The notes beneath the pieces are model-generated. The model did not search any database and was not told where the DNA came from. It saw only the letters and a list, made by a program, of their open reading frames with translations. Positions 1 through 64,000 of a stretch of DNA of 64,000 nucleotides are shown in pieces (position 1 is the stretch's first letter; each line of letters opens with the position of its first letter). Made by a program: the position numbers and the translations under genes. Origin of the DNA: Gracilinanus agilis (lineage: Eukaryota); NCBI RefSeq assembly GCF_016433145.1, contig NC_058130.1, positions 86,034,640 to 86,098,639 of the forward strand. Reading direction: 5' to 3'.

Positions 1-690
1 CCTGCCCTTTGATCCAGCCATACCATTGCTGGGTTTGTACCCCAAAGAGATCATAGATAAACAGACTTGTACGAAAATATTCATAGCTGCGCTTTTTGTG
101 GTGGCAACAAATTGGAAAAGGAGGGTATGTCCTTCAATTGGGGAATGGCTGAACAAACTGTGGTATATGCGGGTGATGGAATACTATTGTGCTAAAAGGA
201 ATAATAAACTGGAGAAGTTCCAGGCGAACTGGAGAGACCTCCAGGAACAGATGCAGAGCGAAAGGAGCAGAGCCAGAAGAACCCTATACACAGAGACTGA
301 CATTCTGTGGTAAAATCGAATGTAATGGACCTCTGTACCAGCAGCAATACAATGACCCAGGACAATTCTGAGGGATTTATGGTAAAGATGCTACCCACAT
401 TCAGAGGAAGGACTGCAGGAGAGGAAACATATAAGAAAAACAACTGCTTGAACGCAAGGGTCAGGGTGGACATGATTGGGGGTGTGGACTCGAAACTACC
501 ACACCAATGCAACTACCAACAATTTGGAAATTGGTCTTGATCAAGGACACATGACAAAACTAGTGGAAATGCGCATCGGCCATGGGTGGGGGGTGTGCAG
601 GGGGGGGGTTGAAGGGGAAAGGAGGAGCATGAATCATGTAACCATGTTAAAAATGAATATTAATGTTAAAAAAAAACTGAAAAAAAAATT
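1..690 (+). mobile_element. LINE-1 3' end (ORF2 C-terminus, 3' UTR, A-rich tail) in a NEK4 intron
   Basis: ORF 26..313 reads LGLYPKEI...KIFIAALFVVA..W....CPSIGEWLNKLWY...MEYY, the L1 ORF2 C-terminal segment. A G-rich tract at ~585-615 and an A-rich tail at ~665-690 follow. Confidence 0.9.
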
Positions 691-779
691 ACAAACTATT
701 ACCAATATGAAAAAAATGCTCCAAATCATTCATAATAAGAGAAATATAAATGAAAACAATCCTCAGTTTTTACCTCACA

Positions 780-1540
780 CCCTGAAAATTGTCAGAGATG
801 ATAAAAGTTGGGAAGAGTCGATGTTGGAGATGAAGGAAGATAGACACACTGCATTGCTGGTGGAGGTATTAGTACAACTGTTTTGGAAAGCAATTTGTAA
901 TTATTCAAATAAAGTGGATAAAATGTCCATTTGCTTTGATCCAGAGATTTCATTACTAGGTTTATACACTAAGGAGACCACTGATAAGTTGAAAGTTCAT
1001 CTATATGCCAAAATATTGATAACAGCACTTTTTATGATAGGAAATAATTGGGAGGGAGGATACATTAGGGGAGTAGCCAAACAAAATGTTACATAAATGT
1101 AATGGAATATTACTGGGCTGTATAAAATTATGTATGTGATGAATGCACAGAAGCTTGGAAAGATCTATATAAACTAATACGCAGTGAAATTAAGCAGAGC
1201 CAAGAAAGCAATGTACAAAATTACAATAATGTAAATGGAAAGAAACACAAAAAAATCAAAAATAAATGTTGCACAATTATAAAGAAGTAGTATGGTTCCA
1301 AAGAAGAGAAATAAGAAGACATTCCTCTTTTGCAGAAATAGAAGGCCCACAAGTGCTGTACATTATTCATATTTTTGGACTTTATATATTGATCATTTAT
1401 CTTGATCCCCTCCCCTTTTTTTGTGTTAAAAAATACAACTTGTTATATGGAATAACTCTGGGGTGGAGGAGAGAAAAATTAGTGGAAACTATGGTGACAT
1501 AAAAAAATCATTAAAAATATCATTAAAAAATTTTTAAAGT
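780..1540 (+). mobile_element. Older degenerate LINE-1 3' fragment
   Basis: Degenerate translation FDPEISLLGLY.KE...KILITALFMI..NW and a later ATGGAATATTACTG motif match the L1 ORF2 C-terminus; boundaries are approximate. Confidence 0.75.
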
Positions 1541-1613
1541 GAACCTGAGTATACATTAATTTTTAGATGAAAATTCCTAAAATTAAACTAGTTATAAATG
1601 CACTCTTCCTCAG

Positions 1614-4244
1614 GAAAGGCCATACAAATGAAATGAATGATTTGGTACAACTGATGACTCGGACACTAAAAATGGACTCTAAAGAGAATTGTGAGAATCT
1701 TCCAGTCCTTCTTCCTGTGTCAGAGTTTAGACTGCATCGAAAATATAGAGACACACTAATGCTGCATGGAAAAGTTGAAGAGGATTCAGAGGAACTTAGG
1801 TTTCAAGAACTTTCTCCAGGTCTGTGACGTGTTACTTTTTAAGCAAACTGGAAAGTCTCTCTTTATTGGAAGTAGGATACTTAAAACTCAAATGATGAAA
1901 TAGTAGTTTGAACATTTGATATTACTATTACTATCAAGGGCTACCTTTGATACCATGCCTTTTCTTGAAAAGTTGCACTTTTGTAAATAATACCTTATTT
2001 TAGATATATTAGGAAAGCTTAAGGTTTAAAGAACCTGTCAGAACTTACCTTTCCCCCCAAATCCTCCCCTCTTCCTAACTTCTTCATACTGTTGAGAGCA
2101 CAACTATCCTCTCAGTTTACCCAGGCTCACAAACTAGACGCCATCTTTAAGTACCCTCTCATATTTATTCCATGTAAAAACCTATGAACATATTTCATAC
2201 ACCTCCTCTTCTCTCCACTCAAACAGCAACCTCCTGGCAAAGGATCTCATTACTTCATGCCTAGACTATTGCAATAGCTTGTGGATTAATCTTGCCTTAA
2301 GTTTCCCCCTACTTCAGTCAATCACTCATCTACCAAAGTGATCTTTCCTAAAATGAACACACTCTCTCTCCCCCTCTCTCCCTTTCTCTCTCTTTCCCTC
2401 CCTCCCCTCCTCTCTCTCCCCTCTCCCCTTCCTTCTTCCCTTCCCTCTCCCCTTTAGAGCTTTTGCCACCTGTCTCCTTTCTGCTTTTCAAATCTATTCA
2501 TACAACATCATAACTCTTATTATCTAGCAACACTGGCCTCCTTACTATGTCATCTTGCTCACAATACTCCTTTTCCCAACTCCAGTCCTTTTCATTGGCT
2601 GTCTACCTGTGCTTGGAATGTTCTCCCTCACCTTCATCTAGAAGCCTTTCCTGGCCCCATTTGTCTTTACCCCTATGGCTAGTGACTTCCCCTCTTGGTT
2701 TACATTACTTACACTATATGAATCATATACATATGTATGTAGCTGTTTGCATGAGCTCCTCGACAGTGGGGACCATGTTTTTGCCTTTGTTTTTAAACCA
2801 TTTCACACAGTGCCCAACCCAAAATTAGCCTTTAATAGATGCTTGTTGATTGATTGATTGATTGATTGATTGATAGATAGATAGGGGCTTCTCTTTCATA
2901 TAAGCTCACCTCCTGATTTACTTGGATTTTAATTGAGCATGTCTAGTTTTCCCAAAGCAAGGCTCATCTCCATGGGGCTGGGTGCCTGGCAGTATTCCAA
3001 AGAGGACTGTGTCCTCATTGTCATGTCTAGCTGATTCACAGATGAAGCCTATGTATGTTGTCTCTTCCATTAGTAGGCAAGTCCCCTTACAAGCAGGTAC
3101 TGTCTCCCCAGTGCTCTGCACAGTGCAAGCTCTTAATACTTTTTTTCATTCAATAAGGTGTAAAACCAGTTTTGTACACATTTCCAGTCATTCAGTAAGG
3201 CTTGGAACCAGTTTTGTACATATTCCCAATGTGTACAGAATTGAAGTATTTATCTTTACAAATTGTACTCAATAAATAGAATGTTATAATTCATTAAAGG
3301 TGAAAATGCTTTTATGAATAACTTAAGATAAATAAATGTGTGCCATTCTTCTTGCTATGTCTATGTAATAAGATGATTATTGTCATCATTTTTTAGCTGT
3401 TGTTTCAGGTTCTGAAAAGATCAGAAGAATGGTTGAAGTCTTGAGAGCTGATGTAATTCAGGAGTTGGGAGTGAAACTTTTAGAGAAGGTATATGATCTC
3501 ATGGAAGAAGATGATGAATTGAAGAGAGAGGTAAGTATAAAGCCCTGGATGATCTGTTTATCTTTAAGATGAGTTTACATAAACTTTTAGTACAATTTTT
3601 CTGTGAACTAATTTTTATTTCCCCTGCCCAGCATAGCACTTTGAATATAGTGGGTACTCAAGACAGAATTGGTCCAAATATAGATTTATGCTTCCTCTCT
3701 TCCCAAATACGGCTTGTAGAAAACTTGATGTATACTGTTTTTCAGTTCAATGCATGCACATATTAGGAACTAGGGACTAGGAGCTATACCTGTGATTTCA
3801 ATGCTATAGGGAACCCTTAGGTTAGAAACTCCCTCTGTCAATGCATGTTGACATCTTATTTGCAATTTATAGTCTTAGAAAATGGCCTAGAGTACTGAAG
3901 TGAAGTGACTTGCCTACAGTGACAATGCCAATCAATGTATGTCCAAAGCAAGACTTGATAAGTCTTCTTTGAGATCAACTTACTATTGCTACACTGCTTC
4001 ATTATATGGCTTCAAGTAAAACTATGACATTAGCTTTTATTATCAATCTATCCCCAACTATGGCAGCCAAAATTGTTAGTACTTTGAGTTATATTGCAAT
4101 AACTATCTGGTATGCATATTTTTCATACTGATTTTTCTTTATTCCAAATAGGTGCATTTACAAGAGCATTTGGGTGAAAAATATGTAAATTACAGCACAA
4201 AAGCACGACTCCTGAAATTTTTTGAAGAAAATGTGAATTTTTGA
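1614..4244 (+). CDS. NEK4: NIMA-related kinase 4, last three coding exons (5' partial)
   Basis: Exons 1614-1819 (KGHTNEMNDLVQLMTRTLKMDSKE...LHRKYRDTLMLHGKV), 3397-3530 (AVVSGSEKIRRMVEVLRADV...LKRE) and 4152-4244 (VHLQEHLGEKY...KFFEENVNF*). All have AG/GT ends and consistent phases, and match the recalled human NEK4 C-terminus. Confidence 0.95.
2060..2884 (+). mobile_element. L2 LINE 3' fragment with internal CT-rich tract and (GATT)n/(GATA)n tail
   Basis: Typical L2 3'-end motifs (TGAGCTCCTCGACAGTGGGGACC...CACAGTGCC...TAATAGATGCTTGTTGATTG), a polypyrimidine run at ~2360-2452 and a microsatellite at ~2846-2884. Confidence 0.75.
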
Positions 4245-5151
4245 GCATTTGTCCCAATCTGTTGTCAGAACTGAAGTTCTATTTTTAAAGGATTTTTTTT
4301 CTCCTGAAGAAATTACCTCAACCAAATATATCAGATCAGTGGCCAATGAATTTGGCCATCCTTGCCTTTCTGGCATTTTTGTTTTGCAGGAGTATAAATA
4401 TGGACATTATTAAGTGCCGTTTTGGAAGAGGCCTTTTTTAAAAAAATGACTTAATGAGTACCATTATAGTGGTAAGAGAAAAGTGTTTCATGTTTTACAT
4501 GAAACTTATATAGTTAAGTAGTTTGAAAGCATTATGTATCCAGGATTTCTTCTAAAATAGTCAAAAGCGTACCAGTACATTGTACCAGTACATAACAGTA
4601 TCAAAGCAGGGGTTTTCTAGGTTGATAATAGCAATGTAACAAACTACCAAAGCAAATGGCTTTAAATATTATTATATGCATGATGATGAGCATAGACTGC
4701 ATTATTAGTAAATGCTGTGATGGTAGATGGTTAAATTTAAGTTGGTGCATGATCTTTATGGATTTGAAAAATGGGCCTGTATATAGTTTAAAAATTAACT
4801 GCTTTTAGTTTGAGCAAGATACTTGCAGAACTGAACATTATTTAAGTTGTGCTTTTGGCTTATTTATTCAGTATATGTTTATATACTGGCTTTGTTAAAT
4901 TCATTTTTTCATCAGCCAAGACATACCTGAATATTAATTCCTTTTGGAATGAAACAATTTGTAAGTAAAATACAGGTGCTTTTGAGCTGAATTCGAGGCA
5001 TTTTATGTCTCTTGAAATAGAGAATTCAGCTTCCTTGCATAGTCTCCTTTTTTCTGTTTGCCTTTTTATTATGACACTTATTGTCTGTCCATGTTTTGAA
5101 GGTCTACTGTGTATATTTTAGTAATTGTTTTTTATAAGAAAATGACTATCA

Positions 5152-5157
5152 AATAAA
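5152..5157 (+). terminator. Candidate NEK4 polyadenylation signal AATAAA
   Basis: AATAAA about 0.9 kb after the NEK4 stop, followed by a T-rich tract. Confidence 0.5.
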
Positions 5158-6689
5158 TAGCATTTTGTTAAATGAATATTGTTTAAGTAAATTTTTGATG
5201 TAATGGAAAATTCCCAGAACTTGGATCTGAAAACTTGGCTTGGATCAGATGATGTTACAGTCAGGCAGCCATTACTCATCTTCTGTAAAACAGAGATAAT
5301 AATACTTCCACTACTTACCTTGAAGACTTGACATGAGGAAAGATCTTTGTAAGCATTAAAATATTACCTGAGGAAATGGGGGCTACATTAAGGGAAGTGC
5401 TAACATTTTAATTTACCTAGAGGTGTTTTCCTTTTTTTGTAGATTTTTAAGACTATTTACCACTTTGAATGCTATAAAAGACATTACTGAAATACAGCTT
5501 TGCCTTCTAGTTCTACTTTTTTTTTAACTGGGTCTTTGTAGAATCTACCATATTAAAACATAGGTCTTTGTTTCATAATCTAATTATCACAATAGGCATG
5601 ACAACTCTGCTCTTTTTAAGAACTTTAAGTCAAGTAGCATTAGATTATGCTGGATATAAATGTTATAACTTATATGTGGTGGAAATCCCAGAGGCAGATT
5701 GCCAAGATGGTGGTGTTCTTTTAATACTTCTACACTTTATAAACCATAGCTCCCTGACATGAATGACTCAAATTTTACTAATAGTACTAGTCCTCCTATC
5801 AAACAATTCAAAGAAATTATGGAGGAAGCATTATTGTGTGATGGAAGGAAATAGAGAACCAGGGTTGGCTGCATCTGCCAATTAGCATACTATGTTGTTT
5901 TTCTATTTACCTACCGCTATAATGAAACCTCCTTAGGAAGATTGTCACATCTTCATGTTACCTTCCTTACCATGTTTTAAAAATTAAATTGAAATAGATG
6001 CTCTTATAGGTGCTTTCCAGCTCCAAATACCTAGCTCCTATATCTTTTGCCTTTTGATTTATTTGCTCATTGTAACAATGTCGTTATTAATGTTTATGTG
6101 GGAGAGTAAGGTTACTAATTCCTAGTATCCTGGATTTAGAGCTGGAATCCCATCTTATTTTTGAGGTCTTCTCCAAGGTCCATCCCAGCTCCAGCATTGA
6201 TTGTGTCATCTAATTCAATCTTCCTTCCATGATGTTTTTTACATACTTTCAAAAAATATTTAAAAAAATTTTTTCTGACATGTAGAAACAATTTTTGACA
6301 ATTGTTTTCTGACATTCCTTCCTTCCCAGGCAGATATAGGTTATACCAGTACTTTCATGAAATATATATTTCTATATTGCTCATGTCATAATAGAAGACA
6401 CAGAATACACATACAATAAAAATCATGAAAGAAATAAAGTGGATCTTTGTGCTTTGATCTGCGCTTGAACTCCCAACAATTCCTTCTTTGGCTGTGGTTA
6501 GCATTTTCATTATGAGTCCCCTGCGGTTATCTTGGAAAGTTGTTTTGTTAATAATGGTTTAGGCCTTCATAGTTAATCATTGTACAATATTTCTGTTACT
6601 CTGTCTGCTGTTATCCTGGTTCTGCTCACTTCACTTTGCATCAGTTCATTTACAGTCTTTACAGGTTTTTCTGAACTCATCCTATTCAT

Positions 6690-7240
6690 TGTTCTTTATG
6701 GCACAATAGTATTCCTTCACAACAATATACCACAACTTGTTCAGCAGTTCCCCCCAAGTAATGGACACCCTCAGTTTCCAATTCTTTGCCACTACAAAAA
6801 AGAGCTGTTAAAAATATTTTGGTACAGCTCAGTTCTTCCTCCTTATCTTTGATCTCTTTGGAATATAGATCCAATAGTGGTATTGCTAGATCAAAGTGTA
6901 TGGCCCTTTGGGCCTCCTTCCATGTTGCTCTCCAGAATAGTTATATCAGTTTATAGTTCCACCAACAGGGTGTTAGTGTCCCATTTTTCCCCCATGTCCC
7001 CTCCAACATTTATCATTTTCCTTTTGGTCATTTTTCCTATGCCTAGATAGTTGGTTTTTTCCCTCTGAAAACTGCCTGTTCATTTTCTTTGACAATTTTT
7101 CATTTGGGGAATGCTTTGTAGTCTTATAAATTTGCCTCAGTTTTCTATATATTTGAGAATGGGGCTTTTTGGAGACACTTGGCTCAAAATTTTTTTTTTT
7201 ACAAATTTGTTGTTTCTCTTCTAATATTGGTTGTGTTGGT
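6690..7240 (-). mobile_element. LINE-1 ORF2 3' fragment, antisense
   Basis: Minus-strand translation DLYSKEIK...CTKIFLTALF matches the L1 ORF2 C-terminus. Confidence 0.8.
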
Positions 7241-7438
7241 TTTGTTTTTCTCTACATATTCTTGAGAGGTGGTCACTTAACTTTTCCTTTAATACCAACA
7301 TAATTGGCAAGCTCCTTGCCCTATGAGGCCTGTTGTTCTCTTTCAAGACAGCTGTAGTTTTCTAATACTGAAATGAAATTTACTCCCCTATAACATCTAT
7401 TCATTGAGCTTCAGTCTGGCTCTAGCAACTATATAGAC

Positions 7439-7641
7439 CAGGGGTTGGCAACGTATAGCTCTCAAGCCATATCTGGCTCTTTTGAGAGCCAGATATGGCT
7501 CTTTCTGCAGGAACCATAAAGTCAATTTTTTTTCACTGTTATAGGAGTGCGCACTGTGAGCACTGTACGGCTCTCACGAAATTACATTTTAAAAAATGTG
7601 ACGTTTATGGCTCTCATGGCCAAAAATGTTGCCGGCCCCTG
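7439..7641. mobile_element. Non-autonomous hAT (Charlie-type) MITE, 203 bp
   Basis: TIRs CAGGGGTTGGCAAC / GTTGCCGGCCCCTG; 8-bp TSD ATATAGAC (7431-7438) / ATATAGAG (7642-7649). Confidence 0.9.
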
Positions 7642-7994
7642 ATATAGAGTACTACTCTTCTTTAGTCCCTACTCCTTCAGATATATGAAGACAACTATGC
7701 TATCTCCATCCTGGTCTCTTAATTCTGGCAGAGACTGCATTTCTTCCCCAATATCTAATGTATTATTTCGCAAATAAGTACTTAATGTAAAGCTGTTGAA
7801 AAAAATTTGATTGTGTCCCGATACCTCAGCACTGTGATTACCCTCCAGCAGGCTTTCCAATTTACCATTATCCTTTTTGTATCCTATTAAGGGAACCTGT
7901 AGTCCACTGCTAATAAAATGTCCTGAACCTGATCACTTGAATTGTTTCCAAGATTTTTAAACACTCTTGTTCTTAGCTTATTAAGAATCAGATA

Positions 7995-8234
7995 CAGTGG
8001 TGCCTTGATACACAAGTTTTATTTGAGATACAAACAGTCACAATCGGGATTTTTTTGCTTTAAGTCACAAGTGAGTATCTGAATCTTGAGCTTCTGCCTG
8101 TGGGAGGAGCCCGAGGTGGAGAAGGTAATCAGTACAATTGAGATTAAGGAAATGTTGAGGATTTGACACAGAAGCAAACTGAGTTAAACACTTGGCCATG
8201 GAACAAATTAAACTTTTGTGTCAAGGTACCACTA
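7995..8234. mobile_element. Tc1/mariner (Tigger-like) MITE, 240 bp
   Basis: 22-bp imperfect TIRs (CAGTGGTGCCTTGATACACAAG vs reverse complement TAGTGGTACCTTGACACAAAAG, 18/22 identical), flanked by TA on both sides. Confidence 0.75.
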
Positions 8235-8326
8235 TATTGCTGAGGTTGAAATACTCTAAGTTTTACTGAATTGTCCAAACTTTGTTACAAGTATGGTCCT
8301 CATGCCATCCATCTACTTCCTGGAAT

Positions 8327-8413
8327 AAGCTAATTTCTCTAGCTCACTTCAGAAAGAAAGCATGCAAAGAAAGCTAATTTCTCTAGCTCACTTCAGAAAG
8401 AAAGCATGAAAGA
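8327..8413. repeat. 44-bp tandem duplication (2 copies)
   Basis: AAGCTAATTTCTCTAGCTCACTTCAGAAAGAAAGCATG(C)AAAGA at 8327-8370 and 8371-8413, differing by one deleted C. Confidence 0.95.
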
Positions 8414-9031
8414 AGTAGTACCTTTTATATGCCAGCAACATTAGTTAATTATTAGTTGGAAATGCATTCTAAACAAAGTATAATTTTATTAAGTCATACG
8501 TCCCAGAATGCCGATTTTTCTTAAGAATGATTGCTGATCATTTAAAGTTACTACCACTTACTGCCTTTTAGGGGAAGGGGAGCTACATGTTAAGGATTTT
8601 TTAAAAACTTCATTTTTGAACTGTCAGCTACAGAATAGTATACAAGTCTACTCTCATTCACAAAAGCAGTATCACAATAAAAACTGCTAATTGTTGCCTA
8701 TTTACTGCATAAAAGACCTTTTAATAATGTAAAGCTTCAATAAAGCTTTGTTTAACTAAAAAAAAGTGCAGAATTGTTTTAATTAATCGAAATGGAATAT
8801 ATAAAATACTGCAACAATTACAATATTCATCTTATGAAATACTAGTGGGCTTTAAAGAACTTGCATATTTGGAGGCACATTTCATGTGACAAGAATGTCT
8901 TTCCTCCATTTCAAAGAAAATTTATGAAACCAATAACTGAAAATGTTTATGAACAAAAATCTAGTTGCTTTTGGTAAACAACAGATAACAAGCAAATTCT
9001 AACACAGCTCGGCAACAATAATGTAGGTAGT

Positions 9032-9037
9032 TTTATT
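9032..9037 (-). terminator. SPCS1 polyadenylation signal AATAAA
   Basis: TTTATT on the plus strand, ~77 nt downstream of the SPCS1 stop codon. Confidence 0.65.
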
Positions 9038-9113
9038 TTGTTGTGGATGTGACAAATCAAGAGATAGTTCACAAAACTGAATGGCTGTCGTAAGGTTGAC
9101 CATATGGCATGTT

Positions 9114-12100
9114 TCAGTTATTTTTAGAATGCCTTTTTATTTTTTTCTCTCCTGGTTTCTTGTCTTCTGATCCCGAGTCTTGAACAGGGAGCCATTTGAG
9201 GGGGTGTCGGCGATATATGGGCCACGGAGGAAGTGTCAGCTTGATGAAGGGAGGGAGAAAATTTATACCTTATATAAAAGTCATATGTTCAAACAACATG
9301 AATCAATGATCTACAGAATTTCTTTACTAACTTGTTACTGATTCCAAGTTTCTGTATTAGAGATATAGCAATATAGATCTCATTTAATAAAGTATAAGAA
9401 GAAAGTTGCTTTTAATGCCTTCTTGACCATAATCAAAGTAATTGATTTTCTATTATTATTATTCTTTGTCTCTGAGGACTATTCCAAACTCTTCTCTCCT
9501 GAACCTCCTATACCACTTCCTATCCCCACCTTCTTAGCAGAAGTCATTGCCTTGTACTTTTAAGAGAAAATAGAAGGCATTTACTATGAGCTCCTTCTCC
9601 CCTATATAGCTTCCATTTTCTTTTACTTGTATGTTTGATCCTATTCCCTCTTGTCTTCTTTGATTGCTCACTATCTTCACAAATTTTAAATTTCTTCTCT
9701 ACTGGTACCTTCCCTGATGCCTCCAAACCTACCCAGGTTTCCCTGTTTAAAAAACAAATCTCATTAAACCACACCATACCCTCAAGGTCCTAAATATTTC
9801 TCCTTCCTTTCATATATTCCTAGAAAAAGCTGTTTATATCCATATCCTCCATACTTTCTTCCAACAACTTGCAATATGGCTTCTAACTTCACAACTAAAA
9901 GTACTCTTCCCCAAGTTGCCAGTGATCTCTTAATTGCCAAATATGATAGCTGCTTCTAATCCTCATTCCATTTAAGGTCACCAGACTAATTGACACTAGT
10001 GACCACTTTATCATTTTGGATACTTCTTCTCTGAGCTTTCAAGGCACTGTTTTCTCTTGGTTCTCCTATCTAACTATTCCTCAGTCTTATCATCATTCTT
10101 ATCTTAATCCTAACTGTGAGGAAATCTCATGGCTGTATGGAAGGCCTTCTTGAATTCTCTGACTTTTTCAGTTCCAAAAGTTCAAATATCATCTCTATGC
10201 AGATGACTCCCAAATCTGTATATAATCATCTTAATCTCTATCTTCATACCACCAACTGCTTACTGGACATTTTGAACAATGACCTGTGGGTATCCTAAAG
10301 TTAGGATGTCCAAAGTAAAACCCATTACCCTTTCTCCCAAAACCAACTCCTTTTTCTCAACTTCCCTGCCTCTGTTGAAGAGGCTACTATTCTCATTACA
10401 TAGGTGTTGTTATGATTAAAATTGATAGACAGATGTAAATAGAAGTATTAATATTTCAATTAAAGCCATGTTGTTAAAAATAAAGATGACCATGCGCCTG
10501 CTAAGATCTAATTCAAATTGCCCGCCATACCTTCTGCCCACCTGGCTCCCTCATATCAAAGAGAGCTCACCTCCAATGCCTCAGGAGTCTTAAACAGTTC
10601 TTTTATGTAGTCACACTTCCTGTCTACCTGCATTATAAGAGGAATCATGGGAAATGTAGTTTCCAAGTCCCCTAACTGGCTACAGGAAGTTTGTCATATA
10701 TCTAAATATTTAAAACTCAAATGAACCCCAAATAACCCTCAAAAGAACCCCCAAAATTCCAAATAACACAGTGTGCAATCTTGATGACATCCTTAACTCT
10801 TCTCAAGACTCCCCAAAAATCTAATCAGTTATCAAATCTTGTCATTTTTGCCTTCATAATAGTGGCACATCTATCCCATTCTTTCCTTTCATACTAGATA
10901 AGGTCCTCATAACAGCCTGTTGGCCTACTGCAATAGCTATCTAATTGATCTCCTCACCTCATCTCCCCTATTCTAATCCAGCCTCCAAATAAATGGCAAA
11001 ACAATATTCCTAAAACACAATCACATCATTGCCCTACTTAAGAACTTCGTGGTTCCCTATGCCCTCTAGAATCAAACAGAGATTCCGCTAGCATTTAACC
11101 ACCTGGTTCTAACCACCTTTTTAATTCTTAAATATCATTTCGCCTCCCTTACTGTACACAACAACATAACCAAATCAGCCTTCTTATTGGTCTTTTTTTC
11201 TATGTAAATTTTACAACTGCTATCCTTTTACCCAAAAAAACGTACATAACTACTGGATCAATTAATGAGCATTTTGGTGAACCTATTACATCCCAGGGAC
11301 CAGGCTAAGCATTAGGGTACAAAGGCAAAAATAGCCTCTGCCTTCAAGGAGTGCAGAATCTGTCCAGGGGAAACAACATGTACATGATAAGCAAGGTAAT
11401 TCTGAGGGGAAGAAACATATGCAAAGGCTTCATGTAAAAGATGGCATTAAAGGAAACTAGGTGAGGCAGTAGATTCTAGTTATAAGGGACAGCCTGTGCA
11501 AAGGCTAGAGATGGAATGGGAAAAGGAGTAGGGAGAGCACAAGAAATCTTTTCCAACCCATAATTTAAAGACCCTTGTCTAGGGTGGGGCTAAGTCTGCT
11601 TTGCCGCTAAAGCACAGCACAGTATTTATGTAACAAGCAGGAATTAAAACATATATGACATTATAATGACAATAAATGGAGATACTGACTGAAGATGACC
11701 AGTAACAAATTTCATCTCTCACTCTTCCATAAGTGCTATAAAATTAAAAAAAAAATTTAAGAACTGGTATAAGATGCCTGGGATCTAAGGAGGCGTTTCT
11801 TACCAAGCATGAAAAAGCAAATCCGGCCATAACAATATAGACCGTCCAACCAAACTGTTCAGCCACATATCCATAGATAAAGCCAATTACCTAGGAGAGA
11901 GACAGGTCTCATTAGGAAAAGCTATGATGAAAAAAGCAAAAATTAAATGACAGATACTTACTGCAGAAAAAAGAATTATTCCCTGAAACATCTGTTCAGC
12001 TAACTTCTGACCCTTATAATCCTAGAGGCATAAAGAAAAAAAAAAAAAAGCAAAATCAACCAGTTCTTCAACAATCCTTCATTTCTACACGATATTTTCA

Positions 12101-12916
12101 TTTTGGATGGTTCTTGCCCCAGATCAGCCTTATTGCTAAATGGCATTCCATCAGGGAACCACTGGAAAAAGGGTGGGGATAGACGGCAGAGAATCTGGGA
12201 GCTTGAACAAAAGCCTAAACAGAGGATGTTCAGGGTAACCAATGCCAAGAGATTAAAGTGTTGAGAGGGGTTGCTAAGAAAGGAAAACGGCAAACTGAAG
12301 CAGCAAACTGAAAAAAGCTACTTCGTTCAGAGATTCACAACTGAGAAAGCATTATAAAAGGAGGGAAAAACCAAAAGACACTGAAGACAGTAGGGGCGGG
12401 GCCAAGTGTTGGGGCTAGAAAGAGCACAGAGAGAAAAGATCCCAGCTGTGACAGCCTGCTCCTCAAAGAGGTCATCCCTCCCACCAGGTCTCAGAAGGAC
12501 CTTTGCACGTTTCAGTGCCCAGGAGAATGTAAGCTCCTCCAGGGCAAGGCCAGCGCTGGGCACACTTTGGGGCGCTTCACAAAAGCTGGCTCTCGCTCAA
12601 CCCCTAGGATTTGTCGCCATAGTACACCACAGAGAGTGGGCGCACTCACCATCTGCGTGGGCAGGGAACTCAGTCCGTCCAATATGATTGCCTTTGGGGG
12701 CCCGCGGCGCTGCAGGGACACTGAGGCACTGCGCTTCGGGGACCCGGACGGGTCGCGGCTGGAGCTGACGAACGAAGAAGGGCCTGACAGAGGAGGAAGC
12801 AGGAGGTCCTGAGCTTGGGACCCAGTGGCGCGGCTCTGGTGCACAGCGAGCCGAATCCCGGAAGCGGATGTCCGGGCAGCGCAAATCGAGGACCCGCTCT
12901 GCCCGCCCCGCCCCAT
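9114..12916 (-). CDS. SPCS1: Signal peptidase complex subunit 1 (SPC12); 4 coding exons, start codon uncertain
   Basis: Exon 1 ends at 12650 (..[11 protein letters not shown]|gtgagt); exon 2 12021-11962 ([20 protein letters not shown]); exon 3 11890-11804 ([29 protein letters not shown]); exon 4 9239-9114 ([16 protein letters not shown]...KRHSKNN*). The position equivalent to the usual Met1 is ATA (12685-12683). In-frame ATGs lie at 12916 (179 aa) and 12652 (91 aa). Confidence 0.95.
9500..11420. mobile_element. L2 LINE fragments in SPCS1 intron 3, interrupted by a solo LTR
   Basis: L2-typical text (ATCATCTCTATGCAGATGACTCCCAAATC, CTACTGCAATAGC, TTAGAACTTCGTGGTTCCC) on both sides of the LTR; boundaries are approximate. 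Confidence 0.65.
10408..10770. mobile_element. Solo ERV LTR, 363 bp
   Basis: TG...CA termini (TGTTATGATT...AATAACACA) with 4-bp TSD GTGT at 10404-10407 and 10771-10774. Confidence 0.65.
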
Positions 12917-13760
12917 CGCTAAGCCACGTGTGACTTCGGGGCTGACTTGGACCAGGCGCGACTGCTGCGCAGGCGGCTGCTGCTGGGACTGCCGGCGGGA
13001 GGCATTTCGTCCTCGGGAAGGAGTTGCCGTCAGTGCTGACTCTAAGCGGGGTGCTGCGGCCCCGGCTACCGGACTCGATCCCGAAAACTACTCAGCGGCC
13101 CAACGGCCACTAGTTCGCGTCACGTTCCCATAGCAACCAGCTCAGTGCTGTTGCGAGGACCCCTGCGGCACGGGCAGCCTAGCACTTCGCCTGCTCGCGC
13201 GGCAGCACTCTTGCTGCCACAACCGCAGTTGCTGGGGCTAGAATGGGTGACGGGAAGGAACTCTTCGATTCTGTAGGTGAGGAAAGGAGACAGCAGGTTC
13301 CGTCCTTCTGACTTAAGAGGTGACCGAAGGAACGGAACCCATCAGGCAATGCCCAGGCCCGCCCCGCACCCTTCTGAGCTGCGAGTGGCGGACTGCAGGC
13401 GCTGAGGTGGCGAAGGCTGGCCTTCGTGCGCGGGGGGCGGGCTGGGGCGGGCCCTGGGCCCTGAAGGGCGGAGCAGGGCTCGGGCTCGAGGGCGGCTCCA
13501 CAGGTCGAAGGTGAGGTTGTGGGCTGGCGTGGCTAGGTCCCTGTAGCAGGCTGGGACCCCGGTTGAGGGCAGTGGTTGGAACGGGCTAGACTCGGGGGAG
13601 AAGGCTGGTAGAGGCACAGCTTGCTCCGCAAGCAAAGGAAGCCTTCCGCGGTTCCTGGGCATCCACGGGGAACGGACTCGTGGCGTCCGAGGAACCCCCG
13701 AAGAGAACCTCCCCTCCCCCTTCGCATCCTACGGGGACTCTCCGTTCCCCAGGCTTGAGG
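12560..13760. promoter_or_regulatory. CpG island / bidirectional promoter of SPCS1 (-) and GLT8D1 (+)
   Basis: CpG-dense and GC-rich. Tandem ETS-like CCGGAAGCGGATGT 12858-12871, GC boxes 12901-12914, E-box CACGTG 12925-12930, X-box GTTCCCATAGCAAC 13124-13137. Candidate GLT8D1 exon-1 donors AG|GTGAGG at 13276/13277 and 13510/13511. Confidence 0.85.
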
Positions 13761-14091
13761 CTCCTCCCCCAGCCCTGCCTTGGGTTTTGACTCCTAGTAT
13801 GTCACAGCTGGATCCAGCGATCCTCTCATGTCTTCTTATCCACTTCCCTCTTACACCCCAGTTGTATACCTGGGGAAACCGAGGCCTGGAGAAAGGAAGT
13901 GAATTGACCACTCCCACACTAGGGACTTCGGGACTCCTGCATCCTTGAAGAGGGGGTCCCGAAAGCTTTTAGCCCACCGACCAAAGACTTGATCAACTCC
14001 AGAGGACCCTCATCCTCTTGCCATTTAGGAGAGAAGCCCCCAGGCCTCAGAAAACCGTCTAGGTCAGATGTTCCTTCTTTGCTTTCTACAG

Positions 14092-14153
14092 ATAAATGTA
14101 TGAATCTCAGCATCAGGGATTCTTCATTCTTCAGGACCATTACCTGTAAACAG
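14092..14153 (+). other. GLT8D1: Putative non-coding 5' UTR exon of GLT8D1
   Basis: Strong acceptor (TTCCTTCTTTGCTTTCTACAG) and consensus donor (CAG|GTGAGT) bracket a 62-nt segment just downstream of the CpG island. Confidence 0.55.
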
Positions 14154-15494
14154 GTGAGTTGCAACAAGCTCTTAAAGAAACAATACCAAGAAAAAAATAT
14201 GGAGAGGCCAATATCATCATAAATAATGTATTCTCAGCTTGTCCTCATGACATCCCTGTGTTGAAGGAAGAGGAAACTGTGGTGTGAAAGAAAATTTTGG
14301 TGCCATATCTGATATTTAGCAGTGGTGTGACTCTGGAATAATATCTGAGTTCACTTCCTGTATTGAAGGATAAAAGTGTTTGTATTACATCTTAAGGACC
14401 TTCATTATACAGAATTATATTTTTGCATAACTTATCCAAAATTAAATCCTAAAATTAATGTACAGAGCAGTGATTTATAATACTTCGGATATAATGCTTC
14501 ATTGAAATGTAGAATTGAAAAATAAAATGATTTGCTTAAGTTTCTTGGGAAACCACATCTTTTCTGGCGATGGAATTTTGTTGTATAACAACATTAATAA
14601 ATGTATCCTGGGGTGATTCTGGTGTGGGGAGAGACTTGAGGAAGACAGACTCACAATCAGACTATTTCAATAATCCAGATATAAAGTGATGATAGCCTGC
14701 ATCAGAGTGGTGGTAGTGTCAGAGAAGAGAGGGGAACATATTGGAGATGTTGCAGATGTGAAATTTGACAGACCATGGCAACATTTTGGATTTGGGGAAT
14801 AAGAGATAATAAGGAGTCATGTGAACCTGAGGGACTGAGAGGATGGTGTTGTCCTCTATAGTAACAGGGAAGCAGGGGAGGTAGTAGAGAATTTAACATC
14901 AGCCTGATAAACCGGATAAATGAGACGTAGGCTAAAAGAATATAGAAGCCAGCACCCAGCACTGCGGTTCATTTGACCTTTGGACTGCAGGTGTGGGGAG
15001 GGGTCAGAATACCACAAGGTTTGAGTTCCAATACCATTCAAGGATCCATAAATCAATTATGTGAAATATTAGAAATATATCCATAAATCTGGTACATGAG
15101 CACATTGCTCATAAGAGTCAGCTTTTGAATGCATCTTTAATACTTTCGTGATTAGTTCACATCTGGGACCCCACAGAGTGCTACCACTTATTGGTTTTGT
15201 GATTTGGTTCATGCTACTTGAGTTCTCTGAGCTTCACCTTTGTATTGCACTTTACCTCTAAGAACTCAATGAAACTGAAAATGAGTTGTTGCCACTAAAG
15301 AATAAATCCTAAGCAAAGGAAAACCGGAAGAGGAGCAATTTCTTTTGCTGTGCAAATCCATTTAAACAGTAATGGCCCATCAGTTCTTCCTAGTAATATG
15401 CCACTTGTATATAAGCAAGGGGATAAAGGGAGCAGATAAGGATATTTCTGTATTTTGGGATAGTTCCAATGACACAAAGTAACTTTTTAAAAAA

Positions 15495-15678
15495 AAAAAA
15501 ACCCTTATTTTCTGACCTAGAAACAACTCTTAAGACAAAAGGACGGGGACTAGGCAAATGGAGTTAAGTGACTTGCCCAAGGTTACATGGCTAGGAAAGT
15601 GTCCGAGGCTAGTATTGAATTGAGGTCCTCTTTCTTCAAACTTGGCGCTTTATCCACTCTACCACCTAGCTGTCCCTA
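15495..15678 (-). mobile_element. Marsupial tRNA-derived SINE (older copy)
   Basis: Reverse complement begins GGGACAGCTAGGTGGTAGAGTGG and contains TTGGGCAAGTCACTTAAC. Confidence 0.75.
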
Positions 15679-15959
15679 AAGTAACTTTTTAAGGATAGAG
15701 TAGCAATGAGATAACAAGATATGCAGTTCTGTGTGCCAGAGTAGATGTTATAGTCCCAGAGATATAGGAAATAATATTATTTGCATCTTTCAGCAAATTG
15801 TTATCATTTTAGTAGTAAGTACCTACCACATGTAAGATTTTGTACTAGTTGTTGGAGATTTGAAGATAAAAAATTTTTGAGGGAATCTACATGAATAATT
15901 AAATAGAAGATAATTTGAATAGAGAATACTAATAACTAAGGGGATTTGCAGTGGCATAT

Positions 15960-16800
15960 TGGGAAAAAAATTTTTTCAAATGTCTTTTATTTTTATAGCA
16001 GTCATTCAAACTTCACTTCTCTTTCTGTATTAAACCTTGCTTAGCGACAAAAATAATTAAACAAAACTACCCAATACAGGGACTACCTCTGGCAATATAT
16101 GCAATATTCCACCCTCAGAATCTACTTCTGTGCTGTGACTTGGGGGGAAAGCTAGGTTTCATTTACTCTTGGTCATTTTTATAGATTTTTTCTGTTAGTC
16201 AAGAGTCCAACTTCTTCAGAATGATCTTTCTATTCCCATTGTTTATAATGTGTATACTGTTCTTTTGTATCAGCTTATTTCACTCTGTATCAGTTTATGT
16301 AAATATTCCCATATTTTTATAAATTCCTCATATTAATCATTTCCATTACATTCATAGATTAAATGGTTTTTGTTCATTTCTCATCTACTCTCTGCCACCC
16401 CTCCACCCCCATCCCCTATTTTCATTACTACAGAGTTGAACTCCAAATATTTTGATCTGTATTGGACTGTCTTTGACTTCCTTGGAGTATGTGCCCATTA
16501 GAGTTGGTGAATCATAGAGTATGGACAGTTTAGTCATTTTTCTGGAACAATTCCATATTGATCTGCAGAATAATTAGACCTAGACCACCAGACAACTCTA
16601 CCAGTACTCTTAGTTTGTCTTCTCATAACTACCTTCAACATTACTATCCTCTTTTTTCAGTCATCTTTTCAAGTTTACTTGATATAAGGTAAAATCTGTT
16701 ATAATTTGTATTTTTCACCATTAGAGATTGGGGGCATGTTTTCATATGGTCATTTAGTTTGCAGTTTTAAAAAAAAACTATGTTTATGTTATTTGAGTGT
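15960..16800 (-). mobile_element. Old LINE-1 3' fragment, antisense
   Basis: T-rich antisense L1 3' region text (TTCACTCTGTATCAGTT, CAATTCCATATTGAT, TTTCATATGGTC); boundaries are approximate. Confidence 0.55.
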
Positions 16801-17089
16801 ATAATCAAACTAGCTTCAACATACTATATATCTATATATGTATATAGAATTTATTTTTTAAGTGATAGGAGAGGGAGACAGCCAACATCTGAGGAAACCA
16901 GGAAAGACCTTTTGAATTAATGGCCCCTGAGATGAGCCTTGAAAGGAGCTAGTGTTTTCAGGAAATGGAGGTTGATAAGGGAGAGAAATTCCAGATGTAA
17001 GGAACAAATCTCAAGAGACAGGAGACGTAATACTATGTACAAAGAATGTCAAGTGGATCAGTTTAACCAGAATGTAGAGTGAGATAGTG

Positions 17090-17471
17090 TGTAAAAGGAA
17101 CCCCTCCTCCCAGGCTCATCCAACCTGCGTCCCTGCGCTGCATGATCGGATCTCACATGAATGCCCCAAACAGAGGTCACAGGTGAAAAGTCCTAGGGAC
17201 ATGACCTGGAACTAAAGGTTATGGGTCCAGGCCAAAAGAAATAAATAAAAGCAAGGTGCCAGGAAATGGTCTCTCTCTATTCCCTTGGGGTGGTGGTGAA
17301 GGACCATGGCTGGGAACAATGAGGCAGAACACCACATGGTCAAAATTAGATTAGAAATAGGCTTTAATCTCTATCTATCTGCTTTCTTTATTCAAGCTTA
17401 TTAATAAACTCTATGGAAACTAAGAACCTGGAGTTCATAACTTAACTTTAATAATAGAATAATTTTTTACA
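17090..17471 (+). mobile_element. Solo LTR inserted in an L2 fragment
   Basis: TGTAAAAGG...TTTTTACA termini with internal AATAAA. Its 3' part (TTATTAATAAACT..AT.GAAA.TAAGAAC.TGGA) resembles the LTR end at 18826-18900. No TSD found. Confidence 0.6.
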
Positions 17472-18825
17472 GACCAGAGAAGTAGGTTGGAAGCAAACTG
17501 AAGGACTTTAAACACCAAATCAAGGGAGTTTGTATTTTATTCTAGAAGTTGGTTGTTGGCCTTTATGCTCAAAAAGGACCAAAATGATATCACTGGTGGT
17601 GTCTTTTGATTCACACAAAAATTGGATTTGAGAAAAGCAGAGTTGCACCAAGTTGTCAGCCTCACTCTCTTTCCCAAAGTCATAGAAGTCCAGTGGCTCA
17701 AAAGTCAAGGTGACTGGTGATAGCTATGTAGTCAATATGCAATCAATATGCAGTTGATAACCTCAGCTTCTTCAATATCTAACCAAGCTCTGAGCACTCC
17801 ACTGCATCAGCTTCTATCATTTTCATGGCTATTGAAACAAATTGTTTTCGTTTGCCTTTTCTACTGGAAAAAATCTTTATATGTCTGAAATAGACATTCC
17901 CCCAACTCACAGAAGGGTAAAGGGCTTGGCTAGCCCTCACACCAGAGGTATTAGTCTTCCCTGAAAACCTTGTACACCTCCTACTGAGCTATTGAAGTTT
18001 CTCAAGGAAGGGAATGGCATTGTCTGACTTGTGCTTGGTGGCTGTGTAAAGGATAAATTTAGAGGATAATTTGGAGAGAGAAATACATGGAAATCAGAAA
18101 TCTATTGCAGTAGTCCAGGTGAGAAAGATTTAAGGATTTAAACCAGCATGTTTATGATGTGAGTGGAGAAAGATTTATCTGAGAGACATTAAAGAGATAG
18201 AATCAGGAAGACTTGGAAACTGACTGGCTATGTGGAGTGTAAGGTTTAAAGGATCAAGGATGACTCAAAAGTTGTGAATTTGGGTAACTGGAAGTATAGC
18301 AATGTCCTTCACAGAAATAGAGAAATGAGTAGGAAGGAAAGATTTTGGGGGAAAGAAGAGTTTGTTTTTTTCTTAACACTCATCTTTCTTGACCTCTCTC
18401 TAGCCTTTGAGACTATTCTTCACCTTCTCCTTCATATTCTCTTCTCTCTGTTTTTTGGGCACTCCTCTCTCTTACCTATCTGACTGCACCCTCTCAGTTT
18501 CCTTTTCACCAAGTCATGCCTAATAGCTAGAGATATCCCATAGGATTCTGTGTGGGTCCAAGTCTCTTCTTCCTCTTTCACTTAGTGATCTCATTAACTC
18601 CATGGATTCAACTATCATCTCTGCTAATGATTCTCAAGTTTTACTTATCCATCCCTAAGCCCTCTGCTAAACTCAGATATAACATCTTTTTTTTTTTTTT
18701 AACCCTTATCTTTTGTCTTGATTGTAAGATAGAAGAGTGGTAAGAGTTAGGCAATGAGGGTTAGGAGACTTGCCCAGGGTCACACAGGCTGGGAAGTGTC
18801 TGAGATCAGATTGGCACCCAGGATC

Positions 18826-21800
18826 TGTTAGGTTTAAATTAATATCTTCCATGTTCTTATTTTCTATAAAGTTTATTAATAATCACTTGAAATAGAAAGG
18901 ATAGATAAGCATAGATTTAAAGTAAAGTTTCTTTCTTACTCTAAAGTCTGACCATATGTCCAGATCCTCCATCCATCCCTTGCCTGCTCCAGAAAGTAAT
19001 GAGCCAAAAGACCCCCTGGGATCTACCCACTCCCTTTTTATCTACGTTCCTGTACACAACGCTGGCATGTGAAAAAGAGGATGAACAGGTTGGCAGTCCA
19101 GGAGGGGGAGGGAATGAAATTCCCTCTACACAATCCCCCCTGTGATCCTTTGGGAGACTAGTCTCCCCAGTGGAACATTTAAACATAACTATCTTATACC
19201 TCTAAAGATCTTCTAGCTAAAAATACATACAATATTGCACTTTCTAAGAGGGAGTTACAATATTTAGAGATAATGGGAAAATAAAAGAGGAAGAAAACAA
19301 AAATGATTGATAGACGCATTGACAAAATGCCAATTAGGGGGCAGTCCTCTTTGGCATAAGAATTTATTTTCAGAATAAGTATGTTCAACCCCCTTCAGTT
19401 CAGTTCATTATATCCCAAAGTTCATTATGGATCTTTTGATGCAGTGTATGGCTTCTGTAGGCATCTTTACAGCACCTTCTTCAAAAAGATCCACTTTCTT
19501 GATTTGGGTTGTTGGTGAGTTTCTTTTCCTGAAATTTCTCCAAAAGATTTTAAATCTTGGATTTTAGGATAATTACACCATCCCCCCTGAGGAAGGTGTT
19601 GACCAACACCAGAATCACCCCAGGACACATGGCTGAGTTATGAGGTATATGAAGTAATGTCAAAAGAAAACCATTAACCCAAAAAAAATCTCAAATAAAA
19701 GAACAAAAATTTAATTCTGGATAAAATAAATAAGAAGAAAAATAATAAAAACATAATAATAAAAATTTTAAAAATAAAATTGAATTTTATTTATTCAGAG
19801 TATAAAAAAGAATAAACCTGTAACAAGTTCTTGAATCACTAGCAAGGCCTAATTAAAGCGATTTATGTCCCACAAGCCTGTAGGACAATTGCAGCGATAT
19901 AGCACTTTACCCATTGGCAGCCAGAACTACAGAAAATTGCTAAACTATAAGATAGAAAGGACTAGGTTTTAGCAGCAAATGGGAAAAATCATTCCCTGGT
20001 CTGATTTTACCTTCACTGTCAGGGATAGGGGTTGCCAGGATGATAGCCAAACTTCAGTACTTGACTGAGAGTATTTCAGGAGTCCTGCATCTTAACATAT
20101 GTCAAGCACCTCAACCTCAAGTCTCACACTAGGTTCAAATCCTTTTGTATTGGAGTAGAAGTTCAACAATCCTACCTGGATTGGTTTGGTCCTTTTTGAC
20201 CTTATGCTCCTAGGCACTGTACAGATTCTCATCAATCCCATTGGGATTGGTTGGTTTCCTTGACCTTGTGCTTCTTGGCACTGTATAATGGTTCTTTTGT
20301 TCCCTTCTCTTGGAATCAGACACAATCATTAATCACAGTCCCATAACATTTATCAATTCATGGCAGGTTTCCATAGTCTAAAGCTTTTGGGTGTGCATAG
20401 TTTTTAGGGCTAATAAATACTGTAAACTTATCCTTCAAGATCAAAAACATTAATACTGATTCCATGTACTTCAAGTACTACAAAGGATAGGAAAAAAGAA
20501 TCAAATATCCTATTGCAAACATAAAGAAAAAAAAATAATAAATCATAATTTCATAGTTCACATTCCATGTGACAATGTGTTAGCCAAGCCGAGGTAGAAC
20601 ACAAAGGTTTCTCAATCAAAAATGATATCTATTTCTCTTTTAACTTGGCCATGATCCACAGTGTGAGTATACATGATTTTTCACCAGATAAAAGCCTTTT
20701 AAAAACAGTAATACAACAACTAATGCAGATTCTAAGAAGTACCAAAATCCCCAAAATTATAAGAGCCCATTTTAGGACAATTGCAAACAACCCCATTCCT
20801 TGCAGCCATGAGAGGTTTCACCAGCTATCATTAGGATTCACATGAGTATATCTACTTGCTCTGTGTCATTTAAAGACTTCTTAAGCTCATGGATATTTGT
20901 CACAAGTTCTCCAGACCTAGCCAATCTTTCAACCTTGGCTGAGATATTTTTAACAAAGTCTGTTACTGCCATTATTCCAAAATTTGGCAAGAGAGCCTTA
21001 GAATAACAAACACAGATCTTTGTACTGCTGATAAAACCTTTTGGGTCTAAAATATCACCAAGAATTTAGATCAGTTTCTAAACTTTTTTGGCCTACCGTC
21101 CCCTTTCCAGAAAAAAAATATTTCTTAGCCCTCTGGAAATTATTTTTTAAAATTTTAATAGCAATTAATAAGAAAGATAAATGCACCTGTGGCCATCACC
21201 ACCACTCTGGATTCTGCAGCACCCACCAGGGGGCGGTAGCGCCCACTTCGGGAATCACTGATTTAGATCATTCTGGTGGAAGAATAGAATCTTCACAGGA
21301 AAAATCATTCCCACCTCCTGGATGAGATTATAACCCATCACAGGGTAACTAAACCACTTGGGCACCCCCTCCCTCTAGTAACTGTAACAGTGTAACAGAA
21401 CTGTCTCCAAATATGTCCCACCTATTTTCATGTGGAGCCAAGGACTAAACAGTGAAAAATCACTTCAGAAATCTCATCCATTATATTTTCAATAAATGCG
21501 GAGATGGGGAAATACAACAGTGCTATTGCACTTTTACTTCAACTACAAAGGGATCCTTATCTCTTGTTACAAACAACTCAGAGGCAGGCAAATGATCAGT
21601 CAGAGGTAGAGATACTACTAGATATCTAAAAATCACTTCTCAAAACCCCTTAAATTAATTTAAATAAATCATTGAATTCTCCAAAACTTGTATACAGGTT
21701 GAAACCAGTTTGATGTGTGAGTTAACAAATGCAAAAAAACCCAAAAGGCTGTATAGGCAACATGTGACCTCAGTAGATCTGGTGACAAAATCAACAACCC

Positions 21801-22182
21801 TAAGGATCTATGGTTTTTCCACAAAAAGGGTTTGTGCAAGGTGTTTATGGGCTTTCACAAAGATATGTTCTTCACCAATCCAGTCAAAGGGGAGGGTACA
21901 AATAAAGACAGTGTAACAGAATATATAGCTAATAGCCCAAACACAGTAATTGAAAGTGACATAGTATAATGTAATGTGATAAATTTGATTAACATGTGAA
22001 CTTAAAAACAAAATTAAATCTTAAAACAGTCAGCAAATACAATAAATGTGACAGGACACAGTCATTCAGTGTCAATAGAATGTACCCATTTTACATGGGA
22101 GCAATGAATCAAAAAGTTCTTTTCTCCAATTTAGTAACTTATGAAGTGGTTAACAGTAAATTACATACATCTTTTATTTAGA
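18826..22182 (-). mobile_element. Internally deleted endogenous retrovirus: integrase C-terminus, env relic, PPT and 3' LTR (19577-18826)
   Basis: Minus strand shows LLTT...IGEKNFLIHCSHVKW (IHCSHVK at 22109-22089), resembling the retroviral integrase-end motif WIHxSHVK; a hydrophobic TM-like WALIILGILVLLRICISCC (20769-20701); PPT AGGGGGGATGG; and an LTR TGTAATT...CCTAACA with AATAAA at 18877-18872. 4-bp TSD GATC. Confidence 0.75.
21072..21260. mobile_element. Non-autonomous hAT MITE, 189 bp, nested in the ERV
   Basis: CAGT...CACTG termini and a perfect 8-bp TSD ATTTAGAT (21064-21071, 21261-21268). Confidence 0.9.
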
Positions 22183-24338
22183 GATCTCCCCTCTATAGAC
22201 CTGACTCTCTATCCTCCGAGCCACTTAGCTGCTCCTCCAGGATCATATCTTCATCTGTTTTAACTCAATATGTCCTAAACACTCCCCTTCCTACCTTCTC
22301 TTTTACTGTCAAGGTCAACACCATCCTCCCAGTCACTCAGGCTCACAACCTCCAAATGTCATCCTCAACTTTTCACTGTTCAGCTCCCCTGTATCCAGTC
22401 TTTTGCTCCAGCCTATCTAGTTTACCTTCATAATATCGTTTACATATCCACCCTCCTCTTCCCCTGACACTGCCACCATCCTGGTGTGAGCCCTCACTAC
22501 CATACTGCTAACTATTTGCAATACCTTGCTAGTTGGGTTGATTCTCTGCCTTAAGTCTTTCCCCAGTGCAGTCCAAGCTCAACTCAATCATAAGGGCTAT
22601 CTTCCTAAAGTATAGACCTGACCATGTCGTCCATCTACTTGATAAACCCCAATGACTGCTTATTGCCTTCAGGATCAATTCAAAGCCCTTTAGAACCTAC
22701 CTTCTCACCCTACCCCCACCCCATTTTCCCAGTATTCTTATACCTTTCTCTTATGATCTGGTAGCACTAGCCTCTTTCCTATTTCTGAACAAGACATTCC
22801 AACTCCAGACTATTCATTTTTGCTGGATGTTTCCCATGCCTGGCATGCTCTTTCCCTCTTCATCTCCACCTCTGGGCTTCCTTCTGGTCCCAGATAAAAT
22901 TCCACCCTCTTCAGGAAGCCTTTCCCATCCCCCTTAATCCTAGAGCCTTCCCTATTTTCCTCTTATCCTGCATATATCTTGTTTGTACATAGTTATTTAT
23001 ATATTGCCTCCTCGATTGGATAGTGAGCTCCTGAAGAGCAAAGACTGCCTTTTGCTTTTTTGCTTTGTTTTCTTTATGTCCTCAGCACTTGACATATGGC
23101 CTGGCATATAGTAGTAGGTGCTTAGTACGAGTTTTTGACTGATTTTGTATATATTGAGTTTGAGATCCCTAGGAAACATACAGATGGAAAATGCCTATTA
23201 GATAGTTGGATATGTGGGGATGAGAGTTTAAGAGTGAGAAGTGGGCTGGATATGTAGATTTGGGAATCATCTGCTGTGAAAATGATTATTAAATATGCGG
23301 GAACTGATGAAATCTAAATTAGAACTTAGATAGAAGAGAGTACCCAAAGTGGAGCCTTGGAGTATCCCCTATATATGAAATAATACAAAAGATACTGAAA
23401 AGGAACAATAAGATAGGAAGAAAAACCCCAAGATTTTGTAGTTGCTTGATAAGGGATAAGCAATCTCCTCACTCCCATAATACTTTGTTTATATTCTTGT
23501 ATTAATCATGTATTGCCCTTATAGTTATTTGTGATTATGTCTTGCTCCCCATGTTGTGAGCTCCATGAATGTACCTTGGTTCCTAATCCAATCTCCAACT
23601 GATCCTGGCATAGAGCAGGTACATAATGTTGAGGGGAATGCTGGAAACAAAAGTAAAAAATACGTAAACCAGAAGCTCCATCTTCAGCCATATGATAAGC
23701 TGGTTCCAAAACTATCATAGCAACAGAATTCATTAGTTCATAAGGAAGAATTATCATGCTTTCCCAATCTAAGTATATCAGCATCTGGAATTTTTTTGAA
23801 TTTATTTTCCTCCTCTCTACCACACCTACTCCTTCCATAATTTTCTGTTTGATTCATAGGTTCATCTCCTTTCCTATGATTGGGGAGAGGGGTGGTTTCA
23901 GGGGATAGTTGTAAGGGAGTAACACTCCAACAGTGCCTAAACCATGATTACTGGCTTAGTAGCTCCTATTGACTTAATTGGGTGGGAGTTTCCTGAAGGC
24001 TGACAGAACATATAACAGAATTGTACTTCTGTGGCACTATAAAGGAGAGGACTGGGGATTTTAAGGTAAGTGTAATATAATACCAAAAAATACTGTGAAT
24101 TGCTTGATATTGGCATGCTTTTATTTTTTGTTTGACTTTGCCATTGTAGCAGTACTTCAAGTTCATACTTAGATATTAGATTATTTATTATAATATCATG
24201 AGTTAGAATCTTTACTACTAAACTTCATGGAAATGCCACCATAAAATTTAGCTGTTATGACTAGGTGCACACAGTGACTTTGGAATGTTTTTCTCTTGCA
24301 GGTTTTTAAAGTCATATTCTTTTAAGGCTGAAAGGAAA

Positions 24339-27300
24339 ATGTCATTCCGTAAAGGTATATGCTTTCTCCAAGTTGTAGCTTTTTAGAATTGGTTAAATGA
24401 CAAAGAAAAAAATTAATTTTTTCTCTTTTTTTTTTAGTGAACATCATCATCCTAGTTCTTGCTGTCACTCTCTTTCTGCTAGTTTTGCATCATAACTTCC
24501 TTGGTCTGAGTGATTTGTTGAAAAGGGAGGTCTCAGGTACAGTGACCCTAATTGGTCCTTATAAAGTAAATCACAACTCTGACTGCCATTCTCTTTCATT
24601 GTCATAGTGGATTAAAAGATGATAAATGTAGATCTTTAACCTTTTACTTCCTTTGTGGAGAGGGAAGGGTAAGGAAGAGAAAACTTTTGTTATTGTAGAA
24701 GATCTTAAACACTTTGAGAAGAAAAAAGGAGGGAGGTCCACTCTCTTTTTCATAGCCTTGGTTTCCTTAGCTTTAAAATGGGAGTGTTTTCTATCTCATA
24801 TTGTGAGAAAAGTGCTTTGCAAATTTGAAGGTACTACATGTGTATTAATAGGTATAGGATTGTTATCCGATTGCTAGCATAGACTTGCAGCATAGCAACA
24901 CCCTCAGCACAATCTCAAGTCCACTGAAATCCATTGTCCACACTCCTTTCTCTTTGGGCTTGGAGGACTGATGCTTTAGAACAGTGATTGGGAACCTTTT
25001 AGAGATGGAATGTTGGGCCCCATCCCACCCCTCAGACTGTGTGCCCAGCCTCTCCCCTCACCCCATACAGGGAAGGGAGGAAGTACTCTCATTGGACTGC
25101 TTAGCAGAGGGGCAAGTGAAGGGAGGAATGTCCTTAGTGAGTGTAGAGAGGAGGGGAGTGGCCCGAGCACTCCACACCACTCCAGCTCTGCCACCTGTGA
25201 GCTGGCCACCTTACTCATGTGCGTTCCTATTGGGCTGTGGGCAGAGGGGAGGGATATGTGAAAAACTGTCTTTAAGTGTGGTGAAGAGGGGGAGGGGAAC
25301 AGCTCCACCCAAGTCCCCCTGCCTTTCTAGAAATTAATTCTGGAGGGGAGAGCAGAGGGCAGCCCTGTGCCCACAGAGAGCACTCTGTATGCCATTTTTG
25401 GCACCCTAGGTTCACTATCACTGCTTTAGAATGTTAGAGGCATAAAAAAGAAAGAATAAGAAAAAAAAGAGAACAAGATTACTGTAACAACCTACAGAAA
25501 GGTTTTATGGCATTTGTCATTCCTTTTCCTCTTGTCTTCTACACTTTTTCATTTCCAGTGGTTTTGACCATTCTTGTTACCTTTTATCATTCTTTCTTCC
25601 CTCTGCAGATCCAAATCTTGTGGGATTTCAGCCACTAGCGTTTGTGCCTAATGCCCCTAAAAGCTTGCTCTCTAGGAGTGAAGAGGAGATTCCAGTAGTC
25701 ATTGCAGCTTCTGAAGACAGACTTGGGGGCACAATTGCAGTGATGAATAGTATTTACCATCATACTCACTCCAATGTGGTTTTCTACATTGTTACTTTGA
25801 ATGATACTGCAGACCATCTCAGGTAAGTTTGTCTCAATTCTTCATACCATGCAACATGGGAAATAGAATCAGGAAGACCTGGAAGGCCTTACAACTTAAT
25901 GCAATAGGAAAAGAGTTTTCCCCCAAGGAAAAACTTGTATTAAATTTAAAAAAGTTTAAAAAGTTTAAAAGCTCATCTGAGTTCAAAAATGTTTCGGGGG
26001 CAGCTGGGTAGCTCAGTGGATTGAGAGCCAGCCCTAGAGACAGGAGGTCCTGGATTCAAATCTGGCCTTAGACACTTCCCAGCTGTGTGACCCTGGGCAA
26101 GTCACTTGACCCCCGTTGCCCACCCTTACCACTCTTCTGCCTTGGAGCCAATACACAGAAGTTAAGGGTTTTAAAAAAAAAGTTTCACTACCTTACTCTC
26201 CAAAGGTAGCTGTTTCTAGTTATTTCCTCACTATAATCCAGTGCTAAGATATAGTACAAAATAAGCAAACAGGTCAGACATGTGATCTATCTACCTAGCC
26301 TCACAGCTGCTCTTGGAAGGTTCTTATACAGGACTTCTAAGTCCAAATCCTTCAGTCTTGCCACTGTCATAGCCACTCTTTACAATGATGTTTGGGGGCT
26401 TTTCTTCCTATCCCTATTGACCCCGTGGACCCCAGCCCAGCCCGGAAACAAATAAAACTTTAAAACTATGAAAATTACATAACTAAGGGCCCAGAGCAAA
26501 CTATGTACACCATACATGTAGTTAGACTCTTCTTTGGGGACTAGACACTTTGGCACACAGTTTTTCCTGAGTTAGAAAATTGAGGAGACAGTGTGTTGAG
26601 TATATAGAGGAAAAAATGAATTGGTGGTTTCTTTCCCCACCCCAAAATTCTTAGTTTTAACATTGCCTCAGTTTCCCCCTGTACCCCTTCCTCTCTCAGA
26701 ATAAACCCATATATTAAAAATAAACCATCTTCAGTAAAATTACTGATCAATACAGAGGCTGCCACACACAATGCTCCATACCCATGGAACCACTCCTCCT
26801 CACCCTCACCCCACCCCATGCTATTTCTGCAAAGGAATACGGACATATTAGTTCTTTGGGACCAAATTTGTTCTCTGCAGTTTTAAAAGTATTTTATATT
26901 GTTTTGGTTGTTCTTTTTATTTACATTGCTGTATGTATTGTGTGCTCTGTTTACTTTATCATTTCATGTCTTATAACATGCTTCTCTGTATTTGCCTATT
27001 TTCACAGCACCATAATGGTCTGTTGCATTTATGTACTGCAAATTTAGCACACCCTCCCTCCCTTTCAAGTTGTTGATTCATTTTCAGATAAAGCTGAGCC
27101 CCTCATTTTAAAGAAAAATGATACCTATAGAGGGGAAGCTACTGGAACACTCACTTGGTAAGGCAATGTGAGTGGAACTGGAGGAACCTTGTTTTTCTCA
27201 ACTCCAGTGCACCTCATTGGCTGTGTCCTTGGATGAGGTCTCAGAGCTTGCTCTGACCAGAATTTTCCCATGGGACTTGTCAAATTTTAGACTCGGAGAC

Positions 27301-29911
27301 TTGCAGATGTCTTTAGTGGAGGAATCAGCATATTTCAGCATAGCATTGGCTGCAGTAAAATTACAAGAGCTGAACACCAGATTCATGGCATCATAGATGA
27401 AGAGTTAGAAGGGGACTCTCACTTTATAGAAAAATGAAGCCCAGAGAAGGGTTGCCCCAGCTGACAAAAGGTACCAAGCATCAGAGATGGGATTGGAGCC
27501 CAAGAATCAGTGCTCTTCTGCCTATGCCTCTCCTACTAAGAATATTAAATATTAAGAATATTTTCTACATGGGAACCCCTGGCACTTCCTCAGGACTCTA
27601 TACAGTAAGTAGGTAAACAATATTGTGTCCCTCAATTCTTCCTGCACAGGCCAATAGAATATACACTGAAATACTTGGTGCTAAGTTGTCTAACAACACT
27701 TTTTTTTTTAAATTGAAACATGATTATTTATATCCCAAGACTGACATAACATTTGATGCTTTACTCTGGTCAGATCCTGGCTTAGCAGTGATTCTCTAAA
27801 AAGCATCCAGTACAAAATTGTGGATTTCAACCCTCAGTGCTTGGAAGGGAAAGTAAAAGTGGATCCTAAACAGGGGGACTTCTTGAAGCCAGTGAGTACT
27901 GTCCATCATTTATGTTTCAAAGCTGGTACACAGTAAAAATATTTTGGCTGGGGAGGTATACAACAAAGGGTGCTTAGGGATTCTCTTTTAATAGTATAAG
28001 TCTAAAGAAGTTGCCAAAGACTGTGTACATCAGTGTGTATACATGTCATGATTATGACGTGGGCAGCTTTCTGTAGACAACCATCTCTAGACCACTGCAC
28101 AAAGATCTATTAAACCTGTTTTATCTAGGTCTAGGAAATTAAAGCATTCAGCTTTTAAAGTGCTATGTAAATATGTATTTGCAAGCCAAATAACATTTCT
28201 TCTTTTAACAGTTAACTTTTGCAAGATTCTACCTGCCTAACTTGGTTCCCAATGCGAAAAAAGCAATATATATGGATGATGATGTTATAGTACAAGGTAC
28301 TTTTTTTCCCCTTCATGTTCTCAACCTTTATCCATCTAACTGAACTCGTCTTAAATTTAAACAGTGAGTGGAAATGACTCATTTTCATTGAAATCTTAGT
28401 GCATTCAAGGCTTCTCAAGGCATCTTTTTACTCTTCCAGGTGATATTCTTGCCCTTTATAATACACCTTTGAAGCCTGGGCATGCAGCTGCTTTTTCAGA
28501 AGACTGTGATTCAACTTCTGCTAAAGTTATTGTCCATGGAGCAGGGAATCAGGTGAATCATCCTTATCCAAATATATTCCCTACTTTTCACACATAGCTT
28601 TAATTATTAGGACCAGTGTCAATGAAGAGCTCTAAGCAAAATTATCTGGTTCTTTAAATGCATGTTTATGCTGTCCTCTCTGCAGACTTCAAAAATAACC
28701 ATCACAGCACAGGTAAGTTGCTCAGTGAATAAAGCTAGGTCTGGAGACATGAGGTCCTTGGTTCGAATTTGGTTTCAGACACAGCTGTGTGACCCTGGAC
28801 AAGTCATTTAACTGCCATTGTTTAGTCCTTATCACTCTTCTGCCTTTGATCCAGTACTAAATATTAATTCTAAGACAGATCAGGGTTCTTTAAAAAAAAC
28901 AAATCACCAAAATTAAAGCTAATCTGTTAGGTTCATTTTCTGTCCTATTTTCTACCTTTTTCATTAAAATATTTTGGTGTCTATAATTATCAGTAATTGT
29001 TTAGAGAGCTGTTTCTTTCATCCCAATACAGAAGTGCATTCTCAGGAACAAAACATTCCATGTTAATTTGAGGCTTGCCTATAAAGTATTTCAACAATGT
29101 AGCTGTCAGTTTTGATTCCTTTTGATCCTTTTTGTGGGTTGGGGCAGTGATTAGCAGCTTGAAAAATCATCAATTTTTTGCACACACAAAACTTGTTCTG
29201 TTTAAAAATTAAACTGTGCATTTTGATTCTGTTCATAGTATAATTATGTTGGATTTCTGGACTATAAGAAAAAAAGGATTCGAAATCTTGCCATGAAAGC
29301 TAGCACCTGCTCTTTTAATCCTGGGGTTTTTGTTGCAAATTTAACAGAATGGAAACAACAGAACATTACTTACCAGCTGGAAAAGTGGATGAAACTTAAT
29401 GTAGAGTAAGTATAGAAAGACAGTTTGTTAAAAAGAGTTGCAGTGAGCATTTAATTAATTCAAAATCTGGGGCTTCATTAGCATACTACTGTAATGGCCT
29501 TTTTATTTGTCCCTCCAGAGAAGAATTATATAGTAGGACGTTGGCTGGCAGCATTACAACACCTCCTCTACTTATAGTGTTTTATAAACAGCATTCAAAT
29601 ATTGATCCCATGTGGAATGTTCGACACCTTGGTAAGTAATCAAATAATTTTAAAATTTTAGAACACAGGACACTAAGCATATCTTTAGAATTACTAACAA
29701 TTTCTTATTATTAATGGAAGGTTCTAGTGCAGGAAAACGATATTCACCGCAGTTTGTGAAGGCTGCTAAACTCCTACATTGGAATGGACACTTCAAGCCA
29801 TGGGGAAGAACTGCTGCTTATGCTAACATTTGGGAAAAATGGTATATTCCAGATCCAACAGGAAAATTCAGCCTAATCCGAAGACATGGAGACATTGCAA
29901 ATGCAGTGTAA
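24339..29911 (+). CDS. GLT8D1: Glycosyltransferase 8 domain-containing protein 1 (371 aa, complete, 9 coding exons)
   Basis: Coding exons 24339-24354, 24438-24536, 25609-25822, 27774-27891, 28212-28296, 28440-28552, 29239-29405, 29519-29631, 29721-29911. All GT-AG, 1116 nt in total. MSFRKVNIIILVLAV signal-anchor, MDDDVIVQ DxD motif, LLHWNGHFKPW motif. Confidence 0.97.
24982..25423. mobile_element. Non-autonomous hAT element, 442 bp (OposCharlie-like TIRs)
   Basis: TIRs CAGTGATTGGGAACCT / AGGTTCACTATCACTG; perfect 8-bp TSD CTTTAGAA (24974-24981, 25424-25431). Confidence 0.9.
25996..26182 (+). mobile_element. Marsupial SINE (SINE1_Mdo-like)
   Basis: GGGGCAGCTGGGTAGCTCAGTGG (Pol III A box), GGATTCAAATC (B box), TGTGTGACCCTGGGCAAGTCAC core, A tail. 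Confidence 0.9.
28710..28900 (+). mobile_element. Older marsupial SINE
   Basis: GCTCAGTG...GGTTCGAAT...TGTGTGACCCTGGACAAGTCATTTAAC core with A-rich end. Confidence 0.75.
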
Positions 29912-30433
29912 AGTAGAATACAGACTACCATTCTTTTCTCAGGAAACACTGACAGTCGGTATTTAGTTGGGAAAATGTCTTATGTGTAATGGTGAGAATT
30001 TTCATGGTGAAACACAGGAAAACCAACTTACAGCAGCTACCATACCCAATTATTATGAAGTTCTCCAACATCATCCCAACTAGAATATGAAAACACTTTA
30101 TATCTGCCTTACTTGAGAAAAAGTATTTTGCTAATTATATTGCTACTACAGAGAGAATTTTGACAAGCAGAAGTGAATGATGTGCCTTCCCCTTCTAGGA
30201 CTGATGAGCCATCTTGCAGTTAAATGCTGTTTTTTTGTTTTACTTCTATAACCTGTGGCTTTGTTTGACACTTTACTTTGCATGAAACCCACTTGAAGCA
30301 TGTTTACATTCTATTAACTTAGTTTAAAATACACTACCAGTTATGGTTTCTTTCAAAAAGTTACACCTCTTATTTTTGCCTTAGTTAAAGTTCCCCAATA
30401 CTATTTAAAGATGGTTTTTCATTTTGTTCCAAA

Positions 30434-30439
30434 AATAAA
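30434..30439 (+). terminator. Candidate GLT8D1 polyadenylation signal AATAAA
   Basis: AATAAA about 520 nt after the GLT8D1 stop codon. Confidence 0.55.
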
Positions 30440-30644
30440 ATTGAAAAATATGGTTGATCTTCAAAGTAGATATTATTTTGCTTTAACGATTAATCAGAAC
30501 CAATATCGTTTTCAAACCATTATGTTAATGCAGACCACTCAGACCCTTACTTGAGCTTCAGTTTCATCTATAAAATGGGGATAATGCCTCACAAGACATT
30601 ATGAAGCCTAAATTGACACAAATTAAGTCTGTGGTGACAAAGTA

Positions 30645-30650
30645 TTTATT
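30645..30650 (-). terminator. Candidate GNL3 polyadenylation signal AATAAA
   Basis: TTTATT on the plus strand about 200 nt after the GNL3 stop codon. Confidence 0.55.
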
Positions 30651-30852
30651 ACAACTACCTTTCATCAATTTCAGTTCACTTTTACAAAAACAAAAACTTA
30701 TCTCCTACTTATTGTTCCATATTTTTACATATTTACAAATAACTATACATGTTTCTCATACCATAATCATTTTTGATGTAGTATATATACACAGTATCTT
30801 ACGTCAAGGTAACTCCAGAAGTAAATCAACAGTGATTCAGGAATATCTTTCA

Positions 30853-33808
30853 TTATACATAATCTGTATTAAAACTGTAAGTGTCGTCATCTTCCTCAAT
30901 TATTTTATCTTTAAGGAAAGACTTTTCTTCTCTAGTATCAAAGTCTTCACCTTCATAAAAAAAAAAAAAAAAGAAGAAGAAGAATTTGAGAAGATGCCTG
31001 CTAAGTCCTAATATTCAAAAGTGTAGGGGCAGCTGGGTAGCTCAGTGGATTGAGAGCCAGGCCTAGAGACGGGAGGTCCAAGGTTCAAATCCGGCCTAAG
31101 ACACTTCCTAGCTGTGTGACCCTGGGCAAGTCACTTGACCCCCATTGCCTACCCTTACCAATCTTCCACCTATAAGTCAATACACAGAAGTTAAGGGTTT
31201 AAAATTTAAAAAACAAAACAAAACAAAAAAAAAACACAAAAACAAAAGTGTAGGCCCGATTAGCTTTCAACATACCTGGTTGGAACTCTTTCAATGTTAT
31301 TTTCTCTACTTTAATTCTTTTGTTTCCTAATCTGCTTCTTTCCTGAGAGGAAATATTAAAGGTTCAATTAGCATGCTAAAGAAAATAATCATGTAAACAC
31401 AAGACCAAAACTTTTCTTCAGTAATCAAGTGTTATGCTCCTTTGCAGTGGAGTTCATGATACAATGTGATTAAAGGGAGAAATCTGGTATCAAAAACTGC
31501 TGACATTTATCTACTGAGTGAAATACCATTAAAAAAAAAGCTACAATTAAGCAAATGAGACACACACCCCCCGTCATCCCAAACAACAAAGATTTAAATT
31601 TTATTAAAACAATAAAATCTATGATCTCACACACACAAAGTGTAAATCACAAATTTATTCTATAAAATATCACCAAAACATGGTAGGATAAGGCCCCTCC
31701 AAATGGAATTTTCAGAAGGATCTAAATTTATTCAAAGGTTAAAAAAAAAATTGAGAACTGAGATAAGAGAATAACATTTTATATCAAGATATATGCACAC
31801 ATAGCGGGCAGCTGGGTGGCTCAGTGGATTGAGAGCCAGGTCTAGAGATGGGAGGTCCTGGGTTCAAATCTGGCCTCAGACACTTCCTAGCTGTGTGACC
31901 CTGGGCAAGTCACTTGACCCCCATTGCATAGCCCTTACTATTATTCTGCCTTAGAACCAATACCCAGTATTGATTCTAAAACAGAAGGTATGGGTTAAAA
32001 AAAAAAAAAGATATATGCAGTTAAAGAACCAGAGAAAAATATGGTGGAAATGGTTTGGGGTGGGGATTACCAGAGGAAAAAAGTGACGTTGTAGGAGTTT
32101 ATATACTATAAACCTCATGGTTAGAGATCACAAATCTTGGAAACAAATGTAAGGTAGTAATGCCACATCTTACTGTCTGAAGTAGAACTAGTAATTATTT
32201 GATATTTAGAATTTCCACAATCCAAAAAGTTAGGGAGAATGAACAAGTGGACATTCCTATTCTCAAATTCTTAGGAAGATGGGCCTTGTGATAGAAAAAG
32301 AATCACACTATTGTCTCACCTAAAATTTGGGTGAAGAGTTCTCAGGAGCTAAGGTTGAGTAAAGTATTAGACAAGAAAAAGAAGGGAAAATGAAGAGGAC
32401 ACAAAGCTACTCAACTCAAAATGCTAATTTTCTTCTGGGAAAAGGCAAGACAAATCATTGAAAAGGGAGTTGTTGAGATTAAGTAGGAAAAGACAGAACA
32501 TAGAGCTGACTGATACATTCAAGTCACCAGGCCCAAATATTTTTATTTTTATTAAACCCTTAACTTCTGTGTATTGGCTCACAGGTGGAAGAGTGGTAAG
32601 GGTGGGCAATGGGGGTCAAGAGACTTGCCCAGGGTAACACATAGATGATATATTTAGATTTGCTTATCTCCTTGGAAAGTCTCTAGTGAAGTACCCCATG
32701 AAACCTGGCTTGGTGCTGTGCTGTTTAGCATTTTTATTTATGACTTAATTGATTATCTACACTACAGACGACCCAAACCTGGAACAGCTAACATATTAGA
32801 TAACAGTTCTATTTTATAAAAGTCAACTTGAAAAAAACCTACGGAAATTCTAGTGGCCAGCAAATTCAATAAATCAACAGAGTGGTAAAATTGCCCCCAA
32901 AAGTAATGTCATCTTAGGCTGCTTCAAGAGCAATAACGTTCAGCTAAGGTAGCTGACAGTCTAGCCAGAAGCAATTCTCCTACCTCTTCACTGTTATATT
33001 TATTTCCAGGTATGGTGTTGTCTCAGGAAGCTCATCAGTAAGGTTGAAGGCCAGTCAGAATAAAGATCTTGAGATTAAGCTATATGAAGGAAGGCTTTAG
33101 GAACTAGGAAAGCATGGTCTGAAAAAGTGAGGGCCTGCCTAGGGAGCACCCAGTAGCCATCTCCTGCTCTGGCACCAGAGGGAGAAATAGGAATTAAAAT
33201 CATCTCCAAAATAGGATAGGTTGCCTTGAGAAAGTATTGAGGGGATATGGAAGCCAAGTAATGATTTGATGATCTCTTAATGCAGTACACTGTATTTCAT
33301 GTGTGGGTTGGATTACATCAGTAGTTTTTTGGCATTTTGTGTCAGACTAGTGAAGCCTATGGACCCCCCTTCAGAATATTTCTGCTGCCTATGCTTAATT
33401 GACAGAAATACTTGAAATGAAGTAAATGTTCGATTTCTCTTAGAGGTTACTAAAAATTCTCATTTTTTTCCTCATCCAAGTTCATGAACTCCCTGAAATA
33501 TATCCATAGAGCCTAAGTTAAGAACTCCTAAACTAGTCAATTTCTTCTGATATTCTAATATCTAATTCCCTCATTATGCAAATGGAAGAGACCAAGGGTG
33601 TCCTAGGCATAGGCAGATCTTTCCTCATTAACCACAGCTACAATACCATAGCTAGTTACATGTTTCCTTTTCTTTGGAATATTACAGTTTTACAAGTTGG
33701 CATTGAAGGGTTTTTGAAAATCTATGGAGACTTCTACTGATTGCTTAAAACTTAATCTAAAAAATCAATTTTACCTCAAGATCATTTTCATCACCACTGT
33801 CCTCATCT

Positions 33809-33840
<32 letters not shown>

Positions 33841-36800
33841 TCCTTCACTCTCTTGTCCTGGTAATTCCTCAGGCACATCTTTTTCCTCTATTATGCCATT
33901 GGTCAGACCAGAGCTTTGGAAAAGGATGCTACTTGACAATCTGGGACCCCTGATGGCTAGCAAAAGAAATCTAATGAATCATTAATAGATCAGCATGAAA
34001 TCTAAACAAAACAAGCAAGCACAGATTTTACTAACCTCTAATGGCACCCACATTGTTTTTTTCCAGTTCCTCTAGATTAAAACCTTGCTGCATATCTGCT
34101 ACAATACTCTCAGTAAGATGTGAAGAAAGAGTCAGTGATGAAGGAGCCTGACAGTAGTAACTCATCTTAGGGCTGGTTTAAAAAAAAAAAAAGATAAAAT
34201 TTAATAGCTAATCAATACTATTAAGTTTTCAACAGATGAACTAAATAAAGCCTTTACCCTGTCCAGTGAGACCAAAACAGCTTGGCAGCTTCCTCTACTT
34301 TTGGTATACCACCTTTCCGCACCATCCCTTTCTTCTGTGCTAGCAGGGTTAAGAATTCCTGAGAATCTCTATAGCTTGGGATGTTGTATCGTAACATTAG
34401 CTGAAACAAGAAAAAAAAAATTGCTTCATCTGGTCTAGCATATGTTTTGTCAAGAATTTTAAGGTGGCAATTTTGTTAAATCCAAATAACTACAATATCA
34501 TTAGATATGCAGTTATATAAGACAAAAGATAATAAATGACTCAAAACAAGCCAGCACTGTTTATCTGCTTATCCAGGAATGTCCCTGTTTTTTCATTTCC
34601 TTATAAACAAGAAGTCAAGAAATTGCCTTTTCAGTGCCAGAGAAAAAAACAACAAAGTAACTAAATAGATCCTCATCTCTATCAAACTAATAGACAAACT
34701 AAACTTGTACATTCAACCATTATCTTCAACTAGATGGTTCCAAGGACATTTATCTCTGGCCGAAAAAACTGATATCAATATAGAAGGGGCCTTCAAGAGC
34801 TCTGAAGAAAAGTAGAGATTAATAATGAAGCTACTGAAAACAAAACTGTAAGAAACTATATTACCTGCTGTTTATTACAGTATTCCAGGATTGTAGTTAC
34901 TGAATCTAATGTTTCTCTTTCTTCAATATTTGTGGGACTTCTCAAAGCAAGAGCTAGTGCAGAGTTAGAAGGAGATGCAATAATGCTTGGACTATTCAAT
35001 ATTGTGATTTTCTTGTCGATATGGACAATTTGCATGTATCTACAGAAGAAATAGTAATGCATAAACACTTTGAATCTTCAAAGAATGAAGAGAGATGAAT
35101 ACCTAAGCAAACATGAAGCTCAGAGTTGGATTGAAGAAATTCAACATAGAACATCAGATCCAGTTTGTCATCATATGCTTCATGTGTGAATGACAACTCA
35201 AACCCATACATATTTTCACACAGAAAATCTCATTTATAGGGAAAAACATGCCAGGTCTTATGATATTCATATGTAAACAAAAAAATGTGATTACAAGTTC
35301 TACCAAAGCCATGATATTTGACATCTTCCTTTAACTGAAACCCTTAAAGAGGAAGAAAAATTAGGATCAACTTAATTGTATTCAATTTAAAAGGTTATGA
35401 TATCAAAAGTTACAACTTTCTCCTTGAAATATTCCCAAGAGCCCTCAAACTTTTCAGATGCTTACCTTGTAAGACCCATGGCTGGTCCAGTATGACACAC
35501 ATATGCTTGTTTTAAACTATTGATTATGCTACTTTTGCCCACATTTGGGAAACCTTCAAATGAAAAGAAATAGAAATATCTCATTATTTATGATACAAAT
35601 AACTCATTGGAAACTCAAATAGTATAAAGAAATCTGCATTTTGTGTACAGAAAACAAATACTGACAAAAATAGATTTTATGGGAAGTATGAAATAAAACT
35701 GGATGAGTCCTGTTCAGAGTGAGATCAGAGTTGGATCTCTTATCATCATTTTAATAATAAGACCATTTCTATCTTCATTTCTCACCCAAACAACAGTCAG
35801 AACAGATACTATGCCAGAGACTTCAATACTAATCTTAAACCCTAAAGGGGTCATTAACAGCAGAACATTTTGTGGTAGCAAAGAACTAGAAACAAATTAG
35901 ATGCCCTTAGACTAGAGAATGCAATGGCTTAAATTGTGATACGTGAACATCATGGGATATTACTGTGCTCTAAAATCCAACCAGTAGGATGAAAAGAGGC
36001 TGCAACAATGTTAAAGGAAAGAACCACAAAACAACCAAAATGTAATATGCAACAAAACTACAAAGAAGAGAAATAAAGACCCCACCCCAACTCCTTTGCA
36101 GAGGTAGGAAGTATGGGGGGAAGGGGAAGTACATTGCATGCATTTCCAAACTTTTTCAATGTATTGTTTTTTGCTAACTCTTTCCTCATTTTTTCCCCCT
36201 CTCCCTTTCTTTAAAAAATAGCATTTGCTCTATGTGATGGCTCTCTTGGAGGAGATAGTATTAAAATCGTTTTTTTAAAAATAAGGCAGATTAAAATCAA
36301 TTTCAACCATTAATTTTTTGAGGTACCAAATAGTTTGTTTTCTTCAAACTTAATAAGGAACAGTTACATGAGACTAATAATTCACATCTACACTGTGGGT
36401 ATTCTTTCCAAGCATTTCTCCCAGCACCCTTTTAAAGGTAAATACCCTTTTGTCAGCAACCAAATTTCTGATTTCATTTCCATAGAAAAGTTGCTAGTTA
36501 TGATTACATAAACTCACCAATCACACCAACTCGAATGGCTTTGTTTTTAGTCTCACAAAAGCCACTAAGGAGTGTCAAAAGGCTCTTTCCACCCAAGCAT
36601 ATGCCTTGCCTGCTGACGTCCAGCTTCTTCTTCCCTGGCTTTAAATTCAAACAAGTTAGTTACCTTCTTGGTTGTCAATTATCTTTATAAAGAATGGGAT
36701 ACATTCTAGGCAAGAAATAACAGAACTGACTCAATAGCAGAAAAGTGATATCTAGACTTAGAACTGATGCAGTGGCTAGAACACTGGGCCTAGAGCTAGA

Positions 36801-39800
36801 TAAGACCTACATTCAAATCCAGCCTCAGGCACTTACTAGCTATATAACCCATGGCAAGTCACTCAACCTCTCTCTATGCAAAACAAGGAGAGGGATAATA
36901 GTATCCCCTACCTACCTCCCAGGGTGGTTTGAGGATTGAATGAGGTAATATTCACAAATTTGCTCCTTTTTCTATCCTATGTATATTTGCACATTAAAAG
37001 GCCCAGAAGCACCTGGCAGTGTCTGCAATGCAGACAGTGCTTAATAAATGTATATTCTCTAATACACATATATACACATTTACCCTGACTCAAAAATAGT
37101 ATACTACAGAACTGAAAAGAACAACCTTTATTTCAGTCTCCTACACTCTTCAAGTAGTCATGATTCCCCTTCCTAAGCCAGTTTAATTATGACTGGTCCC
37201 TCTCTGTGAATAATAAATGACATATAATTCTGTGATTCCTTTTACAAGTTACTATTATCTTTTCCACAATCCATCTAATCTCCAAGCCCATTCCCAAATA
37301 GTGGACAATCGTGACAATACCACCATGAGTAAGGTTAGCATAGCTGGTTTCAGAAAAATGACAGTATTTAAAAATAATCAGAATTTCTCTAATCTCTTTG
37401 GGTGAAATCAGAGTTGGATCTGTGATCTTCACAATTCCATCTAGTTTTCAGTGTTCATCATATTTCAACCCAAATAACAATTAGATGGAGAACTAAAGAA
37501 ACCCAATAACAAAGGGTTCTCTTACCATCTTTATTTTTTCTTTTCCAAATGTTGAGGCTCTAAAAACAACTGTTGGGAATTCTTTCTTCAAACAATGGAC
37601 CCATTTCTCCAAATTTTCTTTTGGCACTAGATCTGCAAGCAGTAAGAAAATATACACAAGAAAATTTTGGAAATTGTCGAATAGGATATATGTATTTCCT
37701 GTAAGAGTCACCCTTACCTAGATTCTGACTCTGTCACTATCCTTAGATGATGATTTTAATTCCCTATTCCTAAGCAATATAAGATTGGTGTCCCAGGTTA
37801 ATTTTGGTTTTAAGTGTCACTTGGTGATTTCTCTAAGAAATAATTTTGGTTAGTTTATCTAAGTTCTTGGTTTGAATTTTCAACACCAAAAAGACACAGG
37901 GAATTCACATGCCATCAACAAGCACTTATTGAGCTCTATTAAAAGACTATCTATTAGAAGCTACAGATGAAACAGGTGCAAGTTGTCCTTGACCTGGACA
38001 ACCTATCTAGTCCGAGACAATCTACAAAGGAAAAAAAAAATCAGGTTAATTCATACTTAAAGAGCATAAAGTGCTGTGAGCAGCTGTATGCCAAATATAC
38101 TACTATGATGTTAAATAGCATCATCTTTGGCAACCAGAAAGAATGAACATTTGCCTAGGCCGAGGTCAGAGTTGGATCTTACAGTCTCCAATGGTATTTC
38201 AGACTGTTTAGATGTTTTCCTCATACCTCATATATACAAGACATAAAGGTAATTTTTAATGCAAATCTATAATTTACCTGTTTTATTTAAGACAAGCAGT
38301 AGTTTTTTGTTTCCTCCAGTCTGAGTAATGACTTGTTCCACTTGGGGACATCTACATCCTAAGGGATCTCTGGCATCCAAAACTTCTAGCAAAACATCCG
38401 ATGTCTCAATCACCTAAGGGAACAGAGGTCAGAAATATACAAATGCTTAGAGATCATTATGTCTAAGTCTAATTTTGAACAGAACCATCCCCAGTTCCTT
38501 TACCTTCCTTCAGTTGCTCTAGTTTGACATATATTCTTATTAAAACAAGATACCTAGAACCAAACATTATAGGTGTAGACTAAATGAAGTCAGACCTCTC
38601 TATTAATATTAATATAACTTAAAATCATTTATCTTTTGTGACTCTCACATCAAACTTCTAATGCATACTGAGTTTTGCAGTCTACTTCACCCAATAAATG
38701 GGTCATGAACAACAAATTAGCTATAATCTTAAAAAAGGAGAACTGCTTTTCCAACCCCTTCTACCTAAATTTCAACAGTATTTTCAGTTTAATTTGCCAT
38801 GATACTGACTTAAAGCTCCACTTATGACAACTCTAGCTGGGTAGGTCAAGAATTTATAGTCACACTATAAAATATTCAGATATTCTATTATGGATATGAA
38901 AACTTTTCACTTTTTTTTTTTTACATTGTAGAAGAAAGTACAACTTTTATCTTTTTAATAGCAGTAAAAAAAGCAGCTCATTCAATTGAGAAAACCTGGA
39001 ACCAAGAGGATCTGAGACATCAAAGGGTTTTTCTTCTGATGTTGGTTAGAAGTAAAGAACACAGCACAAAGCTACCTACATTGTGTTAAATTAATGTTTG
39101 TGATAAGCTAAGGAGTAAAAATTAAATATGCTTCTTTAACCTTTATAAAAATCAAGTAGAATCCATCTGATGAATTGGGAAAACAGGCACAAGAAAGGAG
39201 TTGTGCCTCTCTTAGACTTTTAGTTGGTAAGTCTAAAGTCCCTTCTAGGTCTATTTGTATGATCCTACATGGGAACATTTAAAAACTGCTTCTAATATAA
39301 TAAGAAGGAAAAACTAGCACTTTTTGGGAAAAATACCTTTTGGAGTTCTCTACAAAATGATTTCTTGGAACCTTGCTTGATTGTCTTGCAAGATAGTTTT
39401 GTCTTTCTTCTCACAAATTCCTAAATGAGAGAAAACCAAGATAAAACCAGAATTTGAAAGAATTACATAGAAATTAAACAAAATGACTAATAAGAGCTCA
39501 CCTTTGTATAGTACCTTTTGGTTGGCAAACACTTTACAATTCATTCTCATTTGATCCTAATAACCTTGAGGTAGGTGCTATTAATTACTTCCATTAGACT
39601 GGAAAGCTAAAGCTCAAAGAAATTACTTGCCCAGTTACACTGCTATAAATTATCTGAGGAGGGGTTTTAACCAGGGTTTTTCTAACTACATGTCCAGATT
39701 TTATCTTTGCAGTGTCTAGATTATATGAATGTACTAAAACTTGATGAGAGAAAAAAAAAGAAACCAGAATGGCCTGGTCAACCAACTATATACTGTTGTT

Positions 39801-42800
39801 CAGAAAGTAAGCATTTTCCATCCATTTGTTTTCTTTATGGACTGTTGATACTAATTTCTTTTGACCAATTGTGGAGCTCACTGAGGAGACCCTATATTGT
39901 TCTGATGCTTGATCACAATTGTAAATTAAAAACATCAATTGGAGAACCTTACTATTTAGGGCAGGGGTTCCACAGACAACCTCCAAGGGGTCCATAAATA
40001 TTGATGAGAAAATTACATCTTTTATTTCTTTTGTAAGCCTACATATTCCAATTTATTCATTTAAAAACATTATTCTGAAAAAAAGTCCAGACTTCACCAG
40101 GATGATTCAAAGAGAGACAAGAATCCCTAATCTAAGGAGGGACTACTCTTCCCTTTTGACTCCTTGTGGAACCATCTTTCATTACAGTGGTAACCACCTT
40201 TGGTGAAGACAGATGCCTCTTTATTTTATATTCAGCATTAATGATCAAACGAAATTAGTTATCTCTTTCAAGGAAACTTATTTGTTCTTTACCTCTATAG
40301 GAAAGACTTCTTAATGGAAGGCAGACTTGACGGCTGTGTTTTGCTCTAACACCCAAATGCTCTTTGGACAATAAAAAGTTGAGATACACTTTTATACTTT
40401 ATACTGCTCAGTTAACTACATGTTTATAAACACAAACTTTGTTGTAGGAAGAGAATAGAGAAGGGTAAAAGCATCTATACAATGCCTAATGTGTGCTAGG
40501 AATGTGCTAAGACTTCTACAAATATCTCATTTGATCTTCAAAACCACTTCTATTTACTTCACTACCTGGTTGTGTCCAGATATTTGTGAAAGCTTACTCA
40601 ATCCATTCTTTTTATTTTCAAAAGCATTCTTATATATGAGAAAGCATTTGAATCAACAGTTCATAGAATGTTTAACTAGAAAAGACCTCAGAAGTCATAC
40701 AATTTAATCCTTTCATTTTACAAATAAAGAAACTAGAACCCAGGAAGGTTAAGTGAATAGTTGAGTCCCACAGGTAATGTCAGAAATAGGATTTGAAATT
40801 TGGTCTGCTTTTCCCATAGTCAATATTCTTTTCACTATATACCAACTATCCAGTCCTCTAAATTGTCTTTTAGAGGTAGTTCTCATTTCCAATATAACAT
40901 TAGTTCATATATTTCGAGATAAGAAGGGACTTCAGACTCAATCTAGTTCTACATTTTACAGTTGAAGGATCTGAGGACTAGGTGCTAATGTAATCATTTT
41001 TTCCATTCACATATAATTTTTTTTTATTTGGATGAAAAAGGTTTTAAGAGGCAGGCAGAAAAAAAGTGCAAATCATGTCATTTTTAATGGGAGGGGGGGA
41101 TCCAATTCAATAAGCATTTATTAAACACCTATTATGTGAAAAAAAGCTATGCCAAGCTCAAAAAGAAAGACAAAAATTTAAACCTGCCCTTAAAATTCTA
41201 CTTGATACAACTTTTAAAGAGAGAAATTATAAACCCATCACCTCATAGGTAAATGAATGCTGTTAAACTGGACGGGGACACCATGTTCTTAAAAATGAGT
41301 AACCCAACTCCCTCCCTTCAAAAATAAAGCCAATCCTACTGTTTTTGCTGGTTCTGTCTTTGATGAAGCAACATCACTTTCATCTCGCTTTCGTTTCTGT
41401 CCTTGTTCCTTTTGTTTATTAAGCTTCTGCTTCTGCTTTAGTTCTTCAAGCTGTTTTCTCAAGTCAAAAAAAAAAAGTTTAGAATCATTAATTATGTTAT
41501 TACCCTATTTAAAAAAGAATATCTACTTAAATCTTCTTAAGAATGCCTAGATGAAGCTTCTCAAAGGTTATTAAAAAAAACAAAAAACCTTCCTTTTTTT
41601 GACAAGTCTTACCTGCTGCTTTCTTTGCTCAGCTTCTCGAAGAAGGGCCTCTTTGAAGGGGGCACTATTAGGCACACCAGGATCTTTCTTTGCCTTTTTA
41701 TGACCACGTTTCTTGGCTTCCTTCCTCACTTTCCGGTAATGCTCCCGGACCTATTTTAATAAAGCCATTTAATTTGATATATAAATTTCCAGTTGTGTCT
41801 AATCCAGGAAAATAACTTTTTTTAAAATATTAACCTCCAAGTCATATTCCAAACACTACTGGACTTTGAAGGCATTTAATTGAACTCTTACTAAGGCAAC
41901 AAGTAAGGTTAAAAGTGGCTGCAGATCAGAGAAGCCTGATGTCACACTTAATCAGACACAGTATCACCATCACACCCCAGTACATACACAGACCCAACAA
42001 AGTTTCTTTCTCACACCAAAGATTAGACCCACTCCCCTCTACCTAAAAGAATATTTGGGAATAGCATAAATTTATGCCTAGAGGGTCTTTTTTTAAACCC
42101 AGAGGGCCAAGTGCCCACTGCCTGCCAATAGCAATTTTTGTAGGTGCTAAAAACCCATTCATTGCTTATTTACTGTAGGGGATAGAAGTTCATCCTACAT
42201 ACATTCTCAAATGCTGAAGCAGAAGACCCACCTTTTTCTGGATTTTAAACCGCTTATGACATGTCATGCGCTTACTTGCTTTTTTTAATTCTAGGAACAA
42301 AGAAAATTCATAAGATCAGAACAAAGGCTCTTACAGGTCCATTCTGTAATAGCTGAGAAAGTCAGCTATTACAACAAAGCCAAAAGAGATAAAACATGTT
42401 CTTCCTATCCATATATAGCTAAGATCAAATCACTACAAAAAAGACCTAAGCACTAATTTAAGATTTTAAGAAGTCTATTTTAAATCAGGAGACCAGATGA
42501 ACTGAATTCATTTCCATTTTCCACCTCTATGCCTTTGCTTATGCTATTATATCTATAACATTATCAACTCCAACCTGCTCCTCCCAAACCTGAAAGGCCT
42601 TCAAACCCCATTAAACCATTATCCATCCTAAATAAAAATAAACGGCTTATTAAGTATATTATCATACACATTATAAATTATATATTACAGCACTTCTAAT
42701 TTTCACACAACTTATTTGGGTATGTCTGATTTCCCCTAATGGTAGATTACAAATTATTTTTGCACTTAGGCTGCACACTGTACTGGGAAAGAGCATTAAT

Positions 42801-43393
42801 CAAAATCGGAATCTTATTCGCTTTGTAAGCACACTCTATAAAGTCCCTGAAACTTAGATATTCCTTCTCTTTTAAAAACTGACAAAACAATACTAGACCT
42901 ACCATCTTCACAAGACTGCTAGGAAAAGTAATTTCGAATTTTAAAGGGGTGTAAATCCCTCTAAGTCCACAACCCTTGTTTCATTAAATTTCTTCAAAGA
43001 ATCATTCACACTTTAAAGGCTGCATCAGGCAGTGATGTGCCCCCTCCATCAGGGAGAACAGGACCGCTCCCAAAGCCCCCAAGACAGACCCACCTCCGTG
43101 TTGTCCGCTCCTCGTCCAAAGCCACGCCCCGGGAACGAGGCGAAGGGCTGGGATTCGAGGCTGGGATCAGCCTACCTCCCGCTTGGGGGTCTCCCCGCTT
43201 CCCCTAACCTCCGAGGCCGAAGGCCACCCGAGTCCCGCCCGTTCTCCGCACCCTATACCTCCCCACCCCGGGGTCTGGAGGAACAAGTAACGCCGCAGGC
43301 GAAGGAGATCCACTGTCTACAAATGAGGTAGACTTTCGAGGTCCGGGCCCTCTTGCCCACCCAGAGATCCCAACACTCACTAGGCCGCTTCAT
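30853..43393 (-). CDS. GNL3: Nucleostemin, circularly permuted GTPase (552 aa, complete, 15 coding exons)
   Basis: Exons 43393-43381, 42290-42232, 41750-41613, 41450-41340, 39420-39337, 38413-38278, 37632-37526, 36638-36518, 35553-35466, 35039-34865, 34400-34258, 34172-34036, 33956-33775, 31342-31276, 30950-30853. Total 1659 nt with consistent phases. [24 protein letters not shown] basic N-terminus; DARDP (G5), NKTD (G4), GFPNVGKS (G1); ends FNTDYV*. Exon 14 is assigned by phase, splice signals and length rather than sequence similarity. Confidence 0.96.
31025..31242 (+). mobile_element. Young marsupial SINE with TSD
   Basis: A and B boxes, SINE core, A-rich tail; TSD CAAAAGTGTAGG at 31016-31027 and 31243-31254. 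Confidence 0.92.
31804..32008 (+). mobile_element. Marsupial SINE with TSD
   Basis: GGGCAGCTGGGTGGCTCAGTGG, GGTTCAAATC; flanking duplication AAGATATATGCA. Confidence 0.9.
32545..32640 (-). mobile_element. 5'-truncated SINE (3' half)
   Basis: Reverse complement TTACCCTGGGCAAGTCTCTTGACCCCCATTGCCCACCCTTACCACTCTTCCACC...AAGTTAAGGGTTT. Confidence 0.85.
32840..33290 (+). mobile_element. CR1/L3 LINE 3' fragment
   Basis: CR1-typical remnants (TCATCTTAGGCTGC...; GAAGGCTTTAGGAACTAGG; GATGATCTCT); degenerate. Confidence 0.5.
35111..35185 (-). ncRNA. SNORD69: Box C/D snoRNA SNORD69 (GNL3 intron 9)
   Basis: 9-bp terminal stem ACATGAAGC/GCTTCATGT, C box ATGATGA (35174-35168), D' CTGA (35157-35154), D CTGA (35123-35120). 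Guide CAATCCAAC is complementary to LSU rRNA GUUGGAUUG. Lies 71 nt upstream of the 3' splice site. Confidence 0.9.
35717..35787 (-). ncRNA. SNORD19C: Box C/D snoRNA, SNORD19 family (SNORD19C-like; GNL3 intron 8)
   Basis: Stem GGGTGAGA/TCTCACTC, C box ATGAAGA, C' ATGATGA; guide AGATCCAACT before D box CTGA is complementary to 18S AGUUGGAUCU. The paralog letter is assigned by intron position only. Confidence 0.8.
36755..36960 (+). mobile_element. MIR-type SINE
   Basis: TTCAAATCCAGCCTCAG..ACTTACTAGCT...GGCAAGTCACTCAACCTCTCT...ACCTACCTCCCAGGGTGGTTTGAGGATT. Confidence 0.75.
37398..37473 (-). ncRNA. SNORD19B: Box C/D snoRNA SNORD19B (GNL3 intron 7)
   Basis: TTGGGTTGAAAT/ATTTCACCCAA terminal stem, C box ATGATGA (37461-37455), guide AGATCCAACT plus D box CTGA (37411-37408). 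The ends match the recalled human SNORD19B. Confidence 0.88.
38162..38229 (-). ncRNA. SNORD19: Box C/D snoRNA SNORD19 (GNL3 intron 6)
   Basis: Stem GAGGT/ACCTC, C box ATGAGGA (38224-38218), D' CTGA (38202-38199), guide AGATCCAACT plus D box CTGA (38169-38166). Confidence 0.88.
38843..39045 (-). pseudogene. Degenerate duplicate of GNL3 exon 6 with a possible decayed SNORD19 copy (intron 5)
   Basis: 39021-38977 reads [15 protein letters not shown] versus native [15 protein letters not shown] (27/45 nt, 7/15 aa). Downstream 38892-38843 shares patches with SNORD19 (ATCT.AA.A, GACT.TAA..TC, TGACCT). Confidence 0.55.
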
Positions 43394-44560
43394 GGTTGCA
43401 AAGGAGAAAGCAGCTCCCACGTCCAGCCGCCTCGGACGCCACGTGCAGACTGAAGCGCAGAGCCGTCACGACGTAAAGACGCTGCCGTAAAGCAGCGCGC
43501 CTGTGCCAGAGCCTCCTGCCCCGCCCCGCCCCGCCCCGCGCCAGAACCTGGCCGGGCTCGCGCTCGCTCCTTCTCGGAGCTGCTCGCGCCCCCGCGCCCT
43601 TCTCTCTCCCTCTTGCTCAGCCCTGCCCCCTCACCCCAGGGCGCGCGCACGCGCACGGTCGCGCGGGGCCGGTCTCGCTTGGCGGCCGTGCGGCTGGGTT
43701 TGCGGCGGCGGCGGCGGCACTAGGAGCGGAATCGGACCTGAGCCGAGAGGGTCTGAGAGCAGGAGCGGGCCGAGCAGCGGCAGCGCCAGCCTTAGCCGTG
43801 GCGGCCACAAGACGGGGCGCGGCGCCGGCGGTCGGGGACCGCGGCAGGGGCTGCAGGCGGCGGAGCAGCTGGGTAAGGCCGGAGCTCCAGAGAAGCGGTG
43901 GTAGCCGAGGAGGCCGCGGCCGCCGAGGCCGGGTCCGCTCGGACCGGGGCCCCTTTGTGTGGCGCCTCCGGGAACCGGGATCCCTCCCGGCCCCCGAGGG
44001 CCAGCCGAAGCCGGGGGACCCCTCGCCGCCTGCCAGCTCCCCTCGTCCTCGGAGGCCCCCAGCCGAGGACGGCCCCCCATCCCCCACCCTCCGCCGAGGT
44101 TGGGGTCCCCCCTCTTCAAGAGGTACCCTTCTCGCCTCCCCGCCGACTCGGATCCTCCTCCCATGAAGTTCCTGAGTTTCCTAACTTCCCGTCACCCCCC
44201 ACCCTTAGTCTCCCAGGTCGGGCTGCGTGGGCCCCCCTCTATCTCCAGTGCCTCTGTCTTTGGCTCTGTGAAATGGGGATGAGCCCCGCCCGCCTGGCTT
44301 CGTCCCGCGCCCCCGCACCCACGGGCTGTGCCCTTGGGGGTCCACGGCTTTCCCGAGTTTGGGGAGCCTCTGCCTGGTGTCCAGATGTCAGTTTTCTCGG
44401 GACTTTCGCTGCCTGGGAGCCGGGGTGGGGGGGCACGGGAGGGCTGTCAGGAGGTGCCTGCCTGGAGTCACAGAGGGGAAAGCCGAGGGGGTCTTATCTA
44501 AGGTGCGGGGTGCAGTCAGTGGCCGAGGGAGAACCTCTCCCGGGAGCTCTCCACCCCACC
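43050..44560. promoter_or_regulatory. CpG island / bidirectional promoter of GNL3 (-) and PBRM1 (+)
   Basis: CpG-dense. E-box CACGTG 43440-43445, tandem GC boxes ~43516-43541, NRF1-like CGCGCACGCGCA 43644-43655. Candidate PBRM1 non-coding exon-1 donor GG|GTAAGG at 43872/43873. Confidence 0.88.
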
Positions 44561-46792
44561 TCTTTACCTTGCTAAACAAAGAGGAGATGAGAAACTAAGC
44601 TAAAATTCTGCGAAAGTTCAGAATTCCAAACAGAACCCGTCACCACCTTCTTGAAATTCCCTCCTTAATAACCAGTTGGGCTCAGGACTACTTCCGTATT
44701 GTGTCCCTTGTTTTGGCATTTTATTTACGGTGTCAAGTAATTTTCTTTTGTTGTTTCCTCCAGTTCGTCCAGTGTCAAAAATCCTTCATTTTACCTTCTG
44801 AATTTCATTCGTCATTACAGTATCCTTTTGTTTTTGTTCACGGGGTTGTTGTAACAAGAATTCTCCCCAGCTTTTTTTTTTTTTTTTTTTTTTTGCTCCT
44901 TTCAAACTTACTTCTTAAAACCCCATTGTTTTTTAATGGATTTTCATACCTGCTCTCTAGCTAGCTGTTTCAAAGTATAATACTTATAGCATTACAAAGA
45001 ATTAGATTTTCTTGAATGCTGTGCATATTTTCCTACATGCTTTTATTTTTCTCAAAATATTTAATAGAAAAAAGAAAAGCAATTGTATATAGACTTTGTG
45101 AATTGTTGTTGTTGTTTAGTATTGTTTAGTACACACCTTTGATTTCCTTGGTATAAGACCATCCCAGTGTAGAAAGTTCACTGATGCAGATCAGCAACTG
45201 TTCTGGTCACTTATGGGCTTTGGGAGCTGCCTAAGGGCACTGAGAAATGTAATGATTTGGCTTATTGTTATGTGTTGGAGGAAGGATTTGAACACAGATC
45301 TTCCTGACAGTTCTTTCTTACTATGCCTTATGCTACTGACTGCTCTTGTAAATTCTGATGAAAAAGAACCAAAAGAAAAATATCAATGAATGCTGCACAG
45401 GAAACTCAGAAAATTAAGGGGAAAAATCCAAATGTGTTAAGATATAAAAATTTGAAACAACTCTAGGTTTTATTTTTTTTACATTTGGACAAATTAGGCT
45501 TATCTTCTTACTTTACCCTATAATCTTCTCTTCTGTTTACCTAACTTACCTGTACTCCCCAACATCCCAGGTGAATCTTTTTTCCTGGTTAGTGTTGTAG
45601 TTGGAAAATGAGATTAATGGATTAATTTCCATTTCTTTATAATTCGTTATGGTCTTGCCCTTTTCAGAAAAAAGCAAATTTTTAATGTGTGGATCCCACT
45701 AAGAGTCACATGAACTTCATGTGATTATTAGTTGTGATTTTTAATTTATTATACCCTGCTAGAATGTCAGTTTATTTTTTAGCTCTAATTTGTTCAGAAA
45801 AATACTTATTTAAACAATTGGTAAGTATTGTCCAGAGTTGCTTCCAATAAAAAAAAAAAAAACAATATCAGTAAGGCATGATTTGTCCTGTTTTTGTGGT
45901 TCAAAAGTCTTTAACTACCTTATGAAGCTTTTGGAGACATATGTGGTATCTAAAATATAACTGTAATTTCTTCTGAAGGATATCAAGTTTTAATAGCTAT
46001 ACAGGTGAGTTCAAAATTTTTCAAGTTATTTAAAATGTGCTAGGTTTCCCTGTCCCCAGGATATGGCTTTACAAACAGGTGGTAAACAACATTACCATGT
46101 TTCTCTCTGGTAGCCCACTGTAGACTGGTTTTAGACTCCCACGTTTATGACTATAGCCAAGGTTGTTTTAACATCAAGAACTGAGCTCCAGAAATTTTCC
46201 TTTTGCATCATGGGAACAACACTGATAAACATTGTTCCAAATTTTTTTCAACTACATAAATAAATAGCCACTTTTAAAATAAATTTCATTTCAATACATT
46301 GTGTTTTTTCATAAACATACTTGGAGATTTCAAAGATGCCTATAGAAAGTAGTCTCAGGAAGAAAAAGTTTGAAAGCTAGCCTAAAGTAGCATGTTTTTC
46401 CCACATTTTAAATTTTAGTCTTCAAATAGTATACACTTACATGTTGCATTATAAAAAGTGCAATAGGCATTTGTTAAAAACTAAGCAATTTGATCCAAAC
46501 ATCTCTTAGTGATTGAAGATTTTTACTTATTCTGTGAAGAAAATAATTTAGCAGGAGTTTGTTTTATAGGTAGTAACTAGTATTCCTTTTCCAACTTTCC
46601 ATTATATCTGTCTTTAAACAGTTCTACTTAAATACACTTTTTCCTTTTTACTTCTCCTGACCCTTCCTTTTTATTTTCCCTTCTCTTGTCTCTTTTCTTC
46701 TCTTTCAGTTTTGAATATATTAATACCTTTGCCGATTCAGCACTTCTAAAGCTCTGCCTTCTCCCACTAGCTTAACTTGGCCTTCAGACATT

Positions 46793-49700
46793 ATGAGGAG
46801 ACTGGCTTTTCGAGGCGCTGGTTGTACTCTGGTAAATCTGGTAAATTACTGATCATTTACACACCCACTTCCTTTATTCCCATCTTTCCATGCTTCACCC
46901 TTCACTACTCATTTCAGACCTTTTTCATTTAATGAGCCCCTCTTCATGTTCATCCAACTTATATGATTGCTGTTAGTGGATTGTATCAAAAATATTTCAT
47001 CTTTATTATAATGTATTGGGGGACAGTTTACCAGATTTCAAAAAAAACAACTTTGTATCCTTTGCCTATACATGAAATACATTTTAGCCCATATACCTAA
47101 TCATAGACATGGTGCACAGGAAACAAACTCTCTTGGGTTATTTTTAAATACCCTCAAAATCACTTTAAGTAGATAAAACAAACATTAAAAATTGGATATA
47201 CAGACCTTCATCCAGTTGAAGTTGTGAGAATCCCCTTGGTTGATTTATACCCTTAATTTCTTCCTGGCTTATAACCTGGCAAAAACTTTTAAGAGCACTT
47301 TTCCTCGATATTATTGGCAACCAAGGCATTTTTTCTTTATGTTCTGATTTTTCCTAGTTTCACAGGAAAATTGAATGTCAATAAATGATCTAGAATCTTT
47401 AGTTTTAAAATAGGATCATTGGAATCTCAGTTGACACTGGGATTTTCTAGTTGAATTAAATAAGGAAATATTAAACACTACCTCCCACCCCTTTTTAATG
47501 TGTCAGTCTTTTCTATCTTTAGCAGAGATACAGTTAGTAATTACAACTCTCATGTTAGAGACTGGTACCTAGCAACAGCCCTGAAACTTAAAAGAGAAAT
47601 TATAATAAATGGCCATGTTATTTGTTACAAGTAAGAATTGTTAAAATGTTCCATCATAAAACAGTTAGCAAAACTTATTGACCCTCAGAGGTCAGTCCTA
47701 AGGTCTGAAATAAAAATTAGACCAACACAATTTAACTTCCCAGGGATACAAATGATACAATAGTGTAATATTTTTGTGAAATACAGTATTTATATTTTGG
47801 TCTCCTTCTGGAAGATTGCTCTAAGTTAGGGTATGGCTATAAAAGTCTCATCAGTAGATAAATGGGAAAAGAGTACAATTATCAGAAAGAATCTGGATTC
47901 AAGATGATCTCCATAGCTTACTATTTACATTTTTATCATACAACTAAGTGTGATTGAAGGGTGCATTATTTTGAGAGAAAAATGTTTTCTGCCTAAGAAA
48001 TAGCCACGCTGTCGCTGATTTTCAGTTTTTCATAGCTAGATGTCGCTGCCTTTTGTTTGATTCATAAACAGTTGACTTTTGTTTTAAGTAACCAAGTCAT
48101 GGTTGTTCTTAACATGATCTTGCATCCATTGATCTAGAATCTCAGAAACAGTTTATAAACACTTGCCTTCCAGATATCACTGGATTTATCATAGTTTTGG
48201 CACCATGATAATGGTACCAATGATTGATTGGTTGGTTTTACCATTTAGGGATGATTTTGTTTAGAAGGTAGGAAGGAATAGGGAGAAATGCTTAGATATG
48301 TGGAAACTCCCTCCACTAATAGGCTCACCACTACCTTCCCATACCTCTGTTTCCTTCTTTGTGATTCTTATTCATGTCTCTCCATAAATCCTTCACAGAG
48401 GATCCACTGAACATTCTAGAGGCCACCTTTTAACATCTTGAGAGTACTTTTAGAGCATTTGGGCTATCCATCTGTTCTTTCATTTGTGATGCATGCCTTG
48501 TTCTTAATCTTCTTAGAGAGAAAATAGTAGTATTAAAACTTTGGAAGGCTTAACTACAATGCTAAATTTCTAGACTGCTCACCATGGAATAAACATTGTA
48601 TTCCTAGGTTTTACCCTTTTGGCAAAAAATACTTAGTTTTTAGTTCCTGAATTCATAAATACAGTAAAACTTCACTAATTTGACTCAATGGGGGAGGTCA
48701 GTCTGAATTATAGGGGTATAATTTCAATACTTTCAAATGTGAATAGCAATGGGGGCAGCTGGGTGGCTCAGTGGATTAAGAACCAGGCCTAGAGATGGGA
48801 GGTCCAAGGTTCAAATTTGACCTCAGACACTTCCTAGCTCTGTGACCCTGGACAAGTCACTTAACCCCCATTGTCCAGCCCTTACCATTCTTCTGCCTTG
48901 GAACCAATGCCAAGTGTTGATTCTAAGATGAAAGATAAGGGTTTAAAAAAAATGTGACTAAGGGCAGCTGGGTAGCTCAGTGGAGTGAGAGTCAGGCCTA
49001 GAGACAGGAGGTCCTAGGTTCAAACCCGGCCTCAGCCACTTCCCAGCTGTGTGACCCTGGGCAAGTCACTTGACCCCCATTGCCCACCCTTACCAATCTT
49101 CCACCTATGAGACAATACACCGAAGTACAAGGGTAAAAAAAAAATGTGACTAGCAAGCCAAATTGTGCTATAATGGACAATTCTATTCAATCTGTTTGAA
49201 GTAGTAGGTAAAATCCAATGATTTTTTATATTTAAATGAATATTGCTAAAGTTCTTGAAAATAGTCCTTTTAAGCAGATAAAGTATTTCATAGTCCTTTA
49301 CAGTCATGTTCATTTACCTAGGGTTAACCTGAGTTCAGGCTTGGTTGAATAATTCCAAGTTAATGAGCTTTTACTGTATCTGCCCCATTGGAGTTGACAC
49401 ACAGCTGAAGGTTGCTTTAAGTAAAAGCATTGTTCTTGCAATGAGGCTTTTCAATGATAAAGCCCAGCAACTTGCGCTGGAATGACTTGGGCATTGCTAA
49501 ACTTTCTGCTACTGCCAAAATTGTTCCTTCAATAAATCAAAAGCTTGGTGGCAAATGGTCCCCAAAGGGCTTTGCTCCAAGGTCCTAAATTTTAAATATA
49601 AGAACATTGCTAATTGTTTTATTATAGAAGAAGTTGGATTCAATGGGCTCCAAGAGACGAAGGGCTACATCTCCTTCCAGCAGTATCAGTGGGGATTTTG

Positions 49701-52700
49701 ATGATGGTCACCACTCTGTACCAACACCAGGCCCAAGCAGGAAAAGGAGACGACTTTCTAATCTCCCAACTGTAGATCCGGTAAGTAACCTTGATCAAAC
49801 ATTCCTAACAAATTTCATTTTCATGATTTCATTGCATCTCTTTGAATGATAGAGAAGGTTATATTTTCTCTCACACTTGCTTGGTATTTCTTAGGAGAAA
49901 TTTCATCAGCTTCATTTATTGGAAGTTTACTGATATGTGAACTTTTTCCCCCCTTTTAGAAAAATATCATATTTACTTAGAAAGCTTTAAAAATACTTTT
50001 TAAGTCTTATTAACTAGTAAAGACTACTAATGTATAGCGTACCACCCATTATAGGATATTTTTCAAAGTCTTGGGGAAAAATATTTCTAAAAATGAATAT
50101 AAGTATTGAAAATGTGTTTCTAATATAAGCATCCTTGGGCTAGAAAGTCTTTTCCTAGGAATCCAAATGTTTTGCCCTCCCTCGTGGCCTCTTCAACTTT
50201 AATGACTCTTTTTATTGAAGAGTACTAACTATTCCCTTTGCCATCGTGGCTCCATACTTGTGAAAATAAGCTTCTAGGAGACCCTTCTGGGTAAAGATAT
50301 AGCTTTATTGTGACAGAGAAACCAGAGGGCCAGAGGTCTGCCAATTCCCCAGCTGAATCTCCAACCCTGATCATTGACATTGACAAGTTTTTAAAAGACA
50401 AAAAGGGGAACTTACAGAGTCGAGGGTTAAGACTTACAGGAATCACTCTTGACATGGGTAAAAATGACCAATAGGTCATGGACAGGTCAGAACATTTTCT
50501 GGGCTTCTTTACAGGTCATTCCTGGCGTAGTACATCCCAGCCCCCACAAGCCCTCTGAAGGCCGTTGGCTTCCAAGGCTTCCCCTCCAAAGGCTACTGTC
50601 CTCCAAGACTTTTGGGTGACTTTCTGATCCCTATAGCCTCTTACATGAATTAGTTTGATATAAAGTATATTATAAAATAGATTCACACACACCTAGGATT
50701 AACATAGTAACTTACTTATGATAAATATGATAACACACACTTAAAATGACTATAACAATACACACACACACTTGGAATTATAACTCAGATATTATCCTAG
50801 GACTACATTCTTAATCTGGTTACGTACACTCTTGCCTGGGACTGTATTCTTATTACAAATCTCGTAGTTACAAGTTATCAAACTAAAGAAATTCTTAAGC
50901 TAATACAAATGATGGGCTGCTTAATTATATTTCTTTCCTACGTACTCTTATTTGATTGTTTTTATTCTTTATTTTGTTCTTAGATTGCTGTGTGCCATGA
51001 GCTCTACAATACCATAAGAGACTACAAAGATGAGCAGGGCAGGCTCCTGTGTGAACTCTTCATTAGGGCACCAAAAAGAAGGTAAAAAATTAGGACAGTT
51101 TTGATGGAACATATATATTGCCATCCAGTGTTTAAAATCCAGTGTTTCAGCACTTTATTTGTTAAAGAAATGATCCCAAATTATTCTTGAGACGAGGTGT
51201 TGAGCTTATTTCAAGGATGCAGGAAAGCACATTTTAAAATAAGGCTGTATAGCTTGAAACAAAGAAAGGGATACTCTATACATGTCAAAAGAGACCAGAG
51301 GGTGGTCCTTTTTTATTTAACTTCCCTCATTCAATTCATAGAATCATAGATGTAAAACTGGAAAGGGCCTAAGACACCATTGAGTGCAACTTCTCCATTT
51401 TGCAAGTGAAAAATCAAAGCAAGAAAAAGTTAAATGGCTTGCGCAGGGTCACCCAATTAGTGTCTTAAGATAGGATTTCCACCAAAGTCTTCCTGACTTT
51501 GTCTAGAGCCCTGTGCCCTATCCCCAACACCACATTTTCTCTCAAAATTCAGTTCATCAGACATTCAGTGTCTGTTATGTGCAAGTTTTTAGACTATCCA
51601 AAGGATTCCCCAAAAGCTACTGACTTGCTTCACCTCTGAGACTTCAAAATTCCAACTAGAATTACCTCTGTGAGCTCTGCTCAAAAAGCTGAGTACCACA
51701 AGATTATAAGCAGTATCATGAAATCAGCTACCTTTAGAGATAGCCAAGACCATAGGCATCAGCTAGTCTACTCTCCTTGTTTTACAAATAAGGAAACAAA
51801 GTCCAGAGACAGAAATAGTTTATACTGTGTCACACAGGTTGTTGGGAGTGGAGTGGACTTTGAACCTAAGTTCTCCCAACTTCAAGTTGATTGTATTTTC
51901 TAATTTAACATATATTTTATAAGGTCTCATTTGTGTACAAATTTTGCAAAAGCTTCCTGAGACCAACTCCCTCCAGCTATAAATTCAAAATACATGGCAG
52001 AGCAGTGACTGAATCATGGAGTAATTCTCCTAACAAGGGCCTGGGCCCACTGATGTTATACAGAAGTCTGTTTTTAGGCATTTGAATCTCTTCCTCTTGG
52101 AGATCTAGATCTCCCAAGTTAGGAAACCTTCTAGCTCAAGCAGGGTTTAGAATAATGTGAGAATAGTGGATTCAAAAGGAAGACATTACAGATATTTGGA
52201 ATACACCATTCATGCTTTGAAATAGACTGTATAACATCCAATGGGGAAATTTGGTTTGCTTGCCTATTCCTATTTGTTAGAAAGGTGTTTTTTTCCCCTT
52301 TGTCATTTCTCCCTCCCATTGGAGGAGAAGGAGAAGGCAAAAGGGAATAGATAGTAGCAAAAAAAAAAAAAGAAGAAAAGAGAGTCAGAGACATCTTGTT
52401 TAAAAGTGCACAGAAGAGAAAAGAAGGCCAAAGGAAGTAGAGACCAATGGCATAGCTTTGAAAGCTACAGGCTGAACTTAATTTTAGACTTAAAAAGTAA
52501 GGCAGAGTACCTACTAGAGATATATAGTTACATGTACAGTACTCTCTTTCTGTTCAACTGTGTATTTGGAAATGGCTATTTTGGAAGTGTTGAAGTTCAA
52601 AATAAAAAGAAACTAAAAAATTGACCTTGTGGAAAGTAACCGACCTTGTAAAAAGTGCCACTATCACTTAGTATAATGATTTAGCTGAACTAATATGGGT

Positions 52701-55700
52701 GTTTTTGTTCTTGAACTCTTCCCTGGCAAACCTATCTCTTAGCATTCTAATCATCCCATTTGATACATATGATGTTACACAGAATTGTATTTGTCTCCAT
52801 ATGAGAGAAAGTGTGTGAGTGTGTGCACACAGGTGCTTGTGTATAAAATATAAGCCATAACTAGTCTGTATTTCTTTGAGTTTTGATTATATATTATATA
52901 TGCCCTCCTGAGTTATTCCTTTTTAAACTTGAGAAGCTCCCTAATAACAAATTTCTACATGGCCCTTTTCATTTTTCTCTGCTCCAAGCAATGTCACCAA
53001 CATTGTAAGCACACTATAAAGGTTGTTTGACAGGCGAACTAAAGACAAGTTTAGAAAGAACTGAGGCATAAATTGGCCTTTTCAAATTTGAATTTAAAAG
53101 GATAGTCTTAGCTTAACTGCTTATTTTCCTCCACGCCCTTAAACTTCATCTATAAAAAGTTCTCCTAGAGGATATTATAACTCTTTACAACATTAATAAT
53201 AATTTGTGAGACATGAAAATTGATATCTTTCCTAATGTCTTTTATCTGAAATGATAAAAAATAACTAGTTACATCATTTTTCATTTTAAATATTGTTTGC
53301 AATTTCCTGAAGGAAATGTTTTAAAGGATGTTTTCACCTGTAGATTTTGGATTAATTTGTATATCTAACACTTGTAAATTATGACAGAAATCAACCAGAC
53401 TATTATGAAGTAGTTTCTCAGCCCATCGACTTGATGAAAATTCAACAAAAACTAAAAATGGAAGAGTATGATGATGTTAACCTGCTGACTGCTGATTTTC
53501 AGCTGCTCTTTAACAACGCCAAGGCCTATTATAAGGTGAGAAAGCAGTAGTTTTTGAAAGGCTGAATTCACATTTCCTTTGAAAATCAACATGTGTTTCC
53601 TCTACCAAAACAGATGATAGCCCCACCTGTATAAAAGAGCATTTTGCCAAATGGATCCCATGATTCCATATTGCACTTGTGATTTGAAGAACAATACAGG
53701 TGCACTTCATTTTATGCAATAGCTTTGTTTTTGACAAGTTATGTGCCATACAAATAATATTTTCCCACTGTTTTCCATTATAATTTGAGACAATTTTTAT
53801 CTCAAAAAATTGATCTTTATTTTAAACTGGTCTTCAATGGACAGTGACTAAAATACTTTAGCTTTAAACTCTTCTGTCTCTCTTTATTCTCAAGTAATTA
53901 TCTATGAACAAATGTTTGACTATATTACATAAATCAGATCCTTTTTTTTTTTTTCACCTTTGGGGACATCCCCACTTGTGTTTTCATTAGGGTAAGGAAC
54001 TTCTAGTTTGAGCATTCCTTTCACCTATGCAGATTACTGACTCCTTTGCAGTTTTTAATTTTAAAGTCTTGCCTAGGATACTGAGATATTAAGTAACCTT
54101 TTTCCTGTGGTCCCAGGGCTAACAAGACCCATTTAGGTCTTGAACCCAAATCTGGTTGGCTCTAAGGCTGGCCTCTCTACACCATGCTACTACTGACTTT
54201 TGGGTCATATCTATTTGAAAGGAAATTTGTGGTGAGTTTTTTGATAAAGCAAAGAATCTCTAATTTATCTGTTTTATAAGTCTGTGTTTTTGTAAATTAG
54301 ATTTTCTAAAAGTTAGGAAAGACTTATAGTCAGCTATGATTATTGGATATCACATAATTAAACCCCAACTTTTGGTGCCTAAGGACAACTTCAGTATAAG
54401 AATTTAAATGCCATTTTTATGTCAAGTCTTTCATCAAATCACTGAATGGGAAGGTTTGATCTTTATTAACTACTAACATCGAGTGGCTAGGTTCTAAATA
54501 TTGTAGAAAGGAAATAAAAAGAAGGTCATGAGAAATGCTGCCATGGTGCAGAATGTACCTAAATTAATTCCAAGTATACCCTATACCCTCCTTCCACTTC
54601 AATATCAGGCTTATCCCCAGCAGGTTTGATCTTCAACCACTCCAGGAAGTTAAAGAGTTACCATAATGTGCATTTAAGTTTTATTGTTGTCCACATAAAT
54701 CTCAATGTAATTATTTCATTATTATTGCTAAATGAATTTTGTACAGAATACTACTTAGGTGAGATTTTAAAATGATGTTTTTGAACTTGATACATGTTCA
54801 GTTGAGGCTAATATTTTAATGACCAGCCCTTGTTTTAAAAATGGAAATACAGGGGGCAGCTGGGTAGCTCAGTGGATTGAGAACCAGGCCTAGAGATGGG
54901 AGGTCCTAGGTTCAAATCTGGCCTCAGACACTTCCCAGCTGTGTGACCCTGGGCAAGTCACTTGACCCCCATTGCCTACCCTTGCCACTCTTCTGCCTTG
55001 GAGCCAATACACAGTATTGACTCCCAAGATGGAAGGTAAGGGTTTTATATTAAAAAAATAAATAAATAAAATAAAAATGGAAATGCAGATACCAGAATAA
55101 CTTAAATGGGAAAGAGTTTTTATCATTTAAATTAACACAGAATATTCTTTATTTTATACTAAACAAATAAGAATTGTCCAGTGAATTTGTTTTCTTTTTG
55201 GTTCCAAGGACTTTTTTCTCTCCGCCCCCTACCCCCAAAGGAGATGAAGGGGCGAGAAAAGGGATGGGCTAACAAAAAAATGTTGAAGGGTCATTGAGGT
55301 ATTTTAAAGTGCCCAGAAAAGAACAAAAGAAAGGTCAGAAAGAAATACAGAAAAGCAGGACAACTTTGAAAGCCACAGTTTAAATTTATATGAGAAAAAC
55401 AAGCTGTATATAATAGAAACCCAGAGTTTCATGTACAATCCTTTTTTCTCTAATATATACTTATATACGTATATATGTCCATTTTATATTTAAGTTCAGA
55501 ATAAAGATAAATTTTTAACAAAACAAAAAAAAAGGAATTGCCTGCTTCTTAATCTAGGGATTTGGCTTCAGAGTATTTTAGATTATTAAGTCAAAATGGT
55601 GATCTATATAGGGGCATGCAGGACGTGTTCAATGTAACCTTTGTTACATTTGTGTGTGTATGTTGTTCTCTTCCTTGTGCACAGCCAGATTCTCCGGAAT

Positions 55701-55828
55701 TTAAAGCTGCCTGTAAACTCTGGGATTTGTACCTCCGAACAAGGAATGAATTTGTACAGAAAGGAGATGCAGATGAGGATGAAGAAGAGGATGATGGGCA
55801 TGACAATCAAGGAACAATGTCTGAAGTA
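46793..55828 (+). CDS. PBRM1: Polybromo-1 (BAF180), first coding exons through bromodomain 1 (3' partial)
   Basis: Upstream coding exon 46793-46840 ([16 protein letters not shown]); exon 49628-49780 ([18 protein letters not shown]...PTVDP, internal ATG 49643); 50984-51081 ([14 protein letters not shown]...APKRR); 53388-53535 ([15 protein letters not shown]...NAKAYYK); 55685-55828 ([17 protein letters not shown]...). All GT-AG with consistent phases. Confidence 0.95.
48751..49140 (+). mobile_element. Two tandem marsupial SINEs (48751-48950 and 48961-49140)
   Basis: Both have A/B boxes and the SINE core; the second is flanked by the duplicated AAAAATGTGACTA. Confidence 0.92.
50168..50767 (-). 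mobile_element. Probable solo LTR
   Basis: Minus strand TGTAGTCCTAGG...TTCAATAAAAAG...GGCAAAACA, with TG/CA ends and a polyA signal; TSD not identified. Confidence 0.5.
54852..55072 (+). mobile_element. Marsupial SINE with TSD
   Basis: A/B boxes, core, A-rich tail; flanking duplication TAAAAATGGAAAT. Confidence 0.9.
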
Positions 55829-56289
55829 GTAAGTGAATAACTTGAACCATTAATGGGTGGGATTCTTAGAAGATGAGTAGTTCTAAGGAGGATGTTTCCT
55901 GTAGAATAGCATGAGCATCTAGTGTTTCCTTTGAAATTTCAGCAACAAATTTGCTAGTGAGTAGAAGAGGCTACATAGCCAGAGACCTTTTCAGTATCTT
56001 CATTCCATGTGAAAGGAGCATCTAACATAATGTTCTCCGAAAGTGATGCTAGCAGCCCTACATCAAAAGGGATGTCCATTGGTTGGAAGTGATTGCCTTA
56101 ATCCAATAATAAGTGCTTCTATGAATTTTTACATTTGTGAATAAACTATAGACTTTTACTACAAAATTTGATTAAGGACAAGTTGAGTCCTAGTCAGCTG
56201 AGACTGATGCCACAGAAAGACATGGAAATCTTCATTAATTGCTCACTTAACCTATGCGTTCATCTAGTTTATTATATGGCTGTAAGATC

Positions 56290-57260
56290 TTCTTTACTAG
56301 ATAAAGTTGTTCAGTATTCTTGGTTGTCTTTTTGCCCTTTTTTGACTGGGTTACTAAATGGGTAGGTGAAGGGAATGTGTTAGTTATAGTTTACCTAAAT
56401 TTTAGTAAAATGTTTGATAACGTATCTCATACTATTTTTGTGGTGAAGATAGAGAGGTGTGTACTGCTGAACATTTTATTGGATTAGAGGCATATTATGC
56501 CTCTTAAACTGACACTCTGCTCAAAAGGGATTAACACCCTGGATGGCAGTCAGGACCCAAAAAGATCTTGAAAAGGCACAATCTAATAAAATGAAATTTA
56601 ATAGATATAATATAAAGTTTTAAGTGGGATTGGATCAACGTCTATAGTACAGAATGGTTAGCAGTTTAAAAAGGACCTAGGGGTTTTAGTGGATTGCAAA
56701 CTCAACTTGAGTCAGCAATGTGATATGGCAGCAAAAAAAGCTAATATGATTTTAGACTCCATTAAGAGAGGCAGAGCTTCCAGAGAGAAGTGAAGGATAG
56801 TACCTAAGTATATGCCCTAGTTGGGCCCCATCTAGAATGTTGTGTTAAGTTCAGGGTGCCAGAGTTTAAGGACGACATTGATAAGCTGGATAGTATCTAG
56901 AGGAGGGAAGTCAGAATGATGAAGGATCTTGAGTCCCTGTAAAATGAGGATCAGTTGAAGAAAATGAGCTAATTACCTGGGAGAAAAGAAGATTCAAGAA
57001 TATAACTATCTTCAGGAATTTGAAGGATTGTCATGTGGAAGAGGGATTAGACTTTTCTGTCCTACCCTGAAAAGCAGATCCAAGTCCAGCTGGCAGCAGT
57101 TGCAAAGAAGCCAATTAAGGCCTGATATTAGGAAAAGCTTCCTAACAGTTAGACCTGTACAAGAGAAGATGAGTTTCCACTCATTGGTGATTTTTAGCTA
57201 GAACCTAAATCACAGCTTCTTTTGGGGTATGGTTTGGCTTAGGTAGCTGCTAAAGTTCCA
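56290..57260 (+). mobile_element. CR1/L3 LINE 3' fragment
   Basis: CR1-typical text: CAACTTGAGTCAGCAATGTGATATGGCAGCAAAAAAAGCTAAT, GACATTGATAAGCTGGA, GTCATGTGGAAGAGGGATTAGAC. Confidence 0.8.
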
Positions 57261-59099
57261 TCTAACTCATCAATTCTTTGGTTTTATAATTGGTTACTGG
57301 GAGGGACCATTGTGAAAAAAACTCAAAAACCTCTTCTGCAAAAGAATCATCAGAGAAACCAAATCTAATATTTCCCCTTCCAAAAATATTTTAGGCCATG
57401 CTTTCCCAAGACAAGTTTGCTGCAGACAAAACCACAATAGCAAAACTTAAAATCTTCTCTCCTTGCTTTTGTAACACTGCTCTCTTTTGGTCCTTCTATT
57501 TGTTGATTCCCCTTAAGGACTTTCCTGGGCCCTCTTTTTACTGCAAACTTTTTCTTGACAATCTCATCCTATCCCATGGTTTCAATTATTATGTAGATTA
57601 CTTCTAAATCTATATATCTTGTCCTAATCTGTTGCTAGTTGCCCCCTTCACATCTCAGTCTGTATTTTCCTTCTCCATAATATCCCTGATGCACTTCTCA
57701 TTTGTCCTCTACTTCTGGCTTTTTTCTGTTACATGTAGCTGCTAAAATGATATGCCCATGACACAGGTTTTATTGTCAGCCAGTCAGCATCTACTAATGT
57801 GTGCCAGGCCCTGTGTAGAACACTGGGACTTTTTTTTTTTTTAAGGCAAAAATAGGCCATGTCTTCCAGGCCTTCCAGTTTTTGAAAAACATAACCATTT
57901 ACTTTTGGCAAAAGAAATAATTATGATGTCATAGGTACTCACATATTAAAGCAAATGCATAAATAATAAAATAGATCATGATCCACACCAGGATTATACT
58001 TTTACACCAAATCATGTTACGGAAGCACATGAGGAATGAAAATACTTAGGGTAACTTATAACTCTGATTTGCATGCAGTTTTTGTCATTGGTCCATTCAG
58101 GAGCATCTGCACCCTACAAAACTGTTTCTTTGCTCACTACTTAGTTGTTGTTCCTCACTGCTGTCTGGCTAAGCAAATCTTCTTTCTCTGAACATAAGAT
58201 ATACAGCCTCTTTCAACTTATAATAACCCTTTAGAAAGTTTTCCCTTGGACTTGGATTGACTACCTGAACTAAGGCAGACTACCCAGCTCTCTCACACCT
58301 AACTCCAGCAGAAAAATGAAATTTCCATTAGATTGAATGATGATCAAGAAACCCAATAAGAAACTACAGTAAGAAATGTCTTCTGCAGGAGAATTGTGTA
58401 GAAAGTCAGCCATTAGCTCATAAGTAATGGGAAAAGGGGCCACAAGAACAGGCAATCAAATCAATGGCCTCTCAGTATAATTAAAGGAGGCCCTAATGGT
58501 GGCCACAAGCTAAATGAAGCAATAAGGAAAGTACCTTTTATATTTCTCTCTTACTTTTCCATCCTCTTCTCCTATTACTTTTGATTAACAAAATTATTAA
58601 TTTACAACCAGTCTCATAATTTTCACTCTTACAAAAGAAAAGAATTTGAAGAAGAAAAAATAGCCTAGAAGGGAAAATGGTGAACCTTACCCAAGTAAGA
58701 CACACTGAAAACTAAATGAGAACATACACAATTCAGTAACCTCATGCAACAACTTTTTTTCCTTTTTTTAATTTAGAATATTTTTTCATGGTTACCTAAT
58801 TCATGATCCCCACCCTTCCCCCACTCTTTCCGTCCCCCTCTCCCATAGCCGACAAGCATTCCCACTGGGTTATACATGTATCATTGTTCAAAACCTATCT
58901 TCATGTTATTCATATCTGCATTAGAGTGATCCTTTAACATCAAAACATCAATCATATCCTTCTCACTCTACATGATCAATCACATTTTTTTCTAATACAT
59001 TTCTGTTTCTACAGCTCTTTCTTTGGATGTAGACAGCATTCTTTCTCCTAAGTCATGCAACAAATATTAAAGCAAAATAAAAAGAAAAAAATAGAAGAA

Positions 59100-59520
59100 A
59101 ATATAATCAATCTGATCTCAAAAGCACTTGACCTGAAAAATAGATTAAGTAGAAATAATTTAAGAATTATCAGGCTCCATGAATACCAGGATTTTTTAAG
59201 GCAGGACACTATGAATACCACCCAGATCTGTTAGAACTAGAAGGTAGCCTAAAAGTAGAATGAACTGATCACCTCTTGAAAGAAACCCCAAAAGGAAAGC
59301 CTCAAGAATATCATAGCCAAATTCAGAACTCTTATAATTAAAGAAAAAAATGCTACTCTACATACAGCAATAAGCAATTCAAATACTGAGGAACTTCTGT
59401 TAGAATTACACAACACTTAGCAGCTTCTATAAAAAATGAGCCAGGATCTTTGACTATAGTATTCCAAAGGCAAAAGATAGAGGCTTATAACTGAAAAGCT
59501 AAATATAATCCTATAGGCAA
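59100..59520 (+). mobile_element. Degenerate LINE-1 ORF1 fragment (further L1 debris at ~58750-59050 and ~60240-60430)
   Basis: GACCTGAAAAATAGATTAAGTAGAAATAATTTAAGAATTATCAGGCTCC translates as DLKNRLSRNNLRIIRL, resembling the L1 ORF1 RRNNLRIIGLPE motif. Confidence 0.65.
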
Positions 59521-60999
59521 AACAATGATTCTAATGGAATAGAGCAGTGATGGTGAATCTTTTGGAACTTTTTAGGGACCCTGTACCATGTCCCCCCACC
59601 CCAGACTGCTTGCCTCTGCTCTACCCCTTGACTGTGTGCAATGTCCCACCCACTCCTGTGTTCTGGGGTGGGGCCAGGCTCCCAACTGACCAAACCAGGG
59701 GCCTGCAAGTATCCACAGATAGGTCTCTACTTGCCATCTTTGAAACATTGAAATGCAAATGAAAGTTATGAAAAACGTATATAGGTCATTTCATTTGAGC
59801 AATTAGAAATATCTATATGATGATGCACTGCTAACATTCTAATAAAGTGAGAGTAAACAGATTTCTCTTTGCAATTATTAACTTCTTCAAAGACTAATAA
59901 AGGAGGTAAATAAGAAAAACAACATCTGAGATTAGGGGAATAAACTTTTCTAGGGCATTTTAAGGGAGGAAGAAGAAGTATAAAAGGGGTACAGTGAGAG
60001 AGCTTGCTGTCTTGGGAAACATGAGTGCAAATATGGAGAAAAGAGCAAGAAGAGCTGCATCAGGCAAAAGAAGGAAAGAAGAATTGAACACATAAATGTA
60101 TATTCCCAAAGAGTTTAATGTAGCAGAACAGCAAACTAACTAGGAAACAAGTGGAAATACAGGAGAGAAAAAGAAGAGGAAGGGTATAGATCCTAAAGTG
60201 GAGCCTTAAAGGAAAAAGGAAGAACAGCAGAGAGAATGAAAATCCAAGAGGAATACCCATCAGTTGAATAAATTATGTAGTATATGAAGAAAACGGAATA
60301 TGTTCTATTAGAAGAAATGACAAAAATTTTGGTAGAGAATTTTGGTTAGTATGAACTGATTCAGAGTGAAGTAAGAAAGAACAGAAAATTTTATGCAAGA
60401 AAAACAACTTTGAAAAAAATTTCAAACATCAGTCAGTGCAAGCACCATCCATTTCTCCAGAGAGTTTAGGTTACAACAGGTCACCTACCTCCTGACAGAG
60501 AGGTCGCGGACTCAGTGCAGAAAGAGGCAAACATTGTGGAACATGGCCCCTGGGCAGATTCATTTTGACTGGCTATGCTTGTTTGTTACAAAAGTTGATT
60601 TTCTTTCAGCTTTTTAATTACGGGGAAGAGAGACATGGCAATACAGATGAAAGAGAGTACCAGTTAAACTTTCTTAAATGCAAAACATGTAAAAAACAGA
60701 AGTTTAGAAGAAAGTAAGCATTAGCAGAACAATTTTGATGAGATGTGGAATGTTATATATTATGTATACAAAAATGTATATGTATTCATACAAATTTAGC
60801 AGTGTTAGATAGAAATTGATGGTTTTAAATATGATCCCCTTTTTTGTATACAATATATATATTGCAGTGTTCCCTTTTTTGGTATATTAAGTTTCAAATA
60901 AAAATTAAATTGAAACTTTGTTAACTCATAATGTTAGTAGCAGGTCAATTTAAGCCAGAGAACTACCATGGTCATATGCATTGTCTCTGGGCACATAGG

Positions 61000-62420
61000 C
61001 CAGCCCATCTAGCAGTTCACTCAAATGAATGTTAGATTATCTAGTCCTAGAGAAATTTGCATTCTAATGTGGCACACAAACTATAAGTAAATAAACATAT
61101 GCAGGATTTATTCAAATTAGATGAAAAGCAGTCTTAGATAGAAAGCTGAGATTCACAGAAGCCAGAGATTCTGGGAGGAGTATGAGGAGGAAGGAGAAGA
61201 GAGGAGAGCATGCTTGGCCTGGGGGAACAGCCAGAGAAAGTGGAGTATCACATATAAAAGGATCTGCAGGTAGGCCAGTGTGGTTGGATTGTGGATCACA
61301 TAGAAGGTAGTGATGTAGAAAACTGGAAAGAGAACAAGGGCCCAGATTATAAGATTTTTAAATGACCTTCTGAGGAGTTTATATTCAGTTCTGGAGGTAA
61401 CGGAGCCACTGGAGGGTGGGTGAGGGACTAACAGCCCTGCCTATGCTTCAGGAAATCACTTTGTGAGCTGTGCAGAGGATAGATAGTGTAACAGGGAGAG
61501 GCTTGAGTTGAGAAGTCCAAGGTTAAAGTTATGTGAATGGAGAGAAGATGATATATATGAGAGGTATGGAGCTAGAAACAAGATTTGACAACTGACTGGA
61601 TATGTAGAGTCAGTAAGGTAGAATAGTAGATGATAACTAAGGTTGTAAACCTAGTGACTGTAAAGATGAAGGTGTCCCCAACAGTGGTAGGGAAATTTGG
61701 AAGTTTGCAGGGAAAGATAAGTTCTCTTTTAGACAGGTTGAATTTGAGATGCCTATGGGTCATCAACTTCAGAATTCCAATAGGCAACTGAGGATATAGG
61801 ATTAGAGTCTCTCTCCTGAGAGAGACTGAGGCTAGATAATGAGGATCCAACACTTTGGCTGCCTAAAGGTAATAATTGAACCTTTGAAAGATGATGAGAG
61901 AGAAGGGAGAGAGAACCCAGGACACAACCTAAGGGAACACCTCCCATTTGTGGGTTCTGATATGAATAAAGATCCAAGAAAGGAGAGTGAAGAAAAAAAA
62001 AAGTAGTCAAACAGGTAGGAAAGACCAGTGTTACAAAAACTCAGAGAGGAGAAAATTTTCAGAAGAAAGTAGTCAGTGGCTTCAAATCCCTTGCTCAAAA
62101 ATCTTGAGTGATTTTTCATTGTCTTCAGGATAAGACATGAACTCTTCAGCCAACCTCTCTACTCTCTGAGTCCCACTTAACTTGCCACTCTATCCATATT
62201 ATAGTCTCTTTCTTCCTACAGTCTGAATTCTAGCCAAACTGCCTACTTAGCCTTTTCCTGATTACAACTTAGCATCTTTTATCTCCATGTCATGCCTGAG
62301 AAACACCCTCCTCTTACGTGTATCTTTTAGAATCCTTAACATCTTTGAAGGATCAACCCAGGCCTTTCCTGAATTTTTGGTGCTCTTGAAATTACCTTAT
62401 CACTGCACATCTCACACCTC
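61000..62420. mobile_element. L2 LINE fragments in both orientations
   Basis: Purine-rich antisense L2 (GAGTTTGAGATGCC, GAGCCCTAAGGGAACACC-like) followed by a sense L2 piece from ~62085. Confidence 0.6.
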
Positions 62421-62939
62421 TATTCCCCCCAGTAATATTTGGCAGATTTTTTTAAGGCTGGTAGGTCTTGTTCCTAAATACAGACCACACCAACCAAAAT
62501 CAGTTCTCTCTGGAATTGAGTCAAATATACACACATAGAAAATAATACCAAACTACTCAGTGTGGGGTTATAGGTATACTAAATAAACCAATTATAGGCT
62601 CTGCCCAGGCTTTATATAAGCAGATTGAGAGGATGGAAAGAAATGATCTATTCATTCAGATTAATATGGCATATAGTAGGCAATTTTGTCTTATTAAATA
62701 GGAGAGGAGAGGATTGTGATAAATCTAGGAAGACAAATCATTTGCAATTGATCTCCACTGTACAAGAGCAAGCTGGAGCATGTGCTGAGAGGCATAATCA
62801 TGTTTGAGCTCTTATATAGCCAACCAGCTTTAGGAATAGAAGGCCACATAGAAATATAATGTATAAATTTTCTAGTATTCTTTTGTCTGCAGCATTAACT
62901 GGAGTTTGGTAGTTTACTAAAACAAAATTCACCATATCA

Positions 62940-63470
62940 CTGGGGCAACAGCTAGGAGGCACCATCGAGCACAGAGTGGCAGATGTACAGTGAGGAAGAC
63001 TCAAGTTCAAATCAAGCCTTAAATACTTACTACCTGTGCAACTCTGGGAATGTCACTTCACTTCAGTTCACCTCCGCTTTCTCATCTGTGAAATGGACAT
63101 AATAATAGCATTCACCTCCCTGGGTTGGTGTAAAGATCAAATGAGTTAATAATTGTAAAGCACTTAGCATAATGCAGCACATAGTAATTACTCTGTAAAT
63201 AAAGTTAGCTATTATTATTACCTCCTACAGGAAATCTTTCCCAACCCTTCTTAATTCTGGTGCCTTCCTTATCTTAATTCCTAGTTATCATATATATGAC
63301 ATATATAAAGTAGATAGCTATAGAGGGGGGTATCATTTGTACATATTTGTTTGCTTGTCTCCCCCCATTAGACTGAGTTCTGAGCCAGGACTATGCTGCT
63401 TCTTTTTGTATCCCTCATGCTTACACAGTGCATGGAATATAATAGGCACTTAATAAATACTTATTTACTG
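62940..63470 (+). mobile_element. MIR SINE (62940-63210) followed by an L2 3' end (63210-63470)
   Basis: MIR core TTCAAATC..CCTT..ACTTACTACCTGTG...TTTCTCATCTGTGAAATGG...TGTAAAGCACTTAG; L2 terminus ATAGGCACTTAATAAATAC. Confidence 0.75.
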
Positions 63471-64000
63471 ACAAACTGATAGTTAGCCTTCACATATATA
63501 CTGATTTGTGGTAAATACACATATTTCATACACATACACAAATAACCGTCATGCTCTCAAAATGCCAAGACATAAAGTGAAAAGTAGGAAGTCCTAATAC
63601 CAGCTTTGAGAGTAGATTTGGCAGTTAATTCTGCATAGCATTCATGACATCAGCTATCTTTGAATCATAATCAATAGATGGAAAAAGAACAGATTTCCAT
63701 GAAGACTTATTTTTTCTATATTTTCATCCTTGAGAGCAGCATTTCCTTTATCTGACATATTACTATCTTGTTATAACTCAATATATCTCAGAACAGAATT
63801 TAATATAACATAGATCATATTTTAGATATGATGCAGAGGACTTGTCTACTAAAGTAATAAAAGATTTGGGGTACAAGATAGCTTCATTTATAAGGTTCTT
63901 CCTGATAGAATGTAAGTATAACAGTTATGCAATATGTTCTCTAAGCATGCATAAAAAATTTTATAGTCTGTATTTTAAGATCCTTCATGAATTAAACTTA

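What the first reader, a model, noticed from the sequence alone, without database searches (positions are those of the whole stretch)
12650..12916. SPCS1 canonical start ATG is ATA here; an in-frame upstream ATG would give a 179-aa N-extended protein
Seen: exon 1 reads GCAATC ATA TTG GAC GGA CTG AGT TCC CTG CCC ACG CAG ATG|gt. Counting from ATA (12685) gives exactly 102 codons, the length of the usual SPCS1 ([12 protein letters not shown]...), so ATA occupies the Met1 position. The frame stays open back to an ATG in strong Kozak context (gcgATGg, 12916). Recalled: human SPCS1 has a longer 169-aa form starting MARGG...TSASG, resembling MGRGG...TSASG here. Inference: this lineage uses the long form, the downstream ATG at 12652 (91 aa), or near-cognate AUA initiation. 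Caveat: the conserved GGGGCGGGG and CTTCCGG stretches are also Sp1 and ETS sites, so the peptide similarity may be a by-product of promoter conservation.
Basis: partly seen in the sequence, partly recalled or inferred. Interest (0 to 1): 0.7.

Follow-up and report, generated by a model that had tools for sequence, protein, structure and literature searches.

The report
Opossum SPCS1 lost its usual start codon
In this opossum-family genome the normally invariant first ATG of the housekeeping gene SPCS1 is ATA, a real change shared by American opossums, so the protein must start at an upstream or a downstream ATG in the same exon, and which one could not be settled here.

Summary
SPCS1 lies on the minus strand in four exons. 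The codon at the Met1 position is ATA (12685-12683). Codon counts are 102 from ATA, 179 from ATG 12916 and 91 from ATG 12652.

It is not an assembly slip. Monodelphis and Gracilinanus models also carry Ile there. All 117 other tetrapod SPCS1 proteins listed keep Met, including four Australian marsupials.

The upstream ATG is homologous to the start of the human 169-aa form. NCBI already models a 179-aa Monodelphis protein.

The 77-codon extension shows no protein-level constraint:
- Substitutions fall 21/18/18 by codon position.
- dN/dS is 0.76, like the other five frames.
- Only the Sp1 and ETS boxes are conserved.
- The upstream ATG is lost in 15 therian clusters.

By contrast, codons 2-12 have not changed in three opossum genera (P=0.007). 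This suggests they are still translated.

Best guess (0.45): the 179-aa form supplies them. Rivals are a 91-aa protein from Met12 and near-cognate initiation.

The transcription start could not be tested.

The parts
12914..12916 (-). Upstream in-frame ATG (gcgATGg), start of the 179-codon reading. It is homologous to the start of the human 169-aa form and lies inside the GC box.
12686..12913 (-). 76 codons of the N-terminal extension, or 5' leader. S/P/G/R-rich with no Pfam hit. Evolves without frame-specific constraint.
12902..12914 (-). GGGGCGGGGCGGG, an Sp1-type GC box. It reads as G-R-G-G and is conserved from marsupials to eutherians.
12857..12872 (-). GACATCCGCTTCCGGG, an ETS-type box that reads as T-S-A-S-G. 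Near-invariant in all 7 aligned sequences.
12683..12685 (-). ATA (Ile) at the position of the canonical Met1. The preceding codon is ATC, where Australian marsupials have GTC.
12650..12652 (-). ATG of Met12, the last codon of exon 1 and the first ATG in any frame downstream of 12916. The donor GT follows at 12649-12648.
11962..12021 (-). SPCS1 exon 2 (20 codons). The SPC12 domain starts here.
11804..11890 (-). SPCS1 exon 3 (29 codons).
9114..9239 (-). SPCS1 exon 4 coding part (41 codons plus TGA).
12919..13005 (-). Candidate upstream ORF in frame +1: ATG 13005, 28 codons, TAG 12921-12919, ending 2 nt before ATG 12916.
12917..13087 (.). Highly conserved stretch upstream of the ATG (82-89% identical to Antechinus). 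Bounded by the in-frame TAG at 13090-13088. Shows an unexplained 3-periodic substitution pattern.

Best explanation
The ATG-to-ATA change is a real substitution, fixed in American opossums (Didelphidae) after their split from Australian marsupials. It sits in an otherwise intact, syntenic, functional SPCS1 gene.

It is tolerated because exon 1 carries two other in-frame AUGs. My preferred reading is that transcripts starting upstream of 12916 are translated from the strong-context AUG at 12916 into a 179-aa protein.

In that protein the 77-residue extension is an unconstrained, probably disordered cytosolic tail. Its DNA also serves as the Sp1/ETS promoter of the SPCS1-GLT8D1 pair. The extension simply delivers the still-conserved residues 2-12 and the SPC12 core.

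On this view Met1 and the upstream AUG are redundant starts in therians. Many eutherians and the wombat lost the upstream one and kept Met1. Opossums lost Met1 and kept the upstream one.

Shown here: the substitution and its lineage distribution, the homology of the upstream ATG, the lack of protein-level constraint on the extension, and the frozen codons 2-12.

Inferred: that the upstream AUG is on the mRNA and is used.
For: - Ile at the Met1 position occurs in the window, Monodelphis (P0001/P0002) and Gracilinanus (P0004). Met occurs in all 117 other tetrapod proteins listed.
- The upstream ATG and an intact frame of identical length (89 codons in exon 1) are shared by the window and Monodelphis.
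- The context has G at -3 and G at +4.
- Codons 2-12 plus the five codons before them show 0 amino-acid changes among three opossum genera. The adjacent 43 extension positions took about 18 changes. This gives P(0)=0.007 for 12 sites and 0.0008 for 17 sites.
- The human SPC structure preprint reports residues 1-65 of the 169-residue numbering as flexible, so the ordered part starts about at Met1 (residue 68 in that numbering). The recombinant long form assembles into active complex.
- The upstream ATG is replaced in 15 therian clusters, all of which keep Met1.
- Eutherian RNA contigs run through the upstream-ATG position.
Against: - No read-level evidence for the transcription start.
- The extension evolves like non-coding DNA. 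Substitutions fall 21/18/18 by codon position and dN/dS is 0.76 against 0.57-0.86 in the other five frames, while real exons give 1/1/6. Eutherian pairs behave the same way.
- The only conserved blocks are the GC box and the ETS box, about 40 nt apart. That layout is typical of elements lying just upstream of a CpG-island start site, which would leave ATG 12916 off the main mRNA.
- DNA upstream of the ATG is more conserved than the extension.
- The Gracilinanus model is in another frame upstream of its residue 57. The upstream ATG may therefore be out of frame in an opossum that also lacks Met1, though that model is flagged LOW QUALITY.
- From my own knowledge, not checked here: the subunit purified from dog pancreas runs at 12 kDa, the size of the 102-aa form, in a species that has both ATGs.
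- The eutherian RNA contigs are unstranded. One of them (L002) is fused with antisense GLT8D1, so they do not prove sense transcription of the ATG.
Confidence: 0.45

Rival explanations
1. The main transcription start lies downstream of the ETS box. ATG 12916 is then promoter DNA, and the first AUG on the mRNA is Met12 (12652). Opossum SPCS1 would be a 91-aa protein lacking the first 11 residues but keeping the whole SPC12 core.
For: - No ATG in any frame lies between 12916 and 12652.
- The Pfam SPC12 profile begins at exon 2, with the exon 2 peptide matching from profile position 2.
- The extension has no coding signature, and its only conserved blocks are the GC and ETS boxes.
- Identity to Antechinus drops from 81-87% to 58-69% just after 12826, as expected past a start site.
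- The Gracilinanus model changes frame in the extension.
Against: - Codons 2-12 and the five codons before them are unchanged in three opossum genera, while the neighbouring extension changed at 0.42 per site. That is hard to explain if they were only 5' UTR.
- This segment is ordered in the human complex according to the structure preprint.
- The Met12 context is weaker (C at -3).
Confidence: 0.25
2. Translation starts at a near-cognate codon at or next to the old start. The candidates are the AUC-AUA-UUG cluster at 12688-12680, where UUG has A at -3 and G at +4. This would give a protein of about 101-103 aa like the canonical one, with leaky scanning to Met12.
For: - Three consecutive in-frame near-cognate codons are present. 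AUA has A at -3 because the preceding codon changed from GTC to ATC, and UUG has the optimal -3A/+4G context.
- This explains the conservation of codons 2-12 and of the five upstream codons, as start context, without needing the extension.
- It is independent of the frame of the extension, so it is compatible with the Gracilinanus model.
Against: - From general knowledge: AUA, AUC and UUG are among the weakest initiators, a few per cent of AUG. That is a poor fit for an abundant housekeeping protein.
- There is no ribosome-profiling or peptide evidence.
- The same UUG context exists in marsupials that keep AUG, so nothing about it is specific to opossums.
Confidence: 0.13
3. Sequencing or assembly error: the true base at 12683 is G and the gene is ordinary.
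Against: Ile at the same position, together with the same neighbouring Val-to-Ile change, appears in independent assemblies of Monodelphis and Gracilinanus.
Confidence: 0.02

Closest known systems
Human SPCS1 169-residue form (UniProt Q9Y6A9-1; chain D of PDB 7P2P/7P2Q)
   Same: The upstream in-frame ATG is homologous and lies in the same GC box (M-x-R-G-G), followed by the same T-S-A-S-G block. The extension is of similar length (67 versus 77 residues) and joins the same core.
   Different: Human keeps the internal Met that starts the 102-aa form, so both products are possible. Here that codon is ATA. Outside the two boxes the extensions are unrelated.
NCBI model 'signal peptidase complex subunit 1 isoform X2' of Monodelphis domestica (P0001, 179 aa)
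   Same: Same length, the same Ile at the Met1 position, and 88% identity over exon 1. The long reading is therefore already in a public annotation.
   Different: It is a different species (11 residue differences, all in the first 64 residues). The model is a longest-ORF prediction, not evidence of the start actually used.
Classical 102-aa SPC12/SPCS1 of eutherians, amphibians and others (e.g. P0069, P0088)
   Same: Exons 2-4 and residues 2-12 are nearly identical. Counting from ATA gives exactly 102 codons.
   Different: Those proteins start with Met at the position that is Ile here.
Start-codon turnover and alternative N-terminal proteoforms (in-frame upstream or downstream AUGs, near-cognate starts such as in EIF4G2 or PTEN-L; from general knowledge)
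   Same: A conserved gene with several in-frame starts in one exon, where lineages keep different ones.
   Different: No translation data exist here. The extension shows none of the coding conservation used to support the known extended proteoforms.

Membership tests
SPC12 / SPCS1 (Pfam PF06645), orthologue of vertebrate SPCS1 | SPC12 domain present and intact | tested here: met
   Exons 2, 3 and 4 were scanned separately and hit PF06645 at profile positions 2-21, 22-50 and 51-70. Exons 3 and 4 score above the curated cut-off; the 20-residue exon 2 piece scores 20.7 bits, below the 23.6-bit cut-off. The frame is intact and substitutions versus Antechinus fall 1/1/6 by codon position.
SPC12 / SPCS1 (Pfam PF06645), orthologue of vertebrate SPCS1 | Conserved synteny (GLT8D1 head-to-head, kinase gene tail-to-tail) | tested here: met
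GLT8D1 coding exons lie on the + strand at 24297-29946. In Antechinus a protein-kinase gene converges on the 3' end.
SPC12 / SPCS1 (Pfam PF06645), orthologue of vertebrate SPCS1 | Met at the canonical start, 12 residues before D-Y-K-G-Q | tested here: not met
   The codon is ATA here. Met is present in 117 of 117 non-didelphid proteins listed. This is the finding itself and does not affect orthology.
Translated N-terminally extended SPCS1 proteoform | Upstream in-frame AUG homologous to the human one, with no stop before the core | tested here: met
Translated N-terminally extended SPCS1 proteoform | The AUG lies on the mature mRNA (start site upstream of 12916) | not testable with these tools
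Translated N-terminally extended SPCS1 proteoform | Protein-level constraint on the extension (codon periodicity, low dN/dS in this frame only) | tested here: not met
   Substitutions fall 21/18/18 by codon position. dN/dS is 0.76 against 0.57-0.86 in the other frames. Eutherian pairs show no periodicity either. Only the two transcription-factor boxes are conserved.
Translated N-terminally extended SPCS1 proteoform | Peptide or ribosome-footprint evidence | not testable with these tools
   No such data are within reach. Paper searches found none.
Non-AUG initiated protein | Near-cognate codon in strong context at the conserved start | tested here: inconclusive
   AUA has -3A/+4U, UUG has -3A/+4G and AUC has -3G/+4A. 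Context alone proves nothing.
Regulatory upstream ORF | Upstream AUG and reading frame conserved across lineages | tested here: inconclusive
   The ATG at 13005 is kept in all 7 aligned sequences. The ORF is 87/87/90/90/90/75/81 nt long, always a multiple of 3. However, the block is conserved DNA anyway, and sense transcription is unproven.

The most novel reading that the evidence does not exclude
Start choice in therian SPCS1 may be gated by a conserved 28-codon upstream ORF (ATG 13005 to TAG 12919) that ends 2 nt before the upstream AUG. Ribosomes that translate it would skip that AUG and reinitiate about 230 nt downstream at Met1. That would explain a 12-kDa product even from long leaders. 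In opossums Met1 is gone, so reinitiation would land on the AUC-AUA-UUG cluster or on Met12. Opossum SPCS1 would then be either a non-AUG-initiated protein or a naturally N-truncated one.
Probability: 0.13. Interest if true: 0.65.

Novelty: new member of a known kind. Interest (0 to 1): 0.4.

Why it matters
Two lengths of SPCS1 are in use. Databases and the cryo-EM work use a 169-residue human form. Much of the virology and biochemistry literature uses 102 residues. I found no paper that settles which start is used in cells.

American opossums are a natural knock-out of the 102-residue start in an otherwise intact, essential gene. A blot, a 5'-end map or one ribosome-profiling experiment on opossum tissue would therefore show directly whether the long form is made and is sufficient. 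If it is not, the same experiment would show whether the first 11 residues are dispensable or a non-AUG start is used.

The case also warns about annotation. The only conserved 'peptide' blocks of the extension are a GC box and an ETS box.

Tried and rejected
- **Reads.** I laid runs X1-X4 on window 8400-13600. There is therefore no check of the base or of transcript 5' ends. Local scripts used only 12100 upward, or exons 2 and 4. The later word searches used a Monodelphis database protein with the scored region set outside the homologous residues. The contig look-ups used database proteins of other species.
- **Orthologous DNA.** Five of six marsupial look-ups gave no DNA: one was not on record and four had a file too large. 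Only Antechinus came back. Synonymous changes within didelphids could therefore not be counted.
- **Didelphid RNA-derived products.** I looked for them (91-aa or partial) in the protein collection and found none. This says nothing either way.
- **Papers.** Six searches and several reads found no statement on which SPCS1 start is used, and none on opossums.
- **Frame openness as evidence for coding.** Rejected, because all three frames are open in the window.
- **ATG depletion in the leader.** Not significant.
- **Pseudogene.** Rejected: introns, synteny and purifying selection on exons 2 and 4 are all present.
- **Joined protein.** I did not build or search the joined spliced protein. Exons were handled one by one, by reference.
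- **Possible human material.** I did not fetch contigs of cluster P0034. Its residues before Met1 match the human chain, so it may be human or primate.

Full report
**What is there**

On the minus strand the window reads GCA ATC ATA TTG GAC GGA CTG AGT TCC CTG CCC ACG CAG ATG followed by GTGAGT. ATA is at 12685-12683. The ATG at 12652-12650 is the last codon of the exon.

An ATG at 12916-12914 lies in gcgATGg. It is in frame with no stop down to the exon end. The frame is open upstream as far as a TAG at 13090-13088.

A motif scan and direct reading located the other exons at 12021-11962, 11890-11804 and 9239-9117, with TGA at 9116-9114. Scanned separately, they match consecutive parts of Pfam SPC12. 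Exon 2 scores just under the curated cut-off. Exon 1 hits nothing.

The codon counts per exon are 12 or 89 or 1, then 20, 29 and 41. They give 102, 179 and 91 residues for the three candidate starts. All searches were made exon by exon or with database proteins. The window contains no N.

**It is the real gene and a real substitution**

- GLT8D1 coding exons lie on the other strand at 24.3-29.9 kb.
- In Antechinus a kinase gene converges on the 3' end.
- Against Antechinus, exons 2 and 4 differ at 1/1/6 sites by codon position, as expected under purifying selection.

A word search with the exon 1 reading frame found NCBI models of 179-188 residues in marsupials. The closest is Monodelphis domestica, at 88% identity over exon 1.

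In the alignment the three American opossums (window, Monodelphis, Gracilinanus) read A-I-I-L-D-G-L-S-S. Antechinus, Trichosurus, Notamacropus and Petaurus read A-V-M-L-D-G-L-S-S.

A wider search listed 120 SPCS1 proteins from amphibians to eutherians. Every one of the 117 non-didelphid proteins has Met twelve residues before D-Y-K-G-Q.

The change is therefore lineage-wide in Didelphidae, and Met1 is invariant elsewhere in this sample. An assembly error in this window is very unlikely, although I could not look at reads.

The look-up of sequencing runs returned one run holding 87% of the sampled words (probably the source DNA). Three small runs of the same organism and study held 26-29%, about the exonic share, which suggests RNA.

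My single read-laying run covered 8400-13600.

The transcription start, the decisive fact, therefore stays untested.

**The long form is already annotated**

- The PDB chain of human SPCS1 aligns M-A-R-G-G...T-S-A-S-G with M-G-R-G-G...T-S-A-S-G here.
- The structure preprint built the subunit from UniProt Q9Y6A9-1 with 169 residues. It reports residues 1-65 as flexible.
- Another paper numbers the protein to 102.
- Long models of 159-280 residues exist for many mammals, birds and reptiles.

**Is the extension a protein?**

The evidence says it is not a conserved one.

- Against Antechinus the 228 nt between the two starts are 75% identical. Differences fall 21/18/18 by codon position.
- Nei-Gojobori dN/dS is 0.76 in the SPCS1 frame and 0.57-0.86 in the other five frames.
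- Four eutherian RNA contigs show the same lack of periodicity.
- In 22 therian sequences the only conserved columns before Met1 are M-x-R-G-G and T-S-A-S-G. These are the GC box 12914-12902 and the CTTCCGG box 12872-12857. The rest is unalignable and in eutherians rich in Cys and Trp.
- The 170 nt upstream of the ATG are more conserved (82-89%) than the extension.
- In the window none of the three frames has a stop across the extension, so an open frame means little.
- The upstream ATG is ACG, AGG, GTG or another codon in 15 therian clusters. These include the wombat, cattle, whales, several bats and the guinea pig. All of them keep Met1.

The two indels between window and Antechinus inside the extension are 3 and 6 nt. 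That is weak evidence for frame keeping.

**Evidence that something upstream of Met12 is still translated in opossums**

Among the window, Monodelphis and Gracilinanus, the 43 extension positions before P-P-K-A took about 18 amino-acid changes (0.42 per site). The 12 codons from ATA to Met12 took none, and neither did the five before them. This gives P=0.007 and 0.0008 respectively.

These residues are as frozen as in lineages where they are certainly coding. According to the preprint, they begin the ordered part of the subunit.

The constraint could in principle be on the RNA (splice donor, context of Met12). Without didelphid DNA I could not separate synonymous from other changes.

**The Gracilinanus model**

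It is flagged LOW QUALITY and starts in an exon about 33 kb away. It matches the window's frame -1 at its residues 48-56 and frame 0 from residue 57 on.

Either that genome has a length change of about 13 nt that is not a multiple of three, which would put the upstream ATG out of frame, or the model is an artefact. I count it as weak evidence against the long form.

**Weighing**

If the GC and ETS boxes lie just upstream of the main start site, as their spacing and the drop in conservation after 12826 suggest, ATG 12916 is not on the main mRNA. The first AUG is then Met12.

If start sites are spread further upstream, the strong-context ATG 12916 would capture scanning ribosomes. Spread start sites are common in bidirectional CpG islands. 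They are also hinted at by a eutherian RNA contig that fuses spliced GLT8D1 and SPCS1 head to head.

The frozen codons 2-12 favour a start at or above the ATA. My odds:

| Reading | Probability |
|---|---|
| Long form from ATG 12916 | 0.45 |
| Met12 start (91 aa) | 0.25 |
| Near-cognate start at the AUC-AUA-UUG cluster | 0.13 |
| Assembly error | 0.02 |
| Mixtures or other | remainder |

**Seen in passing**

An ATG at 13005 in another frame is kept in all seven aligned sequences. It opens an ORF whose length is always a multiple of three. In five of the seven aligned sequences (four lineages: the two marsupials, the L002/L003 species and L006) this ORF ends at a TAG 2 nt before the upstream ATG position.

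The stretch 13087-12917 shows differences of 2/8/15 by phase (P=0.006). dN/dS is 0.25 in the SPCS1 frame and 0.14 in a plus-strand frame without any Met. Eutherian pairs show only a faint trend of the same kind. I cannot explain this.

**Novelty and verdict**

The long reading is already in public annotation, and start-codon turnover is a known kind of event. Within the papers I could search, I found no description of the loss of the otherwise invariant Met1 in opossums, or of its use as a natural test of which SPCS1 start matters.

The finding is real, modestly interesting and unresolved as to mechanism.

Noticed in passing
window 12919-13005 (minus strand, frame +1 relative to SPCS1): Candidate upstream ORF. 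The ATG at 13005 is conserved in the window, Antechinus and five eutherian RNA contigs. The ORF length is always a multiple of 3 (87/87/90/90/90/75/81 nt). Its stop TAG lies 2 nt before the upstream SPCS1 ATG position in five of the seven aligned sequences. The encoded peptide is not conserved.
   Followed up: partly
window 12917-13087: The DNA upstream of ATG 12916 is more conserved than the extension. It differs from Antechinus at 2/8/15 sites by phase (P=0.006). dN/dS is 0.25 in the SPCS1 frame and 0.14 in the plus-strand frame of ORF 12825-13133, which has no Met. Eutherian pairs show only a faint trend. Unexplained and possibly chance.
   Followed up: partly
L002 1-2973 (Logan RNA contig of a eutherian): One contig carries spliced GLT8D1 (435-residue call) on one strand and spliced SPCS1 (224-residue call) on the other, 193 nt apart. 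The two mRNAs therefore overlap at their 5' ends in that species. Long SPCS1 'ORFs' called on such unstranded contigs are not evidence of sense transcription.
   Followed up: partly
proteins P0009, P0012, P0014, P0018-P0022, P0038, P0053, P0060, P0062, P0066, P0068, P0125: The ATG that starts the long form is replaced (T, R, V, L, I or G at that position) in 15 therian clusters, including the wombat, cattle, sheep, toothed whales, bats and the guinea pig. All of them keep Met1.
   Followed up: yes
protein P0004 (Gracilinanus agilis, LOW QUALITY PROTEIN): The model spans 36 kb with a far-upstream first exon. It switches from the window's frame -1 to frame 0 inside the extension. This is either a length change of about 13 nt (not a multiple of three) in that genome or a model artefact.
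   Followed up: partly
window 24297-29946 (+ strand): GLT8D1 coding exons, found by local blastn with the eutherian contig. The first coding exon lies about 11 kb from the shared CpG island (12.3-14 kb, GC 0.54-0.66).
   Followed up: no
protein P0002 (Monodelphis isoform X1, 188 aa) and window just past exon 3: The isoform X1 model reads through the exon 3 donor into the intron. It is probably an intron-retention model of no consequence.
   Followed up: no
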